DNA of 64,000 nucleotides. It comes from a virus. This document shows positions 1-64,000 of the stretch, piece after piece. The stretch is taken from UHGV virus genome UHGV-0293664; one strand, written 5' to 3'. Within the stretch, counting starts at the first letter, position 1. Each line of letters opens with the position of its first letter. The translations under genes were made by a program, and so were the position numbers. The notes below the pieces were generated by a model. The model worked only from the letters and a program-made list of their open reading frames with translations. It ran no database searches and had not been told where the DNA came from.

Positions 1-1
1 T

Positions 2-625
2 ATTGGCCCAGATAAGACAACTCTTGACTTTGGGTTAAGTGATAATATTGGGGCGTTCGATGATGGTGGCACATCTACAGTGGATGCGTTCCGTTGGAGA
101 TTCCAGCCAACTCAGCCGGACATTAATCCAGAGTTCACTTTAATGTACCTGAACGCAATCACGGCTAATCGTGCGTTGTTGAAAGTGGTGGGCAATGTTG
201 AAGTTGTTGATAACATGCGGTGTAATAACCTCACCATTAGTAGCACAGCAACATTCACTAACTGCAATGTAGCCAGTCAGTTGACAGCTGGGTCAGTATA
301 TGTCAATGGCGGTGCAAGTTGTGATAGTATGGTTGTAAGAAGCCAGCATTGTGTTGTCGGTAACAGAAATGTGGTGCGCTCTGTGAATGGAGTGACGGCT
401 AACGGCAACGGCGATGTAACGATCACCATCCCACAGACAGGTGTACAGGATATCAGAATCGGTGCAAGACTTGTTGATGGCGTTTCTGAATCTCCAATCC
501 GCAACGGATACGTTGTCACAGGTTGGCATTTTGGTGACAAAAAAGAGATGCGTGGTTCAACTTACTGGGCAGGACCTTTACAAAAACTTGTAAATGGTCA
601 ATGGATCACTGTTAATTATGCATAG
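2..625 (+). CDS. tail fiber protein, C-terminal part (5' end upstream of window)
   Basis: Frame open from window start to TAG 623-625; last ~130 aa paralogous to C-terminus of ORF 1640-2683 (FRWRFQP, NAITANRA, KLVNGQWIT.NYA). Confidence 0.7.
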   Translation: MGPDKTTLDFGLSDNIGAFDDGGTSTVDAFRWRFQPTQPDINPEFTLMYLNAITANRALLKVVGNVEVVDNMRCNNLTISSTATFTNCNVASQLTAGSVYVNGGASCDSMVVRSQHCVVGNRNVVRSVNGVTANGNGDVTITIPQTGVQDIRIGARLVDGVSESPIRNGYVVTGWHFGDKKEMRGSTYWAGPLQKLVNGQWITVNYA

Positions 626-639
626 ATCGGAGGACTAGC

Positions 640-1224
640 ATGAAAATACTTCAAGAGTTTAAACTTTACCAACCGGGATCTGGCGAATACCACGCCAACA
701 AGGAAACCAAGGAGCTGACCCCTCAAGAGGTTGAGGACTACACCGCATACACTGGGTATTTTTTACGTAATGATGATGGCGATTGGTATGTGCAGTCACG
801 AACATTACGACAAGAAAATCCGGGTTGTATCTTCCTACTTGTTGACGAGAAAGGAATTCTTAAGACATCTACAGAAGAACCTGATGCCTTATGGCCTGCT
901 CCAGGTCTTCGTGTGGTTATCGCCAAAAAAGAAGAGGTACCAGAAAACATTATGCTTCACCACGACGCTTTGCGTTTAGTTGGTGATGAATTTGTCACAG
1001 ATAATGAATTCTTTGTTCAACAGGCAGAGGGTGTCATAGAGACAGAACTTGCTTGGGCTACTGCTAGACTTGGTGCCTATCAAGACATGATTGACCTTGA
1101 ATATGATCTTACTGATGACCAGAAACGTAACATCAGAGATTTGAAAATGTACAGGGTAAAACTTCTTGAAATAGATACATCTAAAGCCCCTGACATTTTC
1201 TTCCCGGAGCGACCTACCCTCTAA
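640..1224 (+). CDS. hypothetical protein between tail fiber genes (possible fiber assembly factor)
   Basis: 194-aa ORF; ATG 640 preceded by GGAGGA; starts 14 nt after upstream stop. Confidence 0.7.
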   Translation: MKILQEFKLYQPGSGEYHANKETKELTPQEVEDYTAYTGYFLRNDDGDWYVQSRTLRQENPGCIFLLVDEKGILKTSTEEPDALWPAPGLRVVIAKKEEVPENIMLHHDALRLVGDEFVTDNEFFVQQAEGVIETELAWATARLGAYQDMIDLEYDLTDDQKRNIRDLKMYRVKLLEIDTSKAPDIFFPERPTL

Positions 1225-1235
1225 GAGGAGGTGTT

Positions 1236-1550
1236 GTGGAGTTGGATTTGGCGGCATTGTACGGTATCTGTATGGGTACCGTTGTCCCGATCTGTGTATG
1301 GGCTTTCAACCAGTGGCACACCAAATGGAAAGGCATTTCCCAGAGGTTGGATGAACTGGAGAAAGACCTCATCTTAGTGAAAAATAGTATGGTTACAAAA
1401 GATAGACTTGATTCCGTTATCGAGACCCGGTTAAGCAAGCTAGAGGCCGATATTAACGACCTTAAGCAGGATGTCAGGACAGATGTCTCCGGCATCCGAG
1501 CTGATGTACAAAAGATTTTGCACATGCTCGTAGAGCATAGTAAAAGGTAA
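1236..1550 (+). CDS. small membrane/coiled-coil protein
   Basis: 104-aa ORF with GTG start after GAGGAGG; hydrophobic N-terminus then heptad-like region; terminator follows. Confidence 0.55.
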   Translation: MELDLAALYGICMGTVVPICVWAFNQWHTKWKGISQRLDELEKDLILVKNSMVTKDRLDSVIETRLSKLEADINDLKQDVRTDVSGIRADVQKILHMLVEHSKR

Positions 1551-1559
1551 ACAAAGGTC

Positions 1560-1595
1560 AGAACGGAAAGGACTCCGTTCTTGCATTTTGTTCTC
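1560..1595 (+). terminator. intrinsic terminator
   Basis: Hairpin GAACGGAAAGGACTCCGTTC followed by T-rich tract. Confidence 0.6.
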
Positions 1596-1639
1596 TAAAG
1601 TGTTAAAATAGTCCTAAGGAATTTTCTCAGGAGAACGCG

Positions 1640-2683
1640 ATGACTAAACCAGTTATCCCTCTTGATATTTGGGCCAATCAGGATGTTGTGCTTGAAAATA
1701 CGGGAGAGTTGAATAAATCTCAACCAAAAAAAGAAGAGAGATTGAAAGGTTGGGATATGACACAAAGAATGGCATGTGAAGTTGTTAACTTTGAACTTCA
1801 CATGCTTTCTGCGTGGTTGAAGCATTTAACAGAAGATGTTGTCCCAGGATGGGATAATAGATTCTTAAGGGTCACTAATAACCTAGCAGACGTTCCAGAC
1901 AAAGCTGCTGCACGTCAAGTTCTCAATGTATACTCACCTGAAGAAATGGACGATCTATATGTTGACAAGTCTGGAGACATAATGACTCAGACTCAAACTT
2001 TAGGTCTTCAAAGAATCGAGTTTGCATCTGCGTCAACAGACAGTGCGGCAATATACACCACCATAACTCCAGACAAGACGACGATGGATTTCTGGATTAT
2101 GGACAACATCGGTGGTGCTGACGGCACAGACCTTGATGATCCTTCTCACCAAATAGACGGGTTCCGTTGGAGATTTCAACCTTCTGGTGGGCAGCCTGTG
2201 TTTTCGGCTATGAAGCTCAATGCTATAACTGCCAACCGTGCAAGACTGGCTATCCAAGGAAATCTTGAATGTAACGATGCAAAAAGTTCCTCTGCAAATG
2301 CCAATGCGGTCACGATACCAAGAGCCACTGTTAACGGACAACAATCCTGCGGAAGCGCTCAAATAGGTGGAAGAGTTGATTGTAACGATGAAACCGTTAG
2401 GGGCCAATATGCAACCGTTGGTGGAAGAAACGTGGTCCGCAGGGTAAATGGTAACAGCGCAGACGGTAGTGGTAACCTTACTATCCCTATGCCTAGCAGA
2501 GGGGTTGATGATGTAAGGATAGCGAACCGTTTCAAAACCACCTACAGAGAGTCAAGAGTCTACCCTGGACATGTGATGTGCTCTGGTAACTACGCCTATA
2601 AACACCCTTATCAAGGTGATTACTGGACAGGTGCTATCCAAAAACTTGTAAATGGTCAATGGATCACTATATCTTATGCTTAA
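1640..2683 (+). CDS. tail fiber protein
   Basis: 347-aa ORF; SD AGGAGAA; C-terminal domain paralogous to upstream partial fiber gene. Confidence 0.8.
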   Translation: MTKPVIPLDIWANQDVVLENTGELNKSQPKKEERLKGWDMTQRMACEVVNFELHMLSAWLKHLTEDVVPGWDNRFLRVTNNLADVPDKAAARQVLNVYSPEEMDDLYVDKSGDIMTQTQTLGLQRIEFASASTDSAAIYTTITPDKTTMDFWIMDNIGGADGTDLDDPSHQIDGFRWRFQPSGGQPVFSAMKLNAITANRARLAIQGNLECNDAKSSSANANAVTIPRATVNGQQSCGSAQIGGRVDCNDETVRGQYATVGGRNVVRRVNGNSADGSGNLTIPMPSRGVDDVRIANRFKTTYRESRVYPGHVMCSGNYAYKHPYQGDYWTGAIQKLVNGQWITISYA

Positions 2684-2694
2684 AAAGAGGGTAA

Positions 2695-2961
2695 ATGAAA
2701 CTAACTCAGTTTTTATGGGGACTGGTTGCGGCATCTGATGACCCTACGAAAGTGTCCCAATCTAAGCTATGGTCGAACATAGGTATGGCGGTGATGACTG
2801 GGGTGTTTATTCATATGGGGTATAATGATACGCTTCCTGAATGGTATGCGTGGATATACGCGCCTTCAGTAGCTTGCCCCCAGCTTATTAGCAAATTCAT
2901 CTCGCTCCGGTGGGGTTGCCAGCACCCTGACCACGTTAAAAACGAAGAGCAAAAAGCTTAA
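2695..2961 (+). CDS. hypothetical protein (tail fiber associated)
   Basis: 88-aa ORF; SD AGAGGG; 11 nt after upstream stop. Confidence 0.6.
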   Translation: MKLTQFLWGLVAASDDPTKVSQSKLWSNIGMAVMTGVFIHMGYNDTLPEWYAWIYAPSVACPQLISKFISLRWGCQHPDHVKNEEQKA

Positions 2962-2970
2962 GGAGAAATC

Positions 2971-4716
2971 ATGGCGCAAGACATGACAAGCTTTGAGCAG
3001 GCGGTAGATCAAGTAATTGTTGATTCTGAACGTTTGCACCTGATTGTCAACGGTAACGCTGTGGATGAAGTTGTCGTAGAGGATGGGACCACCATCCCTA
3101 CGGTACGAAAAGCCATGCTTGACACCCTTTATTTTAAAACGCCACCGATCCCTTGGGCGTATGGTGCATCCACAACAGTTTTTAACCAGCTGTACGAGTT
3201 TAAGGGGGACACAGGCCCTCAGTGGTGGTACGCTCCCGCAGCATCAAAATCTAACCCGGTTAGAATGCCAGCAGATCCTTCACAATCTCCAAACTGGAGA
3301 TTATATACAGATTCTGCAGTAATGGCAAAATACTACGCAAAACTTAACAGTCCGAGGTTCGAAGGTGACCCGCGAGTACCGACACCTCCAATGGACGACA
3401 AATCCGAGTCTATAGCAAACACAGAGTTTGTTGTTGACTACGTGGATAGCATATTTGAAGCCATGGAGGGGATGAAAGTTACTGTAGGGTCTTTGGTGGT
3501 AAAAGGTCTTACAGAACTTGCTAACACCATAGTTGGTGGCACACTCACCCTACATGGGCCTGTTAATGGAGCAGATTCTACTGCACGCTTCAGGAACCTA
3601 ATCCTCACGGCAAACACTTCTACACTTACTTTTGCGTGGAGCGATCCTAAGCATGCAGACTGGAGAAGTACAGAGCTGCAGCCTCATGAAGTGTCCACCC
3701 ACAGGATTATAGCTGACACTATAACTTCTGGGAAACCAGTGGCTAATAATAACGATGTGCATTTTGATGGTCTAGGTAATAACTTTTTTGACTACGTGTA
3801 CATTCGTGGTAATGCCATGAAGGCAGCAACCGAACCGACATTGCAGGTAGATGGAACCACCAGGGTTAAGAACCTTGAGGTGACAGGTACTGTTACAGGA
3901 ATAACCTACTCTGTCGATGGCACCATGATCTACCCTAGCTATATTGAAAGCACGGGGGACGCATTAATAAATGGTGATTTAGAAGTTGGCGGATCTGTAG
4001 TTATTCGAGGTACAGCCTCTATCCAAAACATAGCTCTGAATACCTTAAGAGTCAATGAGCGTGCAACTTTTGAAGGAGAAGGGCTTGCAGCCAATAAAGG
4101 TACAATTACCGAGCTGACCACCACCACTCTAACTGCAACAACTGCAAACTCTGAAAACTGCAACGTTACCAGAAACTTGCAGGTAAATGGGGATGTTAGT
4201 TTAAACGCAGCAGGTACTGGCACCACCTACCTGCACAACCTTGAAATATCCGGCACAGTGACTGGGTGGCTGCCAGACTTCTCTAATGTCAACTTTGTTT
4301 GTAATGGCATTAACTCTAGCGGTAAGATAACCACCTCTCAAGGAATTGAAGCTGGTAAAACCATTACTGCCCCTACTTTCCACGCAGGGAAGGTAGATTT
4401 TGATTTAGAGGAGGTTGACGCGTCCAGTGGGACATGGACACCTAACGGGCAGGCCAGTATGTATGTTGTCCACGCGAAAGGGGATTTTACAATAGGACAG
4501 TGGCCTGGGACATCAGCGGAAGATAAACCTTATCCATTCACTGCAGTTATCTATGTAATTCAGGATGCTGTAGGTCACAACGTGACTTTGCACGATAAGT
4601 ATGCCATCCTGTCGGCAACACCTGTTATTAACAACAAGGCTAACAGTGTTACCTTGCTGCAATTAACGTATTGTGGTGTTGGTGATATTGTAGACGTAGT
4701 AATTGCACAACGTTAA
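2971..4716 (+). CDS. tail fiber/tail spike-like structural protein
   Basis: 581-aa ORF; SD AAGGAG; Thr/Gly/Asn-rich repetitive beta-type sequence typical of fibers. Confidence 0.8.
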   Translation: MAQDMTSFEQAVDQVIVDSERLHLIVNGNAVDEVVVEDGTTIPTVRKAMLDTLYFKTPPIPWAYGASTTVFNQLYEFKGDTGPQWWYAPAASKSNPVRMPADPSQSPNWRLYTDSAVMAKYYAKLNSPRFEGDPRVPTPPMDDKSESIANTEFVVDYVDSIFEAMEGMKVTVGSLVVKGLTELANTIVGGTLTLHGPVNGADSTARFRNLILTANTSTLTFAWSDPKHADWRSTELQPHEVSTHRIIADTITSGKPVANNNDVHFDGLGNNFFDYVYIRGNAMKAATEPTLQVDGTTRVKNLEVTGTVTGITYSVDGTMIYPSYIESTGDALINGDLEVGGSVVIRGTASIQNIALNTLRVNERATFEGEGLAANKGTITELTTTTLTATTANSENCNVTRNLQVNGDVSLNAAGTGTTYLHNLEISGTVTGWLPDFSNVNFVCNGINSSGKITTSQGIEAGKTITAPTFHAGKVDFDLEEVDASSGTWTPNGQASMYVVHAKGDFTIGQWPGTSAEDKPYPFTAVIYVIQDAVGHNVTLHDKYAILSATPVINNKANSVTLLQLTYCGVGDIVDVVIAQR

Positions 4717-4725
4717 TATATCTAA

Positions 4726-4750
4726 CCGCTCCTGACGGGGCGGTTTTCTT
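4726..4750 (+). terminator. intrinsic terminator
   Basis: ACCGC...GCGGT stem followed by TTTTCTT. Confidence 0.55.
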
Positions 4751-4764
4751 ATCTGGAGAACACA

Positions 4765-7700
4765 ATGCTTCCAATCCCTTTGCTAAAACTTGGTCGTCAT
4801 TTCCTCGATAAGAGGGGTGGAATTAAGGAACTTGCTGTTCTGTCATACCCAATAGACAACAGTGATGGCACAAGCACTACAGTATCCTATGTAAATAGTT
4901 TAGCTATACTTTTTGATGATGGTCAACTCAATATCACGGGCTATAACAGGTTCGGAGAGTGCCGCACTGGGGGTCTTGACACGATAAACTACCCCAACGA
5001 GGCTGCCTGGAACGTTGATCATGTGTGGAGAGCAGACCGTGCGTTTGTGATCCGAACTTTTGATAACCAGTTTTTCTACATCGGCTGCACTGCAGGGCTT
5101 ATTGGGTCTGATGCTGCAGGCGGTAATGATGTTTGTGTAAGAGAGTGGACACCTCTTCCTGAACAGATCGTTAAAGGGTTGCACCTTGACACCCACCCAG
5201 AGCGCCTTATTGAAGTAATGGGCGGTATTAACAACACTATCTGGGTTATTGCAGAGGCAGAAGGCACTGGCATACTTAACCTGTATGGATCTGGTAACAA
5301 CACCTACGGATCTTTGCATGTAGATAAAAATCAGCATGCAACCCCTGTAAAGATCGGTGAGACATCGGAAAATCCTGAAACAGGCCCTTGGAAAAACCCA
5401 AGCATCAACTGCGAGGTGCATGACAACTCTGTTATTTTCGGTGGTCCTAGAGGTTTCTGGATTGCTGGATACGACTTTCTGAGAAATAACAGTAGAAACG
5501 ATCTTGTTTGGCCTCCTGTGCAGATTACTCGTAACGATTTGAGGGGCATTCCTGCAGATGAGGAGTGGAAAGGGTTTATGTGTGGTCCTAACGGGGCAAT
5601 AATTGCCACACAGAGGATGCATAGACCCGATGACCAGCAGCTTGTTAACGTATTCTACGGGCAAGACGTTTGGGGAGATGACACATGGCGTTCCTTAAAT
5701 ATCACCTACACCCATGAGGTAATAATGGCTCGTGGGTACGGCACAAGTGGCATTTTCTTCAATAATGGCACTAAGCAGTATCGTGGATTCTCTCGCAACT
5801 TGTGTAATGATATTGGCGCACAATCTGCAAACAATAGCCCTAGGGCCAATTTTATCCACTATCAAGCTCTTGCTACAGCTAAATATGTTGAGCAACGCCT
5901 GCCAGTTAGCTGGACAGAGAGTGTTTATTTCCAAGGCATCCACAGGGAAGGTTTCTTAGGAACCTTTACTGTTGTTAATGGTAAACTTTGGTGGTCAGGC
6001 ATCCCAAGGGGGAGTTTTGCAGGCTCTAACAACCTGTTTGGCGGCAGACTTAATAGTCAGGGGTTCACAGAGGTTCCTGAGAATTGGTATAAAAATGTCC
6101 CAGTAGACAGTTGGGATGTTGATGATATTTTCGACGTTAACGGTGTTAGCAGCGTTAGCAATATTTACATTGGTGACACGGTCAAGATGAAATTGAAGCC
6201 TCAGCCAGAAGGGGCTACGTTCATTATTGACAAGATTGAACTGGTAAATGCTGCAGGCACGGTTGTTACAGATGCAAATTACCAATTCTCCACCAACTGG
6301 AACCACGGCGGGGCCAATGAAGTTGTTGTTACCCAGTATAACAGAAATGTTAACAGACGTGGCCTGTACTCTGTAAAAATAACTTATCATGACAAGCATG
6401 GCACAGGCAGAACCCATACGACAAGGACTTTGAACTGGAACACCATAGTTCCTGCGTATCCGTCTAACGGCAAGTGGCATACCGTTGGTAGAAACAAGCA
6501 GTTCCATGTTAACGATACTGTATACTTTGGGCTGAATGGTACTCAGCCTGCAGTAGAAGGTGATACATCATATATGGTCCGACTCCACAGAATGGATGCT
6601 GGATCAGTCACTTACGATGTTACCCAAGAGATTTATGATCAGAGAAGAAATACCTACAACAACTTGGTGCAGACACAGGCCGTATGGGAGTTCAACCCTA
6701 ACGGCAGAGGTGGTAAAATGTTGCAGGTTAACGAGCAAAACGGAACGTCGTTAACTGTCCACAAACACCCAGACCCTTGGCCTGATCCTGGAAAACCTCA
6801 CCCAGGCGCTCGTACGCTGAAAATTGTCAGCCATGATGTAGGATATTTCGGAATACGCTGGGAAGCTACAGTAAGGTATGCCGACGGGACAACAAACAAC
6901 ATAGGGATTACACTTGGTGGCACCAGTGAAGATAACTCGCTGAAAATTGCCTACACTCCTAGAGGTATATCTATTGACAATATGGATGTTGTTCGCAATG
7001 GTTACGGCGATGTGAATGTCAAAGTTACTCTTGGCGAACATCTTGGTGGGGAAAGGATCATCATGTATGCTTTTGATCATGACCCGCGTACCAACGGAAC
7101 TTATGCAAATCAGGCATGGAGTTACCTGATAAATGCACCTGGGCCGAATACTAAAGAGTTCTACTACGGCATGAAGCGAGATGTGTGCAAGAAAACAGGA
7201 ACACATGACTGGATTGCTATCTGCGTTAAAGATGAGCGCACAGCTTGGGATGAGCCTGTTAACAGATGGTTCATAGGTATTCCTACCAGAAGTGATAAGT
7301 ATGTCGCAGAATATATTGTATGCATGGGCGGTACCAACCTGAACATGTGTTGGAACGAGGATGCAAACAAATACTCTGATTATGACTATATGAGGGACTA
7401 CTCTTGTAATCAGTGGTTTAACCAATCAACAGGATACCCTCCACGTCAGGCGAGAGTAAACCCTGCAATCTTCACAGATACGCAGGTTTTCTTGACAAAA
7501 CAGGCCAACAAGGTTCAGACCTTCAAGAATAAATACGATCCTAACAAGTGGTTCTACAACTGTTACGGCGCATTTTTCTGGGGACCTGGTGAGTTACCTG
7601 GTGGAGGATCTTGCTTGAATGAGGCAACTTACGCCAGTGACTACATCATGGGGCAGGTCAAGAAGTATAAGATAATCCCCGGTCCTGAGACTCTGGGCAA

Positions 7701-10392
7701 TGCCGTTGACCCTTATATCATCATGACTGCACTGAGATCAAACATGGACGGGACATCCATGTCTATGCAAATTCCGGTAACAAACGGGTACAAACGTGTT
7801 GTGATGATCATTAAGTGCGACTTAATAGGTAAACAAGTTCTTGCAGAAAACGGGACATCCACACATCCTTTTGAGATTGCTCTGCACTATCAGTTTGCTG
7901 ACTCGCCTTTTGCAGGTGATAAGAGAATATCTGATACAGATGCACAGCGTTGTAAGAAAGTATTGTTGGGTGCAGGTTGGTGGTGGTATGAGTTTGATTT
8001 AACAGACAAATTCACCGACACGTCTAAAGTTGTAACAGGACTTCGTCTAGACCTTGGCGAGAACATGCACAAAGCTGTTTGTGATGGCACCTATGGTGAC
8101 CCTACAATATACCTAAAATATATTTCTTTTGAGCATCCGGAAGATGTTGTCTACGGTCCAAAACTGAGATTGTTTGGCAGTTGGATTGCAAAAGATAGGG
8201 TAGGCATGGGTAAGAAGGTGAGAGGGTTCTTGGTTGATGCAGGAACAGAAGACATGCTGGTTAATGCAGTATGGCCTGAATTACCTGGGACTCAGTGGAA
8301 CAACTCAGCCAAATCTATAAACTGGTTTAACATCCACAGGGCTATGTGGACCACTAACTGCTACTTGTGGAGAGAGCTTAACGATCAGGCTTTTGGCTTC
8401 AGTGATGGCAGGAGGATGGCGATCATTTGCTGGACAACGCTGCAAAGATGCTATGACCATGACTACGAGATTGGTGGTAGGGCATGGAAAAATATCAGGG
8501 ACAGAATCATAACCAATTTTGCAGACGACAACGGTGGTGGAGCACATAACTTTGGCACAAGCCGACTTATCCATTTGAATGGATCCTCGGCCTACAAGAA
8601 AGAAGGTTACTCAGGGTCCATGATCGAGTGGGGTCTGGTGAAAGATGCTCGCGTATTGATGGGCCAGCAACTTGCTGCCGCAATAGGCCCAAGCGCAGTG
8701 CAGTCGGTTAAACCAGCGTGGTTCGATATCCCATTGTGGTCACCAGGAACACCGGGAACTGCTGCAATCAACCCTACCACTGGGGATCTAGAAATATCCT
8801 GGGAGGACTTGAAGCAGGTCGGTGGTTGGGATAAAACGGGGTATCAGGTCCAGTGGTGGAGGGCTGATGGATCTTTAGCCTCTGATGAGTTTGTTAAGGA
8901 CAATTTCTACACCATGTCCTCTGCAAAAGCACAGCAATTATTTGGTCAGGCCACTCCGTCAACGATCACCATGTCTATGTGCTGTAAAGACAACAGGACT
9001 GGAGCTTTGGGGCCAAGGGTTGCTAAGGTTTTCTCAGGTATTAAATGGAATCTCCCTGTTCAAAGTGTTTCATGGAAGCAAATAGGTGATAACAAGCTGC
9101 TGGTTACCCCTGCCTGTCAGTTCAACGCAACTCTTAACGTTGATCCTGCTGTTGCGGCAAACTCAGCTAAAGCTTCTGACTTCTCTGTGTCTAACACTGC
9201 TATGGCAGATGTGAGGAAGATTGACACACTGAACGCCAGAATTACCTGTAAAAACACTTATGGCACATTCCAAATCATCAACAACTTCACAGATGCTGAT
9301 TCTAAGGTAGTAAGGACAGCAAGCCAGACTCTGAGTTTAGGGACTCTGGCCTATGCGGCCCTGATCACCGAACAGTCGGCAACACTCCAAGGAGGCGGTG
9401 TAGGCAAGTCCATTGCAACACCTGTGTGGAAGCCGAATGAGTGGGTTGTGTTTGATTTGACTGTGGACTTCTCCAGTGATAATAACTGGACATGGGTAAG
9501 GAATTGTTTGTCACAGTTGATGGGCGGTCCAAGCTCCATTAGCGATAGTCACGACTCTACTGACCCGAGCGTGTTCCAGGTGGGTAAAACTCACCCAGAG
9601 ACTGGAGAAACGTTGCCTGACAGGAAGTATGCTTTGGTTTGCATCTCTTACGGGAAGGCAGATGTCACCTTCTCAGGGACACACACTTATAACGGAACCT
9701 ACAACTTCTCAAGGAAGTATAGTCTCAAAGCAGGGAACATTGTAGACGAGGTTGGTGTGCTGTATAATCCAGGTAACGGCATAGGGATTGTGGGTGGTCA
9801 ACTGCAGATGCAGGAACCTTCTATTACACCTTCCAACGTATCCGGGATTAGAAAGACTTGGGAAAGTAGTAATACCAACATTGCAACAGTGGATGCCACC
9901 ACAGGACTGGTAACATTTAAAGCCACTGGGAATGTCACCATAAAGTTTGTAGTTACAGATGATGCAGGCCGCAAAACGTCTTCAACATCATTCACTGTCA
10001 AACAGATGGCACCTCAGTGGTTTATTTGGGAAGGAAATCCTCTTGACGGGGCTTACCCTAGACCTGCAGGAACGTCTAATATGAGGGTCTTTACCGGTCC
10101 GGTCATGAACAATCCGACCACAACCACCAACCCTACATTTTTTGGTGCTTACATACCTGAAATCATTGGCCTACCAAGGAACCAGATACAACTGCTTTTC
10201 GGAGCAGGTGTTGATGGTCTAGCCACCTTTGGGTACAGTGACAACATTGATGCAGCCAGAAGCTCGGGTTGGATTGGATTTAAGTTCCAGTGGAACCCTG
10301 GTGGTAGAACATTAGGTCTTGCAAGCATAGGTGTTATGCTACCTGGTAACCAGCAATACCATCTCGAAGCTTATACAAACTTCCCTAGTTAA
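4765..10392 (+). CDS. giant tail fiber/adhesin-like structural protein with Ig-like (Big_2-type) domain
   Basis: 1875-aa uninterrupted ORF; SD GGAGAA; Big_2-like segment ITPSNVSGIRKTWESSNTNIATVDATTGLVTFKATGNVTIKFVVTDDAGRK. Confidence 0.85.
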   Translation: MLPIPLLKLGRHFLDKRGGIKELAVLSYPIDNSDGTSTTVSYVNSLAILFDDGQLNITGYNRFGECRTGGLDTINYPNEAAWNVDHVWRADRAFVIRTFDNQFFYIGCTAGLIGSDAAGGNDVCVREWTPLPEQIVKGLHLDTHPERLIEVMGGINNTIWVIAEAEGTGILNLYGSGNNTYGSLHVDKNQHATPVKIGETSENPETGPWKNPSINCEVHDNSVIFGGPRGFWIAGYDFLRNNSRNDLVWPPVQITRNDLRGIPADEEWKGFMCGPNGAIIATQRMHRPDDQQLVNVFYGQDVWGDDTWRSLNITYTHEVIMARGYGTSGIFFNNGTKQYRGFSRNLCNDIGAQSANNSPRANFIHYQALATAKYVEQRLPVSWTESVYFQGIHREGFLGTFTVVNGKLWWSGIPRGSFAGSNNLFGGRLNSQGFTEVPENWYKNVPVDSWDVDDIFDVNGVSSVSNIYIGDTVKMKLKPQPEGATFIIDKIELVNAAGTVVTDANYQFSTNWNHGGANEVVVTQYNRNVNRRGLYSVKITYHDKHGTGRTHTTRTLNWNTIVPAYPSNGKWHTVGRNKQFHVNDTVYFGLNGTQPAVEGDTSYMVRLHRMDAGSVTYDVTQEIYDQRRNTYNNLVQTQAVWEFNPNGRGGKMLQVNEQNGTSLTVHKHPDPWPDPGKPHPGARTLKIVSHDVGYFGIRWEATVRYADGTTNNIGITLGGTSEDNSLKIAYTPRGISIDNMDVVRNGYGDVNVKVTLGEHLGGERIIMYAFDHDPRTNGTYANQAWSYLINAPGPNTKEFYYGMKRDVCKKTGTHDWIAICVKDERTAWDEPVNRWFIGIPTRSDKYVAEYIVCMGGTNLNMCWNEDANKYSDYDYMRDYSCNQWFNQSTGYPPRQARVNPAIFTDTQVFLTKQANKVQTFKNKYDPNKWFYNCYGAFFWGPGELPGGGSCLNEATYASDYIMGQVKKYKIIPGPETLGNAVDPYIIMTALRSNMDGTSMSMQIPVTNGYKRVVMIIKCDLIGKQVLAENGTSTHPFEIALHYQFADSPFAGDKRISDTDAQRCKKVLLGAGWWWYEFDLTDKFTDTSKVVTGLRLDLGENMHKAVCDGTYGDPTIYLKYISFEHPEDVVYGPKLRLFGSWIAKDRVGMGKKVRGFLVDAGTEDMLVNAVWPELPGTQWNNSAKSINWFNIHRAMWTTNCYLWRELNDQAFGFSDGRRMAIICWTTLQRCYDHDYEIGGRAWKNIRDRIITNFADDNGGGAHNFGTSRLIHLNGSSAYKKEGYSGSMIEWGLVKDARVLMGQQLAAAIGPSAVQSVKPAWFDIPLWSPGTPGTAAINPTTGDLEISWEDLKQVGGWDKTGYQVQWWRADGSLASDEFVKDNFYTMSSAKAQQLFGQATPSTITMSMCCKDNRTGALGPRVAKVFSGIKWNLPVQSVSWKQIGDNKLLVTPACQFNATLNVDPAVAANSAKASDFSVSNTAMADVRKIDTLNARITCKNTYGTFQIINNFTDADSKVVRTASQTLSLGTLAYAALITEQSATLQGGGVGKSIATPVWKPNEWVVFDLTVDFSSDNNWTWVRNCLSQLMGGPSSISDSHDSTDPSVFQVGKTHPETGETLPDRKYALVCISYGKADVTFSGTHTYNGTYNFSRKYSLKAGNIVDEVGVLYNPGNGIGIVGGQLQMQEPSITPSNVSGIRKTWESSNTNIATVDATTGLVTFKATGNVTIKFVVTDDAGRKTSSTSFTVKQMAPQWFIWEGNPLDGAYPRPAGTSNMRVFTGPVMNNPTTTTNPTFFGAYIPEIIGLPRNQIQLLFGAGVDGLATFGYSDNIDAARSSGWIGFKFQWNPGGRTLGLASIGVMLPGNQQYHLEAYTNFPS

Positions 10393-10406
10393 CAAGAGGA
10401 AAATAA

Positions 10407-10434
10407 AAAGGGGCCGTTTGGCCCCTTTCTTTTT
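10407..10434. terminator. bidirectional intrinsic terminator between convergent gene blocks
   Basis: AAAGGGGCCGTTTGGCCCCTTT hairpin flanked by A-run and T-run. Confidence 0.75.
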
Positions 10435-10438
10435 ATAA

Positions 10439-10639
10439 TTAGTAATATTCCCAACACGACCCATCTTCAGACGGCTGGACACGCTTACCTTCATGATCGA
10501 CATAGGTGTAACCACAGCCTTCACAGATAACAGGTGCCGCATAACCTTCCTTCCACTGCTTCTCCGTGATCAATCCTTTCAGATCTCCGCAGTCACGACC
10601 AAACAACTCTTCAGAACAGTCTTTACAAAAATCAGCCAT
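10439..10639 (-). CDS. small Cys-rich zinc-ribbon-like protein
   Basis: 66 aa; two CxxC pairs (CKDC...CEGC); GGAG upstream. Confidence 0.65.
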   Translation of the reverse strand: MADFCKDCSEELFGRDCGDLKGLITEKQWKEGYAAPVICEGCGYTYVDHEGKRVQPSEDGSCWEYY

Positions 10640-10708
10640 CTCTATCAGTCTCCATATTTAACCAATCTGTATTACATATTGCCGAAGAAACAGTATTTCA
10701 TTTCATCA

Positions 10709-10927
10709 TTACAGATCTCCAACAACTTCCCAAATACCCCAGTGAGCATCCATATCCTTGATAAAGTATCTTTCTCCACGGTTTGTCCACACACCTATCC
10801 CAACTTTACCATCTATCCCATTGTATACATCTGCCTCATACTCTTTGCCCGGTGTAAAGTGTACACCCATCATAAGGGCTGTTATTCCGTTAGGATTTTT
10901 AAATTTAACAAATTTTACTTTGCTCAT
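10709..10927 (-). CDS. hypothetical protein
   Basis: 72 aa; AAGGA SD upstream; minus-strand operon. Confidence 0.6.
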   Translation of the reverse strand: MSKVKFVKFKNPNGITALMMGVHFTPGKEYEADVYNGIDGKVGIGVWTNRGERYFIKDMDAHWGIWEVVGDL

Positions 10928-10928
10928 A

Positions 10929-11258
10929 TTACTTAATCCTTGCAGTTACAGTAGCGCTATACCCCATGTAGTTATGAGACATAAAGAATGTAAGCCCTTT
11001 AAGTTCAGGATTCTTTCTAAGAAATCGTTTCAATTTTCGAATGCAATTAACACCATGATCATAGTTTGAGAAATTAAATTTAATACCCTGCTCTATCATA
11101 GTGCACACTTCTTCATGGGTATGCCATTGTCTATCGTGGTCACAAAACCAGTAACCAATACTTTCTTTTTCTTGGATATGCAACCCCCAAAATACTTTAT
11201 GCATTGGATATTTTGGTTTTCTACCATGATAATGTAGTTTAATATTCACATGTGCCAT
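10929..11258 (-). CDS. hypothetical protein
   Basis: 109 aa; GGAGT SD upstream; abuts downstream gene. Confidence 0.6.
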   Translation of the reverse strand: MAHVNIKLHYHGRKPKYPMHKVFWGLHIQEKESIGYWFCDHDRQWHTHEEVCTMIEQGIKFNFSNYDHGVNCIRKLKRFLRKNPELKGLTFFMSHNYMGYSATVTARIK

Positions 11259-11428
11259 TTTTTTGTTACTCCGTTCTGTATCTGTGATAATGAGAATAGC
11301 AAACTGGAGTGTGTGCTGTCAACAACATTTTTTAAGCGTTTTGGGGAAGTTTTTTGAAAGGTGGGTGTAATCACAAGAGGGGGTAGAGTTATTGAAGGCA
11401 CAGGCCTCGTTTGAGGCCTTAAAACAGA

Positions 11429-11809
11429 TTATGATGCTTTGACGTAGCGCTCTGACAAAGCTGGGAAGCCAAAAGCAGCACCTACACTGCCGTACGCTAT
11501 CCACCATTGAAGTTCATCGTGACACCATTTTCCGATCAGAAAGGTGCTGGGGTAGCGGGTCAATATTTTGGCATAAGCTTTAGGGTCTGCATCCTCTGGG
11601 ATAATGATGCTTGGAACATCTTTGTTATGACCACAGCAGCAGTTTAGAGTTTTCAATCCTGCCGCCCATAGACTCATGATAGGCTTAGCCATGCACTTAT
11701 CAAGGCACACACGTTTTTTGCCGTCTCGAAGTTTTTTAGGCACATCAACGATAACATTTGGATGCTTGGCACCTTTCACTTTCCAATTATAGGATTTACA
11801 CTTGCACAT
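11429..11809 (-). CDS. hypothetical Cys-rich protein
   Basis: 126-aa ORF, several Cys clusters (CLDKC, CCCGH). Confidence 0.55.
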   Translation of the reverse strand: MCKCKSYNWKVKGAKHPNVIVDVPKKLRDGKKRVCLDKCMAKPIMSLWAAGLKTLNCCCGHNKDVPSIIIPEDADPKAYAKILTRYPSTFLIGKWCHDELQWWIAYGSVGAAFGFPALSERYVKAS

Positions 11810-11935
11810 TTAATCAGTCTCCGTCTAGAAAGCTCTGTAACTAAAATGATGCACAAAACTACCTAGCAATGCAATCTTATGCCTGCGGTGAGTTAAGTGC
11901 GCTACAGGGACTCCTGTTGCGTTTTAAGGCATATT

Positions 11936-12106
11936 TTACTTAAAGTCTTTATCACCTGCCACGATTGCATGAATCCACTCATTGTGATGCTTAATAGCGG
12001 TGAGATGTAACATGATGTAGTGATCGTCATTGCCAAACATGGTATGATAGGCTTTGGCAGCATTTTGATATAACTTCCACATCAGGTAATAATATCTTCG
12101 CCTCAT
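11936..12106 (-). CDS. possible small protein (56 aa)
   Basis: Hand-translated ORF MRRRYYYLMWKLYQNAAKAYHTMF..., starts 5 nt after stop of upstream gene; not in ORF track (<60 aa). Confidence 0.3.
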   Translation of the reverse strand: MRRRYYYLMWKLYQNAAKAYHTMFGNDDHYIMLHLTAIKHHNEWIHAIVAGDKDFK

Positions 12107-12111
12107 GGCTC

Positions 12112-12582
12112 TTACTCCGGTTCAGGATCTGGGTAATCTTCAATAATAAAGGGCCATCCGTTCCGCTTAGCCTCAGACTTATACTCGATCTCCTTCATTG
12201 CAAACTCTAACTGATTCTTAGCCGGAATACATGCCGGAGAATCATCAATCCAGATATCTGGGTAGATATCAAACTGCGCCAGATAGGCTGCCTTCTGAAC
12301 ACCCCCAGTATAAAACACACCAACATCAAGCTCCTTGCGCCAATACTCAATGTCTACATTGTCTTGAGTAATGAATCGGGAAGTCACAAGGTAGACTGTC
12401 CACCCCTCCTTCTTCAGATCCCTGATCAGGCGGGAGAAGATGAAAGGGCTCGCATTAAACGTTCCATCAAAGTCAATGGCAATGATGTGCGTGCCGTGGC
12501 GAGTCTCATATGGATTGCTCGTGGTAAGATTGCTGTAGTTAAAAGGAACTTCTTCCCCGCAGTAGCTGTAGTCCATATTCAC
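12112..12582 (-). CDS. HAD-superfamily phosphatase-like protein (possible nucleotidase)
   Basis: 156 aa; HAD motif I-like IAIDFDGTF near N-terminus. Confidence 0.75.
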   Translation of the reverse strand: MNMDYSYCGEEVPFNYSNLTTSNPYETRHGTHIIAIDFDGTFNASPFIFSRLIRDLKKEGWTVYLVTSRFITQDNVDIEYWRKELDVGVFYTGGVQKAAYLAQFDIYPDIWIDDSPACIPAKNQLEFAMKEIEYKSEAKRNGWPFIIEDYPDPEPE

Positions 12583-12854
12583 ACCTTCTCGTTGATAAAT
12601 TTACGGGCGGTTTGGTGAGTTGTTTCTGCTGTCTTCAGAATGATGTTAATTTTATTGTCAAGATCATTCATCTCTGCAGTTAATTCAGGAATCTCTCCGG
12701 CGTGCATAGTGAAATCATACATAGACATGCCCAGAATCTCATTGATGCGGCGGTTGCATTCTGCAGCACGCTGGTTCATTTTCCAAGCTAACACCAAAGC
12801 CTCCTGCGTAGCCTCTAGTGCAAAATCTAATACGTCGGCCTCTTCTTTCGTCAT
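12579..12854 (-). CDS. hypothetical protein
   Basis: 91 aa; 4-nt overlap with downstream gene. Confidence 0.65.
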   Translation of the reverse strand: MTKEEADVLDFALEATQEALVLAWKMNQRAAECNRRINEILGMSMYDFTMHAGEIPELTAEMNDLDNKINIILKTAETTHQTARKFINEKV

Positions 12855-12911
12855 GTCAGTCTCTCCTGTTGTATTGTTGGTAGGTGTATGAATACCTTAT
12901 AACTCACCTTT

Positions 12912-13478
12912 TTATTCAAACTGCAATAGTAAATCCACCACCGCGCTAGGTCTGTCAACAAATTCCCCTGGTCCACATGCCCATAAAGGGTATCCGTCTA
13001 CATACCGCCAAATCCAACCTGCAGTGTGGAGTTCGAGCAGGGCAGTACCGTCCTTACTGTCAACCACTCTTTCCCACAGTGTCGGGCAGCGAAGCTTGAG
13101 GATCGGATCCCCTCCCTTATACCCGTCCATGTAGATACCCATTGCAAAGTTCAGCATCATCTTTTTGTGCACCGATCTCTTACTGAGAGTGCTCATCACT
13201 TCCTCTTTGTGAATGTTTGTAAGCTTCTCCTTGGCTATCCGCAGATCGTTGCAACCATTGTTCAGCAAATCTTCTAGACACCTGATCCGAAGGTCGTGAA
13301 TGTCTTTGTCGTGTACCGTTGGCACAGGGTCGTAGCGGTATAGCACTGTTGATACAAGGTTGCTCGGGTGTGGGTCTGACAGCAACCCATAACCCCAATA
13401 CTCTTCTGTATCTGAAAGGACAAGACACCCAATGTCTCTGTCAAGCTTTCCTGTGTTGTAAGCCACATTGACCGCCAT
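12912..13478 (-). CDS. hypothetical protein
   Basis: 188-aa ORF in minus-strand operon. Confidence 0.7.
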   Translation of the reverse strand: MAVNVAYNTGKLDRDIGCLVLSDTEEYWGYGLLSDPHPSNLVSTVLYRYDPVPTVHDKDIHDLRIRCLEDLLNNGCNDLRIAKEKLTNIHKEEVMSTLSKRSVHKKMMLNFAMGIYMDGYKGGDPILKLRCPTLWERVVDSKDGTALLELHTAGWIWRYVDGYPLWACGPGEFVDRPSAVVDLLLQFE

Positions 13479-13480
13479 GA

Positions 13481-13726
13481 CTATAGCTCCACTAGCAAAG
13501 TGCTTTCAAAGTGCCGTTCATGCAGACCGTTGTAAGGGACCACCTCCACAACGCCATCACGAACATATGGGGTCATCATAGTGGTATAATCTCCAAACGG
13601 GTTGGTATTGTCACTAACCACAACCACCTTCTGCCCTTCCTTGGCAGAGTGCCAAATAGATCTGCACTTCATCAGGTGTTCGAGAGCTCCAGGTAAAATT
13701 TTGTTACGTTCTTTACGGGTCTTCAT
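13481..13726 (-). CDS. hypothetical protein
   Basis: 81 aa; tightly packed. Confidence 0.6.
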   Translation of the reverse strand: MKTRKERNKILPGALEHLMKCRSIWHSAKEGQKVVVVSDNTNPFGDYTTMMTPYVRDGVVEVVPYNGLHERHFESTLLVEL

Positions 13727-14172
13727 AACAGGTATAGCTCCTTATGAAAGTGATCTTTTAATTTCTCACTGAGAAACTTCTTGATACCTTCCTCTAAAGT
13801 GTTTTCGATGTAGTCCAGCTTAACTGCTTCGATAGACATATCATAGATCGCCAGCTCTAAGCTGTCAAGTCCCATCATAGCATGAACCATAAGATTTTCA
13901 TCTTCAGATACATTCAGGGGACTTCCTATAACATCTGGAGGCAGAATAGTTTCCCAATTATTCTGGGTGGTAGTTCTCCCCCCCTCTGCTTTACGGCGCA
14001 GTTCGAATGTGTTCTTAGTATAGAACACTTCATAAGAAACGATACGACTGTCGCTCTCATAATAAACGAAGTTCAGGTAGGAGCCTAGCCGCAGTCGGCA
14101 AACTTCCACCCCAAACCATTGTTTCTTATAAGAATTCAGGCTAATGCTGTCGCATTCACGTTTGCTCAACAC
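13723..14172 (-). CDS. hypothetical protein
   Basis: 149 aa; 4-nt overlap with downstream gene. Confidence 0.7.
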   Translation of the reverse strand: MLSKRECDSISLNSYKKQWFGVEVCRLRLGSYLNFVYYESDSRIVSYEVFYTKNTFELRRKAEGGRTTTQNNWETILPPDVIGSPLNVSEDENLMVHAMMGLDSLELAIYDMSIEAVKLDYIENTLEEGIKKFLSEKLKDHFHKELYLL

Positions 14173-14188
14173 GGCTCTCTCCTTTTTG

Positions 14189-14422
14189 TTAATCTTCGTA
14201 AATCAGGATTTCTGCTTTAGGTTTTCGTGCTTTCAGATCCAGCTCTATCCAATGCACCATGGCTGTTTCAAGAAAAACAGCCTGGATGCATCCGTCCTCA
14301 GCGTGCCCTACCAACATAACAAGATCTTCACCTTCGTCATCTGCATCACGAACATACAGAATCTCTCCAGATTCAAAGTCTTTCACAACCTGATTGCTGG
14401 ATAATTTACGAATTTTTGCCAT
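14189..14422 (-). CDS. hypothetical protein (distant member of the 87-aa paralog family)
   Basis: 77 aa; adjacent to three tandem paralogs. Confidence 0.65.
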   Translation of the reverse strand: MAKIRKLSSNQVVKDFESGEILYVRDADDEGEDLVMLVGHAEDGCIQAVFLETAMVHWIELDLKARKPKAEILIYED

Positions 14423-14423
14423 A

Positions 14424-14687
14424 TCAGAAACCCTCTAAAAAGCTCTTGTAGAAAACAATCTCAGTGTCCACACCAGTCACAATCTTGTCGTTCCTGATTT
14501 CATCGGTAAGATAGGTGTCAAAACGCAGAACCTGTGTGGTGTTGTCACACATCCACTCAGCTGTGACCATTGCGAAAATCTTAGCATCTTCATTATCCGG
14601 TGTAAATGTTACCACCTCACCGCATTTAAACTTTTCGATAGGTTGAGTGTTAGCTTTCGGCTCTGCGATAGTGATTTTTGTGGTCAT
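14424..14687 (-). CDS. small paralog family protein, copy 3
   Basis: 87 aa, 264 nt; shares CGxVV / FD...L pattern with copies 1 and 2. Confidence 0.7.
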   Translation of the reverse strand: MTTKITIAEPKANTQPIEKFKCGEVVTFTPDNEDAKIFAMVTAEWMCDNTTQVLRFDTYLTDEIRNDKIVTGVDTEIVFYKSFLEGF

Positions 14688-14950
14688 TATTCTCCTCCTT
14701 GTTTTGAATAGCTTGTCTCTCCAAGGATGGTAATTTTGGTATCAAGCTCTGTAACTTTCATGTTTGGTGGCAGATCGTACAACTCCTTATTTTCTAAATC
14801 GAACCCCCACACACAATGTTCTCCTGTTTTGACAATCATAACTATGTTTTGAATGCCGTCTCCGTCGCAACTTACCACGGTCCCACACGGAAAACTATCT
14901 GCACGCTTTTTGTTCTTCACCTTAGAATTGAATACAATGCTAGTAGCCAT
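14687..14950 (-). CDS. small paralog family protein, copy 2
   Basis: 87 aa, 264 nt; MAT...KKR...PGTVV...FDL...ILGE shared with copy 1. Confidence 0.7.
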   Translation of the reverse strand: MATSIVFNSKVKNKKRADSFPCGTVVSCDGDGIQNIVMIVKTGEHCVWGFDLENKELYDLPPNMKVTELDTKITILGETSYSKQGGE

Positions 14951-15213
14951 TATTGTTCCTCCACCATAACTTCGCCAAGAATTTCTATGCAGGCATCCAT
15001 TTCTGTAACAACCAAGGTGTGAGGTAGTTCTGCAAACACCTTTCTGAACAGGTCAAATACCCCAACATATATGTTTGCAGGATGTGATTTTACAACAAGT
15101 GCTGTATTCACATCCCCAAGTTCATCAACAAACATCACCACAGTGCCTGGAGCTACTGAAGACAGATACTTCTTAGTTTTACGGTTTGATGCAAATTTTA
15201 ACTCTGTTGCCAT
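14950..15213 (-). CDS. small paralog family protein, copy 1
   Basis: 87 aa, 264 nt; start/stop abut the next copy. Confidence 0.7.
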   Translation of the reverse strand: MATELKFASNRKTKKYLSSVAPGTVVMFVDELGDVNTALVVKSHPANIYVGVFDLFRKVFAELPHTLVVTEMDACIEILGEVMVEEQ

Positions 15214-15228
15214 AAATAATCTCCTCCT

Positions 15229-16710
15229 TTATTTAGCGTACTCGATTAATTCCACAGTTTTCCCAAAGCTCGGGATATAATTTTTATTATACCCCTCGGT
15301 GAGAACCCATAAAGTATCGTACTTTTTCCACTTGTTGTCAACAGCCTTTTGTTCAAAGTTATGCTCAAAGTATAGGTCGGTCAGGACGATGACATCTTTT
15401 GCATTCGGTATATTGGCATCCAGATACTCGAACACGCAAGCAGCTGTTGTGCCCCATGTTGAGTGGACCTCATAGTTGATCATCTCATCTATGTTACCGC
15501 GAGTGTATACTTTAACCTCTCCAACCTCAGTTGACCAACAGAACATTGTAACCTTAAACTCTTTATACAGATTGCACAATCCGGTGATTTCATTGAACAT
15601 TTTCTTTAAAGTTCTTTGAGAGATCGAGCCAGAAACGTCTAAAGCCACCACAATATCTATGGTGTTTTCCGGATTACGACCAGGAACAATAACGTGCTGG
15701 TTCTTGTTTATAGCCCCAACTTTTCGCATTGTGCTGGTCAAAGACCCAGATCGGCGACCAGGTTTTCTGTAGGTCAGTTCAGCCTTTCGTTTAGACAACA
15801 TGCGTTGCTTAATGATATCTATATAGTTGATTACAGGCTTGCCTCTGTTCTTGACAAACTCACGCACCGCCTCAGGGCAACGACCTCCGGAAGCTTGCAT
15901 TGCTGCCTCCAGCATGTCACCAGAATCCTGCATGGCCTGATCTTTATCAGATTGGCTGATTACAGGTTGTGGCCGATCATACCCCATAGCCTTCCCAAGA
16001 TCATCGCTGGTGCCACCGTTCCCGCTCATGTGATCATCGGTTTGTCGCTTATCTCCTTGGGAGTTATCACCTTTACCGCTCTTACTTTTACCGTTATTTT
16101 GATCTCTTTGCCTATCAAGAACTGCATAGACGTTCTCAGCAATCCATCCATGAAACTTCATGTCGCAGTAGCAGCTGGCTAAGAAACCAAAAGGCTTACC
16201 TTTTACGAACGTAGTGCTTTTCCCCTTCGGGAAGAAAACACAAGGGGGCTTGCTAAAGTCAACCACAAGACCTGTGTTGATAACGTGATCACAAGCAATA
16301 TTGAACAGTTCCGGCTCAAAGCTTTTGCCACGGACCAGGTGATCACAGATAATATGCCCCACCTCATGTGACAGAAGGAAAGCCACCTCTTTCACAGATT
16401 TGGGGGAATAGAAAACTTCAGCCATCTCAAACTGCTCTCCAGTTAGAGAGGCCTTGAGAATAGCCTTGCGTTCATCAGCCAACCCCATAATGAACTCAGG
16501 ACTGTAATAGATGCGTTTATGGTCGGTTGCCATGGTGGAGCACCATGTGTGGTTTTCTACGAACTGTAACCCTGACAGCAGTGTGCCATAAAACGGCAGC
16601 TTTTCAAGGAGATACATACGTGCAGCCTGTAACATTCTCAGGGCATCATCTTTCTGTGAGGCAATGATTTCTGAACTTCTGCTATCCATTAAAACTCCAG
16701 AAGGGGCCAT
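15229..16710 (-). CDS. vWA domain protein with N-terminal putative metallopeptidase-like domain (partner type of MoxR ATPases)
   Basis: 493 aa; HExxH-like HEVGHIICDH; MIDAS motif VVALDVSGSIS. Confidence 0.85.
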   Translation of the reverse strand: MAPSGVLMDSRSSEIIASQKDDALRMLQAARMYLLEKLPFYGTLLSGLQFVENHTWCSTMATDHKRIYYSPEFIMGLADERKAILKASLTGEQFEMAEVFYSPKSVKEVAFLLSHEVGHIICDHLVRGKSFEPELFNIACDHVINTGLVVDFSKPPCVFFPKGKSTTFVKGKPFGFLASCYCDMKFHGWIAENVYAVLDRQRDQNNGKSKSGKGDNSQGDKRQTDDHMSGNGGTSDDLGKAMGYDRPQPVISQSDKDQAMQDSGDMLEAAMQASGGRCPEAVREFVKNRGKPVINYIDIIKQRMLSKRKAELTYRKPGRRSGSLTSTMRKVGAINKNQHVIVPGRNPENTIDIVVALDVSGSISQRTLKKMFNEITGLCNLYKEFKVTMFCWSTEVGEVKVYTRGNIDEMINYEVHSTWGTTAACVFEYLDANIPNAKDVIVLTDLYFEHNFEQKAVDNKWKKYDTLWVLTEGYNKNYIPSFGKTVELIEYAK

Positions 16711-16722
16711 TGGCCCCTGTTA

Positions 16723-17712
16723 TTATTTAACGTGTTTGAAAATACCTGCCAACTCGGTCATTGTCATGCGGGTGGTCTTCATAAGATCTGTCATAGCTTT
16801 CTCCATAATTGGGGATACTACCATAAAGTTTCCTTTAGTGAAACCTTTATTCCAGTCGGTCACCAACAGTGGTTTAAGTCCAGCTCCGAGACGTTCACCA
16901 GTTAAAGCACAACATTTTCGAATGTATGTGCTCTTAAACTGGCTGAATGACAGATCCACTTTCATACCTGCATCGTAGAACGTCTGGCAATAGAAAGTGT
17001 AAGCTTTGGCAATCTCAACATCGTCAGGCAGTGCAGGAACCTCTTCTGTAAGCTCTTCTTCGACCCCTTGAGGCTCTTTTTCCTCTTCGTAAGCCTGTTG
17101 CGTCATCTCTTCAATCTCCTCTACTACAGGCTCGTTTACAATGTCAGAAATGTGCTTGTTGGCTCCACGATTAGCCATGAAGTTTTTAAAATCCTGCATT
17201 GGTGACATATCTTCCTCCCATTCTTCGTCAAAGAGTGCCAGTTTATCCTCTTCCGTTCCATATTGCAAGATGAAATCTTCAAAAGTGTAATCACCTTTCA
17301 ATTTCTCCATACGCTCTTCGCTCAGGTGGAGCATCATCTGCTGGACAATTTTTCGATCAGTTTTGTCTTTAATCAAGACTGCGGTCTTTTTATCTACCAG
17401 ACAGTCCTTTAGAGAGTTGCATCTCAACCCTACCACACAACAGTTATCAACCGCATAAGGGCCTTCATCATCTATCCGCTCTAGAGATGGGTAGAAAGGA
17501 TTTCCCAGTCCGTTTTCATCCGTGTGCATGTCGAAAGGTATAAGGGTATAGTCGCATACTCCATCTCCTAAAAGTTTTTTACCAAATAGGAGATATTCTT
17601 CCCATGACAGGTTGAACTCTATATCTCGTTTCCGTGCATTATTCTGTTTGCGTCTGTATTTTTTGAGCAAGCGCTCTAACTCTTCTGGTGTATAATATTT
17701 TTCAAGATTCAT
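16723..17712 (-). CDS. hypothetical acidic protein
   Basis: ORF track start at 17778 is TTG and overlaps a minus-strand promoter; ATG at 17712 (MNLEKYY...) lies downstream of that promoter. Confidence 0.7.
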   Translation of the reverse strand: MNLEKYYTPEELERLLKKYRRKQNNARKRDIEFNLSWEEYLLFGKKLLGDGVCDYTLIPFDMHTDENGLGNPFYPSLERIDDEGPYAVDNCCVVGLRCNSLKDCLVDKKTAVLIKDKTDRKIVQQMMLHLSEERMEKLKGDYTFEDFILQYGTEEDKLALFDEEWEEDMSPMQDFKNFMANRGANKHISDIVNEPVVEEIEEMTQQAYEEEKEPQGVEEELTEEVPALPDDVEIAKAYTFYCQTFYDAGMKVDLSFSQFKSTYIRKCCALTGERLGAGLKPLLVTDWNKGFTKGNFMVVSPIMEKAMTDLMKTTRMTMTELAGIFKHVK

Positions 17713-17743
17713 GAGTTGTCTCTTGTGCTCTGTGGGTGGAGAA

Positions 17744-17772
17744 ATCTTACCAAGGGCCTGGGAAGATGTCAA
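17744..17772 (-). promoter_or_regulatory. sigma70-like promoter for minus-strand operon
   Basis: TTGACA-17 nt-TAAGAT on minus strand. Confidence 0.6.
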
Positions 17773-17785
17773 CCTCAAAAACGTG

Positions 17786-17814
17786 TTGACTTTACTCTAA
17801 ATCCTCGATATAGT
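17786..17814 (+). promoter_or_regulatory. sigma70-like promoter for plus-strand replication module
   Basis: TTGACT-17 nt-TATAGT, 40 nt upstream of ATG 17855. Confidence 0.65.
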
Positions 17815-17854
17815 GCACCCATTCGAAAGAAAACTAGCATAGGAGTACTTATTC

Positions 17855-18754
17855 ATGGCAAATCTTAACAGTTTTAGCACCAGGTGGCAACAGGATATAA
17901 CAACCAATCTTTCAGCTGGAGATATCCTTTCTGCAATTTACGAGGCTTTGGATGATAAAGCTACTTCAAGATCGGTTTGTACTAATCCGCTAATTCCTAT
18001 AGTGATGAAGGTAATTGAGCGGAGGTTGGTATCCGGGTCTGATAAGTGGACATACCTTGATAATGGAGGGCATACTTACTCCAACGGATATGTTGATATA
18101 AAAGTGGAATACGCAGTATCATACCGCCGGAGCGGTTCTGTAACTTTCAACTTCTCTGGAGGTTTTCGATCTCTGGCTACTTCACCTTTTGTTTCCTCAG
18201 AGGAGAAGTATGAGCTGCCATTTCTTTGGATGATGGCTAACGCGACAGGAAAAACCCCCGTTAGCATCCGAGTAAAATACAACTACAACGGATCTAGTAA
18301 GATCTATGCCGAAAGTGCCTCAGCAAGTTTTTATTTTGTGATGGGGGATGGAATCCTCAAACATATAAAGATGTGCGATATGCATGATGTTATAAATGAA
18401 GTGACTGATAAGAATGTTCTAGTGAAAGACCTCAATAATTTTTATACACCTGGAGACTATTACGTCAACCGCCCACTGTGCATCTTTAATGCCGCACACC
18501 CTTTAGGTGAGTATTTGATCGCCAATAGCGATATTGCCAATAACCGCTTCGAGGTAGCAAGAGTACAGAATGAGGTATTGACATCTTGCAAGAGCGGTGA
18601 TAAGTTTACCGAAGAAGAGATGGGTGTTTTAGAAATGATGGGATATAAGTGTAGCCTTTGGGTAGATGAGGTGTTTAATGACTGCATCTATGGACAGGAT
18701 ATTTACCCGTTAAAGAAGTATACTGATTCCAGTTTAATTTACGCGGAGATTTGA
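17855..18754 (+). CDS. hypothetical protein
   Basis: 299 aa; AGGAG SD 9 nt upstream. Confidence 0.8.
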   Translation: MANLNSFSTRWQQDITTNLSAGDILSAIYEALDDKATSRSVCTNPLIPIVMKVIERRLVSGSDKWTYLDNGGHTYSNGYVDIKVEYAVSYRRSGSVTFNFSGGFRSLATSPFVSSEEKYELPFLWMMANATGKTPVSIRVKYNYNGSSKIYAESASASFYFVMGDGILKHIKMCDMHDVINEVTDKNVLVKDLNNFYTPGDYYVNRPLCIFNAAHPLGEYLIANSDIANNRFEVARVQNEVLTSCKSGDKFTEEEMGVLEMMGYKCSLWVDEVFNDCIYGQDIYPLKKYTDSSLIYAEI

Positions 18755-19029
18755 CTATGATGAAGTCATGTGGTAGTGTATATTATGTTGGTGAGAATGT
18801 TCAGGCAGACAGCGTGTGGAAATCCATTAAGTCTACCACCGACGATGCCTTCTTGAGCGGGTTATGTTTTCCCAGCCCTGGGGACACTCTCCCTTACCCT
18901 GGAGATTTTGTTGTCAACAAGATGGACGGTTATACCGTGTGCCTGATGGTTGAAAAAATCTTTTTAGACACTAGACACAATCACCGTCTTGTGTTAAAAT
19001 TTCAAGAATGTAAAATGACAATTGCCTAA
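18751..19029 (+). CDS. hypothetical protein
   Basis: 92 aa; start overlaps upstream stop. Confidence 0.6.
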   Translation: MTMMKSCGSVYYVGENVQADSVWKSIKSTTDDAFLSGLCFPSPGDTLPYPGDFVVNKMDGYTVCLMVEKIFLDTRHNHRLVLKFQECKMTIA

Positions 19030-19042
19030 GGAGGCCTTGCCT

Positions 19043-19399
19043 ATGTCTAAAGTTACGTATCGTGCAGCTATTTACTGCAATGAACACCCAATCAATAATG
19101 ATGGTCACTGCCTTTTTAAAGAAAATCAGTTGGGCTGTATTGTCCTCCCTGATGAAGGGAAAGGTTATCTGATTGCATTGACAGGGTTTGAGCCTGAAGC
19201 TTTGGAAGCCAATCTGGACTACCTGGTAGAAGAGGGTGCTGCAGACCTGGTTGCCAATGGCCTCTCCATAAACCTTGACGAAGTGGAGCGCTTCATGGGC
19301 AATTACCGTGTAGTGCGTGAGTTTACTATCGAGGTGGAAACTCCAGAGTGGGGTAGCCCTGAAACTAATACCGAAGAAAAAGAAGAGGAGGTAGAATAA
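19043..19399 (+). CDS. hypothetical protein
   Basis: ATG 19043 preceded by AAGGAGG; track start 19022 is TTG. Confidence 0.7.
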   Translation: MSKVTYRAAIYCNEHPINNDGHCLFKENQLGCIVLPDEGKGYLIALTGFEPEALEANLDYLVEEGAADLVANGLSINLDEVERFMGNYRVVREFTIEVETPEWGSPETNTEEKEEEVE

Positions 19400-19656
19400 T
19401 GAAAGTGCAGATTTTGACTAATGCCGAGAAGATGTTTATTGAAGATACACCTTTTGAAGCTGGTGAGCTACAGTTCGTTTATTTTGTTGACTTAGATAAG
19501 GTGTTCCCTGCACTGAATCTGGGTCTGGATGAAGTTCCTCATAAGGTTTTGTGCCAAGTTGTTCGTGCTTTAGCGGCAGATGGGGAGTTCCACACTCTTG
19601 AAGATATCCAGACCTACGGGTATCTTGAACTACAACGAGAAGAAGAGGTGGATTGA
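19399..19656 (+). CDS. hypothetical protein
   Basis: 85 aa; GAGGAGG SD; start overlaps stop. Confidence 0.75.
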   Translation: MKVQILTNAEKMFIEDTPFEAGELQFVYFVDLDKVFPALNLGLDEVPHKVLCQVVRALAADGEFHTLEDIQTYGYLELQREEEVD

Positions 19657-19658
19657 TA

Positions 19659-20039
19659 ATGGCCCGATGGAAGACAACGGTTGACCTGCATGATCAGTGG
19701 TTAGGACGCATCACTGAAGACGGGAAACTAGTAGAGTGGGACAATAAACATGTCAGCGAGTTGGCAAGTATTGTGGCTGGCAAGTTACGCTCCAAGTTCC
19801 CTGAACAACTGGATCCTGATAATTCAAAGTTCGATCCTGAGTTGGAGGATGTTGTATACTACTTCGATACCGTGGATGACTACGATGCGTGGTTTGCAGC
19901 ACGGGAGCTTTACCCACAAGGCTCCGCTATGCGTCAGATGGAAGAAGATTATCCTCCGTGCGAGCAATTCAATAGCGCAATGACTTGCCTCTATGATTGG
20001 GCAGATAAGAACCTTGTCTGGATCCGGACTGCATTCTAG
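19659..20039 (+). CDS. hypothetical protein
   Basis: ATG 19659 after AAGAGGTGG; track start 19653 is TTG. Confidence 0.7.
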   Translation: MARWKTTVDLHDQWLGRITEDGKLVEWDNKHVSELASIVAGKLRSKFPEQLDPDNSKFDPELEDVVYYFDTVDDYDAWFAARELYPQGSAMRQMEEDYPPCEQFNSAMTCLYDWADKNLVWIRTAF

Positions 20040-20054
20040 CAGGCTGTGGCAAGG

Positions 20055-20348
20055 ATGCCACTTAAAAGAGTAATAAGCATGTTATACCAGAAACACAAAC
20101 TTTGTGCAGAAAAAGAGTTAAATTTTGACAAAGTTATCCACAGATATTGTTATGGGAAAACCGGAAGACAACTAAGAAGGTGTACCCCAACATTCTTTCA
20201 CCCCAGTAGACGGCTAAGTCCTGAAGAAGCAACAGCAGAAAGGGTTGCATACAACTGGGAAGTTGTGTACGATATTGACAGATCCGATGTGGCATCTGTT
20301 TTGGAAAACTTTGAAAACACTTACACACAAGTAGAGGACTTTTACTAA
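20055..20348 (+). CDS. hypothetical basic protein
   Basis: 97 aa from ATG 20055; stop overlaps ATG of next gene (TAATG). Confidence 0.5.
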   Translation: MPLKRVISMLYQKHKLCAEKELNFDKVIHRYCYGKTGRQLRRCTPTFFHPSRRLSPEEATAERVAYNWEVVYDIDRSDVASVLENFENTYTQVEDFY

Positions 20349-21532
20349 TGTCAAGAAACGTATTTGAAAGTGGTCAAATCACTGTCCGTGAGTTGCCAGC
20401 TATCATTCAGTTTGCCCAGCGTCATAACCGATCTGTCCTGATTTTAGGACCAATGGGCGTGGGGAAGAGCCAGGTGATGAAGCAGATTGCCGATAATATG
20501 TTCGGTGAGCGAGATGACAACCTGGTTGACGTGCGACTGTCAGATAAAGATCCTGCCGACTTATCTGGGCTACCTATCCCTGTAGAAGCGGATGGAACTA
20601 CACGTACAGTGTTTGCAATTCCAGAATTCTGGCCTGCAGATCCAGACTGGAGCGGGATTATCTTTCTGGATGAGCTTACTCATGCAGATAACTATCTACA
20701 AAAGGTTGCAATGCAGATTATGCTCGACCACAAGTGCGGCACCTATGCATTCCCTAAAGGCTCTGTTTTTGTGGCTGCGGGTAACCGTTCTACAGATGGT
20801 GCGGTTCTTTCGGCGCTCGAAGCCCCTCTGGCTAACCGTTTTATCATTGTAGAAGTTACAAGCAATGCAGAGGTGTTTATTGAGGACTACGCATTCCTTA
20901 ATGGGGTGCATTCCTCTGTAATTGGGTATCTGAAAAGAGTTCCATCAGCTATCGATAATTATGAGGCTATGGCTGAGATTAATTGTCCATCTTTTGCCAC
21001 ACCGCGATCTTGGGTTGCTGCATCTGACATCTTGCACGATTTTGACAGCGGTATTATTTCTGACGCTATGGCCCGTGTTCTTCTGCAAGGTGCTATTGGT
21101 CACACTGCAGCGGTAGAGATCTGGACCTACCACACCAAGAAACGCAACTTACCGGAAATCGGTCGGATTATGGCAGGGGGTTGCAAAGAATACGTAGGTC
21201 CTAAACAGCCAGACATTTTGTGGATTCTTGGATCTGAAGGTTGTATCGCTATTCGTAATATGATGGAAAATGCAAGTATCTCCGACGAAGATCTTGTCAG
21301 CTGCGTGGCAAACTTCCTCGATTTCCTTTGGGAAAACTTCAAAGACGAGAACCGAGATTTTGTATTCTCAGTCTTTATGGCGATGATGAAACCTAATGCC
21401 TTAGGAAATGCCTTGCTTATCGGTAAAGGGCGTGACAAGATTGTTGCTCAGCTGATCAAAGCATACCCAAACCTGATGAAGATTGTAAAAGAGTTTGGTG
21501 AAGAGTTTAGCGCCATTTTGGCTAAAGCTTAA
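20348..21532 (+). CDS. MoxR-like AAA+ ATPase
   Basis: 394 aa; Walker A LILGPMGVGKSQ; Walker B IIFLDELTHA; AAGNRS and LANRF motifs. Confidence 0.85.
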   Translation: MSRNVFESGQITVRELPAIIQFAQRHNRSVLILGPMGVGKSQVMKQIADNMFGERDDNLVDVRLSDKDPADLSGLPIPVEADGTTRTVFAIPEFWPADPDWSGIIFLDELTHADNYLQKVAMQIMLDHKCGTYAFPKGSVFVAAGNRSTDGAVLSALEAPLANRFIIVEVTSNAEVFIEDYAFLNGVHSSVIGYLKRVPSAIDNYEAMAEINCPSFATPRSWVAASDILHDFDSGIISDAMARVLLQGAIGHTAAVEIWTYHTKKRNLPEIGRIMAGGCKEYVGPKQPDILWILGSEGCIAIRNMMENASISDEDLVSCVANFLDFLWENFKDENRDFVFSVFMAMMKPNALGNALLIGKGRDKIVAQLIKAYPNLMKIVKEFGEEFSAILAKA

Positions 21533-21541
21533 GGGGGTTGT

Positions 21542-21922
21542 ATGGCTAAAGTAGGTAAGCGGGGAAACTACCTGGTGGTATTGACCGAGGAGCCAGAGAA
21601 GGAGTACGAATGCAGCTCCACTTGCGTGATCGATATCCGAGAAAAAGATGTAGATGAAATCTGGTTTGAAATATTAGACGCTTGCGACAGCAGTGATTAT
21701 TTCTTCATCTATGTCAACGATAAGGCTGGGTTCTTCCATGACGACGGAGAGTTGCCGTATGAAATCTATGAACTTGTAGAGGCTTGCCATCGCGGAGATG
21801 CGGAGTTGTTTGGCCTACGGCTGAAAAGCGGTAAATTCTTCTATCAAGATGAGTGCATGAATCTTCATAACTTTGTAGAGGGAACTTGCAACGATGGAGA
21901 GATTTTGGCACACTACGATTAA
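21542..21922 (+). CDS. hypothetical protein
   Basis: 126 aa; SD AAGGGGG. Confidence 0.75.
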   Translation: MAKVGKRGNYLVVLTEEPEKEYECSSTCVIDIREKDVDEIWFEILDACDSSDYFFIYVNDKAGFFHDDGELPYEIYELVEACHRGDAELFGLRLKSGKFFYQDECMNLHNFVEGTCNDGEILAHYD

Positions 21923-21933
21923 TTTCTAAGACA

Positions 21934-21960
21934 CCCCGCTTCGGCGGGGATTTTCTATTT
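21934..21960 (+). terminator. intrinsic terminator
   Basis: CCCCGC-TTCG-GCGGGG hairpin then ATTTTCTATTT. Confidence 0.7.
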
Positions 21961-21969
21961 GGAGTTATT

Positions 21970-22470
21970 GTGAAAATTAAGATCTTTGCTATTATTTTGA
22001 GCGCATTTTTATCGCTGCCTGTTGTTGCAGCACCAAAACAAAAAGTATATCATACTTGCAAGCCCTCAGATACTAAGGAAAACATTCTGGCATGCAATAT
22101 CTACAGGGAAGCTAGAGGGGATGGCACGATGGGTATGCTGGCATCTGGGTTTGCCACACTAAACAGGAAATCTCACCCCAAATACCCAGACACTATAAGA
22201 AAGATCGTCTACCAACCTAACCAGTTTTCGTGGACAAACCACGGCAAAACTTTTAAGGTGACAGAAAAAGATTCATGGGATCACGCTAAAAGTCTTGCAA
22301 AGATGCTTCTAAAGGTCTATAATAACAACCATGTTGCATACATGGCTATGGATATAACAGGTGGAGCAACACACTACCATACAACCAAAGTACGACCGAA
22401 ATGGGCAAAAAAGATGCAGAGGACAGCTCAATTCGGGAACCATATCTACTACAAGGAGCGCAATAAATGA
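21970..22470 (+). CDS. SleB-like cell wall hydrolase with N-terminal signal peptide
   Basis: GTG 21970 after GGAG; MKIKIFAIILSAFLSLPVVAAPK signal-like N-terminus; YREARGDG...LNR...YQPNQFSW matches Hydrolase_2/SleB pattern. Confidence 0.7.
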   Translation: MKIKIFAIILSAFLSLPVVAAPKQKVYHTCKPSDTKENILACNIYREARGDGTMGMLASGFATLNRKSHPKYPDTIRKIVYQPNQFSWTNHGKTFKVTEKDSWDHAKSLAKMLLKVYNNNHVAYMAMDITGGATHYHTTKVRPKWAKKMQRTAQFGNHIYYKERNK

Positions 22471-24449
22471 TCGTAAACAGTAATGAAACTAAAGCGGTAC
22501 TGACCGGGAATATGGAGGTCACCAGGGGCTCAATTTCTCTGAACAAAGAGACTTTTGGGCTAATCATTAAAGGGATTTACGAAGATAAGGTGCTGGCAAG
22601 CTGCCGTGAACCAATCTTCAATGCTGTGGACTCCCATGTTGAGTCTGGACGGGGTGATGTACCGATCATCATTCACTCTCCTACAGACCTTGAACCATAC
22701 TTCTTTGTGCAGGACGTTGGATTGGGCATGTCAGAAGAGATGGTCCGTAACACTTTCATGAACCTCGGGGAGTCAACCAAGCGCAACAGCAACGCCCTGG
22801 TTGGCAATAAAGGTGTTGGTTCAAAGGCCCCGTTCAGCATGGTGGACACTTTCGATGTGATCAGTGTGCACAATGGGGTTGAAAGCACATATCTATTGTT
22901 CTTGGATCAGGGTATCCCAAACGTTACCAAGATCCGCGAGCGGAAGACCGAAGAGCACAATGGGGTAAAAGTTCAGTTCCATGTTAAGAAAGAGCATGTT
23001 CTGAAATATCGCACTGCTATTGCGTCATGCCTACGCTATGCAAAGTTTCCGTTTACCGTTACCGACCCTATGACCAGTAAGATGCTGGAAGGTGACAAGG
23101 TTGAGGCGCAGTATCACTACGAGAAGGATGGTTGGAAAATGACCATCCTGAAAGGTTATACCAGCTCTGATGAGAGCCGTGTGGTGATGGGACACCAACC
23201 TTACCGCTCTAAGTTCCTGGAAACATTGACAGACTACCCTGCAATCTGTGTGGAGATCCCTATCGGGGATTGCAATATTAACCCTGGGCGCGAATGGACC
23301 ATAGAGGGTCACGACGATGGTGGATTCCAAGAGCGTCTGGAGGCTTTTGTCAAAGAGGGTATCCGTCTTCGTGGGGCAGAAGTTGTTGCGGAATTGGAAA
23401 CAGCAAAAACATCCTCAGAAGCACGCGAAATGATGAAGAACAGCGGAGTGTTCGGGCACATCTTCGGTAAGAATTTTATGTGGGAACGATGGGAAGAGAC
23501 AGGCCTAGGAAATTTGGGGGACTGTGAGATCTTCGCTGGCGGCTTAAATAAAGGCCGCATAGGTTACGCTTGTTACGGAAAGGTAGAATTCTTACGGGGA
23601 GTCTATTTAGTATTTAACGACGGAGACGGCAAATATAACCGAAATAAGTGTAACTACTTAAGCGAGATCACCGGACGCAACGTTTTCTATTGCCGGAACA
23701 CGGATCTGGTGAAAGAGTTTAAAGAGGCGGCACACCATCCGTTCTTTGCAGATACGATCAAATTGTTATCAGAGCTCCCTCGCCGACCTGCGAAGAAAGG
23801 TGAAACAAAAACTCATTATGAGCCAGGCTATTGGGTTAAAAAACTTGAGGATGATGGTTACTTCCGTCGTGAGCGTATTACTAAGGCAGAGTTCAAGAAG
23901 ATTAAGCACTGCATTCCTTATGAGGGCGATATCCAACGTGGAAGTTGTTGGCTGGGACAGCTGAGTAACATCTACCAGCAAAATTATGACCGTGTGCGTG
24001 CGGCACTCCAAATTCCTGAAGGTGAAGATCTGTACTTGGTATCAGAATCTCGTCTGCTTTGGACTGATCCTGATTGCCAGTATGTTACAGAGAAGAGTGT
24101 GGAACATTTGTTGAAAGAGGATGCTTGGAAATTCTTACTGACTCGCGCAGCAAATGAAACCTCATATGACAGCCTGTATAGACAATTAGGGAAAATTATC
24201 CCCATGCAAGATTTTGGAAATTATCGGCCACATTTCCACAAGTGGGAAGGTAACACCGCGTGGAAGCACAGTGAGCTAAATCATCGTGCCAAAATCTTAA
24301 TCGCCAACCGAGTTAAGTGCGGGAAGGCCTATATTGCAAGATTGGAAAAGAAATATCCACTTTTGAAGCATGTGGGCTTGAAATATTGGGACACTCCTGC
24401 TATGATTGAATACCGTGAACTGATTGATACAAAGAATAACACCAACTAA
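22467..24449 (+). CDS. GHKL-type ATPase domain protein
   Basis: 660 aa; Bergerat-fold motifs: N box E..FNAVDS, G1 VQDVGLGMS, G2 GNKGVGSKAPFS. Confidence 0.8.
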   Translation: MIVNSNETKAVLTGNMEVTRGSISLNKETFGLIIKGIYEDKVLASCREPIFNAVDSHVESGRGDVPIIIHSPTDLEPYFFVQDVGLGMSEEMVRNTFMNLGESTKRNSNALVGNKGVGSKAPFSMVDTFDVISVHNGVESTYLLFLDQGIPNVTKIRERKTEEHNGVKVQFHVKKEHVLKYRTAIASCLRYAKFPFTVTDPMTSKMLEGDKVEAQYHYEKDGWKMTILKGYTSSDESRVVMGHQPYRSKFLETLTDYPAICVEIPIGDCNINPGREWTIEGHDDGGFQERLEAFVKEGIRLRGAEVVAELETAKTSSEAREMMKNSGVFGHIFGKNFMWERWEETGLGNLGDCEIFAGGLNKGRIGYACYGKVEFLRGVYLVFNDGDGKYNRNKCNYLSEITGRNVFYCRNTDLVKEFKEAAHHPFFADTIKLLSELPRRPAKKGETKTHYEPGYWVKKLEDDGYFRRERITKAEFKKIKHCIPYEGDIQRGSCWLGQLSNIYQQNYDRVRAALQIPEGEDLYLVSESRLLWTDPDCQYVTEKSVEHLLKEDAWKFLLTRAANETSYDSLYRQLGKIIPMQDFGNYRPHFHKWEGNTAWKHSELNHRAKILIANRVKCGKAYIARLEKKYPLLKHVGLKYWDTPAMIEYRELIDTKNNTN

Positions 24450-24459
24450 GGAGACCAAG

Positions 24460-25665
24460 ATGATTTTCATCTACGAACATTTCAAAACTCGTAAAGAAGC
24501 ACGTGACCGCCGTGCAGAACTTGAGAAGAAGGGTTTCACATGTGCCATTGAGAAAGGTGATACAACCTGGACACTAGCAGTTGGTGCCCCAGAGCTGTTC
24601 GATCCTGACCGTGACAGCGTCTGCTACACCCGTGAGGATTTTGAAACCCGTGAAGAGGCCCGTTTATTTCGATATGGGCTGGAAGATAACGGTAAGTACG
24701 CCATGATCTTAGACTTAGGCGAAGGTTCCGTTAAACGTTGGGGCGTGGTATACCCACTGTGTGTTGTTCACGGTGTGGGGTTCACTGGTGTAGCAATCAA
24801 GTCAGAAGAACCTTTAGTAGAAGTCAAAGATCCGGTGCTGGAGGTGGTGAGCAGTGTGTCTCAGCAACAGACTCGAAGCATCGAGCCTTTGGTAGTTATT
24901 TGCGGAGAACTCCTCCAGATCACCTGCAACGAAGGCATTTTTGAAATTCGCCGCAGTGAAAGTGAGGAAGTTTACCAGAAAGTCTTTGACCATATCTCTG
25001 TTCAGGAATATGACGAGGCAATTGGTGAAATCCTTGTCTGGCTGGAACGCAAGAATGAGTTCACCACACTTGCAGACAACTTGATCATGAAAGATGGCAA
25101 GCTCTACTACTACGGCGTAGAGATGCGATCCACTATTGCAAAGAAAATTGAGAAAGACTATGCAGACGGAACATTGGATGACCGCTATGTGAAATTCCTC
25201 GTTCGACTGCTACGCAATCCATCTGCAAAATCTGTAAACATGCTCTACGATTTTATGCAGGCCAATGATATTCAGATTGCAGAAGATGGTCGAATCATTT
25301 GCTACAAAGGCGTTCAGTTTAACGGCAGCAAGTGGGTGGATTGGCACAGTGGTAAAGTCCCACAATACCAAGGTGCTTTTGTATCCATGCCTCGTAACTT
25401 TGTAGAGGATGATCCTGAAGCTGCGTGCTCCTATGGCTTACACTGCGCCAGCAAAGAGTATGCAAAGAGCTACGGCACTGTAATGACTGTTATGGTTGAC
25501 CCTGCAGATGTGGTTAGTGTGCCATACCAACACAATAGCGCTAAGTGCCGTGCATGCCGCTATGAGATTGTGGTAGCTCCGGAAGCACGCAAGGACGGCG
25601 ACCCGATTGAATACGTGGTTGACCGAGACGGTAACACTATCGACATTCTTTACGAGGAGGCGTAA
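24460..25665 (+). CDS. hypothetical protein
   Basis: ATG 24460 preceded by AAGGAG (track start 24424 is TTG inside upstream gene); 401 aa. Confidence 0.8.
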   Translation: MIFIYEHFKTRKEARDRRAELEKKGFTCAIEKGDTTWTLAVGAPELFDPDRDSVCYTREDFETREEARLFRYGLEDNGKYAMILDLGEGSVKRWGVVYPLCVVHGVGFTGVAIKSEEPLVEVKDPVLEVVSSVSQQQTRSIEPLVVICGELLQITCNEGIFEIRRSESEEVYQKVFDHISVQEYDEAIGEILVWLERKNEFTTLADNLIMKDGKLYYYGVEMRSTIAKKIEKDYADGTLDDRYVKFLVRLLRNPSAKSVNMLYDFMQANDIQIAEDGRIICYKGVQFNGSKWVDWHSGKVPQYQGAFVSMPRNFVEDDPEAACSYGLHCASKEYAKSYGTVMTVMVDPADVVSVPYQHNSAKCRACRYEIVVAPEARKDGDPIEYVVDRDGNTIDILYEEA

Positions 25666-27035
25666 TGGAAAAAGGGCAGTATGATGTAGGCACAGATGCT
25701 GCCCTTGTTGCAATCATGAGCGGTGAGAATGTCTTCGTTTCAGGACCCGCAGGTTGTGGGAAGACGTACCTCATCAACATGATCCAGTCAATGTATGGAG
25801 ACTCTTGCATAACGGTTGCCCCGACAGGGGTAGCCGCTTTAAACGTTAATGGAGCAACAGCACACCGAACCTTCGATCTTGCAGCAGGTGTGAGCATGGA
25901 GTCAGACTGGACCGCAATAAGGGCAAAAACAGCAAAGCCTTTGAAAAGCAAGGCATTTACCATCCTAATTATCGATGAAATCTCTATGATCCGTGCTGAT
26001 AAGTTTATAGAGATGGATAGGAAACTCCGCTTCCTTCGAAAAAATGACAAACCTTTCGGAGGCATACAGGTCATATTGTTTGGCGATTTTTACCAGGCAC
26101 CTCCTGTTGTCTCTTCTATGGAGAAGGAGGCCTACTTCAACTTCTACCACACAGACCTATGTTGCTATACCGAATCTTGGAAAGAGCTTGACCTTCACAA
26201 CATAGCCCTAATAGACCAGTTCCGACAGGAGTCTATTCGATTTGCCACAATGCTCAACTGTGTTCGTGAGGGTCGTCGCATAAAAGAGGTTGTAGCAGAA
26301 CTTAATGCTCGCTGTTACAAAGGCGGTGTACCAACAGACGCTCTCACAATTTGCGCCACCAACAAACAAGCAGAGGAAGTGAACAGAAGGTTCTATGATG
26401 CCATCAACGCCCCAGAGAAGGTATACACTGGTGAAATGAAGGGTAAGTTTCCCTCCACCCTGCCAGTGGAGCAGGAGATGAAGTTGAAAATTGGCATGAA
26501 AGTTATGATAACCGCCAACGATGTTGACCCGACGCACAAAGTACCTTATTATGTTAACGGAACACGTGCCACAATTGTTAAATTTAAGAACAAGGCGGTG
26601 GTGGTAGAGCTTGAAGATGGAACACAGGTTGACATAGAGCAGAGGTTGTGGGAGAATAACGAGTATAAGCCATCTCAGAGATACAACATTGCAGAAAGGA
26701 AGATGGAGAAGTTTATAGAGAGGGTAGTGATTGGGTCATACAAGCAACTTCCTCTGAAATCTGGGTACGCCGTAACATCTCATAAAAGTCAAGGACTTAC
26801 GTTAGATTGTTACAACCTAGACCTTGGAAAGAACGGAGCTTTCTCTCCTGGTATGACGTATGTTGCTTTGAGTAGAGTTAAGACAATACAAGGAATAAAC
26901 TTGTTGCGTCCACTAAGAGAGGTTGACATTATTGTTGACCCGCGAGTCGTAGAGTTTTACAATACAACATTCCCTGACTTAGACAAAATTGTCAGGAAAG
27001 ATTTTGAAACCAGAGCAGAAGAGGGGGACGTATGA
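25665..27035 (+). CDS. SF1B DNA helicase (Dda/RecD/Pif1-like)
   Basis: 456 aa; Walker A GPAGCGKT; Walker B IIDEISM; TSHKSQG motif. Confidence 0.9.
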   Translation: MEKGQYDVGTDAALVAIMSGENVFVSGPAGCGKTYLINMIQSMYGDSCITVAPTGVAALNVNGATAHRTFDLAAGVSMESDWTAIRAKTAKPLKSKAFTILIIDEISMIRADKFIEMDRKLRFLRKNDKPFGGIQVILFGDFYQAPPVVSSMEKEAYFNFYHTDLCCYTESWKELDLHNIALIDQFRQESIRFATMLNCVREGRRIKEVVAELNARCYKGGVPTDALTICATNKQAEEVNRRFYDAINAPEKVYTGEMKGKFPSTLPVEQEMKLKIGMKVMITANDVDPTHKVPYYVNGTRATIVKFKNKAVVVELEDGTQVDIEQRLWENNEYKPSQRYNIAERKMEKFIERVVIGSYKQLPLKSGYAVTSHKSQGLTLDCYNLDLGKNGAFSPGMTYVALSRVKTIQGINLLRPLREVDIIVDPRVVEFYNTTFPDLDKIVRKDFETRAEEGDV

Positions 27036-27373
27036 GTTTGTGGAGAAATATCGTTAACTACGTGTGTGGCAATCCAACCCCTGAAGAGAAGGATGTTGTG
27101 ATTCACGATTTTACTAAAAGATCTCGTGAAAAAGATCTACTGCTAACAAAGGTGACTGATAAAGATCCCGCAGTAGGGGACTGGGCAGGTTTTGCATTTA
27201 CATCGGACAAATACACCTTTAACAAAGGTGACTACCTTGTTGTGGATTTTAACGAAGACATTGAGGGTGCTGAACCTTACTATCAGACCCTTATTGTTGC
27301 AGGGTGTGTTGATCTCTCTGCAGGTATGCACAGTTTGATTCTTTTTGAGCTTGACTCTGAAGACCTTGAGTAG
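27032..27373 (+). CDS. hypothetical protein
   Basis: 113 aa; start overlaps helicase stop. Confidence 0.7.
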   Translation: MSLWRNIVNYVCGNPTPEEKDVVIHDFTKRSREKDLLLTKVTDKDPAVGDWAGFAFTSDKYTFNKGDYLVVDFNEDIEGAEPYYQTLIVAGCVDLSAGMHSLILFELDSEDLE

Positions 27374-27433
27374 TAAGATGTGAGTCTAAAGGGGAGGCAC
27401 TCCTCCCCACAAAAACTAAGGAAGCACTAAACG

Positions 27434-27736
27434 ATGAAACGTTATAAACCATACACTTTTGAAATCGATTTCGAACTTGACGATATGTTTACTGTGGAGG
27501 CTCAGGCAGTTGTCCAGTTGCCAGACCCGGAGTGCCGTGATTCTGATGTTGACTATTACGGATTTAGACAAATTACCGATGTGCATGTTTACCACAACGG
27601 TGAAGAGGTGGACTTCTACAAATTGCCAAACGATATGCGCCACTCAATTTACAAACGTGCAGCCCGTGAACTAGATTCCTATCTGGATGCAGCGACGACA
27701 GCAGCTGCATTTGCCGAAGAAGTGGGAGGTTTCTGA
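27434..27736 (+). CDS. hypothetical protein
   Basis: 100 aa; SD AAGGAAG. Confidence 0.7.
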   Translation: MKRYKPYTFEIDFELDDMFTVEAQAVVQLPDPECRDSDVDYYGFRQITDVHVYHNGEEVDFYKLPNDMRHSIYKRAARELDSYLDAATTAAAFAEEVGGF

Positions 27737-28131
27737 TGATTACAGGTGTGAAGATTATCCAATACCACTTAACTAAATTGGAAGATGCTGAAAAAGAGCT
27801 TGCAGAAGTTCTGAACAGTGGATATACTTTGCTATCATGCGCCTGCTCAGACACCTACGCTGTGTGGACACTTACCCGGAAGGAAGAGCCTGCATGGATC
27901 TTGGTGCCAAACCCTAAGATTATTAGTGAGGTGGATGACTACCCCCAGGACGGCCTGCCAGAAGGCTGGGAAGTATGGGAAGGTGGTGAAAACCCTGCAC
28001 CAGGTAAGTGGGTAAAATACAAACTACGTAGTGGTGCACAGTACGCTGACTACTCTGATGACCTAGACTGGAGTCATTCTTCACCAGGATCATCTGCAAG
28101 TTCATATGATATCGTTGCTTTTCAGGAATAA
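27736..28131 (+). CDS. hypothetical protein
   Basis: 131 aa; start overlaps stop. Confidence 0.7.
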   Translation: MITGVKIIQYHLTKLEDAEKELAEVLNSGYTLLSCACSDTYAVWTLTRKEEPAWILVPNPKIISEVDDYPQDGLPEGWEVWEGGENPAPGKWVKYKLRSGAQYADYSDDLDWSHSSPGSSASSYDIVAFQE

Positions 28132-28143
28132 GGAGAGAGCGCT

Positions 28144-28626
28144 ATGTCAGATTTTATGTGGAAAGTAGGCTATGCCACTCCTGAAATGTGTGAGGCTTGC
28201 TTTGTGAAAATAGGCCGCGAGGATATCGACAAAGTGATCCTTAAGTTTCGTGATGTAGCTGTGATCGGCAACCGAGTGCTTAAGCACTTAAAGAATCTGA
28301 AGCTAACCAAAAAGAAGTTCTTCGGACTTTTCGAAGAGAAAGTTGATGCTTGGACCCATTGCATTCAGGAAGCGAAATCTCACTACAGTGCTATCGTTAC
28401 TCCAGAACGGGTAGCTAAGATGGAAGGATTCATCAACAGCACAGAATTTGAGTGTCTGAAAGCTGCACTCGATAGTTATCCGAAATGCCTCAAGCACTTG
28501 GACAAGTATGTAGAAAAGGATGGGGAAATGTATCTCACCCTAGACGCATATTATGAGATGCAAGAAATTTTAAATTTAGATTTGACATTGGTATCCACCG
28601 AGTATACAATAGGTATCCGGGTTTAA
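28144..28626 (+). CDS. hypothetical protein
   Basis: 160 aa; SD AAGGAGAG. Confidence 0.75.
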   Translation: MSDFMWKVGYATPEMCEACFVKIGREDIDKVILKFRDVAVIGNRVLKHLKNLKLTKKKFFGLFEEKVDAWTHCIQEAKSHYSAIVTPERVAKMEGFINSTEFECLKAALDSYPKCLKHLDKYVEKDGEMYLTLDAYYEMQEILNLDLTLVSTEYTIGIRV

Positions 28627-28633
28627 CACTAGG

Positions 28634-28659
28634 CCCTGCCCGAAAGGGTGGGGCTTTTT
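28634..28659 (+). terminator. intrinsic terminator with GAAA tetraloop (copy 1 of 2)
   Basis: CCCTGCCC-GAAA-GGGTGGGG then CTTTTT; same hairpin at 39347. Confidence 0.75.
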
Positions 28660-28677
28660 GCATTAGGAGACAGCAAA

Positions 28678-29289
28678 TTGAAATTTATATACAAAGAACA
28701 CTACCACAAAGGTGTTGTGTGGAGTCTATTTGACGGGTCTGGTGGTGCAGTCATTGACTGGGCAAAAGCTGGGTACCTGTGCCTGTGCTTTAATGCAGAA
28801 GGTGCTGATCACGGCAGTTATGCAGAGGTGATCACCGATCATCCCAACATTCACTATGTTGATTATTGGATTGACCCATGGTTCCCTCAGGAAACTTTTT
28901 GCATGTACCCAGCTCCAGACTTTATTCTTGCATTTCCTCCGTGCACGCATTTAGCGGTGTCAGGTGCTGCACATTTTAAGAAAAAGCTGGCTAAGGACCC
29001 CCTGATCCAAATTAATGCTGTAAAGGATGCTCGGGTTGCGGAAGAGCTGGGAGAGATTTACGATTGCCCGTGGCATGTAGAGAATCCTGTGGGTGTTATG
29101 TCCACACTGTGGCGCAAACCTGTCCCGCAAATAGTTGACGTGGTTAGCGGGTATTCCATGCAACACGCCAAGCTGGGTGGAAAGAGTGCAAGAACGAAGA
29201 TGATTCGAAGCCTCACACCACGTGGCTGGGCAAAAGCCGTATTCTTAGCAAACGAGCCTGTAGTAAGGAGCAGAATTAATGGGAAGTAA
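28678..29289 (+). CDS. DNA cytosine-5 methyltransferase-like protein (catalytic core only)
   Basis: Motif I LFDGSGG...AG; motif IV FPPCTHLAVSG (PC dipeptide); motif VI HVENPVG; start uncertain (TTG 28678 after AGGAG; track start 28648 lies inside terminator). Confidence 0.7.
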   Translation: MKFIYKEHYHKGVVWSLFDGSGGAVIDWAKAGYLCLCFNAEGADHGSYAEVITDHPNIHYVDYWIDPWFPQETFCMYPAPDFILAFPPCTHLAVSGAAHFKKKLAKDPLIQINAVKDARVAEELGEIYDCPWHVENPVGVMSTLWRKPVPQIVDVVSGYSMQHAKLGGKSARTKMIRSLTPRGWAKAVFLANEPVVRSRINGK

Positions 29290-31357
29290 ATTTATGGCAT
29301 CTGCATACAACCGTTTCGGCGAGCCAAACCCGAAAGCAACTAAGTATAAAAGTGGGGGAAGTGTGAAACGAGACTATCGTGATGAAAAAGAAGTTGAAAC
29401 TGTAGAGACTGTTTTAGAAAATACTAAAATTGTCCCTGTCCCACAACAGAATATCGGTCTGATGGCTGCACAATATTTTGGTGTGCGATCAGCATTGTCC
29501 CAAGAAGACGGTGTGACAGTCACTGCAACATATTTCCCATATTACGACCGCTACGGAAATCTGTCCGGTTTCAAAAAGCGTGACTGGACTATTCCTAAAG
29601 AGCAAAGGGGCCATTTCTCCGTTGTTGGCATCGTAAAGGCCAACTCCCAGATGTTTGGTCAAAAGCTGTGTGCATCTTCCAACAACCGTAAGCAGATCAA
29701 CGTTTGTGAGGGAGAAGGTGATGTTATTGCAGCATGGCAGGCTGCATATCAGATACAAGTAAAAGGGATTCTCACCAATGCTAAAGCCCCGGCAAAGGTG
29801 AAGCAGTGGGCTAAAGAGGTCCAGGACGGGATCGATGCAGTTATCAACGGCGGTGATCTGGCAGGAAAACCCTGCCTGCCTTTTGTTGGAATTAACTGTG
29901 GATGTGCAAACGCAGTAGATACTTTTGCAAACAATGAGAAGTTTATCCGTAGCTATGGAACAGTTGTGCTGGCAATGGATAACGATGCAGCTAACGAGGT
30001 AGAGAAGCAAAAACACGTCATTAAAGGTGTTGAGGCCACGCACAATATCGCAGCATTTTTAATGGCTGATAACGTTTACCACGTAGAATACCCTGGTGAA
30101 GTAAACGACCCTGACGGTGTAAAAGATATCCGAGACATGCTGAAGGCTAAAAAGCTGGAAGATATTGTCAACATGTTCCGGCATCCTGTTAAATATGTGC
30201 CTGATGCTGTGTCGGATTTAGAAGACTTCTCTATCGAGTCTTTGCGGAAAAAGACTTCCAACGGGGTAGATATCAGTGCAGAGTTCCCAAAACTGCAAAA
30301 AATGCTAAAAGGCTTGCACAAAGGGACACTTGTAATGCTTACAGGTCCATCAGGCGGCGGTAAAACAACCGTGGCTAAAAAACTGGAACACTGTATTGCA
30401 AGATACCTAATGGACCCGACATGCCAGAAGGCTGATGACTATGAAGAGGATGATCGTCTATGTATGATCCATCTTGAGGAGGACCCAGAGGAAGCAATTA
30501 ACTCCTTGTATGCAAACCAGTTAGGGTTTGATGTTAAAGAGTTTGTTGAAGATCCTAGCCAGTTTTTAACTGATCAAGAACACGCAGAGATTCACCAATC
30601 ATGGGCAAAAGCTGGAAAAATCAAAGTGTTCAAACATTTCGGATCTATTCCGGTGGACGAGTTGATTACCAAGCTTAAGCAAATGGTTTGCCTGTACCAT
30701 TGCCGTTATATTGTGCTGGATCACCTGTCCATGGTAATTTCAGGGCTTAATGTTAAGGATGAGCGAAAAGAACTGGACATGGCTATGACTCAGCTGGCTG
30801 CGTTTTGTAAGCAGTTTAACGTGTTTATCTTGGTGATCGCTCACCTCAAACGTACAGAGATTGTGCCTCCTAAGGACAAGGATGGTAACCCGTTACCTTT
30901 CTGGTATCCTGTGCGAAAAGAGAATTTGCGAGGATCGGCGGGGCTTGAACAGTTGAGTTGGGTAGTCATAGGTGTCGAGGCCGAAGAAATGGTGGATCGT
31001 TCTCGTGGACGTGTCCGTCTGGTAGGTCTTAAAAACCGTCCAGCAAAAACTCTAGGTATTGCTGACACTTTGGTTATGGACCCGCACACAGGTAAGTTCC
31101 ATGATGCCAGTAATTGGTACTGGGACAAAGAAATGCAAATGTTTACAGACGGAGAAGGTGGGGAGGTTGTTTGGAGACCTCAGGCTATGTTTGAGGATCA
31201 GGAGCATGCAGTTGTAGAAACACCTATGGGCAAGGTTGTGGCTGATAAGGTTGTAACTCCTACTGTTAAGTCTGTTGACACGCAGGAAGACCTCCAGTAC
31301 GATGATCCATCCTCTGACCCGGTCCCCGGTTTTGAGGATGATGAAACGCCTTTTTAA
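29279..31357 (+). CDS. bifunctional DNA primase-helicase (TOPRIM primase + DnaB-like helicase)
   Basis: 692 aa; TOPRIM-like CEGEGD and MDNDAANE; Walker A TGPSGGGKTT. Confidence 0.9.
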   Translation: MGSKFMASAYNRFGEPNPKATKYKSGGSVKRDYRDEKEVETVETVLENTKIVPVPQQNIGLMAAQYFGVRSALSQEDGVTVTATYFPYYDRYGNLSGFKKRDWTIPKEQRGHFSVVGIVKANSQMFGQKLCASSNNRKQINVCEGEGDVIAAWQAAYQIQVKGILTNAKAPAKVKQWAKEVQDGIDAVINGGDLAGKPCLPFVGINCGCANAVDTFANNEKFIRSYGTVVLAMDNDAANEVEKQKHVIKGVEATHNIAAFLMADNVYHVEYPGEVNDPDGVKDIRDMLKAKKLEDIVNMFRHPVKYVPDAVSDLEDFSIESLRKKTSNGVDISAEFPKLQKMLKGLHKGTLVMLTGPSGGGKTTVAKKLEHCIARYLMDPTCQKADDYEEDDRLCMIHLEEDPEEAINSLYANQLGFDVKEFVEDPSQFLTDQEHAEIHQSWAKAGKIKVFKHFGSIPVDELITKLKQMVCLYHCRYIVLDHLSMVISGLNVKDERKELDMAMTQLAAFCKQFNVFILVIAHLKRTEIVPPKDKDGNPLPFWYPVRKENLRGSAGLEQLSWVVIGVEAEEMVDRSRGRVRLVGLKNRPAKTLGIADTLVMDPHTGKFHDASNWYWDKEMQMFTDGEGGEVVWRPQAMFEDQEHAVVETPMGKVVADKVVTPTVKSVDTQEDLQYDDPSSDPVPGFEDDETPF

Positions 31358-31415
31358 TGTTTAACAAAGAGTGGGAGGGGTAGTACAACCGCCTCCCCTT
31401 TAAGGAGAACACTTC

Positions 31416-32150
31416 ATGAACGAGTTCAGAGATCACTGTGTAGCCAATCACTTGTGGTCAGAGATATTGGAGTATGACGGTCAAAATCTTTTTTGGAAGA
31501 TAGACATTCTGGCAGGTAGCGGTGTAGGATATGTTAAAACTTCAGCAGGCTCTAGAGCTGACAAGGGGCAAGATGCTGATGGCAGGCCTGTGGTCAGTCT
31601 AGGAAAGCATTGCACTAAAGGTGCCCACGTCATAATTTGGGAAATGTTTAACGGTCCTGTACCGGAAGGGTATGAGGTTGACCACATCAAGGAGATAAGA
31701 GAAACAGGTGGTGTGGCTGATAACAGTATTCAAAATTTGCAACTGCTCGAGCCTACAGATAACAAAAAGAAAAGTTGCAAGATACCTCGTAGTAACAACA
31801 AGTCTGGTAGGGTCGGGGTGCACTATTCTGAAGAAAGAGAGGCATGGATAGCTCAAGGCACAGATTCTGCAGGTGAAAGAGTCTGGCTAGGCCAGTACAG
31901 AACTTTTGAAGAGGCAGAGTGGGCAAGAAAGTTCTTCGAAGATAATGGTTTTTCGCACAAGAGTGGAAGAGCCGTGCAGTATAATAACACCAGCGGTTGC
32001 TCAGGGGTGAATTGGGATAAAACCCATGAAAGATGGGTAGCCAGAATTTATGTAGATGGTAAAAGGAAATGCCTTGGGTATTTCAAGAACAGAGAAGATG
32101 CAATAGCTGCAAGAAAGAGTGCTGAGAAGAAACAGGAGGAGACAGTATGA
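31416..32150 (+). CDS. HNH homing endonuclease with AP2-like DNA-binding domains
   Basis: 244 aa; HNH core EVDHIKE...N..NLQLL; two AP2-like repeats (GVHYSEEREAWIAQ..., GVNWDKTHERWVARIYVDGKRKCLGYF). Confidence 0.85.
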   Translation: MNEFRDHCVANHLWSEILEYDGQNLFWKIDILAGSGVGYVKTSAGSRADKGQDADGRPVVSLGKHCTKGAHVIIWEMFNGPVPEGYEVDHIKEIRETGGVADNSIQNLQLLEPTDNKKKSCKIPRSNNKSGRVGVHYSEEREAWIAQGTDSAGERVWLGQYRTFEEAEWARKFFEDNGFSHKSGRAVQYNNTSGCSGVNWDKTHERWVARIYVDGKRKCLGYFKNREDAIAARKSAEKKQEETV

Positions 32151-34924
32151 GTAATTGGTGCTTCGACTTGGAGGCCTCCGGGCTTTTGGAAGACCCAGAT
32201 CTTTATTATCACTGCGGTCTGTTTAAAGAGCTGAATAAGAACCGTTTTATGCTGTTCCTTCCTCTAAATGACCGCACACACTACTCCGAGGAGGATATAG
32301 AGAAGGCTAAGAACTTTATTCTGGCAAAGAAAACTCTTTATAAAGATTTTGAAGTTCGCATAGCAGATTTTTCGGAGTTGGAAGGTTGGCTTACAGGCAA
32401 TTCCGACTGGTCACCAACAGCTTTGAACTGCCATAACTGCTACAGTTATGACTTTATGCTAATGGAAAGATTGTCCGGTATTCATTTTGATATGTTCCGT
32501 GATCCTAAATGCATGGGGACTATCAACGACCACCAGGTTAACCTGTTTGATACGTTGGCGATGAGCCGAATCTTGTGGCCTGATCGCCCTTTACCAAAAG
32601 GTTGTCCGGACTCTGTATTCAACCCGGTTACTAAGAAAATGCAGCCTGTTGGTCCTCACGGCCTTATGGCATGGGGCTACGCCCTTGGTAACCAGAAAGT
32701 TCAAATTGATGACTGGCGTGATCTTCCGTTGTGGAAGTATGTGGATCGTGTATTCGAGGACGTTATCATCCAAGAGCTGCTCTGGAAAGAGCTGGTAGCG
32801 GAATCAAAAGGTGTATTCTACGGCAAATCTGACATGCAGAACTTTATGTACGATCCTGCCAAAGAGAAGCCGAAAGGGTTCAAGAAGATCACCTGGAAGA
32901 ACGCATTACGCCGAGGCATGCTGCAGCACTTCCTGATGGAGCTGCAGGCCCGTCAGGGTGTGTATTTCGACATAGATGGAGCTATTGCTTTACGTGACCG
33001 TTGCGATGCGTGGATGAAAGAGATCGCTGATCGTGTTGAACCTCAACTTCCTTTAAAAGAGTTGTCAATGTCTCAGCGGCCCAAGTTCCCTGAAAAGCCG
33101 TTTAACCAAGATGGGACAATCTCCAATAATGGTTGGAAATGGTTAAAAGATAAGCTTGGCTATCCTGTGGACATGAGCGCTTTAGAGTTCAAAGCCCCGC
33201 CTAAGCGAGCATTTACCTCCACAGGGGATGTCAGTAAGATGGGGATAAAGTGGTGTGAAGAGATGGGCTGCAAAGACCCAGATAAGATGGCTGATTTCTT
33301 GAGAGGCTATATTAAGGGCACCTCCACACCACAACCTTTACCTAAAGAGCTAATGGATCAGGCAATAAGTGATCTACAGCAGAAGCGAATGCCGGACTGC
33401 AAGATACCTATGAAAATCAGCAATCAGGACGACATTAAGAGATACCTGATCAGTGCTGGTTGGCTTCCGACAATGTGGAGAACTAAGGATGTAACTAAAG
33501 ACAGCAAGAAGAAAGCTCTACCTGATGCAGATGTTGATGCACGAGTGTATGCATATATGGACGAGCTTTTAGAGTCAGAGTATTGTGACCTAATTATCAA
33601 CTTCTGGAACAAAACTGATGCTAAGTTCCAGACAACCGTGCACAAGTTCCGAAGCTTTCCTAACTCTGAAAGGATTAAAAAGGAAGTATTCGGGAAAATA
33701 CGTAGAAAAGCTAGGACACTTATTACTTCTCCGCAGCTGAAAGATACGTTTGGACACCTATGCCCGAATCTTGAAAAATTGAACGGGGAGATGGCTAAAG
33801 ATATCGTCTTGTGGTTATCATTGCGAAACCGCAGATCGGTCCTTGATCCAATCAAGGAGGATAAGGTTGATACTGGTCTTCTTAATCACCCACGTTTGAA
33901 GATTGACCATAAGCTTCCGGCTAAAAGCTCTGGATTAACAAACACTTCCAGACAGAAACACAGTATTTGTGCAAACATGCCTAAACCATCTCCTAAAGTG
34001 GTTATGGGTAAAGAGATGCGCAGTCTGTGGGGTGTTCCTCCAGGATACTTTGAGATCGGTATTGACGGGTCCAACTTAGAGCAGCTTATCGGGGCTTGGG
34101 GTGCCTTTGAGTTCGACAACGGCTTGTATTATGATGTTGTAAGTAACGGGGACGCACACCAAAACAATGCTGAGGCATATACAAAAGTAGCAGGCAGAGA
34201 GGTGTCTCGTAACGACGGTAAACCTATCACGTATGGGGTTATGTATGGGGCACAAAAAGACAAAGTTGCAGACATGCTGGATATCTCCCCAGAGTTGGGA
34301 CAAAGGGTAATCGATGCACTTTGGGATGCCAACCCCGGTCTTAAGGGGCGTAAAGAAGATCTGGAGAAATTCTGGGAAGCAACGGGTAAGAAGTTTATCT
34401 ACTCTTTTGATGGTCATGCTATCTGGACCCGATCTAAACACTCTTTACTTAATGCATACCAACAGAATGGTGGTGCATCGTTGTGTGACTTAGTTGGGAT
34501 ACTCATGCACCACCAAATGGTGAAGCGCGGGTGGTACGATGAAGGTGTTCGTCGTATTATTTATTACCATGACGAATATCAGCTTCAAGTCCCTGACACA
34601 CCTAAGTATAAGACTGTGTACACCTTCGACACAATTGAAGAACTGGAAGCATTTAAGGCAGAGCAGGAGGCCAAACTTCATGTGTTCGACGGTCATAAGT
34701 ACAAAAAGGCACGCAAGGATGAGGACGGAAACGAAGTGGTTGACAGAGACGGAAACACGGTGTACGATCCTATCCTGAACGATGACGGAAAGCTTGAACT
34801 TATCTGGAGCCCTGTGGGTGAAATGGTGGTGCATTGCTTCTGGCAAGCTTCTAAAATGATGGGAGTCCCGTTCCAGATCACAGGTGAATACTTGTGCGGT
34901 CGTAATTGGGGTGATTGTCACTAA
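32147..34924 (+). CDS. DNA polymerase, family A, with 3'-5' exonuclease domain
   Basis: 925 aa; exo I-like FDLEASG; motif A-like IDGSNLEQL; O-helix-like KPITYGVMYG; motif C YYHDEYQL. Confidence 0.9.
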   Translation: MSNWCFDLEASGLLEDPDLYYHCGLFKELNKNRFMLFLPLNDRTHYSEEDIEKAKNFILAKKTLYKDFEVRIADFSELEGWLTGNSDWSPTALNCHNCYSYDFMLMERLSGIHFDMFRDPKCMGTINDHQVNLFDTLAMSRILWPDRPLPKGCPDSVFNPVTKKMQPVGPHGLMAWGYALGNQKVQIDDWRDLPLWKYVDRVFEDVIIQELLWKELVAESKGVFYGKSDMQNFMYDPAKEKPKGFKKITWKNALRRGMLQHFLMELQARQGVYFDIDGAIALRDRCDAWMKEIADRVEPQLPLKELSMSQRPKFPEKPFNQDGTISNNGWKWLKDKLGYPVDMSALEFKAPPKRAFTSTGDVSKMGIKWCEEMGCKDPDKMADFLRGYIKGTSTPQPLPKELMDQAISDLQQKRMPDCKIPMKISNQDDIKRYLISAGWLPTMWRTKDVTKDSKKKALPDADVDARVYAYMDELLESEYCDLIINFWNKTDAKFQTTVHKFRSFPNSERIKKEVFGKIRRKARTLITSPQLKDTFGHLCPNLEKLNGEMAKDIVLWLSLRNRRSVLDPIKEDKVDTGLLNHPRLKIDHKLPAKSSGLTNTSRQKHSICANMPKPSPKVVMGKEMRSLWGVPPGYFEIGIDGSNLEQLIGAWGAFEFDNGLYYDVVSNGDAHQNNAEAYTKVAGREVSRNDGKPITYGVMYGAQKDKVADMLDISPELGQRVIDALWDANPGLKGRKEDLEKFWEATGKKFIYSFDGHAIWTRSKHSLLNAYQQNGGASLCDLVGILMHHQMVKRGWYDEGVRRIIYYHDEYQLQVPDTPKYKTVYTFDTIEELEAFKAEQEAKLHVFDGHKYKKARKDEDGNEVVDRDGNTVYDPILNDDGKLELIWSPVGEMVVHCFWQASKMMGVPFQITGEYLCGRNWGDCH

Positions 34925-34973
34925 TGTAAACTATCAACACATGGAAGTGTTGTTGAGCAAAGAGGAGACTTTT

Positions 34974-35258
34974 ATGGTAGTAGAACCAACAAAAACATTT
35001 ACATCCATGACTATTCCTGTTATTATGCAGGTGGAGTGTGTTCAGGTATCTCAAGTGTGGCCTGGCACCAAAATCCCGACAGGGCCTGATTTCTTTCAGG
35101 TTGGCAAAGTGTACAATGTCTGGAAGGCACCAGATTGTTACCCTTTCATCAAAGATGACCGTGGGATGCTGTGGTATCTTGGAAATGATTTGACACTGCA
35201 CCTTGGGAATGCTATTATTGCAGTATTCAGACTTAACAAGAAGGAGACTGATCAATGA
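34974..35258 (+). CDS. small hypothetical protein (paralog triad member)
   Basis: ATG 34974 after AGAGGAG; VYNVW...IKDDRGMLWYLGND similar to next two genes. Confidence 0.6.
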   Translation: MVVEPTKTFTSMTIPVIMQVECVQVSQVWPGTKIPTGPDFFQVGKVYNVWKAPDCYPFIKDDRGMLWYLGNDLTLHLGNAIIAVFRLNKKETDQ

Positions 35259-35482
35259 CGACTTTGGTTAAAGCTACCTTTGTAGAAGAAAAGATGACAG
35301 ACCTGTCATTCTTTAAAGAAGGAAAGACCTACGAGGTTTATTACGATAAAGCTCGTGCAAATAAAATGATTAAAGACGAGGAAGGGGTTGCCTGGCTTAT
35401 CTCCCATCTGGCAAACGGTGAGTATCATATCTACGGAACCACCCTGCTTGCCAAGTTTGTAGCTGTTGAAGAGGACCTATGA
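35255..35482 (+). CDS. small hypothetical protein (paralog triad member)
   Basis: 75 aa; SD AAGGAGA; YEVYYD...IKDEEGVAWLISHLANGEYHIY. Confidence 0.75.
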   Translation: MTTLVKATFVEEKMTDLSFFKEGKTYEVYYDKARANKMIKDEEGVAWLISHLANGEYHIYGTTLLAKFVAVEEDL

Positions 35483-35673
35483 AAGTAAAGTATCTGGCTG
35501 AGGGTATGAGTAGGTATTTCACCCTTGGTGAAGAATATTGGCCATTTACAAGCAACGGCGATGTCTACGTGAAAGATAATTTCGGCACGCCATGGTTTTT
35601 GCACTCTAACGGGTTAGGGTATTCTATTTATCGCAGTGCAATGAGCGACACAACCCTTGCAGAGTTTGTATAG
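35479..35673 (+). CDS. small hypothetical protein (paralog triad member)
   Basis: 64 aa; DVYVKDNFGTPWFLHSNGLGYSIY. Confidence 0.7.
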   Translation: MKVKYLAEGMSRYFTLGEEYWPFTSNGDVYVKDNFGTPWFLHSNGLGYSIYRSAMSDTTLAEFV

Positions 35674-35683
35674 AGGAGGTAGA

Positions 35684-36055
35684 ATGTTAGTAAAAGGTAC
35701 TCACACAGTCAAACAGCGTATTGAAGTTGAGATTGATGATTGTGAGCTGAAGCATATTCTACGGTCATGCTCCAACGTTTTGCTCCTTGGTATTCTCCAG
35801 GAGCGAGCGGAGAACGAGTTCTTAAATGCATTGGCAGGCCGCCCTGGTGACTTCTGTGTGCGTAAGCGTGGTGACAACAAGTCATGGCTGTGGGAGATAG
35901 ACGCAGAATGGGATTACCACAAAAATGAGGGTATAGATGAGCCTATTCGTGAATTGACAGACAAAGAGATTCAGATGTACAATGAAGTTTGTCATTGGGC
36001 AAGACGTCAACAAATTTACCTCGACCCTGTGTGGATGATTGAAAATAGCCATTGA
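35684..36055 (+). CDS. hypothetical protein
   Basis: ATG 35684 after GAGGAGG; 123 aa. Confidence 0.7.
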   Translation: MLVKGTHTVKQRIEVEIDDCELKHILRSCSNVLLLGILQERAENEFLNALAGRPGDFCVRKRGDNKSWLWEIDAEWDYHKNEGIDEPIRELTDKEIQMYNEVCHWARRQQIYLDPVWMIENSH

Positions 36056-36080
36056 CAAGAAGTAAGATTAGATATAAGAT
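36052..36080 (+). promoter_or_regulatory. sigma70-like promoter
   Basis: TTGACA-17 nt-TAAGAT. Confidence 0.55.
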
Positions 36081-36131
36081 GCTTCACACAAACAGAGCGT
36101 TGATTTTTAAATAACTAAGGAGACTGCCAAG

Positions 36132-36386
36132 ATGAAAATTACTTTGAAGCCAGAATGCGTTGCAAATGACCGAGCTTTTAAAGATTGCACAGTCGGTGCA
36201 ATTTATGAAGCGGAGTTTTGTGAGAACCCTCTGGTAAAAGCCCTTCTGGAAGAAGGGGCCCCTTTATCACAAGAAGAGATTGATGAGCTGGAAAACTCAG
36301 CACAGTGCCTTACCTTTAAAGATGACGAAGGAGATTCTGTCTGGTGCACTGTTAATGAAGTAGTTTTTGTAAAACCTGAACATTAA
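36132..36386 (+). CDS. small Cys-containing protein (paralog pair member)
   Basis: 84 aa; SD AAGGAGA; KPECVANDRAFKDCT...DDEGDSVWCT matches next gene. Confidence 0.75.
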   Translation: MKITLKPECVANDRAFKDCTVGAIYEAEFCENPLVKALLEEGAPLSQEEIDELENSAQCLTFKDDEGDSVWCTVNEVVFVKPEH

Positions 36387-36389
36387 TAC

Positions 36390-36418
36390 TTGACAACAGT
36401 GATGGGGCCTAATATAAT
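36390..36418 (+). promoter_or_regulatory. consensus sigma70 promoter
   Basis: TTGACA-17 nt-TATAAT; -10 sits in loop of GGGCC/GGCCC inverted repeat. Confidence 0.65.
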
Positions 36419-36449
36419 GGCCCTATCGAAACGAAAGGGGACCACAGCA

Positions 36450-36710
36450 ATGACCAAACAATATCAACGAATTAAAGCCAAGGTTAAGCCAGACTATCTG
36501 GAAAAGGACTCTGCTTTTCGGGACTGCACAGCCGACAAAGTTTACACAGGGGCTGTCCTGTTGAACGATAAACTTGAAGTAGATGTGCTGGGTAAAGAGG
36601 CCGTTATCGAGGATGACAACGGTGACTGTGTTTTCTGCACCACACGGGAGCTAGAAGTCTTAGAATACTTCGGTGAAATCTTCAACTCCTTAGACGACGA
36701 GGAAGCGTGA
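36450..36710 (+). CDS. small Cys-containing protein (paralog pair member)
   Basis: ATG 36450 downstream of promoter; KPDYLEKDSAFRDCT...DDNGDCVFCT. Confidence 0.7.
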   Translation: MTKQYQRIKAKVKPDYLEKDSAFRDCTADKVYTGAVLLNDKLEVDVLGKEAVIEDDNGDCVFCTTRELEVLEYFGEIFNSLDDEEA

Positions 36711-37099
36711 TGAAAAATATTTGGGATATTGATATCTTTGAAGCCTCTAAGCTTGACGGTGCTGATGGAGTGATTATGGTGTCTGACGGCAAGGCAACAC
36801 TAACTTCCGGAGATATCATCTATGCCTTGGACGAGCTGGCGCTTCTGAAATCTACCGGTAACACTTTGGAGGAGCGTCTTCAAGGCTTCGCTTTCAAAGA
36901 AGGTACAAATACCGCCATGATGTGCACCACACGGACAGTTCAGGTTGGTAACGGTGTCTATATGATCATTGCGGTGTGTCCTAAATTCAGCAACGTCAAC
37001 AAAGATGATGCTGACGCTGTCAACGATGTGGTTGTTCTCTTCGTGGGTGACGCTATGGCAGATCTGATGAATGCAGGAGAAGCAGCAAATGAAGACTGA
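36707..37099 (+). CDS. hypothetical protein
   Basis: 130 aa; SD GAGGAAG. Confidence 0.75.
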   Translation: MMKNIWDIDIFEASKLDGADGVIMVSDGKATLTSGDIIYALDELALLKSTGNTLEERLQGFAFKEGTNTAMMCTTRTVQVGNGVYMIIAVCPKFSNVNKDDADAVNDVVVLFVGDAMADLMNAGEAANED

Positions 37100-37391
37100 A
37101 AACATCACCCCCGCAGGGTTCTTAAAAGTATACCGTGAACTGCTATATACTACAGAGGACAGCGTTCTAGAGTATCCAGAATATCTTTTGCTGTATAAGT
37201 ATCTGCAGGAGGCTGGTGAAAATCTGCCAGTTAGTGCAGAAGGTGGTCCGAACTGGATATACAGCGCATGGAGAAAGGTTGACATTCTCCCAGACCCAGG
37301 TAAAGATATGGTAGTTTGGCAGCTTATCAACAACATCGGGATTCCAATCTTTGATGAAGCTGTTAAAATCTATTTTGAACTTGACGATTAA
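37089..37391 (+). CDS. hypothetical protein
   Basis: ATG 37089 after AGGAG; 100 aa. Confidence 0.65.
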   Translation: MKTENITPAGFLKVYRELLYTTEDSVLEYPEYLLLYKYLQEAGENLPVSAEGGPNWIYSAWRKVDILPDPGKDMVVWQLINNIGIPIFDEAVKIYFELDD

Positions 37392-37408
37392 TATCAGGAG
37401 ACCTTAAG

Positions 37409-37654
37409 ATGACTGAAGTAGTTGCTCGCGCAGGACAGAAAGTACGTTGTGTTGAAGTAGGTTTTGGTGGCAAAGGGTGTCAAAACTTGACTCAAGGTAA
37501 GGAATACGCTGTTATTTCTGGTGGTGGCGACGAAAGTATTGTGTTCGAGGGCCACATCCTGGATGCTGAAAACTTTGAAATCTTTGACGACGATGGGGAT
37601 CCGATCACCTGCCTGCTGGACGGGAATTGGGGAACTTTTGAAGTGATTGGCTAA
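37409..37654 (+). CDS. hypothetical protein
   Basis: 81 aa; SD CAGGAGA. Confidence 0.75.
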   Translation: MTEVVARAGQKVRCVEVGFGGKGCQNLTQGKEYAVISGGGDESIVFEGHILDAENFEIFDDDGDPITCLLDGNWGTFEVIG

Positions 37655-37737
37655 CAAATACCTATTGTAATTTGCAGAAGGGGATGCTAAAATAGTGTCT
37701 CCTTTTATGTTGTTCAAATAAAATCGGAGATTCCATA

Positions 37738-38103
37738 ATGGAACAAATGAACGATCAAACGTCGGTTGCGATGAACGAGCAAGAACAACCTCAAGAATTT
37801 TTCTTAGGGTTAAGTAAAGATCAAGTGTCTCTTCTGCTAGTGCTTTCTTCTTTCATGGGAAGACTTCAGGAGCTTACACAACAGCCAGAGGCTGAACAAT
37901 TATTCCAGGCTCTGCGTGAAGAAGAAAAATATCGTCGTTTGGACTATGCCTTAGGTTGGGTAGCTCAACAACGAGATATGCTGATGGCCCTCTCTGGGAC
38001 CACAAGTTTTGCAATGGGCCTGTTGGCTCAAGTTCAGGACAAATTAATTCAAGCAGGGTTTGCACACACGGCAAACACTAACGAAGAACAAGGAGACAAA
38101 TAA
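37738..38103 (+). CDS. hypothetical protein
   Basis: 121 aa; SD CGGAGA. Confidence 0.7.
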   Translation: MEQMNDQTSVAMNEQEQPQEFFLGLSKDQVSLLLVLSSFMGRLQELTQQPEAEQLFQALREEEKYRRLDYALGWVAQQRDMLMALSGTTSFAMGLLAQVQDKLIQAGFAHTANTNEEQGDK

Positions 38104-39329
38104 TGAGCGTTATTCAACAATTCGCTAACCCGATGAATCCGCGTGAAACTGTTTTACTGGCTCACGGCATGATTAAACGTGTCAGCATCAAGCCTATCAA
38201 GGGTGCTGATCCTACAACAGGTATTAAAACCACTGTGTGGCAAGGTAAGAAAATTGAATCCAGCCACACCATCTCTTTACTGATTTCTGAACTGGATTCC
38301 TCTGATAACCTGCTTCAAGGTGGTGAAGAAGTTTGGATCAGTATGGGTGATAAGCTGCTTAAACCTGGTCATCAAGACTCTGTCTCTGTTAAAATTGATG
38401 ACAAGTGGGAAACCGTAACGCCGGGATGGATCGTAAATATCCCTTTGAAGGCAAACGAGCATAAAGGTAAGACCTATTACAAAGGCTCACTGGCTAAGAT
38501 GGTCAAGCTGGGTGCAGGAGAGGCTCCAGCAGCGACTCAGCAGCAAAAACAGCAACAAGGTGCACAATCACAAGGCCAGAAGCAGAAACCTCAGCAGAAT
38601 GCCAATCAGGACGTTTTACGCATCTATGGTGATGTGACTCAGATTGTTGGCAACGTGGTTACTGTTAATGACCACAAGATTGGCGAAGGTGCTATGGTTG
38701 TCACTGATGAGCAGCTTAAAGACCTGGTGGTAGGTGGTCGTGTTGCAGCCATTGTTGACAAAGACACCGGAAACATTATCAGTGGTTTCAAAGCCTACCC
38801 ACCTAAGGAAGAGAACGGCACTCAAGGCTCTGGTGGCAAGCGTAAATCCTCTTACGACCCTATCGGTGTGGAAACGGGGCATAGCATCAATGCGTTGCAG
38901 ATCATCCTGGATCGCGGGTTTAAGGTAGACGACCCACTGGGCGTGGCTAAAACACTGCACGTAGTCACCATTGAGCTTAAGAAAGAGTATGCTCAAGCCA
39001 CCAACCGAACTGAAGATGAAGTAGGTGCCAGTGTCGGTAATGCGGTGTTGAACGCTTGTCGCCGTATTGACAAGAAAACGAAAGTTGATGATTTTGCAGC
39101 GGCAATTACTGCAGAAGCAAAAGATGTCTTGACTAATCTGGCTGAGCCGTTGTACGATTGGATCAAGAACGGTGCTGGGTCAACTGACCATCAAGAACCT
39201 CAGGCTGCCAAACAGGAAGCAGCTCCACAGCAAAACACTGTAGACGCTCCTCCTGTAAATGATGAGGAAGATGACCCAATGGATCAGAATCCAGCACAGT
39301 ACGCCTTTGATGATGACATCCCTTTTTAA
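38103..39329 (+). CDS. single-stranded DNA-binding protein-like, with bacterial SSB-type C-terminal tip
   Basis: 408 aa; ends ...AQYAFDDDIPF (same acidic tip as E. coli SSB); Gln-rich linker; N-terminal region OB-fold-like. Confidence 0.8.
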   Translation: MSVIQQFANPMNPRETVLLAHGMIKRVSIKPIKGADPTTGIKTTVWQGKKIESSHTISLLISELDSSDNLLQGGEEVWISMGDKLLKPGHQDSVSVKIDDKWETVTPGWIVNIPLKANEHKGKTYYKGSLAKMVKLGAGEAPAATQQQKQQQGAQSQGQKQKPQQNANQDVLRIYGDVTQIVGNVVTVNDHKIGEGAMVVTDEQLKDLVVGGRVAAIVDKDTGNIISGFKAYPPKEENGTQGSGGKRKSSYDPIGVETGHSINALQIILDRGFKVDDPLGVAKTLHVVTIELKKEYAQATNRTEDEVGASVGNAVLNACRRIDKKTKVDDFAAAITAEAKDVLTNLAEPLYDWIKNGAGSTDHQEPQAAKQEAAPQQNTVDAPPVNDEEDDPMDQNPAQYAFDDDIPF

Positions 39330-39345
39330 CAATTAGTTAACATAG

Positions 39346-39373
39346 CCCTGCCCGAAAGGGTGGGGCATTTTTG
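39346..39373 (+). terminator. intrinsic terminator with GAAA tetraloop (copy 2 of 2)
   Basis: Same CCCTGCCC-GAAA-GGGTGGGG hairpin as 28634, then CATTTTT. Confidence 0.75.
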
Positions 39374-39391
39374 TACAAGGAGATCTGAAAA

Positions 39392-39808
39392 ATGACATTA
39401 GAAGATATCATTGTTAAACCTGAGAACTATGACCAATACAACCTGTCAACTCAATCTGTAGACCTCGGATGCGCCACAGTCAGTGCATGGCTGGTTAACG
39501 GAAAAGAGCTTGACGAGTGCCTGGAAGCACACATGTCGGTGAATAAATTTCTTGATGAAAATACCCACTGGCTAGAGGGTGCAGGAGTATATGCTTCATG
39601 GTTGGAGAGTATGGGATTCGACTACCAATCTGAAGAGGGGTGGTGGAGCTATTTAGCTATCTGCCCAGAGACGCTGCAATGCTTCATGAAATACTCTGAA
39701 GATTTGGAGTACCGGGCGGTGGTTGATAGTGCTATTGCCCGTTATAGCCGTAAACCTTTTTCCCACGACATTAAAACTGTGGAAGAATTTGTTGAAGTTT
39801 TCTGTTGA
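39392..39808 (+). CDS. hypothetical protein
   Basis: 138 aa; SD AAGGAGA. Confidence 0.75.
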   Translation: MTLEDIIVKPENYDQYNLSTQSVDLGCATVSAWLVNGKELDECLEAHMSVNKFLDENTHWLEGAGVYASWLESMGFDYQSEEGWWSYLAICPETLQCFMKYSEDLEYRAVVDSAIARYSRKPFSHDIKTVEEFVEVFC

Positions 39809-39904
39809 CACAGGTTGAAAGGCGTGCAATTATAACTTCATATAACGGGAGGACGCGATGAACGAAGAAAACTGGGATGTATAACTAACAGGAGGCCACT
39901 GCCC

Positions 39905-40102
39905 ATGATTTATCGAATCCGTGTAAGAGAAGATGCACCAGGCTGTTACTTTGACTGGCGTGGGTGGTGGTTTCTCCACCCGATGGATGGACTCACAGAT
40001 AGAATGCTGGATGCTGCCCTTTATACAGATACCGACATAGAATATAATCTCTATCTGAAGGACGGTATAGATAACGGTCTATTTGAAGCAATTCCTGTGT
40101 AA
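39905..40102 (+). CDS. hypothetical protein
   Basis: 65 aa; SD CAGGAGG. Confidence 0.7.
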   Translation: MIYRIRVREDAPGCYFDWRGWWFLHPMDGLTDRMLDAALYTDTDIEYNLYLKDGIDNGLFEAIPV

Positions 40103-40170
40103 GAGACTGTGATAGCCATGTTTTATGATCTTCCTGTAGCACCACCACCTGTTGAACCCGGAGAACTAAG

Positions 40171-40596
40171 ATGACCTATGAAATGCCAAAACTGATTCGT
40201 GACGATGCCCAAAACGCCCACACCTTTATCATGGGCAAACGCATGGATATTATTTGTCATAAAGATTTCTGGGAAGGAAGTTACTTCACAGAGTATTTTG
40301 GTAAACTGGACAATGGTCTGCTGATCCAGTTCTACACCGATGCGGAAAACAACATTCACTGGGAGTTCGAAACTGAAGATATCCATAAACTTTTCACCTT
40401 CCTCGGTATTAAGGTTGAGGCCAAGTTTGAAGAAGGTGAGTGCGACGATTGTGGATTCTATGAGGTAACAGATTTCTATCTCCCGAGTGGTGAGAACCTT
40501 TACTATGAAAGCCACTTCGGTAACTCCAATATGCCACAGTGCTGGACTGAGTTTTTTGAAATTGCGGAAGAGGAGCTGGCATACCGTGATTATTGA
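40171..40596 (+). CDS. hypothetical protein
   Basis: 141 aa; SD CGGAGAA. Confidence 0.75.
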   Translation: MTYEMPKLIRDDAQNAHTFIMGKRMDIICHKDFWEGSYFTEYFGKLDNGLLIQFYTDAENNIHWEFETEDIHKLFTFLGIKVEAKFEEGECDDCGFYEVTDFYLPSGENLYYESHFGNSNMPQCWTEFFEIAEEELAYRDY

Positions 40597-41044
40597 TACT
40601 GTAGAGGGGGATTTAATCTCCCTTTTTAAGAGCGGTGCTGGTCACCTGATCCACGGTTGCAACTGCTTCCACACAATGGGCAAGGGGATAGCAAAACAGA
40701 TCGCCCGTGAGTTCCCTCAAGCACTGGCAGCTGACAAAGAGACCAGACATGGTTGCCTAAGTAAACTGGGCGCGTTCTCAAGATGGGAGCACTTATCTCC
40801 GATAGGTATTGTCTACGGAATAAATCTGTATACTCAGTTCTACCCAGGGCCTAATGCTGAATATTTCTCAATCCTGAAAGGCTTTGAGCGAGTCAATGAG
40901 GTATTCGAGGGATCGACTTTACCATTCTACATCCCTAAGATCGGGTGCGGCATAGGCGGTTTGAAGTGGGAACACGTAGAGGACGTTATTAACCTTGCCA
41001 CTTTCGACATAGATATTGTCGTGGTGGAGTACAAAAAGTGTTGA
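40586..41044 (+). CDS. macro domain protein, TARG1/OARD1-like (ADP-ribose processing)
   Basis: GTG 40586 after AGGAG; GDLISLF...HLIHGCNCFHTMGKGIAKQIAREFP and IPKIGCGIGGLKWEHVEDVI match TARG1-type macro domain pattern. Confidence 0.75.
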   Translation: MIIDTVEGDLISLFKSGAGHLIHGCNCFHTMGKGIAKQIAREFPQALAADKETRHGCLSKLGAFSRWEHLSPIGIVYGINLYTQFYPGPNAEYFSILKGFERVNEVFEGSTLPFYIPKIGCGIGGLKWEHVEDVINLATFDIDIVVVEYKKC

Positions 41045-41069
41045 CGACAATCTTCTGAGGTGATATAGT
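41041..41069 (+). promoter_or_regulatory. sigma70-like promoter
   Basis: TTGACG-17 nt-TATAGT. Confidence 0.55.
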
Positions 41070-41098
41070 TTCCACAACAACTAAGAGAGGAGAGCACT

Positions 41099-41269
41099 GT
41101 GGAGACTAAAATCTTAATTCTTGCTGTGGTAGATACAACCGAAGGAGCTATATTCGAATCTGCAGGAGGGTATTTCTACCTACCATACGGAAAAAGAACT
41201 TCCGAGCCAAGTAAAGATTCAATCCTCAAAGTGTTCCCGTGTGCTTTCTGGCTGGAGATTTTGGTATAA
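41099..41269 (+). CDS. possible small protein (56 aa)
   Basis: GTG start after GAGAGGAGAG; hand-translated VETKILILAVVDTTEGAIFE...; not in ORF track. Confidence 0.3.
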   Translation: METKILILAVVDTTEGAIFESAGGYFYLPYGKRTSEPSKDSILKVFPCAFWLEILV

Positions 41270-41295
41270 GATTGCAGAGGATTTGGGAGAGAATT

Positions 41296-41490
41296 ATGAG
41301 AAACAAGAAAGAACTTTACTCTGGTGAGTGGATCAACGATCAACAGGTGGGAGAGGTAACCTGCTTCCGATGTTTTACCAGGTACAATCTTAAAACTGCA
41401 CCAAAAAGTGTTCCAAAGACTGACGGTTATTACATAAAAGAACCTCATTGCCCAAAATGTAAATGCCGATTGTACTGGAGCAATCTGTAA
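41296..41490 (+). CDS. small zinc-ribbon-like protein
   Basis: ATG 41296 after GGGAGAG; CFRCF...CPKCKC. Confidence 0.6.
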   Translation: MRNKKELYSGEWINDQQVGEVTCFRCFTRYNLKTAPKSVPKTDGYYIKEPHCPKCKCRLYWSNL

Positions 41491-41494
41491 GAGG

Positions 41495-41522
41495 TTGACA
41501 TCTGAAAACTGCAGTGTATAAT
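41495..41522 (+). promoter_or_regulatory. consensus sigma70 promoter
   Basis: TTGACA-16 nt-TATAAT. Confidence 0.65.
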
Positions 41523-41756
41523 ATACGCATAAACTAACAGAGAGCGATGTATTATGGTAATTTTTAACCGGGATGGTATCATAGTTAGACAGCACCCGTT
41601 CCTTGAATACTATCAAATTGAGCAATGGTGCTACGGGGATTGCAGTCACTCCTATGGACAAAGTTGGGGGGTATCGCACAGTTTTTGAATCAACAGATCT
41701 TGACAAAGTAAGACAGAAAGTTTTAGAACTTCTTAACAACAAGTGAGTATCGTGCC

Positions 41757-42089
41757 ATGGTAACATTGGAAAGACGTAAAGCTATCGCCGCCACACTGGC
41801 AGACATCTTTTGGGATTGCAACTTAAAAGATACCCGAAATTGTGGCGCATCTGTAGATGTATTATTCCCACGGCCCACCATTGTTGCAATGGGCAACCTG
41901 CTCGATGTGGTATATGGAGCATGGGACAAGGAAGGTGGATTCTATATCTGGCAACCTGACTACGGGACCTGGAAAGAGGTTAGTGGTTCTGCGGACTTCA
42001 CTCCTGCAGAGGCTAAAATGGATGGCTGGAAAATCTATGTCGGTAACGACATGGAACTGAAAGGCGAAATTGTTTACTGGTTACCTTAA
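41757..42089 (+). CDS. hypothetical protein
   Basis: 110-aa ORF; weak SD. Confidence 0.6.
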   Translation: MVTLERRKAIAATLADIFWDCNLKDTRNCGASVDVLFPRPTIVAMGNLLDVVYGAWDKEGGFYIWQPDYGTWKEVSGSADFTPAEAKMDGWKIYVGNDMELKGEIVYWLP

Positions 42090-42109
42090 GAAAGTGCAGG
42101 AGATAAAGT

Positions 42110-42355
42110 ATGAACAAAGGGTGGACATTTGTAGACGGCGTTAAAAACATGCCTCTAGGAAAGTATATTGTAGCCATGGCAGATGAGAATGGCAAGGTGG
42201 ATTTCGGAGTTTGCGAGGTTGTTCTTGCAGGATCTGGTGACTATGCTCACAAAACTGGGATAATTAACGGTCATTTCTACTTTGATTACAACCCTGTTGT
42301 GGCGTATATGGCTATGCCAGAGTTAGAGCTCCCAAAGGAGGGTGCAGATGTTTAA
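42110..42355 (+). CDS. hypothetical protein
   Basis: 81 aa; SD CAGGAGA. Confidence 0.75.
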   Translation: MNKGWTFVDGVKNMPLGKYIVAMADENGKVDFGVCEVVLAGSGDYAHKTGIINGHFYFDYNPVVAYMAMPELELPKEGADV

Positions 42356-42545
42356 GCTTAAATCTGCATGGAACATCGCTGTGGGGGACGAGATCCGTAT
42401 CCCAGGTGGAAAGACCATTATGAAGATATCTCGTATCGAGTACGAAGGTGATCGTGTATTTCATATCTTTGCAGAAGATGGTCGAGAAATTTATATACAG
42501 GCAGGCTCTCACATCTATATCTGTAAGAAAGGGGACGACAAATGA
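42348..42545 (+). CDS. hypothetical protein
   Basis: ATG 42348 after AAGGAGG; 65 aa. Confidence 0.7.
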   Translation: MFKLKSAWNIAVGDEIRIPGGKTIMKISRIEYEGDRVFHIFAEDGREIYIQAGSHIYICKKGDDK

Positions 42546-42874
42546 CAGAGATCATCGTTTCAACTGCAGGGTATGTATTCCTGACAATCATTGCGTTGGC
42601 TATTCTGGTGGCGGTGTATGGATTTGTTATCCTGCCTATTCTTGAGACATTTAGTTTGTGTCGGTGTTGGAGAAAAGCTTACGGACCACAACCGTGGAAA
42701 GACTGGTTCCATTTGGTGCGTATAGCGTTCTCTTATGCCTATGACCACTCTAGCAGTGCATGCGTAACTGGGTACCATGCCTACAACTGGAACTGGGAAG
42801 GGCTGGGGAGATGGACTGTTACAAAAACTATACCCTTACGGTTGTACAAAGGAAAGAACACACTGGGAGCCTGA
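42542..42874 (+). CDS. putative membrane protein
   Basis: 110 aa; hydrophobic N-terminal segment; SD AGGGGA. Confidence 0.7.
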   Translation: MTEIIVSTAGYVFLTIIALAILVAVYGFVILPILETFSLCRCWRKAYGPQPWKDWFHLVRIAFSYAYDHSSSACVTGYHAYNWNWEGLGRWTVTKTIPLRLYKGKNTLGA

Positions 42875-43182
42875 TATTTTAAGTTATCAGGTTGCCAGAG
42901 ATCAGGAGGATTTCTAAAATGGATTTCCTCCTTTTGATATTTTACCTGCCAGGATATTTTAAAATCCTTAGAAAATCAGAAAATGGATCGAAAACTAAAA
43001 TGGATTTTTCAGGGCAGGCACGACGAGATGAACCACTCATCCTGTCGTTTGCACCATATTCCAGACCACCATTACAGATTTCCCGCACATGCTTACATCC
43101 TTCTACTGGAACTTCCTCCGCTTGCCCTTGACCTTTTATGGTAATAATCCAACCACTATCTTGAAGTTGCGATGCAGCTTTT

Positions 43183-43372
43183 CAGGTACTCGATCTGTTT
43201 TTCGTTTCAAAGATTGAATTTTCTGAAAATTTTTCTCGATAAATTTCTCAGTACTCGATCTGTTTTTCGTTTTCTGAATCGGATTTTCTGGAAATCGTTC
43301 CGGCTCTCGACCTGAAATTTTTGGGGACGAAATCGATTTTTCGTTTTCAGAAATGGATTTTTAAAATTTCTA
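43183..43372. repeat. degenerate tandem direct repeats (~65-bp unit, about 2.5 copies), iteron-like
   Basis: TACTCGATCTGTTTTTCGTTT at 43187 and 43252, partial third CGATTTTTCGTTTTC at 43333; GATTTTCTG/GAATTTTCTG sub-repeats. Confidence 0.6.
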
Positions 43373-43477
43373 TATGGGAATATTTTATGGGATACTGTTT
43401 TATAGGAAATTGTTACGGAGGGTAATTAGCGTGCTAATTAAATTTATGAAATGCGAGGAGTTCTCATTTAGAATTTT

Positions 43478-43700
43478 GAATGATAATCATTCTCGTTTGC
43501 AGAATAACGGGCACCCCCGGTGATTGTCTCCCGGCCCCTGTTGCCCCGGCTTGTTATTATAGTATCACACAGGACAAAGAAAGCAAGGACTTTTTGCATA
43601 AATTTTTAGACGATAATGATAATCGTTCTCATTTCATGCAGCGCCCATCCCCGGTGGTTGTCTCCCCCGTCACCGGTGCCTGCCGTCCTTTCGATATGTA
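43478..43700. repeat. tandem duplication (~120-bp unit) each carrying a GC-rich box ...CCGGTG(A/G)TTGTCTCCC...
   Basis: Both units start GATAATC.TTCTC.TTTC; boxes at 43510-43550 and 43641-43688. Confidence 0.6.
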
Positions 43701-43838
43701 TATTGTGCCACCTGGCGGGGCCGCTGTCAACACTTTTCAAAAAATTTTTCTAACCTGATGCGCTAACCGTTGCAACCTGGCGGGGCCAGCCTGGCAGGTC
43801 CGCGTTATAAAGTAAACAGCTACGGAAGAGGTACAAAA

Positions 43839-43988
43839 ATGAAAGGTAATGCTACTCGCCTGGAAAATGTAGTAATTGATGATACGGAAGCTATCGCCCT
43901 GGTCGAGAAGGTTGAAACGGAAGCGCGGGAACATAAAGAAGAGTACGAAAAAATGGTAGTTAACCTGGCGGGGGCGATTCTATCATAA
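43839..43988 (+). CDS. small hypothetical protein (49 aa)
   Basis: ATG 43839 after GGAAGAGG; the longer track ORF from 43770 starts inside repeats. Confidence 0.5.
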   Translation: MKGNATRLENVVIDDTEAIALVEKVETEAREHKEEYEKMVVNLAGAILS

Positions 43989-44088
43989 AAATAATTTAAA
44001 ATAATCGTTGACAGCTCGGACAGCTATTGTTATTCTTATCCTCGCAAGGTGAACAACACCACACCAATTAACAGAGAGGATAAAAATC

Positions 44089-44286
44089 ATGAACGCCTAC
44101 GGAATTAAAGTACGTCGCAACACCCGCCAGGTGGTCACCGATCAAATGGTTTGCCGGGTGGATGTAACCATCAACAACGGGCAAGGCCTTTATAAATTTC
44201 GTCGCGGTCATAGCTATACCCTGCAGCAGCTTAATCGTTGCGCCCTGACAAAAGGTCAGATCAACCACTGGTTTAATAAAAAATAA
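44089..44286 (+). CDS. early small protein
   Basis: 65 aa; SD GAGAGGA. Confidence 0.75.
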   Translation: MNAYGIKVRRNTRQVVTDQMVCRVDVTINNGQGLYKFRRGHSYTLQQLNRCALTKGQINHWFNKK

Positions 44287-44289
44287 ATA

Positions 44290-44318
44290 TTGACATGTAG
44301 TCTGAAACAAAATATACT
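44290..44318 (+). promoter_or_regulatory. sigma70-like promoter
   Basis: TTGACA-17 nt-TATACT. Confidence 0.65.
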
Positions 44319-44350
44319 GAAAGCACAAAAGACACTAAGAGGATAAAATC

Positions 44351-44749
44351 ATGAAAACCACAACCTTTAATTTTGACAATGCTAACTTCTCTTTTTCTGA
44401 TGTTAAAAGCTGCCGCCGTGATCGCGGATTCTACAAGGCCTATAATCTGGTTGTCTTGGACGATGATAATAATTTGCACGAAGTAGCGGAGATCCGGTAC
44501 TATGCCGCCGCCAGCGGTAACACTCACTACTGTGTATTTTGGATTCACGACAACAAGAACAATAAGTACGGTTATACTGGCGGCAAGGCGAGCGGTCACG
44601 GTTATGATAAAGCCAACGCTGCACTTGAAAGCGCATTAAGTGCCATGGGAATCACTGCCGACGGCTGGATCTATGAAGAAGAGTTTTTGGCGGCACTTGC
44701 TAACCGCTTGGGCTATAAAAAGCACATTGTAACGTGCGCCCACGAATAA
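44351..44749 (+). CDS. early protein
   Basis: 132 aa; SD AAGAGGA. Confidence 0.75.
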   Translation: MKTTTFNFDNANFSFSDVKSCRRDRGFYKAYNLVVLDDDNNLHEVAEIRYYAAASGNTHYCVFWIHDNKNNKYGYTGGKASGHGYDKANAALESALSAMGITADGWIYEEEFLAALANRLGYKKHIVTCAHE

Positions 44750-44838
44750 AAAAAAAAAATTATTGACACGCTGCAAAATTAAAGTAAACTAGACACAAAA
44801 GGCGGGAATATTTCCCGCCAACACAAAGGAAAAAGATC

Positions 44839-45243
44839 ATGAATAAGAACGTACGCCGCATCATGAACGAGTTGGCAAACGATGAAAAAATTATTGACAT
44901 GCATTTGATCAACATTTGCCGCCGTTGTGTAACATATAACAACCGCGCCGCAAAAGCGCGTGAGATGAACGCAAAAGGTACCTTAAAGCCATTCCAGGTG
45001 GTGGTAAAGGCCATTAAAGATGTAACTAATACGGCAAACCAGGTACAGGGGAACACCAACGAGAGTACCAATATTGATCCGTCTTACGTAATGAAACGGA
45101 TCCGGACTTGCAAGAATAAAGAGCAGGTGTATAACGTCATAGATTGGCTGGACTCCCTGGGTGATGTGGTTTACAATAGGTTTTCTGCAGCTATCGAGAT
45201 CCAGCTTGACAGATTAGACGGGAAAGTACTAAAAACTTATTGA
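44839..45243 (+). CDS. early protein
   Basis: 134 aa; SD AAAGGAAAAAGA; preceded by TTGACA box and GGCGGGAAnnTTCCCGCC leader hairpin. Confidence 0.75.
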   Translation: MNKNVRRIMNELANDEKIIDMHLINICRRCVTYNNRAAKAREMNAKGTLKPFQVVVKAIKDVTNTANQVQGNTNESTNIDPSYVMKRIRTCKNKEQVYNVIDWLDSLGDVVYNRFSAAIEIQLDRLDGKVLKTY

Positions 45244-45290
45244 GTTTATTTTTAGATGGCCTTGACTTCAGGGCCATCAATAAAGTAAAC
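45244..45290 (+). repeat. conserved post-stop hairpin element, copy 1
   Basis: TTTATTTTTAGATGGCCTTGACTTCAGGGCCATCAATAAAGTAAAC; 7-bp stem GATGGCC/GGCCATC. Confidence 0.6.
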
Positions 45291-45323
45291 TAACCACAAT
45301 TGAGCGGAAAAGGAGGCTTAAAG

Positions 45324-45443
45324 ATGAGCACTACACGCCAGCACACAAAGGTAACTATTATCGTTTGCATCATTGGTTACATCCTGGCGCAAATGTTGAT
45401 GAGTAGCGCCAACAGTTTTGCAAAATTTTTCTTAAATTTTTAA
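45324..45443 (+). CDS. possible small hydrophobic peptide (39 aa)
   Basis: ATG after AAGGAGG; MSTTRQHTKVTIIVCIIGYILAQ...; not in ORF track. Confidence 0.45.
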   Translation: MSTTRQHTKVTIIVCIIGYILAQMLMSSANSFAKFFLNF

Positions 45444-45471
45444 TTGACAAGCTAACCCAAATCGGTATACT
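45444..45471 (+). promoter_or_regulatory. sigma70-like promoter
   Basis: TTGACA-16 nt-TATACT. Confidence 0.65.
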
Positions 45472-45522
45472 TAAACACGTAAACGGGAAAACTTCCCAAA
45501 ACACACAAAAGGAGAAAACACC

Positions 45523-45864
45523 ATGACTACTATGACCGCCGAAGAAAAAGCCCTGCAGATCGCCGCTCTGAAAAAACAGATCGCAGACCTTGAGAATAAG
45601 ATCGATAACTTTGAAATCGACGAGGACAAGTACGACGAAAACTATGATGAATGGCTAGACGAGGTTTATGGCGAAATTATGATCGGAAACATTTCTTTTC
45701 TTCCGTCGCGTATCCTCAAGGAGTTAGATCCTATCGCTTACCGCTGCGGATTTAGCGACTACATCGACAGCCTGGATATTGAGGACGATGAAGAGTACCA
45801 AGAATTGCAGACAGAGATTGAAGAAGTGAAAGAAGAGCTTTCAAAGCTGGAAGAAAACGAGTAA
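45523..45864 (+). CDS. early acidic protein
   Basis: 113 aa; SD AAAGGAGAAAA. Confidence 0.75.
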   Translation: MTTMTAEEKALQIAALKKQIADLENKIDNFEIDEDKYDENYDEWLDEVYGEIMIGNISFLPSRILKELDPIAYRCGFSDYIDSLDIEDDEEYQELQTEIEEVKEELSKLEENE

Positions 45865-45912
45865 AATTTATTTTTAGATGGCCTTGACTCCAGGGCCATC
45901 AATAAAGTAAAC
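45865..45912 (+). repeat. conserved post-stop hairpin element, copy 2
   Basis: AAATTTATTTTTAGATGGCCTTGACTCCAGGGCCATCAATAAAGTAAAC. Confidence 0.6.
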
Positions 45913-45954
45913 TTTATACTGTTAACACTGAACTACTGCAAAGGAGTTAAAACC

Positions 45955-46200
45955 ATGGCAGCACTAATCACCAAGTATTATGCCCCTACTAACACCAAAA
46001 GCGCCCGTATCATGGTAAAAGGCTTCGGACGTAAAAAGGTTTACACCTGGGATTATGCCTTAGATACGGAAGACAACTACACCAACGCGATGACCGATTT
46101 TATTAATGAGCTGAACACGCGGATCTTGACAAATTATAAAATTACCGATATTGCCTATATAGGGGAAGGCGGGATCTGTTTTGTCGGTATCGTCAAATAA
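45955..46200 (+). CDS. early protein
   Basis: 81 aa; SD AAAGGAG. Confidence 0.75.
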   Translation: MAALITKYYAPTNTKSARIMVKGFGRKKVYTWDYALDTEDNYTNAMTDFINELNTRILTNYKITDIAYIGEGGICFVGIVK

Positions 46201-46275
46201 ACTATTTTTTCGGTGGTCCTGGCTGCAGGGCCATCTATAAAGATAATTTATTAACACCGTGAAAGGAGAAAGTAC

Positions 46276-46629
46276 ATGATCAGCGGGGCTAGTTTTATTA
46301 TTGGCGCTATTGCTACGGCTTTAATTGTAAACAAGATCCAATCTAAAAACGAAAAAGATAGCAACGCGCTCACAGAATACCCATTTTGGGTATTCAACGA
46401 CAACGAAGACTACATAATCAAGTACAAGAATGAGAAGGGCGACCAGGTAACACCGCGACCGATCCCGGCTTACAAAATGCAAGAAACACTATACCGCCTA
46501 AAGGCTGGAGGCGCAAAAATCGTAGACTTTTGGGGATATGATTGCAAGGATCAGGAGGTTATAAAACGGCGTATCCGGGCGATTCAGGCAAATATCGAGA
46601 TCAGTAAGGGGGGAAGTTATGAAAATTAA
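46276..46629 (+). CDS. early protein with N-terminal hydrophobic segment
   Basis: 117 aa; SD AAAGGAGAAAG. Confidence 0.75.
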   Translation: MISGASFIIGAIATALIVNKIQSKNEKDSNALTEYPFWVFNDNEDYIIKYKNEKGDQVTPRPIPAYKMQETLYRLKAGGAKIVDFWGYDCKDQEVIKRRIRAIQANIEISKGGSYEN

Positions 46630-46816
46630 TTTCGAAAAAATTGTAAAGCGCCCCCACGATTCCGAAGAGCTGCCGGAACGCCGCCAGCGCAACAATAAAC
46701 TGAATAAACCGAAAAGATTTGGGAAGATCTGGCGGAATCATTATGATCGTAAACTGCCTGGCCTACTCTTGGAACGTGAACGACAGGCGGAACGATACCG
46801 CCACAAAGGCAAATAA
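46619..46816 (+). CDS. small basic protein
   Basis: 65 aa; SD AAGGGGGGAAG; overlaps upstream stop. Confidence 0.6.
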   Translation: MKINFEKIVKRPHDSEELPERRQRNNKLNKPKRFGKIWRNHYDRKLPGLLLERERQAERYRHKGK

Positions 46817-46824
46817 CAACCAAC

Positions 46825-46853
46825 GCCCCGCCATTGTGCGGGGCTTTTTATTT
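46825..46853 (+). terminator. intrinsic terminator
   Basis: GCCCCGC-CATTGT-GCGGGGC then TTTTTATTT. Confidence 0.8.
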
Positions 46854-46997
46854 CTATCCTACGAATAGCGCCCCTGGTTGGTCCCACAAACGCCACAAAA
46901 GCCCCTACCTATGCAATCCCCTTTCTTAGTCTGAAAACATCGCCCAGGGCCGTTTTATGGTGTTAAAAATAGCATTGACAGTGATTTTATTTAAAGC

Positions 46998-47026
46998 TTG
47001 ACACCTTGGAATAGCCCAGATATACT
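46998..47026 (+). promoter_or_regulatory. sigma70-like promoter
   Basis: TTGACA-17 nt-TATACT. Confidence 0.65.
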
Positions 47027-47061
47027 AACCACATCAAAGCAAGAAGGAAGGAGTAAACGCC

Positions 47062-47322
47062 ATGCGTAAATTAAAAAATTTTGATAAAGTCGATATTGTC
47101 CTGAATAATTTTTACTACTGCAATAATAAAGCCGTTTGGTGGCGTGATAGTTCCACCGATAAAGTTAAAGCGCGCTTTCTCCAGGGGCACTGGCAAGGCC
47201 GCCCAGTGATTAAGATCCTGGGGCAATCGGTAGCGTTTAAAAATTGCCGCCGTGTTGATGACGTTGAAGAGATTCTAAACATTTTACGCCACAATAATTT
47301 AAAAAATAGTGTTGACAAGTAA
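47062..47322 (+). CDS. early protein
   Basis: 86 aa; SD GAAGGAAGGAG. Confidence 0.75.
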   Translation: MRKLKNFDKVDIVLNNFYYCNNKAVWWRDSSTDKVKARFLQGHWQGRPVIKILGQSVAFKNCRRVDDVEEILNILRHNNLKNSVDK

Positions 47323-47339
47323 ATCTTGATAAGTATACT
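47312..47339 (+). promoter_or_regulatory. sigma70-like promoter
   Basis: TTGACA-16 nt-TATACT; followed by GGCGGGAAAACTTCCCGCC leader hairpin. Confidence 0.65.
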
Positions 47340-47396
47340 TAAACACACAGGCGGGAAAACTTCCCGCCACTAACAAAGAAAATAGGAGAAAATATC

Positions 47397-48020
47397 ATGA
47401 CCACCGTTAACATTACCGCAGGTTACAATTTATCTTTCGACGTGCTGACCGACGAACAAAAAGAAAAAGCTATTGAAATGGTCCGCGAAAGAGAAGAACA
47501 CAGCGGAGAGGATTTTTTCGCAGAAAGTGTAATTGAATATTATAAAGAACAAGTTTTTCCAGAGTACGGCCTTGAAGATACCGAAGTACATTGGTCCGGA
47601 TTTTGGTGTCAAGGCGATGGCGCGTCAATTAGTGCTGAAAATGTAGACTTAGAAAAATTCTTGCGTAAAGTAAAGGCCCTGACCAAGTTCCGATCAATTC
47701 GTCACTTGTTCGGCACAATGCACGATGGCGAGTTATCAGCCAGTATTGAACGCGACAAGTACAGCCATTACAGCCATGAAAACACTGTAAACGGATACAT
47801 TGATACCACCTGGATAAATCTGACCGCCAAACAAGAAAACAAAGTGGAAGACCTGGAAGAGCTGATCACCGAGACGGCACGGGAGCTATCCCGTAAGGTT
47901 TACGTAGACCTGGAGGAGGCCTATCTAGAACAGTTCACTACCGAAAACCTGATCGATCTTATTAAGGCTAATGATTGGCGGTTTGATGTAGATGAACATG
48001 GCGAGATGACTTTTTCATAA
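47397..48020 (+). CDS. early acidic protein
   Basis: 207 aa; SD AAATAGGAGAAAA. Confidence 0.8.
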   Translation: MTTVNITAGYNLSFDVLTDEQKEKAIEMVREREEHSGEDFFAESVIEYYKEQVFPEYGLEDTEVHWSGFWCQGDGASISAENVDLEKFLRKVKALTKFRSIRHLFGTMHDGELSASIERDKYSHYSHENTVNGYIDTTWINLTAKQENKVEDLEELITETARELSRKVYVDLEEAYLEQFTTENLIDLIKANDWRFDVDEHGEMTFS

Positions 48021-48109
48021 ATAAAGTGTTGCAATAACCTAAAAACCTGCTATATTAAAACTCAAGGGGCAAGACGTTTGCCCCCACACAAAACAAAGAG
48101 GAAAACATC

Positions 48110-48490
48110 ATGAAAAACACTACTAAAGCTATTGACACCGTTATGTTTAACCTGGTTACCTTTCGCGAGGATATGAAAGATCTTCCGCGTGAAACAGTGT
48201 GCGACCATATCGAAAACTATCGCAAACTAATCAAAAAGTTGCCTTTAAAACGTGATCAGTATGCGGCTAACGCCATGCTTAATGCCATGATCAAAAAGAT
48301 GATCCAGTGTGATTTAACTCTGGCCTATGATTATGCAGGTGGTCGTTTTGCAGTATACAATCAGCCCGTGCCTGGTATGAGCACCACAGAAGAATTGCAC
48401 GCGTTAAATCTAAAACAAGACGTGTGGGATAGCATGCCTCGCGTGGTGGTATGGGTAGAAAGCGGGAAGATTTACGGCGATAATTTTTAA
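48110..48490 (+). CDS. early protein
   Basis: 126 aa; SD AAAGAGGAAAA. Confidence 0.8.
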   Translation: MKNTTKAIDTVMFNLVTFREDMKDLPRETVCDHIENYRKLIKKLPLKRDQYAANAMLNAMIKKMIQCDLTLAYDYAGGRFAVYNQPVPGMSTTEELHALNLKQDVWDSMPRVVVWVESGKIYGDNF

Positions 48491-48500
48491 TCAGATAACA

Positions 48501-48532
48501 GGCGGCGGCATATTTGCCGCCGCCTTATTGTT
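48501..48532 (+). terminator. intrinsic terminator
   Basis: GGCGGCGGC-ATATTT-GCCGCCGCC then TTATTGTT. Confidence 0.75.
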
Positions 48533-48560
48533 AAACAGAACTGCAAAAGAGGTACATAGA

Positions 48561-48932
48561 ATGGAATTTATTATTTTGGCTGTATTGGTTGCCTTGTTTA
48601 ACGCCTGGATTGCTGGCAAGATGGGCAGATCCGCCTTTTTATGGTTTATTATATCTATTTTCCTGGGGGTGGTTGCAACTATTGTATTGGTTATCCTTGC
48701 AATTGTTGACAAGGGGAATAATAGAAAGGGTAAAGTATTTTCAGACCTGTACGACGCTCAAACGTTTGTCAACGCATATTATAGTGATCTTCCAGTCTCC
48801 CTACGCTGCAGCCTGGCACAACAAGTTTTCGATGAGGCTAAAACCAGAGATCAAGCCCATGAGATATGTTTAACTGAGGCGGATCGCCTATTTGAGAGGA
48901 ATAGAAAATATGTGGGCCAACCGTTTAAATAA
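48561..48932 (+). CDS. membrane protein
   Basis: ATG 48561 after AAAGAGG; two hydrophobic helices. Confidence 0.7.
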   Translation: MEFIILAVLVALFNAWIAGKMGRSAFLWFIISIFLGVVATIVLVILAIVDKGNNRKGKVFSDLYDAQTFVNAYYSDLPVSLRCSLAQQVFDEAKTRDQAHEICLTEADRLFERNRKYVGQPFK

Positions 48933-49155
48933 TGCCACGTTAATTAATCCCTTTAGTGAAGATTTGAAGCCAGCCGCCTGGCGTGATGGATTCAATACCG
49001 AACGCTTTATTTTCAGGCCTGATCTTGAGGAATTTTATAACAATGGATCGAACAACGACAGAGATAATTTTTCTTGTGATGTGCGTGGTGATGGTACTCC
49101 TGGGGGCCATTGTAAACCACGTCACTACTACCAGGGGGAAAGGGGGAGACGATGA
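48910..49155 (+). CDS. hypothetical protein
   Basis: ATG 48910 after GAGAGG; overlaps upstream gene end. Confidence 0.5.
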   Translation: MWANRLNNATLINPFSEDLKPAAWRDGFNTERFIFRPDLEEFYNNGSNNDRDNFSCDVRGDGTPGGHCKPRHYYQGERGRR

Positions 49156-49271
49156 CACCCAAGGATAAGCCACGCACCAATAAGGCGCGCCGTGTTATGG
49201 TGTGGCTGGAGATCATCGCCCTTGAAATATTGCTAGGCGTAGGGATGTACTTTATCGCTGTAAGTAACTAA
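49152..49271 (+). CDS. possible small membrane peptide (39 aa)
   Basis: ATG after GGGGGAGA; MTPKDKPRTNKARRVMVWLEIIALEILLGVGMYFIAV; terminator follows. Confidence 0.45.
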   Translation: MTPKDKPRTNKARRVMVWLEIIALEILLGVGMYFIAVSN

Positions 49272-49275
49272 GAAC

Positions 49276-49303
49276 GGCCCCCCGATCATGGGGGCCTATC
49301 TTT
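49276..49303 (+). terminator. intrinsic terminator-like hairpin
   Basis: GGCCCCC-GATCAT-GGGGGCC then TATCTTT. Confidence 0.55.
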
Positions 49304-49326
49304 AAAAAAATTTTTCTTCCGGGGTG

Positions 49327-49354
49327 TTGCAATCCGGTCCGGAATGTGGATAAT
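49327..49354 (+). promoter_or_regulatory. sigma70-like promoter
   Basis: TTGCAA-16 nt-GATAAT. Confidence 0.55.
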
Positions 49355-49409
49355 AACAATCAACGGGGAGCTAATCCCACCACCACAAAAACCAGAAAGG
49401 AGAAACAAA

Positions 49410-49610
49410 ATGAGCAACAATATCCGCGTTATTAACTTCAAAAAAGAAGAAAAAATTGCCGTGCTGATTGACGGTCAAGAAATCTTCAAGGGCGACTATG
49501 AAGATCATCAAACGGCGATTAGTATCACCCGCGTGATTGGTTACCATAATTTCTACCCCCAAGGTGCTGAGGCAGCAGTTAAACGAATCAAAGAGATTGT
49601 AGGCCTGTAA
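49410..49610 (+). CDS. early small protein
   Basis: ATG 49410 after AAAGGAGAAAC; 66 aa. Confidence 0.7.
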   Translation: MSNNIRVINFKKEEKIAVLIDGQEIFKGDYEDHQTAISITRVIGYHNFYPQGAEAAVKRIKEIVGL

Positions 49611-49658
49611 AATTTATTTTTAGATGGCCTTGACTCCGGGGGCCATCAATAAAGTAAA
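49611..49658 (+). repeat. conserved post-stop hairpin element, copy 3
   Basis: AAATTTATTTTTAGATGGCCTTGACTCCGGGGGCCATCAATAAAGTAAAT. Confidence 0.6.
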
Positions 49659-49702
49659 TTTAAACCCTGTTAAAATAATCAGTGCAAAAAGGAGTAATGA
49701 TC

Positions 49703-50002
49703 ATGTTTATACCCGCCAATAATCTTTATTTCTTTGATGGTCAAATCGTAGACGGCGTGGAAGTTGAGATCACCGGGTGCCCTGGTGGTCAGGCTATGAC
49801 TTTTCGGAATAATGCTTTTGATGATTCTCATATCGTTATGAGAATGGAAGTTACGAAGCTGGACGACAAGAAAACACTTATTGACTATTCTGTGAAAGAT
49901 CATCCAGACTACCGCATGATCCATGGCGATTTGTGCAGTGTTGACCGTGACAAGGTGGGCGGCATTGTGATCGCTATTGTGAACGATGTTTTCTCAAACT
50001 AA
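49703..50002 (+). CDS. early protein
   Basis: ATG 49703 after AAAGGAG; 99 aa. Confidence 0.7.
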   Translation: MFIPANNLYFFDGQIVDGVEVEITGCPGGQAMTFRNNAFDDSHIVMRMEVTKLDDKKTLIDYSVKDHPDYRMIHGDLCSVDRDKVGGIVIAIVNDVFSN

Positions 50003-50019
50003 TTTCAGCAGGTGATTTT

Positions 50020-50370
50020 ATGAAAGTCAAACTATATTACCTTAATGAGCTTAACCCCCTTGCCCAGGTCCGCGCCCTGGCTAATACCTTGATTTGTGAG
50101 AAATCTGCATATTGTGTTGAGCTTAACGCCATGCGTGAACGTCTCAAAGGGGGTTACTTCGACATCCATGCTGCAATCAACGGCCTGAATATGGAATTTA
50201 TACGCTTACGTAACAGCCGCCGGAATCTGGCAAGAATGGAACAAGATCCGGCCCACCTTCGTAAGCTGGTTATTGAAAATCATCTGATGTTTAATGCCGA
50301 GGGTGATTATTACCATTTTCACCGCAAACGCTGGTACCGTGGCGGCAATACAGGCAAGAATGCAAAATAA
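50020..50370 (+). CDS. early protein
   Basis: 116-aa ORF; weak SD. Confidence 0.65.
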   Translation: MKVKLYYLNELNPLAQVRALANTLICEKSAYCVELNAMRERLKGGYFDIHAAINGLNMEFIRLRNSRRNLARMEQDPAHLRKLVIENHLMFNAEGDYYHFHRKRWYRGGNTGKNAK

Positions 50371-50571
50371 GGCCCCAGGCAGGGCCTGCAGCGATATAAT
50401 CACATAAAGGCTATGCGGTTGCATGGCCTTTATTATTTTAGCGTTACAGCGACCCCCAAGGCGCTTAAAAAAATTTTAAAGAAGTACTTGCATCAAGCCC
50501 TACAATATGGATAATAGGACGTGTCGGGGGGCGGCCCCCAATCATTAACCGGATAGATAGGAGTTAAAACC

Positions 50572-50856
50572 ATGGCTATTGTTACCGCTGGCGATGTAGT
50601 AGAAATGGAAGCAAAATACTTAAAAGCGGGTATGCATATCCTACGCAACGATCTTGAACTGGTCCTGACAATGGTTGACTATAACCCAGGGCAAGATTAT
50701 CCAAGTGTTGACTACTTTTTTAGGTATGTTGATGAAGAATTAAAAGAGGATGAGGCTTATCAGGGCGAATTCTGTAATTTCTTTTGCTCTGATGAGGTTG
50801 TAAAAGTTATCTATCAACCTGGCGTACCTTTCCCGTTGCACGCTATCAATAAATAA
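50572..50856 (+). CDS. early protein
   Basis: 94 aa; SD ATAGGAG; TTGCAT-17 nt-ATAATA box upstream. Confidence 0.75.
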   Translation: MAIVTAGDVVEMEAKYLKAGMHILRNDLELVLTMVDYNPGQDYPSVDYFFRYVDEELKEDEAYQGEFCNFFCSDEVVKVIYQPGVPFPLHAINK

Positions 50857-50911
50857 ACCTGGCGGGGCCGAAAAGGCCCCCAATTATGAAAATAAAGAGA
50901 GGTAAATCATC

Positions 50912-51145
50912 ATGATGGAACAAATTAAACGCGCTGAGGCTATTAATGGCAATGTGATCTACTTTGTCAGCAAAAACGAAAAAGGCGTACCATATGCGGC
51001 GGTAATAGTACAGCCTGACGGTGATTATTGGTTTACTGTGTACGGCGCTTATTCTTTCGGGCGTCCGGTGCATGATAGAATTTTGAAAGTAGCGAACCCC
51101 ACCGGGAAGAATATCACGGCAGAAAAATTTTTTGAAAATAATTGA
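50912..51145 (+). CDS. early protein
   Basis: 77 aa; SD AGAGAGG. Confidence 0.75.
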   Translation: MMEQIKRAEAINGNVIYFVSKNEKGVPYAAVIVQPDGDYWFTVYGAYSFGRPVHDRILKVANPTGKNITAEKFFENN

Positions 51146-51169
51146 CAACGTTTTAAATTAGTTTAAGAT
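51142..51169 (+). promoter_or_regulatory. sigma70-like promoter
   Basis: TTGACA-16 nt-TAAGAT then conserved GTATCACGTAGGG start region. Confidence 0.6.
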
Positions 51170-51226
51170 GTATCACGTAGGGGAGACAAGCGCCCTATTA
51201 AACGCAACAGGAAGAGGATAAACACC

Positions 51227-51466
51227 ATGAAAAGCAATAAAGGTTATAACGGTTACAAAAACAAAACTCATTGGAATGTAAGCCTTTGGATTAATAACGA
51301 TGAGTCATTGTACCGGTTGGCCCAAGGCTTTATCAACGCTAATGCTAATCGTAATGATGCGGCGCGGGATATGATGCTTTTTCTGGAGCTAACCGGACAA
51401 GATAAGACCCCGGACGGCTTCAAGTACAGCACTACGGCGATCCGTGCCGCGATGGTTGGAATGTGA
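51227..51466 (+). CDS. early protein
   Basis: 79 aa; SD GAAGAGGA. Confidence 0.75.
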   Translation: MKSNKGYNGYKNKTHWNVSLWINNDESLYRLAQGFINANANRNDAARDMMLFLELTGQDKTPDGFKYSTTAIRAAMVGM

Positions 51467-51475
51467 TAAAATAGC

Positions 51476-51503
51476 TTGACACTGTTTTTTATTCTGGTAT
51501 AGT
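51476..51503 (+). promoter_or_regulatory. sigma70-like promoter
   Basis: TTGACA-16 nt-TATAGT. Confidence 0.6.
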
Positions 51504-51645
51504 TTATCACATAGGACGGCACGACAGAGTACTACGGATTCGAGGGTGTCCGGTGCGGTGAACTTGCTCGCGACCTTAAGGAAGATCCAGACCTGGAAGA
51601 TCTGCCCATCACCGTAAACGGGAAAACTTACGTAAACCGTTAACC

Positions 51646-51780
51646 ATGAGAAAGATAATCATCACCTTGGGGATTGTGGCGGGATCGCTGGCGCTCTTTC
51701 CCCTTATGGTTAGATATGTGCTGATCAGTATTGTCCTGATAGTTAGTGATTTATTGGAAACGGTTGGCACCTTGTTTTAA
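51646..51780 (+). CDS. possible small membrane peptide (44 aa)
   Basis: MRKIIITLGIVAGSLALFPLMVRYVLISIVLIV...; no clear SD; not in ORF track. Confidence 0.3.
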   Translation: MRKIIITLGIVAGSLALFPLMVRYVLISIVLIVSDLLETVGTLF

Positions 51781-51792
51781 AGAGCGGTAAAA

Positions 51793-51984
51793 ATGAATAT
51801 CGAACAAGTTAGAAAGGTATTGGCGGTACTGCGTTATCATAATCATAGAAAGGTCATAGACGATCCTGATTATGTCGATTCAAGCCTGGAAGGGGATACA
51901 CTACAAGCCATAAGCAACATGCAAGAATTGCTAAAGCGCATGACAGAGAAAAACAGATCTGATTATATAGGTGACGAGATCTAA
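51793..51984 (+). CDS. early small protein
   Basis: 63-aa ORF; weak SD. Confidence 0.6.
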   Translation: MNIEQVRKVLAVLRYHNHRKVIDDPDYVDSSLEGDTLQAISNMQELLKRMTEKNRSDYIGDEI

Positions 51985-51990
51985 AATAGC

Positions 51991-52018
51991 TTGCACAATG
52001 TATCTGATAGTGTAAGAT
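51991..52018 (+). promoter_or_regulatory. sigma70-like promoter
   Basis: TTGCAC-16 nt-TAAGAT then GTATCACGTAGGG as at 51170. Confidence 0.6.
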
Positions 52019-52068
52019 GTATCACGTAGGGCGGCAATAGTGCCGCTCACAACTGGAAGGAAAACACC

Positions 52069-52272
52069 ATGACTACAGCTAACCGCCTGATCGCCGTCCT
52101 GAACAAAGCAAAGGCTAACCGCCTGGATGTTCAAATCAAAGAGCAAGCAAATGGCGAGATCCTTGCTACGGTGTCCGATGGCGGTTATGTATCGGAATCA
52201 TTTTTATCAGGGAGCTTAGATCATCTTGTTTGGAAATTAGAAATTATCGTGGAGGATATGCAGATCATCTAA
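52069..52272 (+). CDS. early small protein
   Basis: 67 aa; SD GGAAGGAAAA; terminator-like hairpin follows. Confidence 0.75.
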   Translation: MTTANRLIAVLNKAKANRLDVQIKEQANGEILATVSDGGYVSESFLSGSLDHLVWKLEIIVEDMQII

Positions 52273-52326
52273 TCTTTACAAAACAGGGCTTGTTTTTATC
52301 CTGTTTTTTGTTATACTTGTTTCACG

Positions 52327-52372
52327 GCAGGCACCTGGCGACGGGGGGAGACAATCACCGTGGGTGCCTGTC
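52327..52372 (-). repeat. inverted copy of the GC-rich box found at 43510 and 43641
   Basis: GGGGGGAGACAATCACCGTGGG is the reverse complement of CCACGGTGATTGTCTCCCC-type box; flanked by CAGGCACC/GGTGCCTG. Confidence 0.6.
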
Positions 52373-52476
52373 ATGTAAGAACTATAAAAACCGTTGACAT
52401 CTGCCAGGGGGTGGGGTAACATTTATCTTGAAGGGGCAAAAGTGCCCACACAACAACCAGAAGAGAGGAAAACATT

Positions 52477-52749
52477 ATGTCAAGCTGGATTAATCAAGAA
52501 GTCGAATCACGTTTTAATGCTATTTGGGATCTCATCGAAAAAGAGGACGGAACATCAAGCCCCTACCTCAACAATTTGGAATTCCATTTTGTGGAAGCGA
52601 TGAACGCAGAACATGATCACGAAGGTGGTGCGGATGAATTCGCTAAAGGATATGGCTTCAACAATGCCAACGAAATGATCGAGGCGGTTGTACTCCAGGC
52701 TGAGGAAGATTATCAATTAAAAACGCTTGAATTCTGCCGCCGTAAGTAA
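52477..52749 (+). CDS. early protein
   Basis: 90 aa; SD AGAGAGGAAAA. Confidence 0.75.
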   Translation: MSSWINQEVESRFNAIWDLIEKEDGTSSPYLNNLEFHFVEAMNAEHDHEGGADEFAKGYGFNNANEMIEAVVLQAEEDYQLKTLEFCRRK

Positions 52750-52811
52750 TAAGATAATGACACGGGCCAAAAGGCCCACTAAACAAAAACCACATAAAGA
52801 GGAAAAACATC

Positions 52812-53075
52812 ATGAAACGCCTTGATCAGCTCAAATTAGTTCAATATATGGCTTATCGTGTTCTTGAAGTCCAGAAAGGTAGCAAAAAAGAGGTTTGCGA
52901 GAAAGCTTATAAGATCTTCACTCGCAAAAAAGATGACTGGATGCTACGCCAGACCAAAAAGGCTGACATCTTGGGGTACCTGGAAGAAGAGATCCGACTT
53001 GAAGAGCAAGAAGAGATCCGCCGTAGTGAGGCAGATTATCAGGCCGCTTGGGAAAACTGGATGAGCAACAAATAA
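52812..53075 (+). CDS. early protein
   Basis: 87 aa; SD AAAGAGGAAAAA. Confidence 0.75.
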   Translation: MKRLDQLKLVQYMAYRVLEVQKGSKKEVCEKAYKIFTRKKDDWMLRQTKKADILGYLEEEIRLEEQEEIRRSEADYQAAWENWMSNK

Positions 53076-53140
53076 TACAACAAGGTGCACGGTCAGGGGC
53101 TTAAAGCCCCTTGATCACATAAAAATTATGCTATCCCTGG

Positions 53141-53169
53141 TTGACAGGGATCGGCAGTTTTGCTATATT
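53141..53169 (+). promoter_or_regulatory. sigma70-like promoter
   Basis: TTGACA-17 nt-TATATT; -35 embedded in CCCTGG...CAGGG inverted repeat. Confidence 0.6.
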
Positions 53170-53218
53170 CTTTTTTGAAGGGAAGTTGTAAGAAAATTAA
53201 CTAAGAGGTAAAAACACC

Positions 53219-53638
53219 ATGAACATTAAATCTAATAATCCGGCATATAGCTTTGATAACGCTTTTTGTCACGGTCCGGCGGCGAAAGGATTCGAAATCG
53301 ATGGTAAACTAATTATTGTCAATGTTGACGGGGAAGAGGTTGCAGTATATCCGGTGGCAGACGTAAAAAGCCGTTTACAATGCCGCATGGATGTTACCGC
53401 CTATCAGCTTGATCCGGTCCGCATAGTTGCCCTGGTCCTGGAGGAAGAAATTAAAGCCATGCACCATAGCAACAGGTTTATTGGTGACGCTCAGGATAAT
53501 ATGAAGGTGTGCCGCCATAAAGTTAATGAAGTGCTTAAAGAGTACGGCTATAAGGATTTAATGATCAAGCGTGATGAAAAATTCCGCTACCGTAACGACC
53601 TGGCAAATCGGATTTTTGAAATATACGAATCATTATAA
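53219..53638 (+). CDS. early protein
   Basis: 139 aa; SD TAAGAGG. Confidence 0.8.
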   Translation: MNIKSNNPAYSFDNAFCHGPAAKGFEIDGKLIIVNVDGEEVAVYPVADVKSRLQCRMDVTAYQLDPVRIVALVLEEEIKAMHHSNRFIGDAQDNMKVCRHKVNEVLKEYGYKDLMIKRDEKFRYRNDLANRIFEIYESL

Positions 53639-53656
53639 TTTCTTAACTGAATTATC

Positions 53657-53685
53657 AAGGGGCTTAAAGGCCCCTTTCTTTTTGT
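53657..53685 (+). terminator. intrinsic terminator closing the plus-strand early block
   Basis: AAGGGGC-TTAAA-GCCCCTT then TCTTTTTG. Confidence 0.8.
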
Positions 53686-56201
53686 CTGCTCTTCTCCTAC
53701 CATAAACGGCCCTACCTGGCAAGTGGAATAATTGACTAGCCATCAATCCCACACACTGTACAAATATACATGGAAAATAACTATTGCATAATTTTTCATT
53801 GTGTGGTAGCAAGTCCATTTTTACCCGTTTTCTCTCCCAAAATTGCACGTAATGCCGCTATTGCACAAATTTTAACCTGATGCACATCTCCAATATCTTG
53901 TCAACAACTAAAAATCTTTATAAGTCATACACTTACACAGCATCGAAAGCGTGTTCTACGCGAAAAATCGAGTATAACTATAGCCGCCAGATCTCAGAAT
54001 TCACGTACGCACACCATTCTATAGTCCGCTAAGTATTTATTCCAACCACAGAATAACGGAATAGTCAATACCTGTACAAAATAATTATTCGTATAAACTG
54101 CATAACATAAACCTGTCCAGGTGTCAACATTTTTCGTAAACAGTCTGAAATTGTCACGATAGGTTACTATAATCAGAGAAATCTTTAGTCGTCTAATGTT
54201 TACTGCACATAACTATACTGACTGGAATCATTAGATGACTAATAGAAAGATAAGAAATAGTTAACAATGTAATTGTTTTACCTGTAACAATAAGGCAACT
54301 ATGCAAACGAATGTCATGGCGCGACGGAGTCGCGACATAATATAAAAGCAGTAACCATCACCCCCGTGATAGTTTGTCTGCAAACTATTAATCAGATCAT
54401 AGTTGCCTTGTATTTAGTTAATCATGACATAACAAGCAAGGCAACTATAGATCTGCTAATAGTTGCCCTGCTTTTATATTATGTCATATATTATTAACCT
54501 GTTAATTGTCAGCTTGTTGGATGTTAGCTTGTCAATTATTAACTTGCTAATTGTTTTCATGCAAACGAATGTCATGGCTGATTATTTCTATGTAAATGGT
54601 TTGTTCGTAAACAGTTTATTCGGGAACAGTTTATTCGGGAACAGTGAGGCATGCAATAGTAACAATTGTTATTGTATCCAGTGTGTTGAGTATGCCCAGT
54701 GTGTCCAGTATGTCAGACAAGTTTTTCCTCTCTTTGTCAAGTGCCGCATTAAAAATTTACAAACTGGTATGGTAGCATTTTTGCGGCCCTGTTTACATTC
54801 AGCAGTGTATGTATAACCCTTGTTGTGTGGGCGTTTAGACGTCTAGACGGTTGGAAGTCTACAGGTCAATATCTAATCTATTGGCTGCTAACTATATCCC
54901 ACACAAATAGTAAGAAATATGATTGTTATATGCGTAAACTGTAACTCATGTTATCAATCCCTGTATGTATCGCCAGTGGTTCGCATAATGGGTATTATGT
55001 TAAATTGCCAGTAATGATAACGATTCTCACAATGATAGGTATTCTCATTCATCCACACAAAATAGTTTGCAAATGTTGTGCCACTGTGTGAACGGCCTGG
55101 CCTATTAATTTCTCTCACTGCCTCGATATTTGAGAATTGTTATAAGAATGAGAAGTATTCCCATTCCGTCCGCCTGGCAGCGCTCCTGTAGGTCCTGCAA
55201 GGACTCTAGCTGAAAGCTAGACCCTTCGGGCCTCCCTGTAGGTCAGGTCAAAATCGTGGTAGAATTGGGCCTGTTCAGATATTTCTGGCTGACTCTTCAG
55301 GTCTGTGTGGGAAAAGCCAACCTCTCCGGCGGGGCAGGGGGTCATGACGGTAAAATTGCAGGTCAATTAAAAAATTTACGTGGTGTATGAAGCGCTCTTC
55401 AGGTAAGGCAGGTATTATGGGATGAAACCCTCTTCAGGCAATGATATTTGTGGGTGTGATATTTGCTGGAAAGCCAGATATGACGGGACTCCCGGCGGGG
55501 CAGGGGTAGTACAGACAGGGGAAATATGGGGGATGTGGTTGGGGAAATTGATCAGGCAGGAAGAGTATGGAATATGTTACAGATATGTTAAATATGAAGG
55601 TAGGATATTTGTAGGATTTGTGTGTAAAATCAAAGACTTAAGTGGTGTTGTGGTATTTTCTATAAATAATTCAAGTTTAATAGGCAATATTTGTCTCTAT
55701 CCGCTTTGTGTGGTAAACAGATTCAGATGAGATTGGTTTACAGGTGTATACATAATATACAAATTAAAGATACAAGAAACCCCCCTCCCCCTTCGGCTAC
55801 CATTCACCTTTTCCTCTGACTGGTACTTAAACACTTATTCAGACTCTTCAGGTTATCACCCATATATCATATGGCAGTGACTGGTGTCCTCCGGCCCCTC
55901 TTTCGTCACCCGTCCGCTTCGCCATGCTAATGCCATAGCCAAATGTTCGGTTGTTCACCCTGTTCACTCAGGTGTATCTCCATACCCCTTCAAACCGAAG
56001 AGAACAGAAAACCCGAATTACTCGGTAAAAGAAAAGAGAAGAACTTAATTTTATCAGGATAGGCAAGAATGTCAAGGCATGACTGCTCACTAAACAAGCA
56101 AACAGTCATGTGTGGGAGGTAAGTGATTGTGGTGGTAGGAAATTTAGTTGAAAGATGTGTTATAGGTGCTCCAGCACTTTATCCAGGCAGCTAATTGTGT
56201 G
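53686..56201. other. 2.5-kb non-coding, AT-rich, repeat- and palindrome-rich region at convergence of plus and minus transcription
   Basis: No convincing ORF; direct repeats, large inverted repeats and tetraloop hairpins (see findings). Confidence 0.7.
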
Positions 56202-56417
56202 TCAGTCCAGCGGTTCATCCTCTACTTCACTGAAATCAATGTTCATGGTCTCCTCCCAACCATCGATCTCAGCACAAGAGTGGAGTTCTTTAGGGTTTAC
56301 CCCCAAAGCCTCAGCAACAGAGTCTATATTTAACACCTCTGGCAGGTATGATTCATCGAATTCAAGGTAAATCAGGCCACGAGTGTTGTCAGCTCCACCA
56401 AATATCTCTATCTTCAT
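56202..56417 (-). CDS. small acidic protein
   Basis: 71 aa; GAGGAG SD 6 nt upstream. Confidence 0.75.
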   Translation of the reverse strand: MKIEIFGGADNTRGLIYLEFDESYLPEVLNIDSVAEALGVNPKELHSCAEIDGWEETMNIDFSEVEDEPLD

Positions 56418-56538
56418 TGAATCTCCTCTGGAAATGAGAGTGTGAACAGGGTTTCATACGTTACAACACGCTGGAATTATGCACGTTTGCCTCTTCAGGC
56501 CATGCTCTAGCATGAGGAACCTGTGTGGGCTCGGTGCT

Positions 56539-56943
56539 TCATAGTCTACCACCTCTGAACTCTTCGTGCTCAGGCATAATAGAGAACCAGATATCTACGA
56601 TGTCTCCCCACGTCAAGTCATCAGCCTCAGGATCTACCTGGAGCGAAGATGGAGAATCTTCAGAATCGAAGTTTTCCCCTTTCACTGGCTCAGCCAGGCT
56701 ACATATGGTCGTCACTCCTTCAGATGCATGTATGTTGATCATGTTCCACCCGTGAGTATTCCGGCAACAGCCGCTATGGACGTAATGATCATCAGGATCA
56801 CCACTAAAACCTCGGATAATGTTCTCATTGTGTATTCCATATTCTCCAAACGATGTGTGGATACTATCACGAGAGCGGTAATGTGTCAACAGAAACGCCG
56901 CGAGGGTTTGGTTAAAATCCGAGCGTATGGTGATTTTGGTCAA
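56539..56943 (-). CDS. possible acidic protein (start uncertain)
   Basis: 134-aa ORF with TTG at track start; lies downstream of a minus-strand terminator; competing plus-strand ORF looks low-complexity. Confidence 0.35.
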   Translation of the reverse strand: MTKITIRSDFNQTLAAFLLTHYRSRDSIHTSFGEYGIHNENIIRGFSGDPDDHYVHSGCCRNTHGWNMINIHASEGVTTICSLAEPVKGENFDSEDSPSSLQVDPEADDLTWGDIVDIWFSIMPEHEEFRGGRL

Positions 56944-57049
56944 AACGGACGTGCGTTCTCGCTACGCTCGAAATAGAGAGTTGCTTGTAAGCCGCCCTTA
57001 AACGCTCTGTAATGAGATTAACTGCTTAAGGTATGGAATCGTTCACCGG

Positions 57050-57078
57050 ATAAAGAAAAGGACGCCACAGAGCGTCCT
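57050..57078 (-). terminator. intrinsic terminator (minus strand)
   Basis: On minus strand AGGACGC-TCTGTG-GCGTCCT then TTTTCTTTA. Confidence 0.7.
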
Positions 57079-57102
57079 ATGTGCCTTAAATTTGATACTT
57101 TG

Positions 57103-57402
57103 CTATACCCATGAAGGCTTGTCTAGGTTTGAGTAACTAAAAGGTGTCAAAAGGTGACTGTCAAAATCTTTCAAACTATCCAGATCTTTTTCCTCGTCTT
57201 GACACCATCTGTGCCTACATTTATTGTTGTAGTGCATGGAGTGCATAGCGTTCTGCAACTTAACAGGTACAAGGGATTCAGGAGTAGATAGTATTGTTGG
57301 GTATGCCAGAACCACCTCAAACAATGGAAACACATCGAAACTGAAGTTTATTTCTGCTGAGGTTGCTGGCATATAGGAGTATTTAGCTGTCGTTGTAGAC
57401 AT
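57103..57402 (-). CDS. hypothetical protein
   Basis: ATG at 57402 after GAGGTGG; track start 57414 is GTG. Confidence 0.65.
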   Translation of the reverse strand: MSTTTAKYSYMPATSAEINFSFDVFPLFEVVLAYPTILSTPESLVPVKLQNAMHSMHYNNKCRHRWCQDEEKDLDSLKDFDSHLLTPFSYSNLDKPSWV

Positions 57403-57410
57403 AATCCACC

Positions 57411-57794
57411 TCACACAGGCTTGATAATACCTTCACCGAATAACTCTTCATATTTAATCTTATCAGGATCCCACTCTTGGATAATTTCGAAGACAATGTC
57501 CAGCCCAGGGATAATCACTTCTCCAGTATCAAGTCTGGCAAGAACAAAACCGGAAGGTTGAATGGTTTCCCAGTTGCGACGATTAGAATAGAGAACTTCG
57601 AAAATATCGCCAACCGCAATCTGCTGATCAAGATGTTCAAGATTTTCTTTCATATAGACGCAGCGGATTTTTCGTGCAGGCCATAGACCGCCTGCATCAC
57701 GTTCATTTAGCTCTTTTACAGTAATCGGTATACCCATCTCAAAATCTCCTTCATAGATAGTAAAAAGAGGGGCCCAAGCCCCTCTCTTTGTCAT
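57411..57794 (-). CDS. hypothetical protein
   Basis: 127-aa ORF with ATG overlapping upstream stop; alternative internal ATG 57737 has AAGGAG SD. Confidence 0.7.
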   Translation of the reverse strand: MTKRGAWAPLFTIYEGDFEMGIPITVKELNERDAGGLWPARKIRCVYMKENLEHLDQQIAVGDIFEVLYSNRRNWETIQPSGFVLARLDTGEVIIPGLDIVFEIIQEWDPDKIKYEELFGEGIIKPV

Positions 57795-58099
57795 TATTCT
57801 ACAGAGCGTTTGAACAGAATGTCTGCTTCAGACATGTGCTCAACCTCTTCTTCGATTTTAGCTCGACGTTTTTCAGCTTCGTAGCGGATATCGAATTCGG
57901 TAGCCACCAATGACTTGATAAACTTAGGAGAATACAGGTGATCCTGTTTCTCGACAAGAATAATATCCTTGATAGCGTCTTTCAGATCTTTAATCTGAAG
58001 CTGAAGTTCCACCAGCTCTTCAATTGTTTTACGGAGGCGATCACGCTCTGCAGTGTCAGAAGGCAGAGAGGTGAACAGTTCAACTTTAGATTTAGCCAT
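57794..58099 (-). CDS. coiled-coil protein
   Basis: 101 aa; AAGGAG SD; Glu/Lys-rich heptads. Confidence 0.75.
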   Translation of the reverse strand: MAKSKVELFTSLPSDTAERDRLRKTIEELVELQLQIKDLKDAIKDIILVEKQDHLYSPKFIKSLVATEFDIRYEAEKRRAKIEEEVEHMSEADILFKRSVE

Positions 58100-58127
58100 A
58101 GTAAGAGTCTCCTTATATTGTTTTAAA

Positions 58128-58379
58128 TTAACGTTCTACAAAAATACCGTTCAGTTCGATAACCAGGAATTTCTGGTCTTCACTATCGTCACGTGCCAGC
58201 ACCTCACAGACGTAACGGTCATCTCCGTCATCATCGCAGTCAAATACAAGGCTGAGGACTTTATCATGATAAACCTTCGCCACTACCGCCTCGTAAGTGT
58301 TGCCGATTGTGAATCCAAGATAGTCCCCGATGCATTTGACAACAACATGGTCGCCAGCATTTAAGTCAATCTTCGTCAT
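58128..58379 (-). CDS. small acidic protein
   Basis: ATG 58379 after AAGGAG; track start 58445 lacks SD. Confidence 0.7.
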   Translation of the reverse strand: MTKIDLNAGDHVVVKCIGDYLGFTIGNTYEAVVAKVYHDKVLSLVFDCDDDGDDRYVCEVLARDDSEDQKFLVIELNGIFVER

Positions 58380-58534
58380 TACTGTGCTCCTTGGGTGATA
58401 ATATGGTATGTAAAACTTTAACCAGAGATGTGAATAACGCCCCAAAACACACAGATAGCGCTAAAACGGATAAGGCCATCATTAAAGCTTCAGTAAAATC
58501 AGTCATTCCTCACCTCTTGTTAGTAACTATACTA

Positions 58535-58798
58535 TCATTTGTCTTTGCCGTCAAGAACTTTTTTAAATCTCTCAGGAATATCTCCTGTTCTTAGATAGTT
58601 CATGACCTCACAAGGTTCCCACTTAAACTTCTTACACAGCAGGGCGGCTGAGATTGTCTCATTGCGAAAAGAAAGGATATTAATATCCCACTCTGAGAAC
58701 CCTAATTTCCGAAGAGTGGCTATAGAAATCCTCACAGCAACCCAACAAGAGAGGCACGCAACAAACGCTACTGCTACAACCCACACCAAGATGTTCAT
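58535..58798 (-). CDS. membrane protein
   Basis: 87 aa; hydrophobic N-terminus; AAGGGGG SD. Confidence 0.7.
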   Translation of the reverse strand: MNILVWVVAVAFVACLSCWVAVRISIATLRKLGFSEWDINILSFRNETISAALLCKKFKWEPCEVMNYLRTGDIPERFKKVLDGKDK

Positions 58799-58887
58799 AC
58801 AGCCCCCTTAATGAAATACAAGACATAGTGCCAAGGTCACTATCCAGCAAATAATTAACAGTGCCGTTGCAACCTTGGCAAGATTTA

Positions 58888-59175
58888 TCATAGCGTCTCT
58901 AAAATTTCATACCCTTCGGGTCGGAAAACAAGCCACTCAGGTGCTCCATTTGGTCGATACGCTTTATACAGAACAACCTGATCTCGGCACATACACATTG
59001 CTACATAGTTTTCATCCACACCTGCAGCCTGCATTGCATCTTCTTCTCCGGCAACCGCTTTGCTTACAACTTCCTTGGTAGGCAGGTGGGCGATCAGTTC
59101 GTCACCATCGTTAATTCCAAAATGGCTGAGTTCTCCATTGGTGTCTTTAATCTTGATCTTAACCAAATCTTTCAT
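58888..59175 (-). CDS. small acidic protein
   Basis: 95 aa; start overlaps upstream stop. Confidence 0.75.
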   Translation of the reverse strand: MKDLVKIKIKDTNGELSHFGINDGDELIAHLPTKEVVSKAVAGEEDAMQAAGVDENYVAMCMCRDQVVLYKAYRPNGAPEWLVFRPEGYEILETL

Positions 59176-59504
59176 TAGTCTTCCCCCAAGTTCAAAGGCC
59201 CTAAGATCTCATATGCCAGATTAGAGGTTACCAGGGGATCTTCTGCATCTTTAGTATTATACCACCCGTGAATAACCAGAGTCCCACTTTGCTTCATGTC
59301 TAACTGGAACTGTTCTGCCGTTTCCTCATCCATCTCCAAGATCTCCATGAGGTATTTGATGTTAGGAAGGTATGCAGCTGTTACAGTCCCCTCTACCAGG
59401 CCTTCAGGCCAACCTACATCCGGATGACAAGTAGGGACCAGAGAGGTCAGCTTGATAGTGTATGCTTTTTCTGCACGAGCCTTCAGTAACGGATCAATTT
59501 TCAT
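59175..59504 (-). CDS. small acidic protein
   Basis: 109 aa; translationally coupled. Confidence 0.75.
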   Translation of the reverse strand: MKIDPLLKARAEKAYTIKLTSLVPTCHPDVGWPEGLVEGTVTAAYLPNIKYLMEILEMDEETAEQFQLDMKQSGTLVIHGWYNTKDAEDPLVTSNLAYEILGPLNLGED

Positions 59505-59854
59505 TATTCTTCCTCCTCTGCGGTGCCTGCTTCCAGTAGTAAGTTAAGAACATCTTCAGCAGAAGGTTCGTAGAACTCTTGGCCTTCGTTGTCGATGACA
59601 CGATAGTCATCACCACGAATAATCAGAGGATCGTTATCAAAACCTTCAAGACCTTTAACAACGACAACACGGTCGATTGCCATCATTGTAAGAACTTTAT
59701 CAACACCTTCCTCTGCCACACCATACTGCAGCAGAATGTCTTTGGTAGGAGGAACAGCATCAACCACAACACCGTTACCAAAACCTTCCGGAAGTTTAGC
59801 TAAAATATCTTCCGGAACCGCATTCATATCAAAACCTGTGATCTCTACTTTCAT
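59504..59854 (-). CDS. small acidic protein (related to family B)
   Basis: 116 aa; poly-Glu C-terminus; MKVEITG...PEGFGNG. Confidence 0.75.
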   Translation of the reverse strand: MKVEITGFDMNAVPEDILAKLPEGFGNGVVVDAVPPTKDILLQYGVAEEGVDKVLTMMAIDRVVVVKGLEGFDNDPLIIRGDDYRVIDNEGQEFYEPSAEDVLNLLLEAGTAEEEE

Positions 59855-60115
59855 TTACAGCACCTCTTCGTCAACTACTTCATAAAAATGGCTCGGGATT
59901 GCAATAGCGTTCTCACCTTCACCTACAAACACAGTCCCGTCAAGGATCAACATCATAAGAATGTCTGTAATATCCTCCTCCGGAACGTTGCCAAAACCTT
60001 TAATCAACTTACATGTCGGGACATTCGCCTCTAGGATGTCTCCATCTTTAGAACGGAAATCAACACCTTCCTGAATCTCTGCCGTTTCAAGGTTTTTCAA
60101 TTTAATCTTCATCAA
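59855..60115 (-). CDS. small acidic protein, family B
   Basis: 86 aa; AGGAG SD; MKIKL...FVGEGENAIAIPSHFYEVVDEE paralogous to 61280-61549. Confidence 0.75.
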   Translation of the reverse strand: MMKIKLKNLETAEIQEGVDFRSKDGDILEANVPTCKLIKGFGNVPEEDITDILMMLILDGTVFVGEGENAIAIPSHFYEVVDEEVL

Positions 60116-60191
60116 TCGGTCTCCTATCTTGTTAAGATGAAGGTATTATTGCACACAGGGTTGGTGTTGTCAACACCTGTGTGGCATAAAA

Positions 60192-60587
60192 TTACTGAAA
60201 CAGTGCAGATAAATTACCTTCTGGTGGGAACTTATCTGCCAGGAATGGGGTTAGAACAGTGGCCTTCTGAAGATCAGGGGTCCACTCATTGTTCAGAACA
60301 TCCCAGTAGTACGCAATGTTGCTGTGTGGGTGCCGCATTACGAACTTTTTCCCTTCGTAGTCGGTTGAAACCTCTACAGAAGAAATAACAACAGAATCTT
60401 CGAGGGTTTCTTCATAGAAAGATCCGCCCTCAAATTTCCAACGAGATGCAAGAGCTCCTGCCTTGAACGCTGCAGATAACGGACTATCTGCAAGAACATA
60501 CATTTCTTGCACTCTATCACTGCGATCTTTGCTTCTTACGTTGTATACAGTATCCGAGCTATACTCAACACGGTATAGACTTACCAT
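60192..60587 (-). CDS. hypothetical protein, family C
   Basis: 131 aa; RHPHSNIAYYWD...WTPD paralogous to 62396-62794. Confidence 0.75.
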   Translation of the reverse strand: MVSLYRVEYSSDTVYNVRSKDRSDRVQEMYVLADSPLSAAFKAGALASRWKFEGGSFYEETLEDSVVISSVEVSTDYEGKKFVMRHPHSNIAYYWDVLNNEWTPDLQKATVLTPFLADKFPPEGNLSALFQ

Positions 60588-60919
60588 TACCGAACCTCCT
60601 CAATAACTTCCACATCTGAACCCACCACAAATGCAAAAGGACAGGTTTCATGAAAGATATCCGGATCTCCACCAAGCTTGCTAACTATCTCTCCACCACT
60701 AATAAACACAAGCTCACCAATATTCATCAGATTGCTAAAATAGTAGCCATAATGATTGAAGAATGCAGCTGGGTCAGGCAGACTGGTGGCCTCAAGCTCT
60801 ACATTGCTTGAGATCACTTTCTTATCATACCCTCTCGCCTTTTGAGATGCAAGATCTGCAGAGTCTTCAGGAGACCGGAGATGCACAGGAATTGTTTCAC
60901 CAATAAAGCGTACTTTCAT
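60587..60919 (-). CDS. small protein, family A
   Basis: ATG 60919 gives MKVRFIG... matching family A N-termini; track start 60946 overlaps upstream gene. Confidence 0.7.
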   Translation of the reverse strand: MKVRFIGETIPVHLRSPEDSADLASQKARGYDKKVISSNVELEATSLPDPAAFFNHYGYYFSNLMNIGELVFISGGEIVSKLGGDPDIFHETCPFAFVVGSDVEVIEEVR

Positions 60920-60923
60920 ATTC

Positions 60924-61187
60924 TTACCCCACAACCATAGCTTCAAAAGGTGTCATAAACGAATAAACAGCATCATCATCTGCTTCAGGGAATGCCCCCA
61001 AAGACTTTATGTCTGATCCCTTGACAAATACAAGGTTTTGATCAAAAGCTTCTTGTGGATCAATCCGATACATATCTCGTAGGATACCACTTACCTCCTC
61101 ATCAAGAGGCGAGTATGCTGTGCACGTTTTTCCAATCAAGCTTTGAGAATCAGGGTATCCACCTGAAGTTTTAAAATAAACAATCAT
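60924..61187 (-). CDS. small protein, family A
   Basis: 87 aa; KGSDIKSLGAFPEADDDAVYSF resembles GSDLIAAGAPE...YYAF. Confidence 0.75.
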   Translation of the reverse strand: MIVYFKTSGGYPDSQSLIGKTCTAYSPLDEEVSGILRDMYRIDPQEAFDQNLVFVKGSDIKSLGAFPEADDDAVYSFMTPFEAMVVG

Positions 61188-61279
61188 ATAGTATCACCTC
61201 TGGTAAGAGATGGGGATTCCTTTCCCACAAATAATTATAAACCTTTCTTGTCGAGGAAAGTATTCCAACCCAAGCAGGA

Positions 61280-61549
61280 TTACTCTTCTACAACCTCATA
61301 CACATCCGGAGTTACAATCAACTCCTCTCCATTACCTGGAGCAACAAACACTACCAAACCTTCCGGTGTGTGCTTTTTAGCCATCTCTATGACATCTTCT
61401 CGCAGAGCCGGCTCCATCAGATCAAAACCTTCACCCAGGGCATCACGAACCACCTTCATGTAGTCAACTGGTTGTGCTTCAACGATCATGCCTTCAACCA
61501 GTCCACAGTTTTTGTCTGCCAGCTCAGTTTGGAATAATTTAATTTTCAT
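61280..61549 (-). CDS. small acidic protein, family B
   Basis: 89 aa; MKIKL...VFVAPGNGEELIVTPDVYEVVEE. Confidence 0.75.
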   Translation of the reverse strand: MKIKLFQTELADKNCGLVEGMIVEAQPVDYMKVVRDALGEGFDLMEPALREDVIEMAKKHTPEGLVVFVAPGNGEELIVTPDVYEVVEE

Positions 61550-61692
61550 TTAGAGGTCTCCTCAATTATTTGATATTAATAGCCGTAACCTAACACATTA
61601 ACTACAACTGCGATTGCAAACATAATTTCAAAGCATGCAATCTCTACATTTGGGACTAATTTTTTAATCATGCCTATTGTAGCACCTTAATC

Positions 61693-62004
61693 TCAAAAGT
61701 CAATCTTTACTTTACCTTTTCCCTTACCTTTCTTTCCACCGCATTTAGCCAACTGGCGTGCTGCAACATCTACCATACGGTCAGTTGCCTCGTAAGCATC
61801 ACTACCTTTAGCTTTGGCGATAACTTCTTTCCCAGAATTGTCAAAAATGAAAGCCATAACTTCCTGGTGATCATTTTCAACTTTTACACTCACACGTGCA
61901 TAGTTGGCAGAGGGGTGCAAACGCTCCAGCTTGGACATTTTGTTGGAAATGAAAGACACCATACCTTCAGTGATCTCCACGTTGCCAGTAATTTCAATTT
62001 GCAT
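61693..62004 (-). CDS. hpf: ribosome hibernation promoting factor / RaiA (YfiA) family protein
   Basis: 103 aa; MQIEITGNVEITEGM...KLERLHP...VSVKVEND...KAKGSDAYEATDRMVDVAARQLAK aligns end to end with bacterial HPF pattern; extra Lys/Gly-rich tail. Confidence 0.8.
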   Translation of the reverse strand: MQIEITGNVEITEGMVSFISNKMSKLERLHPSANYARVSVKVENDHQEVMAFIFDNSGKEVIAKAKGSDAYEATDRMVDVAARQLAKCGGKKGKGKGKVKIDF

Positions 62005-62087
62005 AATGTGTTCCTTTTAAAGAAGAGGGAACCAAACCCTCTTTGAAAACAATGATACTAAATCTGAAGCGTTGTGTCAACAGTTTT

Positions 62088-62378
62088 TTACAGCTTGTTG
62101 TCAATAGTATCTAAAATATCTACAGCAAGATCTGCCATTTTTCGAACATACTCTGCAAACTCAACAGGATCCTTGATCAAAGAATTCACAGGGTCGTACC
62201 CTAGAGCGTTCAAAATGGCTGCAGCATCTACAACCTTCTCATCATTTGCGAAGATCTCTCCGTCAAACTTGTAGGTCCATTTTGAGTCAATCTTGGCAGG
62301 GAAGGATTGGTCAATGCTTATTGCACCATCGTCTTTAAACTCTCCTGTGTTATCAATATTCAGAACTAAATCCATCAT
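62088..62378 (-). CDS. small acidic protein
   Basis: 96-aa ORF in operon. Confidence 0.75.
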   Translation of the reverse strand: MMDLVLNIDNTGEFKDDGAISIDQSFPAKIDSKWTYKFDGEIFANDEKVVDAAAILNALGYDPVNSLIKDPVEFAEYVRKMADLAVDILDTIDNKL

Positions 62379-62395
62379 AGTGGCACCTCACTGTT

Positions 62396-62794
62396 TCAGT
62401 TTAGCTTTTCTTCAACAACCCCATAGCTCGGGGCAGAGTCAAGAGCTTTTTGGTTTAAAAGTGGTGTAGCAGAATCTGCAAACGGTGTCCAAGTTTTTGT
62501 TCTGGCATTCCAATAATGTTTCACTCTGGAATCTGGATGCACTATAACAAAAACTTTTTCACTTGTCAACACATTAATTTCTTCCACACCCCTGCTGATA
62601 ATTTCTCCGTCATAGCCACCAGTCTGGTATCCTTCGTACCAGGTTCTTGCATAGGCATAGCCAGCCTGCCAGCATGCAGCCTCTTCAGAGGTGGAGACTA
62701 CGTAGAAGTCTTTCTCAAATTCTGGGATACGCCCTTGCTTTACGCTCCAAGCTCCGCGAATTTTCATTGTAACTTTGAACAGTTTATTTTTCAC
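62396..62794 (-). CDS. hypothetical protein, family C
   Basis: 132 aa; VHPDSRVKHYWNARTKTWTPF. Confidence 0.75.
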   Translation of the reverse strand: MKNKLFKVTMKIRGAWSVKQGRIPEFEKDFYVVSTSEEAACWQAGYAYARTWYEGYQTGGYDGEIISRGVEEINVLTSEKVFVIVHPDSRVKHYWNARTKTWTPFADSATPLLNQKALDSAPSYGVVEEKLN

Positions 62795-62806
62795 AACAGT
62801 TCCCCA

Positions 62807-63064
62807 TCACAGCTCTAAAATATCTGCATCTGATCCTACCCCAAAGGCATAATACGATTCCTCTCCGAAATAATATTCTGGGGCACCAGCCGCAATCAGG
62901 TCTGATCCTAAGATGAACACCACATTGTGGCCTACATATCCGCGAAAATTTTGCCGCACAGGATCATCCCACGGCAACCCTTCAAAGTATACAGCAGGTA
63001 CGACCTTTCCTTTCAGGAAGGATTGTCCCAAGTAGACGTTAGAGTCAAGAATTTTAACCTTCAT
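62807..63064 (-). CDS. small protein, family A
   Basis: 85 aa; MKVKILDSNVYLGQ...GSDLIAAGAPE. Confidence 0.75.
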   Translation of the reverse strand: MKVKILDSNVYLGQSFLKGKVVPAVYFEGLPWDDPVRQNFRGYVGHNVVFILGSDLIAAGAPEYYFGEESYYAFGVGSDADILEL

Positions 63065-63281
63065 GATCGTCCTCCACTATCTCCACATCCTCCCCTAGGG
63101 CAAAGTTGTAGGTCCACTGACTGTCAAAGCATTCCTGGGATGCACCAGCGGCAATAAGATCTGCACCTTTTATTTTTAAAAGGTCAGGATAATCTTCGTT
63201 AGGGATAGCGGTAAACACTTTCCCCACTAAGGGCTCCTGACCAATATAGAAGCTTGAATCTAAAACTTTAACTTTCATCAA
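63054..63281 (-). CDS. small protein, family A
   Basis: 75 aa; MMKVKVLDSSFYIGQ...GADLIAAGASQE. Confidence 0.7.
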   Translation of the reverse strand: MMKVKVLDSSFYIGQEPLVGKVFTAIPNEDYPDLLKIKGADLIAAGASQECFDSQWTYNFALGEDVEIVEDDHEG

Positions 63282-63562
63282 CGGTCTCCCTCAGGCGGTT
63301 GTGGAACGTAAACACTGTTACGAATCTCGTCAGCAGTGTAGTAACAAGTTTTCCCCTCTCTGTCCCTGGCAGCAATGTATTCAGCTATACCAATAAGTGC
63401 CATAGCCTTGGTGGCGTATCTCTTAAGCTCGTTAGCTCCCCAGCAAAATCTCTGCCAAAACGGTATGAAACCGAATAGGTACACCTTCTGTTTCACTATC
63501 CAATAAGTTCCTTTACAGATCACTTTAAACTCTGCAGCACTATTGCTAACACCATTGCTCAT
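63278..63562 (-). CDS. hypothetical protein
   Basis: 94 aa; start overlaps upstream stop. Confidence 0.7.
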   Translation of the reverse strand: MSNGVSNSAAEFKVICKGTYWIVKQKVYLFGFIPFWQRFCWGANELKRYATKAMALIGIAEYIAARDREGKTCYYTADEIRNSVYVPQPPEGDR

Positions 63563-63574
63563 TATCTTCTCCTT

Positions 63575-63859
63575 TTATTTTTCTGGGTTTGGCAGATATT
63601 GCACATTGGCAGGAGGAACACCGGATAGCTCCCAAACAACCATAGTGCTGTACCCTGGCACACTTCTAACATTTAAAAGAGTAGGAGCACCAACACATTT
63701 AAACTTCCTTTTCCCAAATCCGTTCTCCATCATAACCCAGTATCCGGTATCCTGATCACCGGGAATTTGTGTTCCATCATCGTCCACCCAGCGGACGGTC
63801 CATTTCGATACAGCAACGGCTCGGTATTTAAACTTTTTAAACCACTCGAACAGTTTCAT
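63575..63859 (-). CDS. hypothetical protein
   Basis: 94-aa ORF, first complete gene of the visible minus-strand block. Confidence 0.7.
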   Translation of the reverse strand: MKLFEWFKKFKYRAVAVSKWTVRWVDDDGTQIPGDQDTGYWVMMENGFGKRKFKCVGAPTLLNVRSVPGYSTMVVWELSGVPPANVQYLPNPEK

Positions 63860-64000
63860 AATTCAGCCTCGCATAGCCATAATAACTATAAACAGACAAA
63901 TAATGAATCCGAATGCCACGCCACCCATAAACGTTAATATTGATGCGACCATAATCAATCAGCCTCGTTTGGCAGCTCTTCCATTTTGACATACCGGAAA

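What the first reader, a model, noticed from the sequence alone, without database searches (positions are those of the whole stretch)
2..2683. Two tail fiber genes share a C-terminal module
The last ~130 aa of the partial fiber gene (2-625) and of ORF 1640-2683 are clearly homologous (DAFRWRFQP / DGFRWRFQP, NAITANRA, NVVR.VNG, and an identical end KLVNGQWIT(V/I)(N/S)YA), while the upstream parts differ. This fits modular exchange of a receptor-binding or chaperone-like tip, which would be the place to look for host-range determinants.
Basis: seen in the sequence. Interest (0 to 1): 0.4.

Follow-up and report, generated by a model that had tools for sequence, protein, structure and literature searches.

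The report
Two paralogous rV5-type short tail fibres
The two genes are the already described pair of duplicated short tail fibre genes of rV5-like E. coli phages, related along their whole length rather than sharing a swapped end, so the finding is real but ordinary.

Summary
The window comes from an rV5-like Vequintavirus, about 97% identical in DNA to more than 100 E. coli phages. It covers all 207 visible residues of the cut ORF, not about 130.

In near-identical relatives the cut gene is 346 aa. It aligns end to end with the 347-aa gene at 43% identity (E=7e-95). These are rV5 ORF33 and ORF30, published as paralogous short tail fibres in 2013 and 2021. Each has three parts:
- an N-terminal baseplate anchor, homologous to the solved phiTE short fibre;
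- a shaft;
- a phage Mu gpS-type tip.

A single Caudo_TAP chaperone gene lies between them. So "upstream parts differ / module exchange" does not explain this pair. Segment identities are all 40-49%, so the tip is no more alike than the rest. Synonymous sites are saturated.

One exception is new. A 30-nt stretch (581-610 = 2639-2668, QKLVNGQWIT) is identical in both copies. In a diverged relative both copies carry the same three synonymous changes there. In two more distant two-copy phages the tips are 88-92% identical, with a 110-nt exact match in one. This points to gene conversion between the paralog tips.

Both proteins are at least 95% conserved across the genus, so they are not a host-range hotspot there.

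The parts
2..625 (+). 3' part (207 codons plus stop) of short tail fibre paralog 1 (STF1, = rV5 ORF33, 346 aa in relatives). The first 139 codons lie upstream of the window.
   Evidence: Open to the window edge. phrog_4465 positions 140-342 of 342, E=6e-89. 98% identical to the EduardKellenberger 'short tail fiber protein'. rV5 ORF33.
443..622 (+). Mu gpS-type C-terminal tip domain of STF1 (aa 287-346 of the full protein).
   Evidence: The family profile matches Mu tail fibre protein S residues 439-503 (5YVQ), E=1e-14. 57-68% identical to the tips of Av-05, Seunavirus-like and phi92-like fibres.
581..610 (+). 30-nt patch (QKLVNGQWIT) identical to 2639-2668. Proposed short gene-conversion tract, copy 1.
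640..1224 (+). Tail fibre assembly chaperone (Tfa, = rV5 ORF32), the only one in the locus.
   Evidence: Pfam Caudo_TAP, 42.7 bits against a cutoff of 22.1, on residues 121-192. phrog_136, E=1e-35. Annotated as a tail fibre chaperone in relatives.
1236..1550 (+). 104-aa protein with a hydrophobic N-terminus and weak coiled-coil-type matches (= rV5 ORF31). Conserved after the chaperone in relatives with one or two fibre copies. Function unknown.
   Evidence: phrog_5345, E=2e-48. Weak Pfam matches to coiled-coil families. Synteny.
1560..1581 (+). Terminator-like hairpin in the 89-nt gap before STF2, the largest intergenic gap of the cluster.
   Evidence: 8-pair stem followed by TGCATTTTGT; sequence.
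1640..2683 (+). Short tail fibre paralog 2 (STF2, = rV5 ORF30, 347 aa).
   Evidence: phrog_4465 positions 1-342 of 342, E=1e-166. 99-100% identical to STF2 of many Vequintavirus genomes. rV5 ORF30.
1640..1894 (+). N-terminal baseplate-anchor domain of STF2 (aa 1-85).
   Evidence: Matches residues 1-83 of the phiTE short tail fibre (PDB 9CUY chain c): E=1.9e-8 with the single sequence, and whole-chain E=4e-36 (anchor stretch 1-86, E=2.3e-25) with the profile. In phiTE, residues 3-92 form the joint that docks on the baseplate wedge (PMC11972413).
2501..2680 (+). Mu gpS-type tip domain of STF2 (aa 288-347), divergent from every other known tip.
   Evidence: Profile hit to 5YVQ. Foldseek hit to 5YVQ_A, E=5e-8. 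Only 29-46% identical to other tips. The closest tip outside the genus is 43% identical.
2639..2668 (+). 30-nt patch identical to 581-610, copy 2.
2695..2961 (+). 88-aa membrane protein (= rV5 ORF29). Conserved neighbour of the cluster and not a chaperone.
   Evidence: phrog_1322 'membrane protein', E=3e-32. Also present in relatives with a single fibre copy.

Best explanation
The two ORFs are full-length paralogs of the Vequintavirus short tail fibre: rV5 gp33 (STF1, cut by the window edge) and gp30 (STF2).

Each protein has three parts:
- An N-terminal domain of about 85 aa that docks the trimer on the baseplate wedge.
- A beta-rich shaft.
- A C-terminal tip of about 60 aa of the phage Mu gpS type. 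Its trimerisation depends on a Caudo_TAP chaperone, and it contacts the LPS core (inferred).

The second copy arose by duplication in the common ancestor of the two-copy phages. It now sits where single-copy relatives carry a 157-aa membrane-protein gene. It has since evolved faster than STF1.

Both fibres, and the single chaperone encoded between them, are virion components according to published proteomics.

In the window lineage the tips have diverged, so the particle probably carries two LPS-core specificities (inferred). The last beta-strand (QKLVNGQWIT) is a family-wide structural element. In this phage it is also kept identical at the DNA level by short-tract gene conversion between the paralogs. 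The same process has homogenised most of the tip in related lineages.
For: Shown here:
- Homology runs end to end: 43% identity, E=7e-95, in a relative whose STF1 is 98% identical to the window fragment.
- Both match phrog_4465.
- Gene order is identical to rV5 ORF33-32-31-30-29-28 and to the BASEL phages.
- Two copies per genome occur only in Vequintavirus and in the metagenomic relatives L007-L010. Av-05, a Seunavirus-like phage, Mydovirus and phi92-like phages have one copy.
- STF2 occupies the slot of a 157-aa multi-pass membrane-protein gene.
- In the shaft (aa 86-286), STF1 and STF2 group together to the exclusion of all single-copy fibres in 199 of 200 NJ bootstraps.
- STF2 diverges faster than STF1: 78% against 87% identity to L007, and 51% against 72% to L009.
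- The anchor is homologous to the phiTE short fibre 9CUY (profile E=4e-36). The tip is homologous to Mu gpS 5YVQ (E=1e-14) and S/S' 8JU3. The only significant Foldseek hit is 5YVQ_A, E=5e-8.
- The chaperone matches Caudo_TAP above the Pfam cutoff.

Gene conversion:
- The 30-nt exact identity stands against about 34% identical codons elsewhere. P=1.2e-4 from codon usage; Fisher p=2.6e-4.
- In L007 both paralogs read CTG GTC .. CAG where both window copies read CTT GTA .. CAA.
- L010 has a 110-nt exact match inside the tip, and the L009 tip is 83-88% identical at the nucleotide level.
- The four L009/L010 tips plus P0005 form one clade in 196 of 200 bootstraps.

From the literature:
- rV5 gp30 and gp33 are 42.3% identical. 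Both, and gp32, were detected in virions. [quoted passage not shown] - The Vequintavirinae short fibre was seen by cryo-EM and resembles the Mu fibre tip (PMC12143355).
Against: - The N-anchor tree does not place STF1 and STF2 as sisters (0 of 200 bootstraps). STF1 groups with single-copy fibres there. STF2's anchor therefore either evolved very fast or has another origin.
- No chaperone gene follows STF2, and whether the one Tfa serves both fibres is untested.
- The AF2 model is a monomer of a trimeric fibre with mean pLDDT 68.5. Structural statements rest mostly on sequence-profile homology.
- Receptor specificities of the two tips were not tested and cannot be tested here.
- In rV5_ev147 one synonymous difference (AAC against AAT) lies inside the 30-nt patch, so homogenisation is not continuous.
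Confidence: 0.85

Rival explanations
1. One reading: two otherwise unrelated fibre genes acquired the same C-terminal receptor-binding or chaperone module by modular exchange, and this explains the similarity.
For: Tips do behave as exchangeable modules elsewhere in the family. In L009 and L010 they were exchanged between the two paralogs. The extreme 3' 30 nt are identical in the window.
Against: - Homology covers all 207 visible residues and the complete 346/347 aa in a 98%-identical relative.
- Identity is about uniform along the genes (40-49%).
- Nucleotide identity is about 50% with saturated third codon positions, and there is no step in identity at any module boundary.
- The core of the tip is among the least similar stretches (25-35% in 20-codon windows).
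Confidence: 0.04
2. These are whole-gene paralogs, but there is no gene conversion. The identical C-terminal strand reflects purifying selection on a structurally essential beta-strand, and the 30-nt DNA identity is chance plus codon bias.
For: The strand is conserved at the protein level far beyond this genus: Mu QKNINGTWYNV and phiTE QKKVNGVWVTI, Av-05 and Salmonella phage LVNGQWVTV. rV5_ev147 STF1 has a private synonymous change inside the patch. The patch is only 10 codons long.
Against: - The chance of 10 identical codons from this phage's codon usage is 1.2e-4. Enrichment over the rest of the gene gives Fisher p=2.6e-4.
- Outgroups encode the same residues with other codons.
- In L007 three synonymous substitutions are shared by both paralogs. 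That is the signature of concerted evolution, not of selection on a fixed sequence.
- There are long exact or near-exact tracts in the L010 and L009 tips.
Confidence: 0.1
3. STF2 is not a local duplicate. It was captured from another Vequintavirinae-like phage and inserted in place of the 157-aa membrane-protein gene.
For: - STF2 occupies a foreign slot.
- It is preceded by the largest intergenic gap in the cluster, which holds a terminator-like hairpin.
- In the N-anchor, STF1 groups with single-copy fibres and not with STF2 (0 of 200 bootstraps).
- STF2's tip resembles no other known tip.
Against: - Shaft monophyly of STF1 plus STF2 in 199 of 200 bootstraps.
- No candidate donor was found. 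Nothing lies between 60% and 90% identity in 50,697 phage records. In the 5.8-billion-protein search, every hit whose contig was inspected (P0002, P0003, P0004) is the STF2 of a two-copy phage, and P0005 groups with the L009/L010 STF2s.
- The long STF2 branches fit accelerated evolution after duplication.
Confidence: 0.12

Closest known systems
rV5 gp33 / gp30 short tail fibre paralogs with chaperone gp32 (Vequintavirus; Kropinski et al. 2013, PMC3606486; Maffei et al. 2021, PMC8594841; RBPseg class TC1, PMC12143355)
   Same: These are the same genes. Gene order and lengths (346 and 347 aa) are identical, with 95-100% protein identity. The paralogy (42.3% identity), virion presence, Mu-like tip and LPS-core receptor are already published.
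   Different: Nothing substantive differs. Added here: phylogenies resolved by domain, the 157-aa gene slot now occupied by STF2, and evidence for gene conversion between the paralog tips. I did not find these points in the papers I read.
Phage Mu tail fibre gpS / S' with chaperone gpU / U' (PDB 5YVQ, 9KI1, 8JU3)
   Same: The C-terminal tip domain is homologous (profile E=1e-14; Foldseek E=5e-8). A Caudo_TAP chaperone gene lies directly downstream of STF1. The receptor is LPS according to the literature. Two alternative tips are encoded per genome.
   Different: Mu expresses one of its two tip/chaperone sets at a time by inverting the G segment (PMC11915804). Here the two fibres are separate complete genes on one strand. 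No inverted repeats flank them, there is only one chaperone, and both fibres are in the virion. The N-terminal anchor and most of the shaft are not detectably homologous to Mu gpS, apart from a weak match of profile positions 76-186 to residues 151-256.
Pectobacterium phage phiTE short tail fibre (PDB 9CUY / 9MJN; Certrevirus, Vequintavirinae)
   Same: The N-terminal anchor of about 85 aa is homologous (whole-chain E=4e-36; anchor stretch E=2.3e-25). The last roughly 70 aa form the same tip type (i-E=4.6e-9). The anchor's role as a baseplate-wedge joint is solved for residues 3-92.
   Different: phiTE has one 554-aa fibre. Its predicted model has a long coiled coil and Ig-like domains, and the authors suggest it binds flagella. 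The rV5-type fibres are 346/347 aa with a different shaft, and they occur as two paralogs.
T4 gp12 short tail fibre
   Same: The functional analogy is a baseplate-attached short fibre that binds the LPS core for irreversible adsorption. Kropinski et al. reported HHpred probabilities of 98.4% (gp30) and 97.7% (gp33) to gp12.
   Different: No gp12 chain appeared in the HMMER profile search of the PDB at E<=1 or among the 50 Foldseek matches shown. The significant solved relatives are Mu gpS and the phiTE short fibre.

Membership tests
Vequintavirus short tail fibre family (phrog_4465; rV5 gp30/gp33) | Full-length sequence match to the family profile | tested here: met
   STF2 matches positions 1-342 of 342, E=1e-166. 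The STF1 fragment matches positions 140-342 of 342, E=6e-89.
Vequintavirus short tail fibre family (phrog_4465; rV5 gp30/gp33) | Conserved locus order: fibre, Tfa, 104-aa gene, fibre, 88-aa gene, 581-aa fibre | tested here: met
   Coordinates are identical in EduardKellenberger, rV5_ev147 and rV5. About 97% DNA identity over 5 kb in 111 records.
Vequintavirus short tail fibre family (phrog_4465; rV5 gp30/gp33) | Both paralogs incorporated in the virion | not testable with these tools
   Literature only: gp30, gp32 and gp33 were detected by mass spectrometry of rV5 virions (PMC3606486). Short-fibre density was seen in cryo-EM of Bas49 and Bas54 (PMC12143355).
Mu gpS-type tail fibre tip with Caudo_TAP chaperone | C-terminal domain homologous to Mu gpS residues ~439-503 | tested here: met
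   hmmsearch of profile A2 against the PDB: 5YVQ_A E=1e-14 (domain i-E=5.9e-9); 8JU3 E=1.8e-4. Foldseek of the AF2 model: 5YVQ_A E=5.4e-8, probability 1.00.
Mu gpS-type tail fibre tip with Caudo_TAP chaperone | Cognate Tfa (Caudo_TAP) gene immediately downstream of the fibre gene | tested here: inconclusive
   Met for STF1 (Tfa at 640-1224, Caudo_TAP 42.7 bits). Not met for STF2, whose downstream gene is an 88-aa membrane protein. Whether one Tfa serves both fibres is unknown.
Mu G-segment-type host-range switch | Alternative tip and chaperone sets on an invertible segment flanked by inverted repeats, with a Gin-type invertase | tested here: not met
   Both fibre genes are complete and on the + strand. 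No inverted repeats were reported in 1-3000. There is a single chaperone. The invertase was not searched for specifically.
   In the window lineage, protein identity is 40-49% in all segments, nucleotide identity about 50% and third-position identity 15-50%. Only a 30-nt exact patch stands out. The criterion is met in relatives: L010 has a 110-nt exact match, and L009/L010 tips are 88-92% identical against 36-47% upstream.
T4 gp12-like short tail fibre | Detectable homology to gp12 (collar / receptor-binding domain) | tested here: not met
   No gp12 chain at E<=1 in the profile search of the PDB or among the 50 Foldseek matches shown. No Pfam Collar hit on either protein. Published HHpred hits exist but were not reproduced with the tools here.

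The most novel reading that the evidence does not exclude
The two short-fibre paralogs form a self-editing pair. Recurrent gene conversion within the genome, seeded by conserved micro-homologies such as the 30-nt QKLVNGQWIT patch, moves tip-coding segments between the copies. Lineages would then shift between a bivalent state (two different LPS-core tips, as in the window phage) and a monovalent state (the same tip on two different baseplate anchors, as in L009 and L010). This would be an inversion-free counterpart of Mu's G-segment switch that acts on evolutionary rather than generational time.
Probability: 0.3. Interest if true: 0.4.

Novelty: already known. Interest (0 to 1): 0.2.

Why it matters
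rV5-like phages are among the most often isolated E. coli myoviruses and are candidates for therapy and biocontrol. Their short fibres mediate the irreversible adsorption step on the LPS core. Three points are useful for engineering:
- The pair are complete paralogs with separate anchors.
- One chaperone gene is shared by the locus.
- The two tips are divergent from each other but each is highly conserved across the genus.

This tells an engineer which segment to swap (residues about 287-346) and warns that this locus is not where natural host-range variation lies within the genus. The gene-conversion signal is a small addition to how duplicated receptor-binding genes evolve. None of this changes current understanding.

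Tried and rejected
- Low-complexity artefact: rejected. The composition-adjusted E-value is 2e-54 and conserved non-repetitive motifs are present.
- Pfam domains for the fibres: nothing above cutoff, only sub-threshold noise hits (bPH_11, Edc3_linker).
- Single-sequence PDB search with STF2: found only the phiTE anchor. The Mu tip needed a 59-sequence profile.
- Single-sequence PDB search with the chaperone: no meaningful hit, and Mu gpU was not recovered. The Caudo_TAP assignment rests on Pfam and PHROGs.
- AF2 monomer model: mediocre (pLDDT 68.5, pTM 0.38). TM-scores in Foldseek are low because a monomer of an extended trimer is not a globular fold, so only the local 3Di match to 5YVQ is used.
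- A donor for the divergent STF2 tip: none found. The best tip outside the genus is 43% identical.
- Allelic mosaicism of STF2 in L007/L008 (78% identity): rejected. All neighbouring genes are similarly diverged (78-90%), so this is a diverged lineage and not a swapped allele.
- Homology between the 157-aa gene of single-copy relatives and STF2: none by BLASTP.
- The first bootstrap script timed out. It was redone with a vectorised distance calculation.
- tRNA scan of the window: none found.
Full report
**What the window is.** The first 5 kb are 97% identical in DNA to more than 100 rV5-like E. coli myoviruses of genus Vequintavirus; 111 records cover at least 80% of the query. The gene order in the window is:
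- cut fibre, 2-625
- 194-aa Caudo_TAP chaperone, 640-1224
- 104-aa protein, 1236-1550
- 347-aa fibre, 1640-2683
- 88-aa membrane protein, 2695-2961
- 581-aa fibre, then a 1875-aa fibre

This order is base-for-base that of phage EduardKellenberger (Bas59), rV5_ev147 and rV5 itself. In rV5 these are ORF33, 32, 31, 30, 29, 28 and 27.

**Checking the observation.** The similarity is real. BLASTP of the 207 visible residues against the 347-aa ORF gives 44% identity, E=2e-54, with composition-adjusted statistics. All quoted motifs are present. The alignment starts at the first visible residue, so the homologous stretch is limited by the window edge and not by a module boundary.

In EduardKellenberger the first gene is 98% identical to the window fragment. 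That gene is 346 aa and aligns from Met1 to the last residue with the 347-aa gene: 43% identity, E=7e-95. Both proteins match the same PHROG over its full length (phrog_4465). Identity by segment is 40% (aa 1-85), 48% (86-139), 49% (140-286) and 44% (287-346). Nucleotide identity is about 50% throughout, and third-position identity is mostly 15-50%. So the claim that "the upstream parts differ" is wrong. These are whole-gene paralogs of considerable age.

**Anatomy.** I built a 59-sequence profile of the family from two searches of the 5.8-billion-protein collection. Searched against the PDB, it gives two informative matches:
- Residues 1-86 match the N-terminus of the phiTE short tail fibre (9CUY; E=4e-36 for the whole chain, E=2.3e-25 for the anchor stretch). 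Residues 3-92 of that fibre were modelled as the globular joint that docks on the baseplate wedge (PMC11972413).
- The last roughly 65 residues match residues 439-503 of Mu tail fibre protein S (5YVQ, E=1e-14), the S/S' chimera (8JU3), and the C-terminus of the phiTE fibre.

An AF2 monomer model is only moderate (pLDDT 68.5). Its single significant Foldseek hit in the PDB is 5YVQ_A, E=5e-8. The gene after the first fibre is a Caudo_TAP chaperone above the Pfam cutoff. Each fibre is therefore an anchor, a shaft and a Mu-S-type tip, and the locus carries one chaperone.

**Origin of the second copy.** tblastn across 50,697 phage records finds two places per genome only in Vequintavirus. Av-05 (Avunavirus), a Seunavirus-like Salmonella phage, Klebsiella Mydovirus and phi92-like phages have one copy. 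In three of these single-copy relatives the order is fibre, Tfa, 104-aa gene, 157-aa multi-pass membrane protein, 88-aa gene, 581-aa fibre. The window's second fibre therefore occupies the slot of the 157-aa gene. That gene is not homologous to it.

Metagenomic contigs L007/L008 (all genes 78-90% identical to the window type) and L009/L010 (47-72%) also carry two copies. The duplication is therefore older than the genus as currently sampled. STF2 diverges faster than STF1: 78% against 87% identity in L007, and 51% against 72% in L009.

NJ bootstraps by domain give three different pictures:
- In the shaft, STF1 and STF2 together exclude all single-copy fibres (199 of 200). This supports a lineage-specific duplication.
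- In the anchor, STF1 and STF2 are each monophyletic (199 and 198 of 200) but are not sisters (0 of 200). STF1 sits with the single-copy fibres by pairwise identity (58-62% against 40% to STF2), so STF2's anchor either evolved fast or has another source.
- In the tip, the four sequences from L009 and L010 plus P0005 form one clade (196 of 200), regardless of paralog.

**Gene conversion.** In L009 and L010 the two tips within one genome are 88-92% identical, while the upstream parts are 36-47% identical. L010 has a 110-nt exact match inside the tip, and the L009 tip is 83-88% identical in DNA.

In the window lineage the tips are only about 42-44% identical. The longest exact DNA match between the genes is 30 nt, at 581-610 and 2639-2668. 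It encodes QKLVNGQWIT and lies inside a 63-nt, 84%-identical repeat.
- From the phage's own codon usage, ten identical codons have probability 1.2e-4. Against the 34% identical codons elsewhere in the gene pair, Fisher p=2.6e-4.
- Outgroups encode the same residues with different codons.
- In L007 both paralogs read CTG GTC .. CAG where both window copies read CTT GTA .. CAA. Synonymous changes shared by the paralogs within a genome but differing between genomes indicate concerted evolution, not selection on a fixed nucleotide sequence.

I therefore read the identical end as two things at once. It is a family-wide structural strand, also conserved in Mu and phiTE. It is also a short gene-conversion tract.

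**Is it a host-range hotspot?** Not within the genus. STF2 is at least 95% identical in 116 of 117 Vequintavirus records. Its tip is at least 99% identical in 93 records and 95-99% in 23. STF1 shows the same distribution. Between the window type and L007 the tip is the best-conserved segment of both paralogs (92-93%), and aa 201-286 the least conserved (69-77%). This fits a conserved LPS-core receptor, as argued in PMC8594841.

At deeper levels the tip is modular:
- Mydovirus fibres share residues 1-291 but have another tip.
- phi92-like fibres share the anchor and tip but not the shaft.
- 52-kb Salmonella/E. coli myophages share only the tip, at 59% identity.

**What is already known.**
- Kropinski et al. 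2013 reported that rV5 gp30 (347 aa) and the similarly sized gp33 are 42.3% identical. They detected both, together with gp32, in virions, and proposed that two LPS chemotypes may be recognised (PMC3606486).
- Maffei et al. [quoted passage not shown] They noted the lack of allelic variation, the homology to Mu GpS/GpU, and the terminal receptor in the LPS outer core (PMC8594841).
- The RBPseg study saw the short-fibre density by cryo-EM in Bas49 and Bas54 and noted the Mu-like tip and its probable need for a Tfa (PMC12143355).

The finding itself is therefore already known.

**Mechanism, with shown and inferred steps marked.**
- Shown: paralogy, domain homologies, synteny, the conservation pattern and the conversion signatures.
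- From the literature: virion incorporation, LPS-core dependence, and the modular action of Tfa. In that model the variable N-terminal domain of the chaperone binds the fibre and the conserved C-terminal helices drive trimerisation (PMC9608196).
- Inferred: both fibres dock on the baseplate wedges through their anchors. The one Tfa folds both tips by recognising the conserved tip framework. The diverged tip cores give the virion two LPS-core specificities.

**Verdict.** The finding is already known and of low interest (0.2).

Noticed in passing
window 1640-2683, compared with L003 5949-6422, L004 5997-6470 and L006 5838-6311: In single-copy relatives (Av-05, a Seunavirus-like Salmonella phage, Klebsiella Mydovirus) the slot held by the second fibre gene in the window contains a conserved 157-aa multi-pass membrane-protein gene. 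That gene is unrelated to the fibre. Two-copy phages lack it at this position.
   Followed up: partly
window 1551-1639 (hairpin 1560-1581): The 89-nt gap before the second fibre gene is the largest intergenic gap of the cluster. It contains a terminator-like hairpin (AGAACGGA..TCCGTTCT followed by a T-rich tail). The two fibre genes may therefore be expressed at different levels.
   Followed up: no
window 1236-1550 and 2695-2961: Two small conserved genes travel with the fibre/chaperone cassette in the Vequintavirinae relatives examined. One encodes a 104-aa protein with a hydrophobic N-terminus and weak coiled-coil-type matches (phrog_5345). The other encodes an 88-aa membrane protein (phrog_1322). 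A 113-aa gene in the same position follows the chaperone in phi92-like muut, but BLASTP found no similarity to the 104-aa protein. Their function is unknown.
   Followed up: no
L009 and L010 (metagenomic contigs SRR24653873_3258 and KUNK20-1 scaffold_729), fibre genes at 2913-3953 / 5001-6065 and 2921-3961 / 5001-6056: These are divergent two-copy phages, 47-72% identical in protein to the window type. The tips of their two fibres have been homogenised: 88-92% protein identity and a 110-nt exact match in L010. Their chaperone is only 47% identical to the window's chaperone.
   Followed up: yes
phage database hits to window 1-5000: 16 to 21 records named 'Campylobacter phage' with host Campylobacter jejuni (for example C2, A12a, D#) are about 97% identical in DNA to E. 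coli rV5-like phages across this locus. This looks like mislabelled or contaminant isolates rather than a true host jump.
   Followed up: no
window 45232-45291, 45854-45913, 46189-46248, 49600-49659; also 45444-45509 and 47312-47377: A 60-nt element is repeated four times. It contains a GC-rich hairpin (GGCCTTGACT.CAGGGCC) followed by ATCAATAAAGTAAACT. Two copies of a near-consensus promoter-like unit (TTGACAAG ... TATACT) are also present. These are probably repeated regulatory cassettes of the early region.
   Followed up: no
window 43186-43374: Three closely spaced copies (65-74 nt apart) of a 50-nt AT-rich repeat (GTACTCGATCTGTTTTTCGTTT...). They lie near long-range inverted repeats at 43504-43532 / 52346-52374 and 43722-43772 / 51100-51150. 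This could be an origin or a regulatory region.
   Followed up: no
window 2971-4716: In relatives, the 581-aa fibre downstream carries the Pfam families Phage_phiTE_241_N and Phage_phiTE_241_C. This links another fibre of the cluster to a protein family named after phiTE.
   Followed up: no

Follow-up and report, generated by a model that had tools for sequence, protein, structure and literature searches.

Virulent phages, including those with T4-like and T7-like early regions, carry accessory-gene slots in which cassettes are exchanged between conserved flanks. The locus described here, from an rV5-like coliphage, resembles these slots in its conserved flanks, its sharp breakpoints at gene boundaries, its mutually exclusive alleles and the apparent movement of its cassettes between diverged lineages. 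Unlike in those slots, the alternative cassettes are paralogs of each other and also of a conserved neighbouring gene. Tandem small orphan paralogs are common in phage accessory regions, and the finding as a whole ranks as ordinary to mildly interesting.

In rV5 itself, genes 11-26 are transcribed as a single unit from bidirectional sigma-70 promoters, and gene 11, the first of the unit, encodes an Srd-like sigma decoy, an anti-sigma factor (PMC3606486). The genes with which we are concerned correspond to rV5 ORF14, ORF15 and ORF16, which match three protein families of the PHROGs collection (phrog_10698, phrog_12861 and phrog_12046, respectively) over their full length with E-values of 1e-41 to 1e-62. 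Their products, gp14-16, are absent from the virion proteins named in the text of the rV5 genome paper and were not found mentioned in a search of its supplement; the paper gives no individual mention of these genes, and the words ‘paralog’ and ‘duplicat’ do not occur in its text (PMC3606486). What is already known of the genes is thus their deposition as hypothetical proteins, the annotation they carry in more than 100 deposited Vequintavirus genomes, and their grouping in PHROGs.

The window is the whole stretch of DNA that was analysed, 64,000 nucleotides of the virus genome UHGV-0293664. It belongs to the genus Vequintavirus and is about 97% identical at the nucleotide level to the phages APECc02 and Murica, and its region 13400-16800 shares 97-98% nucleotide identity with more than 100 Vequintavirus genomes, which are those of rV5-like myoviruses of E. 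coli, APECc02, Murica and the BASEL phages among them. Within this region lie four small genes, called A to D in the order in which they are read, together with a slot that holds either A and B or a single alternative gene, called type E. The features are as follows.

15229..16710, minus strand: DUF2201 metallopeptidase and VWA-like protein, 493 aa, at the upstream edge of the small-gene block
15221..15228, minus strand: Shine-Dalgarno sequence of gene A, AGGAGGAG, directly after the metallopeptidase stop codon, as read from the sequence
14950..15213, minus strand: gene A, 87 aa, pI 5.0, phrog_10698 type A, a predicted seven-strand small beta-barrel
14687..14950, minus strand: gene B, 87 aa, phrog_10698 type B, its start codon sharing one base with the stop codon of A (TAATG)
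14688..15213, minus strand: swap slot, holding A and B or a single type E gene (85-86 aa, rV5 ORF14), defined by tblastn and nucleotide identity
14424..14687, minus strand: gene C, 87 aa, pI 4.5, phrog_12861, remote paralog of A, B and E
14189..14422, minus strand: gene D, 77 aa, pI 4.6, phrog_12046, conserved and travelling with C
13723..14172, minus strand: downstream boundary gene, 149 aa, phrog_6790, at the other edge of the small-gene block

We read these genes as a genus-specific block of coupled small genes, an explanation to which, with description and mechanism taken together, a probability of about 0.5 can be given. The descriptive part, in which A and B are duplicates, C is their remote kin, D goes with C, the genes form two modules and all are under purifying selection, is very probably right. 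New in this account are the link between C and the A/B/E family and the recognition of a two-state slot with exact breakpoints, as well as the independent transfer of A-B and C-D modules and the unusually strong constraint on C.

The four genes are tightly packed. The one-base overlaps of the form TAATG fall at 14950 between A and B and at 14687 between B and C, the gap between C and D is a single base, and gene A begins 16 bases after the metallopeptidase stop. Shine-Dalgarno sequences precede each of A, B, C and D. Promoter-like matches in the interior of the block are weak (9/12 positions) and there is no terminator-like site within it; promoter-like sites that match the promoters of the rV5 unit are found in the window at 17744-17814. 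The coordinates, the 87 codons of each of A, B and C and the overlapping stops and starts had been put forward from the letters of this stretch, in what is called here the sequence-only reading, and all are correct, although the equal length of the three genes, true as it is, is partly coincidence, with other family members having 83, 85 and 88 residues.

This arrangement bears on the suggestion that A to D might not be functional genes at all, but chance open reading frames or the decaying remnants of a duplication, as the tiny size of the proteins, their orphan status and their want of a known domain could be taken to imply. The presence of Shine-Dalgarno sites and the coupling of starts to stops speak against this, as do the persistence of intact genes in 118 genomes, dN/dS values far below 1 at high dS and the confident compact fold predicted for A, such that the suggestion can hardly be credited.

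The relationships among the four proteins differ greatly in depth. A and B align in BLASTP with 39% identity across 87 residues (E 9e-14), and their Smith-Waterman comparison gives a z-score of 20.7, with 0 of 1000 shuffles reaching the observed score, so that their resemblance goes well beyond what length and composition produce. Both match phrog_10698 from end to end (A with E 2.8e-42, residues 1-87 on profile positions 1-87; B with E 2.2e-41), and they are clear paralogs, the product of an ancient tandem duplication. C is a different case, as BLASTP returns no alignment of C with either A or B, the Smith-Waterman z-score of C against B is 4.5 and the match of C to phrog_10698 has an E-value of only 0.078. 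When, however, a family profile constructed from A, B and their relatives was searched against all 485 open reading frames of 40 or more residues that the window contains, C came third of the 485, directly after B and A, with an E-value of 4.5e-5 and a colinear alignment (1-76 to 1-78). Profile-profile comparison with hhalign likewise places C with the A/B/E family at a probability of 89.5% (E 1.9e-6) over 80 columns, 1-82 on 1-84. Whereas PHROGs keeps C apart from A and B, the profile comparison joins them, and C is best regarded as a remote, much older member of the family.

The sequence-only reading had taken A, B and C for three paralogs with a shared motif, MAT...KKR...PGTVV...FDL...ILGE. 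For A and B the kinship holds far beyond chance and the motif is indeed common to both; for C the kinship is remote, visible by profile and null by BLASTP, and the protein reads MTT...CGEVV...RFD...VTGVD in place of the motif. The further proposal of D as a diverged fourth member is not borne out by comparison with the A/B/E family, as neither the HMM E-value of 0.43 nor the hhalign probability of 2.4% (E 0.019) is significant. The 81-aa gene at 13481-13726 was considered as a fifth member and rejected, having Smith-Waterman z-scores of no more than 2.7 and belonging to a different PHROG.

Outside the genus the proteins are rare. The A/B/E family comprises 23 clusters among 5.8 billion proteins, almost all of them from contigs of Vequintavirus size, and, in an exhaustive profile search, three real clusters among 1.84 billion representatives, and the distribution of C and D is as narrow. 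Word-indexed and exhaustive protein searches found no distant relatives; three long repetitive proteins returned by the exhaustive search were set aside as spurious repeat matches. Searches of Pfam with A to D yielded sub-threshold noise only, sequence searches of the PDB with three profiles gave no match with an E-value below 0.4, and no sequence or structural match to A to D was found among characterised phage anti-defence or host-takeover proteins in Pfam and the PDB. On this evidence A, B and E form a family of orphans, the members of which are acidic and 83-88 residues long.

The structural model of A is a confident compact fold of seven strands, read as a small SH3-like beta-barrel, the best fold matches of which, by superposition, include ribosomal protein uL2, Tudor, PWWP and KOW domains and RimP. 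In a library of viral structures its neighbours are uncharacterised small phage proteins only, and A is thus predicted to be a small SH3-like beta-barrel without a specific structural relative. Identity between A and small SH3-like barrels, such as Tudor and KOW domains, the uL2 barrel and the C-terminal domains of LexA and lambda CI, is just 5-22%, and the likeness is one of a very common fold that implies neither membership nor function. The AlphaFold model of D, of modest confidence (pLDDT 66), consists of a short helix followed by five strands. The structural neighbours of D and A overlap partly; the A or E family is not among the top 50 found in a structure search with the D model, and all of these neighbours are uncharacterised. 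The two proteins would, if the models are right, share a broad fold class only. Structure prediction, which had been proposed as a check on the relatedness of the four genes, therefore suggests an SH3-like barrel for A and a low-confidence helix with five strands for D that is not linked to it.

These folds invite the view that A to D are nucleic-acid binders of the SH3-like, Sm, KOW or Tudor kind, modulating early transcription or translation of the host or of the phage. The fold matches of A to uL2, Tudor, PWWP, KOW and RimP agree with it, as do the basic residues near the N-terminus of A, B and E, at about positions 9-16, the Sm-like order of helix and five strands in the D model and the Srd-like sigma decoy with which the operon begins. 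However, all of the proteins are acidic overall (pI 4.5-5.3, net charge -2 to -8), they have no sequence match to such families in Pfam or the PDB, and the D model is of low confidence. The acidic pI argues against simple nucleic-acid binding, without naming a target, and the view is held to be quite improbable.

The upstream half of the block is a slot with two states. When the proteins of A, of B and of rV5 ORF14 (type E, 85 aa) were used as tblastn queries against 118 Vequintavirus records, A and B were found together in 44/118 and E alone in the other 74/118, with no record among the 118 showing a mixture of A or B with E, or A without B. Compared with rV5, the window keeps a nucleotide identity of 93-100% as far as the ATG of A, drops to background level throughout the slot and regains its identity from the ATG of C onward, which puts the breakpoints of the slot exactly at gene boundaries. 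The comparison of copy number among related phages that had been suggested thus gives two copies (A and B) in one set of genomes and one (E) in the other.

E is 40% and 42% identical to A and B, respectively. Diverged counterparts exist for all three types. Diverged pairs occur in two further, uncultivated lineages, of which L005 carries A', which is 57% identical to A, and B', which is 62% identical to B, and a type E variant, E2, occurs alone and in an unrelated context in another lineage (L008). A neighbour-joining tree groups A with A', B with B' and E with E2. From the first two of these groupings it follows that the A/B duplication predates the split of the lineages, and E is a third ancient type. 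The notion that E arose as a recombinant chimera of A and B was rejected, since E lies at much the same distance from each of them and is paired with a diverged relative of its own, E2.

Comparison with more distant lineages indicates that the two halves of the block move separately. In one lineage (L014) the A-B block is 92-100% identical to the window in nucleotides, with dS of 0.19-0.27, and is embedded in flanks of about 70% nucleotide identity, the proteins of which are 42-79% identical to those of the window and saturated in synonymous divergence. Near-identical genes amid such diverged flanks point to recent transfer of the pair as a unit. The reverse is seen in L005, where C, D and the start of the next gene are 90-95% identical in nucleotides and A'B' about 65%. 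A-B and C-D are therefore regarded as modules that have been exchanged independently between diverged lineages. C can also be found by itself, as a further phage lineage (L016) carries a lone C homolog that is 81% identical. Two adjacent 142-aa genes (3080-3508 and 3558-3986) precede this homolog in L016 and are possibly another tandem pair.

Pairwise dN/dS is 0.19 for A, 0.04-0.12 for B, 0.00-0.013 for C and 0.02-0.05 for D, values that place all four genes under purifying selection. C is the extreme case, with a protein that is 95-99% identical across lineages at dS of 0.6-3.8 and dN of 0.005-0.03, a combination that argues for constraint at the protein level. The synonymous sites of C vary freely, and it is therefore the protein that is constrained, rather than some element that overlaps the gene. 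Recombinational spread could partly account for the conservation of C. For an orphan, C is unusually constrained, neighbouring proteins in the same lineages being 42-79% identical.

Such figures are central to the idea of an anti-defence arms race, in which every one of the small proteins would block some bacterial immune system, with the paralogs diversifying to keep pace with variation in the host. Genes that are accessory and genus-specific, a polymorphic slot with cassettes moved horizontally between diverged lineages, and small, acidic and probably early proteins are all what this idea leads one to expect. Against this, selection is purifying and not diversifying (pairwise dN/dS 0.01-0.19), C and D rank with the best conserved genes around them, as arms-race genes typically do not, the proteins have no similarity to any characterised protein and there are just 3-4 discrete A/B/E types in 15 billion proteins. 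An arms race of this form is consequently unlikely. The sequence-only reading had described tandem arrays of this type as commonly encoding diversifying host-interaction or anti-defence proteins. The dN/dS values of the four genes, with C at about 0.01, do not support the diversifying part, and the anti-defence part finds no supporting evidence and no match to characterised proteins. Variation in the block instead consists of a few deep, discrete types swapped by recombination, and not of rapid sequence change.

The flanks of the block help to define its limits. The upstream gene at 15229-16710 matches Pfam DUF2201_N (E 4e-28) and DUF2201 (E 3.5e-11) and is kept throughout the Vequintavirinae and further afield. 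It has received the labels ‘HNH endonuclease’, ‘anti-sigma factor’ and ‘anti-termination’ in deposited records, and the original record of rV5 has it as two separate frames, ORF12 and ORF13. The downstream gene at 13723-14172 is annotated as ‘tail protein’ (phrog_6790) or ‘holin’ depending on the record, with no evident support. In Seunavirus SSE121, Mydovirus BIS47 and the unclassified phage TH18 the metallopeptidase gene is followed directly by a homolog of 13723-14172 (by BLASTP, SSE121 gp113 with E 9e-14, TH18 peg1 with E 6e-11 and BIS47_215 with E 5e-6), and in the sister genera this homolog overlaps the metallopeptidase stop codon. HMM searches detected no relatives of A, C or D near the metallopeptidase gene in SSE121, BIS47, TH18 or Certrevirus CR8, and the small genes that adjoin the metallopeptidase in these four phages, considered as candidates, proved unrelated. 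As the sister genera are without them, A to D represent a genus-specific insertion of 1 kb. That the genes are accessory, as had been supposed, is well borne out by this absence, by the two exclusive states of the slot and by their place in a sigma-70 unit after an Srd-like gene. The sister genera also have a conserved gene of 85-87 aa (MYEHILGRPAT...; L010 2692-2955, L011 2678-2935 and L012 2697-2957) between the Srd-like and metallopeptidase genes, which is similar in size to A to C and unrelated to them by HMM.

Proximity to the metallopeptidase raises the question of whether A to D could serve the DUF2201 metallopeptidase/VWA protein, and possibly a nearby MoxR-like ATPase, as accessory subunits, as regulators or as substrates. 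The start of gene A 16 bases behind the enzyme gene in the same operon would suit such a partnership, as would the DUF2201 metallopeptidase gene that lies about 2 kb downstream of the lone C homolog in L016 and the ATPase gene found nearby in Murica and CR8. However, Seunavirus, Mydovirus, TH18 and many other phages have the enzyme and none of A to D, and the sequences that carry E2 (1.7-2.7 kb) show no such neighbour. Moreover, C stays at 95-98% amino acid identity where the metallopeptidase falls to 79-82%, and therefore the two do not co-evolve. A partnership with the enzyme is very unlikely.

This leaves the preferred reading, a genus-specific block of coupled small genes, with its mechanism to be described. 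Gene layout and promoter predictions suggest early expression of A to D, as part of the sigma-70 unit headed by the Srd-like gene, and the genes would be dispensable to the core lytic cycle. They may act as small binding modules against host macromolecules, with C binding an invariant target and the A+B or E slot serving a target or partner that can be dealt with in more than one way, the alternatives persisting side by side among the phages. As A and B co-occur, move jointly and are translationally coupled, and as E is solitary, it is plausible that an A-B heterodimer is the equivalent of an E homodimer. This mechanism, of early and dispensable small binding modules with an A-B heterodimer standing in for an E homodimer, is a tentative one. 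A more specific version is speculative and a good deal less probable. In it, A+B and E would be forms of one dimeric effector, the heterodimer having arisen from a homodimer by duplication, and would persist as a long-lived polymorphism because the two forms suit different hosts, and C would inhibit or hijack an invariant, probably essential E. coli protein. If true, the block would make up a small natural collection of related binders, each aimed at a target of its own.

Literature searches brought up neither functional nor transcript data on A to D, and no transcriptome study of a Vequintavirus is evident from the titles and abstracts of the search hits. The phage EdH4, which carries A and B, was used in the CRISPRi-ART paper for knock-downs of capsid and rII only. 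Collections for E. coli phage therapy and biocontrol make wide use of rV5-like phages, the early genes of which are for the most part unexplained. The block offers a natural experiment, in which exclusive A+B or E cassettes occur in genomes that are otherwise 97% identical, beside the constrained gene C. This makes C a good candidate small inhibitor, directed at some conserved target in the host, and the A+B/E slot a testable candidate determinant of host-strain specificity.

Small-gene tandem duplication recurs in this genome. At least two further adjacent pairs of small paralogs are present, at 36132-36386 and 36390-36710 on the plus strand (30% identity, E 2e-6) and at 62807-63064 and 63054-63281 on the minus strand (39% identity, E 1e-13). 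Non-adjacent paralogs are also present, at 80-625 and 1640-2683 on the plus strand (44% identity over 185 aa, E 2e-44) and at 62396-62794 and 60192-60587 on the minus strand (28% identity, E 8e-7).

Among the deposited relatives of the region are 16 GenBank records of the MG0656xx series that are titled ‘Campylobacter phage’, 15 of them with C. jejuni as host. They are 90-99% identical in nucleotides to window positions 13400-16800 and show the same A+B or E haplotypes, and their host label or sample purity looks doubtful. Upstream of the block, a perfect GC-rich palindrome, AGGGGCC ATT GGCCCCT, lies at 16702-16718 between the Srd-like and metallopeptidase genes. It is a terminator according to the Murica annotation and may attenuate read-through into the small-gene block.

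Follow-up and report, generated by a model that had tools for sequence, protein, structure and literature searches.

Phage N4 and its relatives (Schitoviridae) possess a two-gene module consisting of an ATPase, gp24, and a vWFA protein, gp25. The two genes are adjacent and co-directional, are middle genes expressed before the late genes, and are included in the 14-gene core of N4-like phages (PMC4193335). In group 2.2 jumbo phages, a MoxR ATPase and a metallopeptidase-vWA protein have been described as a 'chaperone-cochaperone pair' and proposed to act in virion assembly (Iyer et al. 2021, PMC7824862). The corresponding genes of phage Bas54 (MaxBurger) are bas54_0063 (MoxR ATPase) and bas54_0055 (putative metallopeptidase); functional data on them come from the HIDEN-SEQ preprint (10.1101/2025.11.20.689424), which takes up neither the peptidase partner nor the split module and whose supplement contains a mislabelled duplicate sheet. 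The NorQ-NorD and CbbQ-CbbO systems couple an AAA+ hexamer to a MIDAS-bearing adaptor that lacks a peptidase domain, and serve a defined metalloenzyme client. Finally, a MoxR-like ATPase and vWA core, together with a third component, forms the host-encoded conflict systems of Kaur et al. 2020 (PMC7159879).

Here, we describe such a pair in a 64,000-nucleotide stretch of viral DNA (UHGV-0293664; the window) derived from an rV5-like E. coli phage. The module itself was already known: GenBank records read "MoxR ATPase" and "putative metallopeptidase", and both the N4 gp24/gp25 identity and the jumbo-phage description by Iyer et al. (2021) precede the present analysis. The opposite-strand placement of the pair is unusual. 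We present evidence that both open reading frames are Vequintavirus copies of the same ancient, very widespread two-gene module as N4 gp24/gp25, and that this module is accessory rather than a core replication or assembly function. The pair probably constitutes an early counter-defence machine that combines remodelling with proteolysis. The features of the locus are as follows.

15229 to 16689, minus strand: gene for a predicted zincin-metallopeptidase + vWA (MIDAS) protein (DUF2201_N + DUF2201, N4 gp25-like, 486 aa)
15625 to 15639, minus strand: MIDAS motif DVSGS of the vWA domain, from the translation
16339 to 16368, minus strand: putative zinc-binding/catalytic motif HEVGHIICDH (HExxH plus a downstream His), from the translation
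16702 to 16718, minus strand: GC-rich hairpin AGGGGCC-AAT-GGCCCCT between the Srd-like gene and the peptidase/vWA gene
16723 to 17712, minus strand: Srd-like 'anti-sigma factor' gene, which opens the minus-strand early arm and immediately precedes the peptidase/vWA gene
17744 to 17814, both strands: back-to-back sigma70-type promoter-like sites, from a consensus scan
17855 to 20348, plus strand: six small genes between the promoter region and the ATPase gene
20348 to 21532, plus strand: MoxR-like (AAA_5-type) AAA+ ATPase gene (N4 gp24-like, 394 aa)
20447 to 20470, plus strand: Walker A motif GPMGVGKS, from the translation
20663 to 20686, plus strand: Walker B motif FLDELTHA, from the translation
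20774 to 20842, plus strand: sensor-1/arginine region AAGNRS...LANRF, from the translation

Both open reading frames lie where the first-pass annotation had placed them, on the strands it gave, and every motif it quoted is present in the translations. Searches with tblastn from both window proteins reach N4-like phages, with some records annotated 'N4 gp25-like', at a sequence identity of only ~21-28%; the proteins also match those of RaK2/121Q-type, PA5oct and Erwinia jumbo phages, whose domain architecture is the same. Identity to the NorQ-NorD and CbbQ-CbbO proteins is 16-22%. The Bas54 genes are orthologues that show no difference of substance: the window ATPase is identical to bas54_0063 at 393 of 394 residues (99.7%) and the peptidase/vWA protein to bas54_0055 at 476 of 486 (98%), in the same gene order. 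The earlier description of phage MoxR-vWA modules as poorly characterised is therefore only partly true, given the many annotated records and the phenotype reported for an orthologue that is 99.7% identical.

The peptidase/vWA protein is predicted to be an N-terminal zincin metallopeptidase fused to a C-terminal vWA domain. Two Pfam models match above their gathering cut-offs, in N-to-C order: DUF2201_N (PF13203; 99.1 bits against 23.2, E 4e-28, residues 95-321) and the vWA-like DUF2201 (PF09967; 43.7 bits against 26.4, E 3.5e-11, residues 353-488). The putative zinc-binding residues H115, E116, H119 and H124 are invariant among 52 phage and bacterial homologues, as are the MIDAS residues D358, S360, G361, S362, T421 and D445 among homologues (493-aa numbering throughout). 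The vWA fold that had been postulated is present in the structure prediction with a complete MIDAS (DxSxS...T...D), and all matches listed in a fold search with the model are vWA domains, that of NorD among them. The HExxH helix region gave weak matches only in a profile search against the PDB (selecase MJ1213, E 0.014; BepA, 0.095; HtpX, 0.35).

The ATPase matches phrog_1297 at E 1e-110, and given this score and those from Pfam, the motif matches in both open reading frames are not due to chance. Residues G37, G39, K40, S41, D108, E109, N146, R147, N163 and R164 are invariant among 50 homologues. The AlphaFold2 model (pLDDT 85.3) has as its best 13 Foldseek matches in the PDB chains of NorQ and CbbQ2 (E 5.5e-8 to 2e-6; target-normalised TM 0.56-0.65), the best PDB match in a profile search is midasin (AAA_5; E 1.8e-10), and an extra helical region of ~120 residues is present at the C-terminus. 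These structures, together with relatives at E 1e-45 that carry AAA_3 or AAA_5, support the assignment to the MoxR type made in the first-pass annotation, but the window protein itself reaches the cut-off of none of the MoxR-type Pfam models (AAA_5, 16.7 bits where 22 are needed; bpMoxR, 15.4 where 27 are needed; AAA_3, no match). AAA_5 or AAA_3 is matched by 20 of the 50 family members (E 1e-3 to 2e-9), none of them from Vequintavirinae. The window ATPase thus represents a divergent subfamily and is not MoxR proper.

Whereas the N4-like genes are adjacent and co-directional, the window genes are 3.6 kb apart on opposite strands. The divergent promoter region that had been placed between them (17744-17814) is real, and the intervening genes number seven: the minus-strand Srd-like gene and the six small plus-strand genes, the last of which ends in TAATG, overlapping the ATPase start. 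The minus-strand promoter-like site (TTGACA-17-TAAGAT, 17772-17744) and the plus-strand site (TTGACT-17-TATAGT, 17786-17814) each match the consensus at 10 of 12 positions. Because 16 promoter-like sites were observed in the region against 12.7 +/- 3.6 expected, the consensus scan is weak evidence when taken by itself. In the rV5 RefSeq record a sigma70 promoter, P11, is annotated at the corresponding position; this annotation and that of promoter P4, together with the back-to-back sites, favour early expression of the pair. The Srd-like gene matches phrog_3118 (E 9e-112) and, more weakly, Srd anti-sigma and sigma70-decoy PHROGs; it is labelled anti-sigma factor in the Bas49 and Bas54 records, and is found only in lineages with the split arrangement. 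None of the six small genes has a Pfam match, and only that at 19653-20039 recurs in Mydovirus and Seunavirus.

The expectation that the two genes are normally co-operonic is upheld in ~150 sampled loci. In the viral set (IMG/VR loci plus five further fetched loci, one of those bacterial), both genes were found in 73 loci outside Vequintavirus, and in 71 of these DUF2201 immediately follows the ATPase gene in the same orientation. The order recurs in 64 of 75 bacterial loci, none of which shows the opposite-strand arrangement; among all sampled loci that arrangement is unique to the Vequintavirus-type split. The pair is adjacent in Certrevirus PBES02, the order is ATPase-HNH-DUF2201 in A5-4, and KpS8 and 4MG are split as in the window. 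From these gene orders the split appears to be derived and lineage-specific. An early-region rearrangement in the ancestor of Vequintavirus, Mydovirus and Seunavirus would have put the partner gene on the other arm of a bidirectional early promoter region, with both genes kept and probably still co-expressed early by host RNA polymerase. Counts of phage records holding the ATPase (813) and DUF2201 (695) track each other across host genera, for example Escherichia (214/212), Pectobacterium (26/26) and Cronobacter (17/17). Essentially all Vequintavirus records hold the two genes (118 and 119, respectively) at an amino-acid identity of at least 95%, and Mydovirus and Seunavirus have kept both since the split. 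The family as a whole comprises more than 14,000 cluster representatives at 50% identity, many of them bacterial.

The Bas54 orthologues link this module to host defence (10.1101/2025.11.20.689424). On E. coli K-12, bas54_0055 and bas54_0063 are non-essential, with insertions at 81 of 86 and 60 of 64 TA sites, respectively. On the clinical isolate CFE311, which carries the plasmid-borne defence system DS-28, bas54_0063 is strongly depleted (log2FC -7.23, adjusted p shown as 0.00000), and a clean deletion of this gene renders the phage sensitive to cloned DS-28. Thus, the orthologous ATPase is dispensable on K-12 and required to overcome DS-28. bas54_0055 is also depleted on CFE311 (log2FC -2.20, q 0.009), a result given in the supplement on which the main text is silent. 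No depletion is seen for the seven genes between the pair, the six small ones included, or for the genes that immediately follow each of the two, a result that speaks against polar effects. The peptidase gene is one of 27 significant genes among ~230 tested on CFE311, so its depletion may have nothing to do with DS-28.

On the model of NorQ-NorD, CbbQ-CbbO and midasin, the vWA domain would be docked by the ATPase hexamer, and the MIDAS site of that domain could capture an acidic residue on a target, which might be a component of a host defence or else a phage protein under defence attack; ATP hydrolysis would then remodel the target, and the attached zincin domain may cleave it. Given its place in the N4-like core and its more than 14,000 cluster representatives, the module is unlikely to serve solely to counter one rare plasmid-borne system; the anti-DS-28 effect may hence be a by-product of some broader activity.

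Alternatively, the pair may have become functionally uncoupled in Vequintavirus, such that the ATPase defeats DS-28 without the peptidase/vWA protein, perhaps with a protein of the bas54_0140 type, and the peptidase/vWA protein has a separate host-takeover role beside the Srd-like gene. The exceptional strand arrangement fits this explanation, as does the ~150-fold depletion of the ATPase gene on CFE311 against ~4.6-fold for the peptidase gene; furthermore, the preprint credits the anti-DS-28 function to bas54_0063 and bas54_0140 (99 aa), not to bas54_0055, and the window has a 93% identical orthologue of bas54_0140 at 57103-57402 on the minus strand. However, both genes have been retained together in all three lineages after the split, the MIDAS and HExxH residues stay invariant, and the peptidase gene is significantly depleted on CFE311 while its neighbours are not. 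We therefore regard uncoupling as unlikely, although it is the alternative to be taken most seriously.

The invariant putative zincin active site is left unexplained if the pair is a chaperone for metal-cofactor insertion or enzyme reactivation acting on a phage or host metalloenzyme, as for NorQ-NorD, CbbQ-CbbO, CoxD-CoxE and the chelatases. The closest solved structures, NorQ/NorD and CbbQ, are of that kind, other phages place the pair beside nucleotide metabolism genes (thymidylate synthase, ThyX, dUTPase), and in Sulfurivermis the second gene downstream encodes a ferrochelatase. Such a role is nonetheless improbable: no conserved client gene was found in the compared lineages, since the neighbours vary from one to another; neither gene is needed on K-12, and the phenotype depends on a host defence system.

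The proposal of virion assembly for the homologous jumbo-phage genes draws on an analogy with the MoxR-vWA proteins p618/p892 of Acidianus two-tailed virus, and MoxR-vWA pairs generally serve as assembly or maturation chaperones; the window pair would accordingly be an assembly chaperone and maturation protease. The Bas54 data, in contrast, show the pair to be dispensable for plaques on K-12 and point to counter-defence: insertions are tolerated at more than 93% of TA sites in both genes, whereas the structural genes of Bas54 tolerate none (10.1101/2025.11.20.689424). Additionally, the genes of the pair lie in early/middle regions, near sigma70-type promoters and replication/nucleotide-metabolism genes and outside the structural modules. 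Because of this non-essentiality and early position, virion remodelling, one of the roles suggested in the first-pass annotation, is disfavoured as an essential role, and we consider an assembly function very improbable. An NTP-dependent conflict system was also suggested there. In the MoxR-vWA ternary systems of this kind (Kaur et al. 2020) the pair would set a threshold for an effector; it resembles them in its core, in a weak bpMoxR match (E 0.01, well below the bit-score cut-off; 6 of 50 relatives match this model) and in a role in biological conflict. Membership can hardly be sustained, since this phage-encoded pair lacks an effector and the defining third component (VMAP, inactive STAND, FtsH or beta-propeller; PMC7159879), a Pfam scan of eight neighbouring genes gave no match, and none of the neighbours accompanies the pair from lineage to lineage.

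The Srd-like gene starts at ATG 17712 (329 aa); a TTG at 17778 was rejected as its start, as it would make the gene overlap the promoter. The peptidase/vWA open reading frame as listed extends to 16710 (hence the 493-aa numbering), and the ATG at that position falls inside the hairpin loop. Its likely start is ATG 16689, which has GGAG 5 nt upstream and yields the 486 aa of the GenBank entry. The hairpin itself is a candidate partial terminator or RNA processing/stability element.

The MoxR-like ATPase gene and the gene of its DUF2201 partner, a putative zincin-vWA protein, lie in a 6.3-kb region that shares 90-96.5% DNA identity with 115 full-length phage records of the genus Vequintavirus (rV5, FV3, Murica and several BASEL phages), nearly all of them labelled Escherichia phage. 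The first-pass annotation had placed the two ORFs correctly, at 20348-21532 on the plus strand (ATPase, 394 aa) and 15229-16710 on the minus strand (partner, 493 aa), and the translations agree with every motif that it quoted. The partner gene most likely begins at the internal ATG 16689, which yields a protein of 486 aa, because GGAG lies 5 nt upstream of this codon, the upstream in-frame ATG 16710 falls within the loop of a hairpin, and the 486-aa form is the one found in GenBank relatives; residue numbers below refer to the 493-aa form. The hairpin and two sigma70-type sites are placed as follows.

16702-16718: perfect GC-rich hairpin, AGGGGCC-AAT-GGCCCCT, after the Srd-like stop codon and before the start of the partner gene
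17772-17744, minus strand: sigma70-type site, 10/12 positions matching
17786-17814, plus strand: sigma70-type site, 10/12 positions matching

The hairpin could act as an attenuator or as an RNA-processing or stability element, setting the ratio of the partner to the product of the Srd-like gene (16723-17712, minus strand; 'anti-sigma factor'). We assign the start of the latter gene to ATG 17712, since a start at TTG 17778 would overlap the predicted promoter. The divergent promoter region proposed earlier does contain two back-to-back sigma70-type sites, and a consensus scan is by itself weak evidence for promoters, given 16 promoter-like sites in the region where 12.7 +/- 3.6 would be expected. 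In the rV5 record, promoter P11 is annotated at the position equivalent to these intergenic sites, and another, P4, immediately upstream of the ATPase gene. Additionally, a small upstream ORF has a stop codon that overlaps the ATPase start codon (TAATG), and the ATPase gene is therefore part of a plus-strand transcription unit. Directly downstream of the partner gene are three tandem 87-aa ORFs on the minus strand (14424-14687, 14687-14950 and 14950-15213), a small paralogous early-gene array in which the last two members share 39% identity and a match to phrog_10698; the 77-aa ORF at 14189-14422 resembles this array less closely.

The partner matches the Pfam families DUF2201_N ("putative metallopeptidase", E 4e-28) and DUF2201 (vWA-like, E 3.5e-11), both far exceeding the cut-offs, and an architecture of this kind is present in 14,417 cluster representatives (50% identity) at E<=1e-30. 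Across 52 aligned homologues from phages and bacteria, residues H115, E116, H119, H124 and D141 are invariant, as are D358, S360, G361, S362, T421 and D445; by alignment, these are predicted to form a zinc site and a complete MIDAS, respectively. Fold-search lists for the protein are filled by vWA matches. A search of its sequence against the PDB returned no match, and its profile gave weak PDB matches at the HExxH helix (selecase, 0.014; BepA, 0.095). The PADLOC library likewise contains no match for the protein. In the rV5 RefSeq entry (NC_011041, locus 1501-2962), a 1-nt insertion at gene position ~1249, just past the MIDAS threonine, puts the last ~70 vWA residues out of frame, and the entry lists the gene as a pair of overlapping ORFs (gp012, gp013); this frameshift reflects either a mistake in the old sequence or a natural knockout of the gene in the type phage.

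Against the Pfam, NCBIfam and PADLOC models the ATPase gave sub-threshold P-loop matches and nothing else (best in PADLOC, DpdH, E 5.6e-4), and it was therefore classed by transitive homology, structure and synteny. Its homologues at E ~1e-45, with about 35% identity across 85% of the length, carry AAA_3 and AAA_5; these models are matched by 20/50 aligned family members and by none of the Vequintavirinae proteins. The 13 best PDB matches to the AlphaFold model (pLDDT 85.3) are NorQ and CbbQ2, MoxR ATPases that have vWA partners, and the top PDB sequence match to the family profile is midasin (E 1.8e-10). Walker A, Walker B, sensor-1 and arginine residues are all invariant in the family. We conclude that the protein is a divergent MoxR-like ATPase of the AAA_5 type and not MoxR proper.

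The two genes are normally neighbors. Immediately downstream of the ATPase gene, a bacterial chromosome, a 155-kb metagenomic phage and an N4-like phage each carry a DUF2201 gene. In a set of 80 IMG/VR loci and five other loci (one of them bacterial), the DUF2201 gene is on the same strand and downstream of the ATPase gene in 73/73 non-Vequintavirus loci where both were found, with a gap of <400 nt in 71 of the 73. Among 80 bacterial genome loci, mostly from Campylobacterota and obtained by a contig scan seeded with the ATPase alignment, 64 pairs are adjacent, nine further pairs are on the same strand with the partner 0.6-5.5 kb downstream, and none are on opposite strands. These samples bear out the earlier claim that the pair is usually co-operonic. 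The phage collection contains 813 records with the ATPase and 695 with the partner, the two counts paralleling each other across host genera, and the phages in these records include N4-like podophages, RaK2/121Q-type phages, PA5oct, Erwinia and Bacillus G jumbo phages, and cyanophage S-TIM5. In N4-like podophages the homologues gp24 and gp25 are two of 14 core genes (PMC4193335).

Against this background, the unusual split of the pair in the window is real. Within the Vequintavirinae, the genes remain adjacent in Certrevirus PBES02 and phage A5-4 shows the order ATPase - HNH homing endonuclease - DUF2201, whereas Vequintavirus, Mydovirus (KpS8) and Seunavirus (4MG) share the divergent split, with the partner behind the Srd-like gene on the other arm. 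By these gene orders, the split is a derived, lineage-specific state, restricted to the three genera and at least as old as their common ancestor. Since the split the two proteins have diverged in parallel (~50% and 45% identity between genera), and the genes between them are mostly genus-specific; both genes still flank one putative bidirectional early promoter region. A single inversion was considered as the origin of the split and dropped, as the SleB-like hydrolase and PIF1 helicase genes are also on different arms in Certrevirus and Vequintavirus; the early region has therefore been reorganised more than once. An HNH homing-endonuclease gene follows the peptidase gene in Klebsiella phage KpS8 (5449-5958 of locus L088) and another separates the ATPase from its partner in A5-4 (13285-13779 of locus L090), and homing-endonuclease activity could have helped to rearrange the locus.

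Genetic data come from phage MaxBurger (Bas54, MZ501093.1), studied in the HIDEN-SEQ preprint (10.1101/2025.11.20.689424), whose ATPase and partner are identical to those of the window at 393/394 and 476/486 residues. On K-12 both genes are non-essential, with transposon insertions at 60/64 TA sites in the ATPase gene and 81/86 in the peptidase gene. On CFE311, a clinical isolate carrying the defence system DS-28, the ATPase gene is strongly depleted (log2FC -7.23), and a clean deletion of it renders Bas54 sensitive to cloned DS-28, a small, two-gene, plasmid-associated and uncharacterised system. The supplementary table lists the peptidase gene as likewise depleted on CFE311 (log2FC -2.20, p 0.0009, q 0.009), a modest effect on a host where about 230 genes were assessed and 27 reach significance. 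No depletion is seen for the Srd-like gene, for the six genes between it and the ATPase gene or for those immediately downstream of either partner, and this speaks against polar effects. In the main text, bas54_0063 (the ATPase gene) and bas54_0140 are given as the anti-DS-28 genes and the peptidase gene goes unmentioned; two other phage transposon or essentiality studies and CRISPRi-ART make no mention of the pair. In Extended Data Table 8 of the preprint, the sheet 'resampling_K-12_vs_CFE303' (Data S6) duplicates the CFE311 sheet (Data S7), with the same command line and numbers, and the CFE303 results for Bas54 appear to be missing from that supplement.

The best-supported reading is that the pair is an early-expressed accessory machine for counter-defence or host takeover. 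By analogy with NorQ-NorD, CbbQ-CbbO and midasin, a hexamer of the ATPase would bind the vWA domain of the partner, whose MIDAS would hold a client; ATP hydrolysis would remodel this client, and the fused zincin would then cut it. The data demonstrate the domain make-up, the conservation of catalytic residues, the original adjacency of the genes, their dispensability and the need for the ATPase against DS-28; for this phage, we infer that the two proteins are co-expressed, interact and proteolyse a client. It is possible, and we propose tentatively, that the split genes form a single ATP-driven protease machine, a MoxR-like hexamer with a MIDAS adaptor-zincin, that captures a protein of host immunity, for instance a component of DS-28, and cleaves it. 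A more doubtful proposal is functional uncoupling, in which the ATPase acts with a protein of the bas54_0140 type, the second gene required against DS-28 in the preprint. The window encodes an orthologue, a 99-aa ORF at 57103-57402 on the minus strand (phrog_12072, no Pfam match) that is 92/99 identical (93%) to bas54_0140, and its product may serve the ATPase as another partner or as a client. A device for metal-cofactor insertion is unlikely, as it leaves the putative zincin domain unexplained. Virion assembly and proteolytic processing were proposed for the same pair in jumbo phages (Iyer et al. 2021; PMC7824862), but the dispensability of the genes and their early-gene context make an assembly chaperone quite unlikely here, and also weigh against the virion remodelling suggested in the first-pass annotation. 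Its other suggestion, an NTP-dependent conflict system, is very improbable in the form of the ternary systems of Kaur et al. (PMC7159879), since Pfam searches of the neighbors and their comparison across lineages revealed no conserved third gene, either within the interval that separates the pair or next to it.

The genes themselves are already annotated, several Vequintavirus records naming them "MoxR ATPase" and "putative metallopeptidase"; the module has been described before, and a phenotype has been published for a near-identical orthologue. We found no earlier report of the split as a derived state restricted to three genera, of the split pair still flanking a single putative bidirectional early promoter region, or of the significant, partner-specific depletion of the peptidase gene on CFE311 in public transposon data. 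Phages of the rV5 type offer a convenient handle on a very large family: both genes are removable, the ATPase phenotype against DS-28 is strong and host-dependent, and their physical separation makes each gene easier to manipulate without polar effects on the other. If the protease-machine reading is true, the biochemically uncharacterised DUF2201/MoxR-like family, which is core to N4-like phages, is common among jumbo phages and comprises >14,000 50%-identity clusters in total, would be a general device for targeted remodelling and cleavage, and Vequintavirus the first case of it amenable to genetics, thanks to dispensable genes and a clean conditional phenotype.

Several database labels touching this locus are errors that are spreading through many records. 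The DUF2201 family (phrog_1314) is misannotated as 'HNH endonuclease' in PHROG and RefSeq, the Srd-like protein (phrog_3118) bears the same label in both, and a P-loop-less 89-aa ORF upstream of the ATPase gene (phrog_13164) is labelled 'ATPase'. Furthermore, 16 'Campylobacter phage' records (MG0656xx, host Campylobacter jejuni) are ~95% identical over the region to rV5-like phages of E. coli, which suggests that these submissions are mislabelled or contaminated.

Elsewhere in the window, the ~2.5 kb (53,640-56,200) that separates the plus-strand gene block from the minus-strand block contains no substantial ORF, no tRNA and no Rfam match. Dense direct and inverted repeats occupy 54,250-54,930, among them 4-5 copies of ATTATTAACnnGnTAATTGT-like units, a 20-mer that recurs exactly at 54301 and 54559, and an 18-nt inverted repeat with no mismatch. 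This stretch, a candidate replication origin with iterons, is the counterpart of the Bas54 intergenic region 92,785-95,298, where transposon insertions are not tolerated (HIDEN-SEQ preprint).
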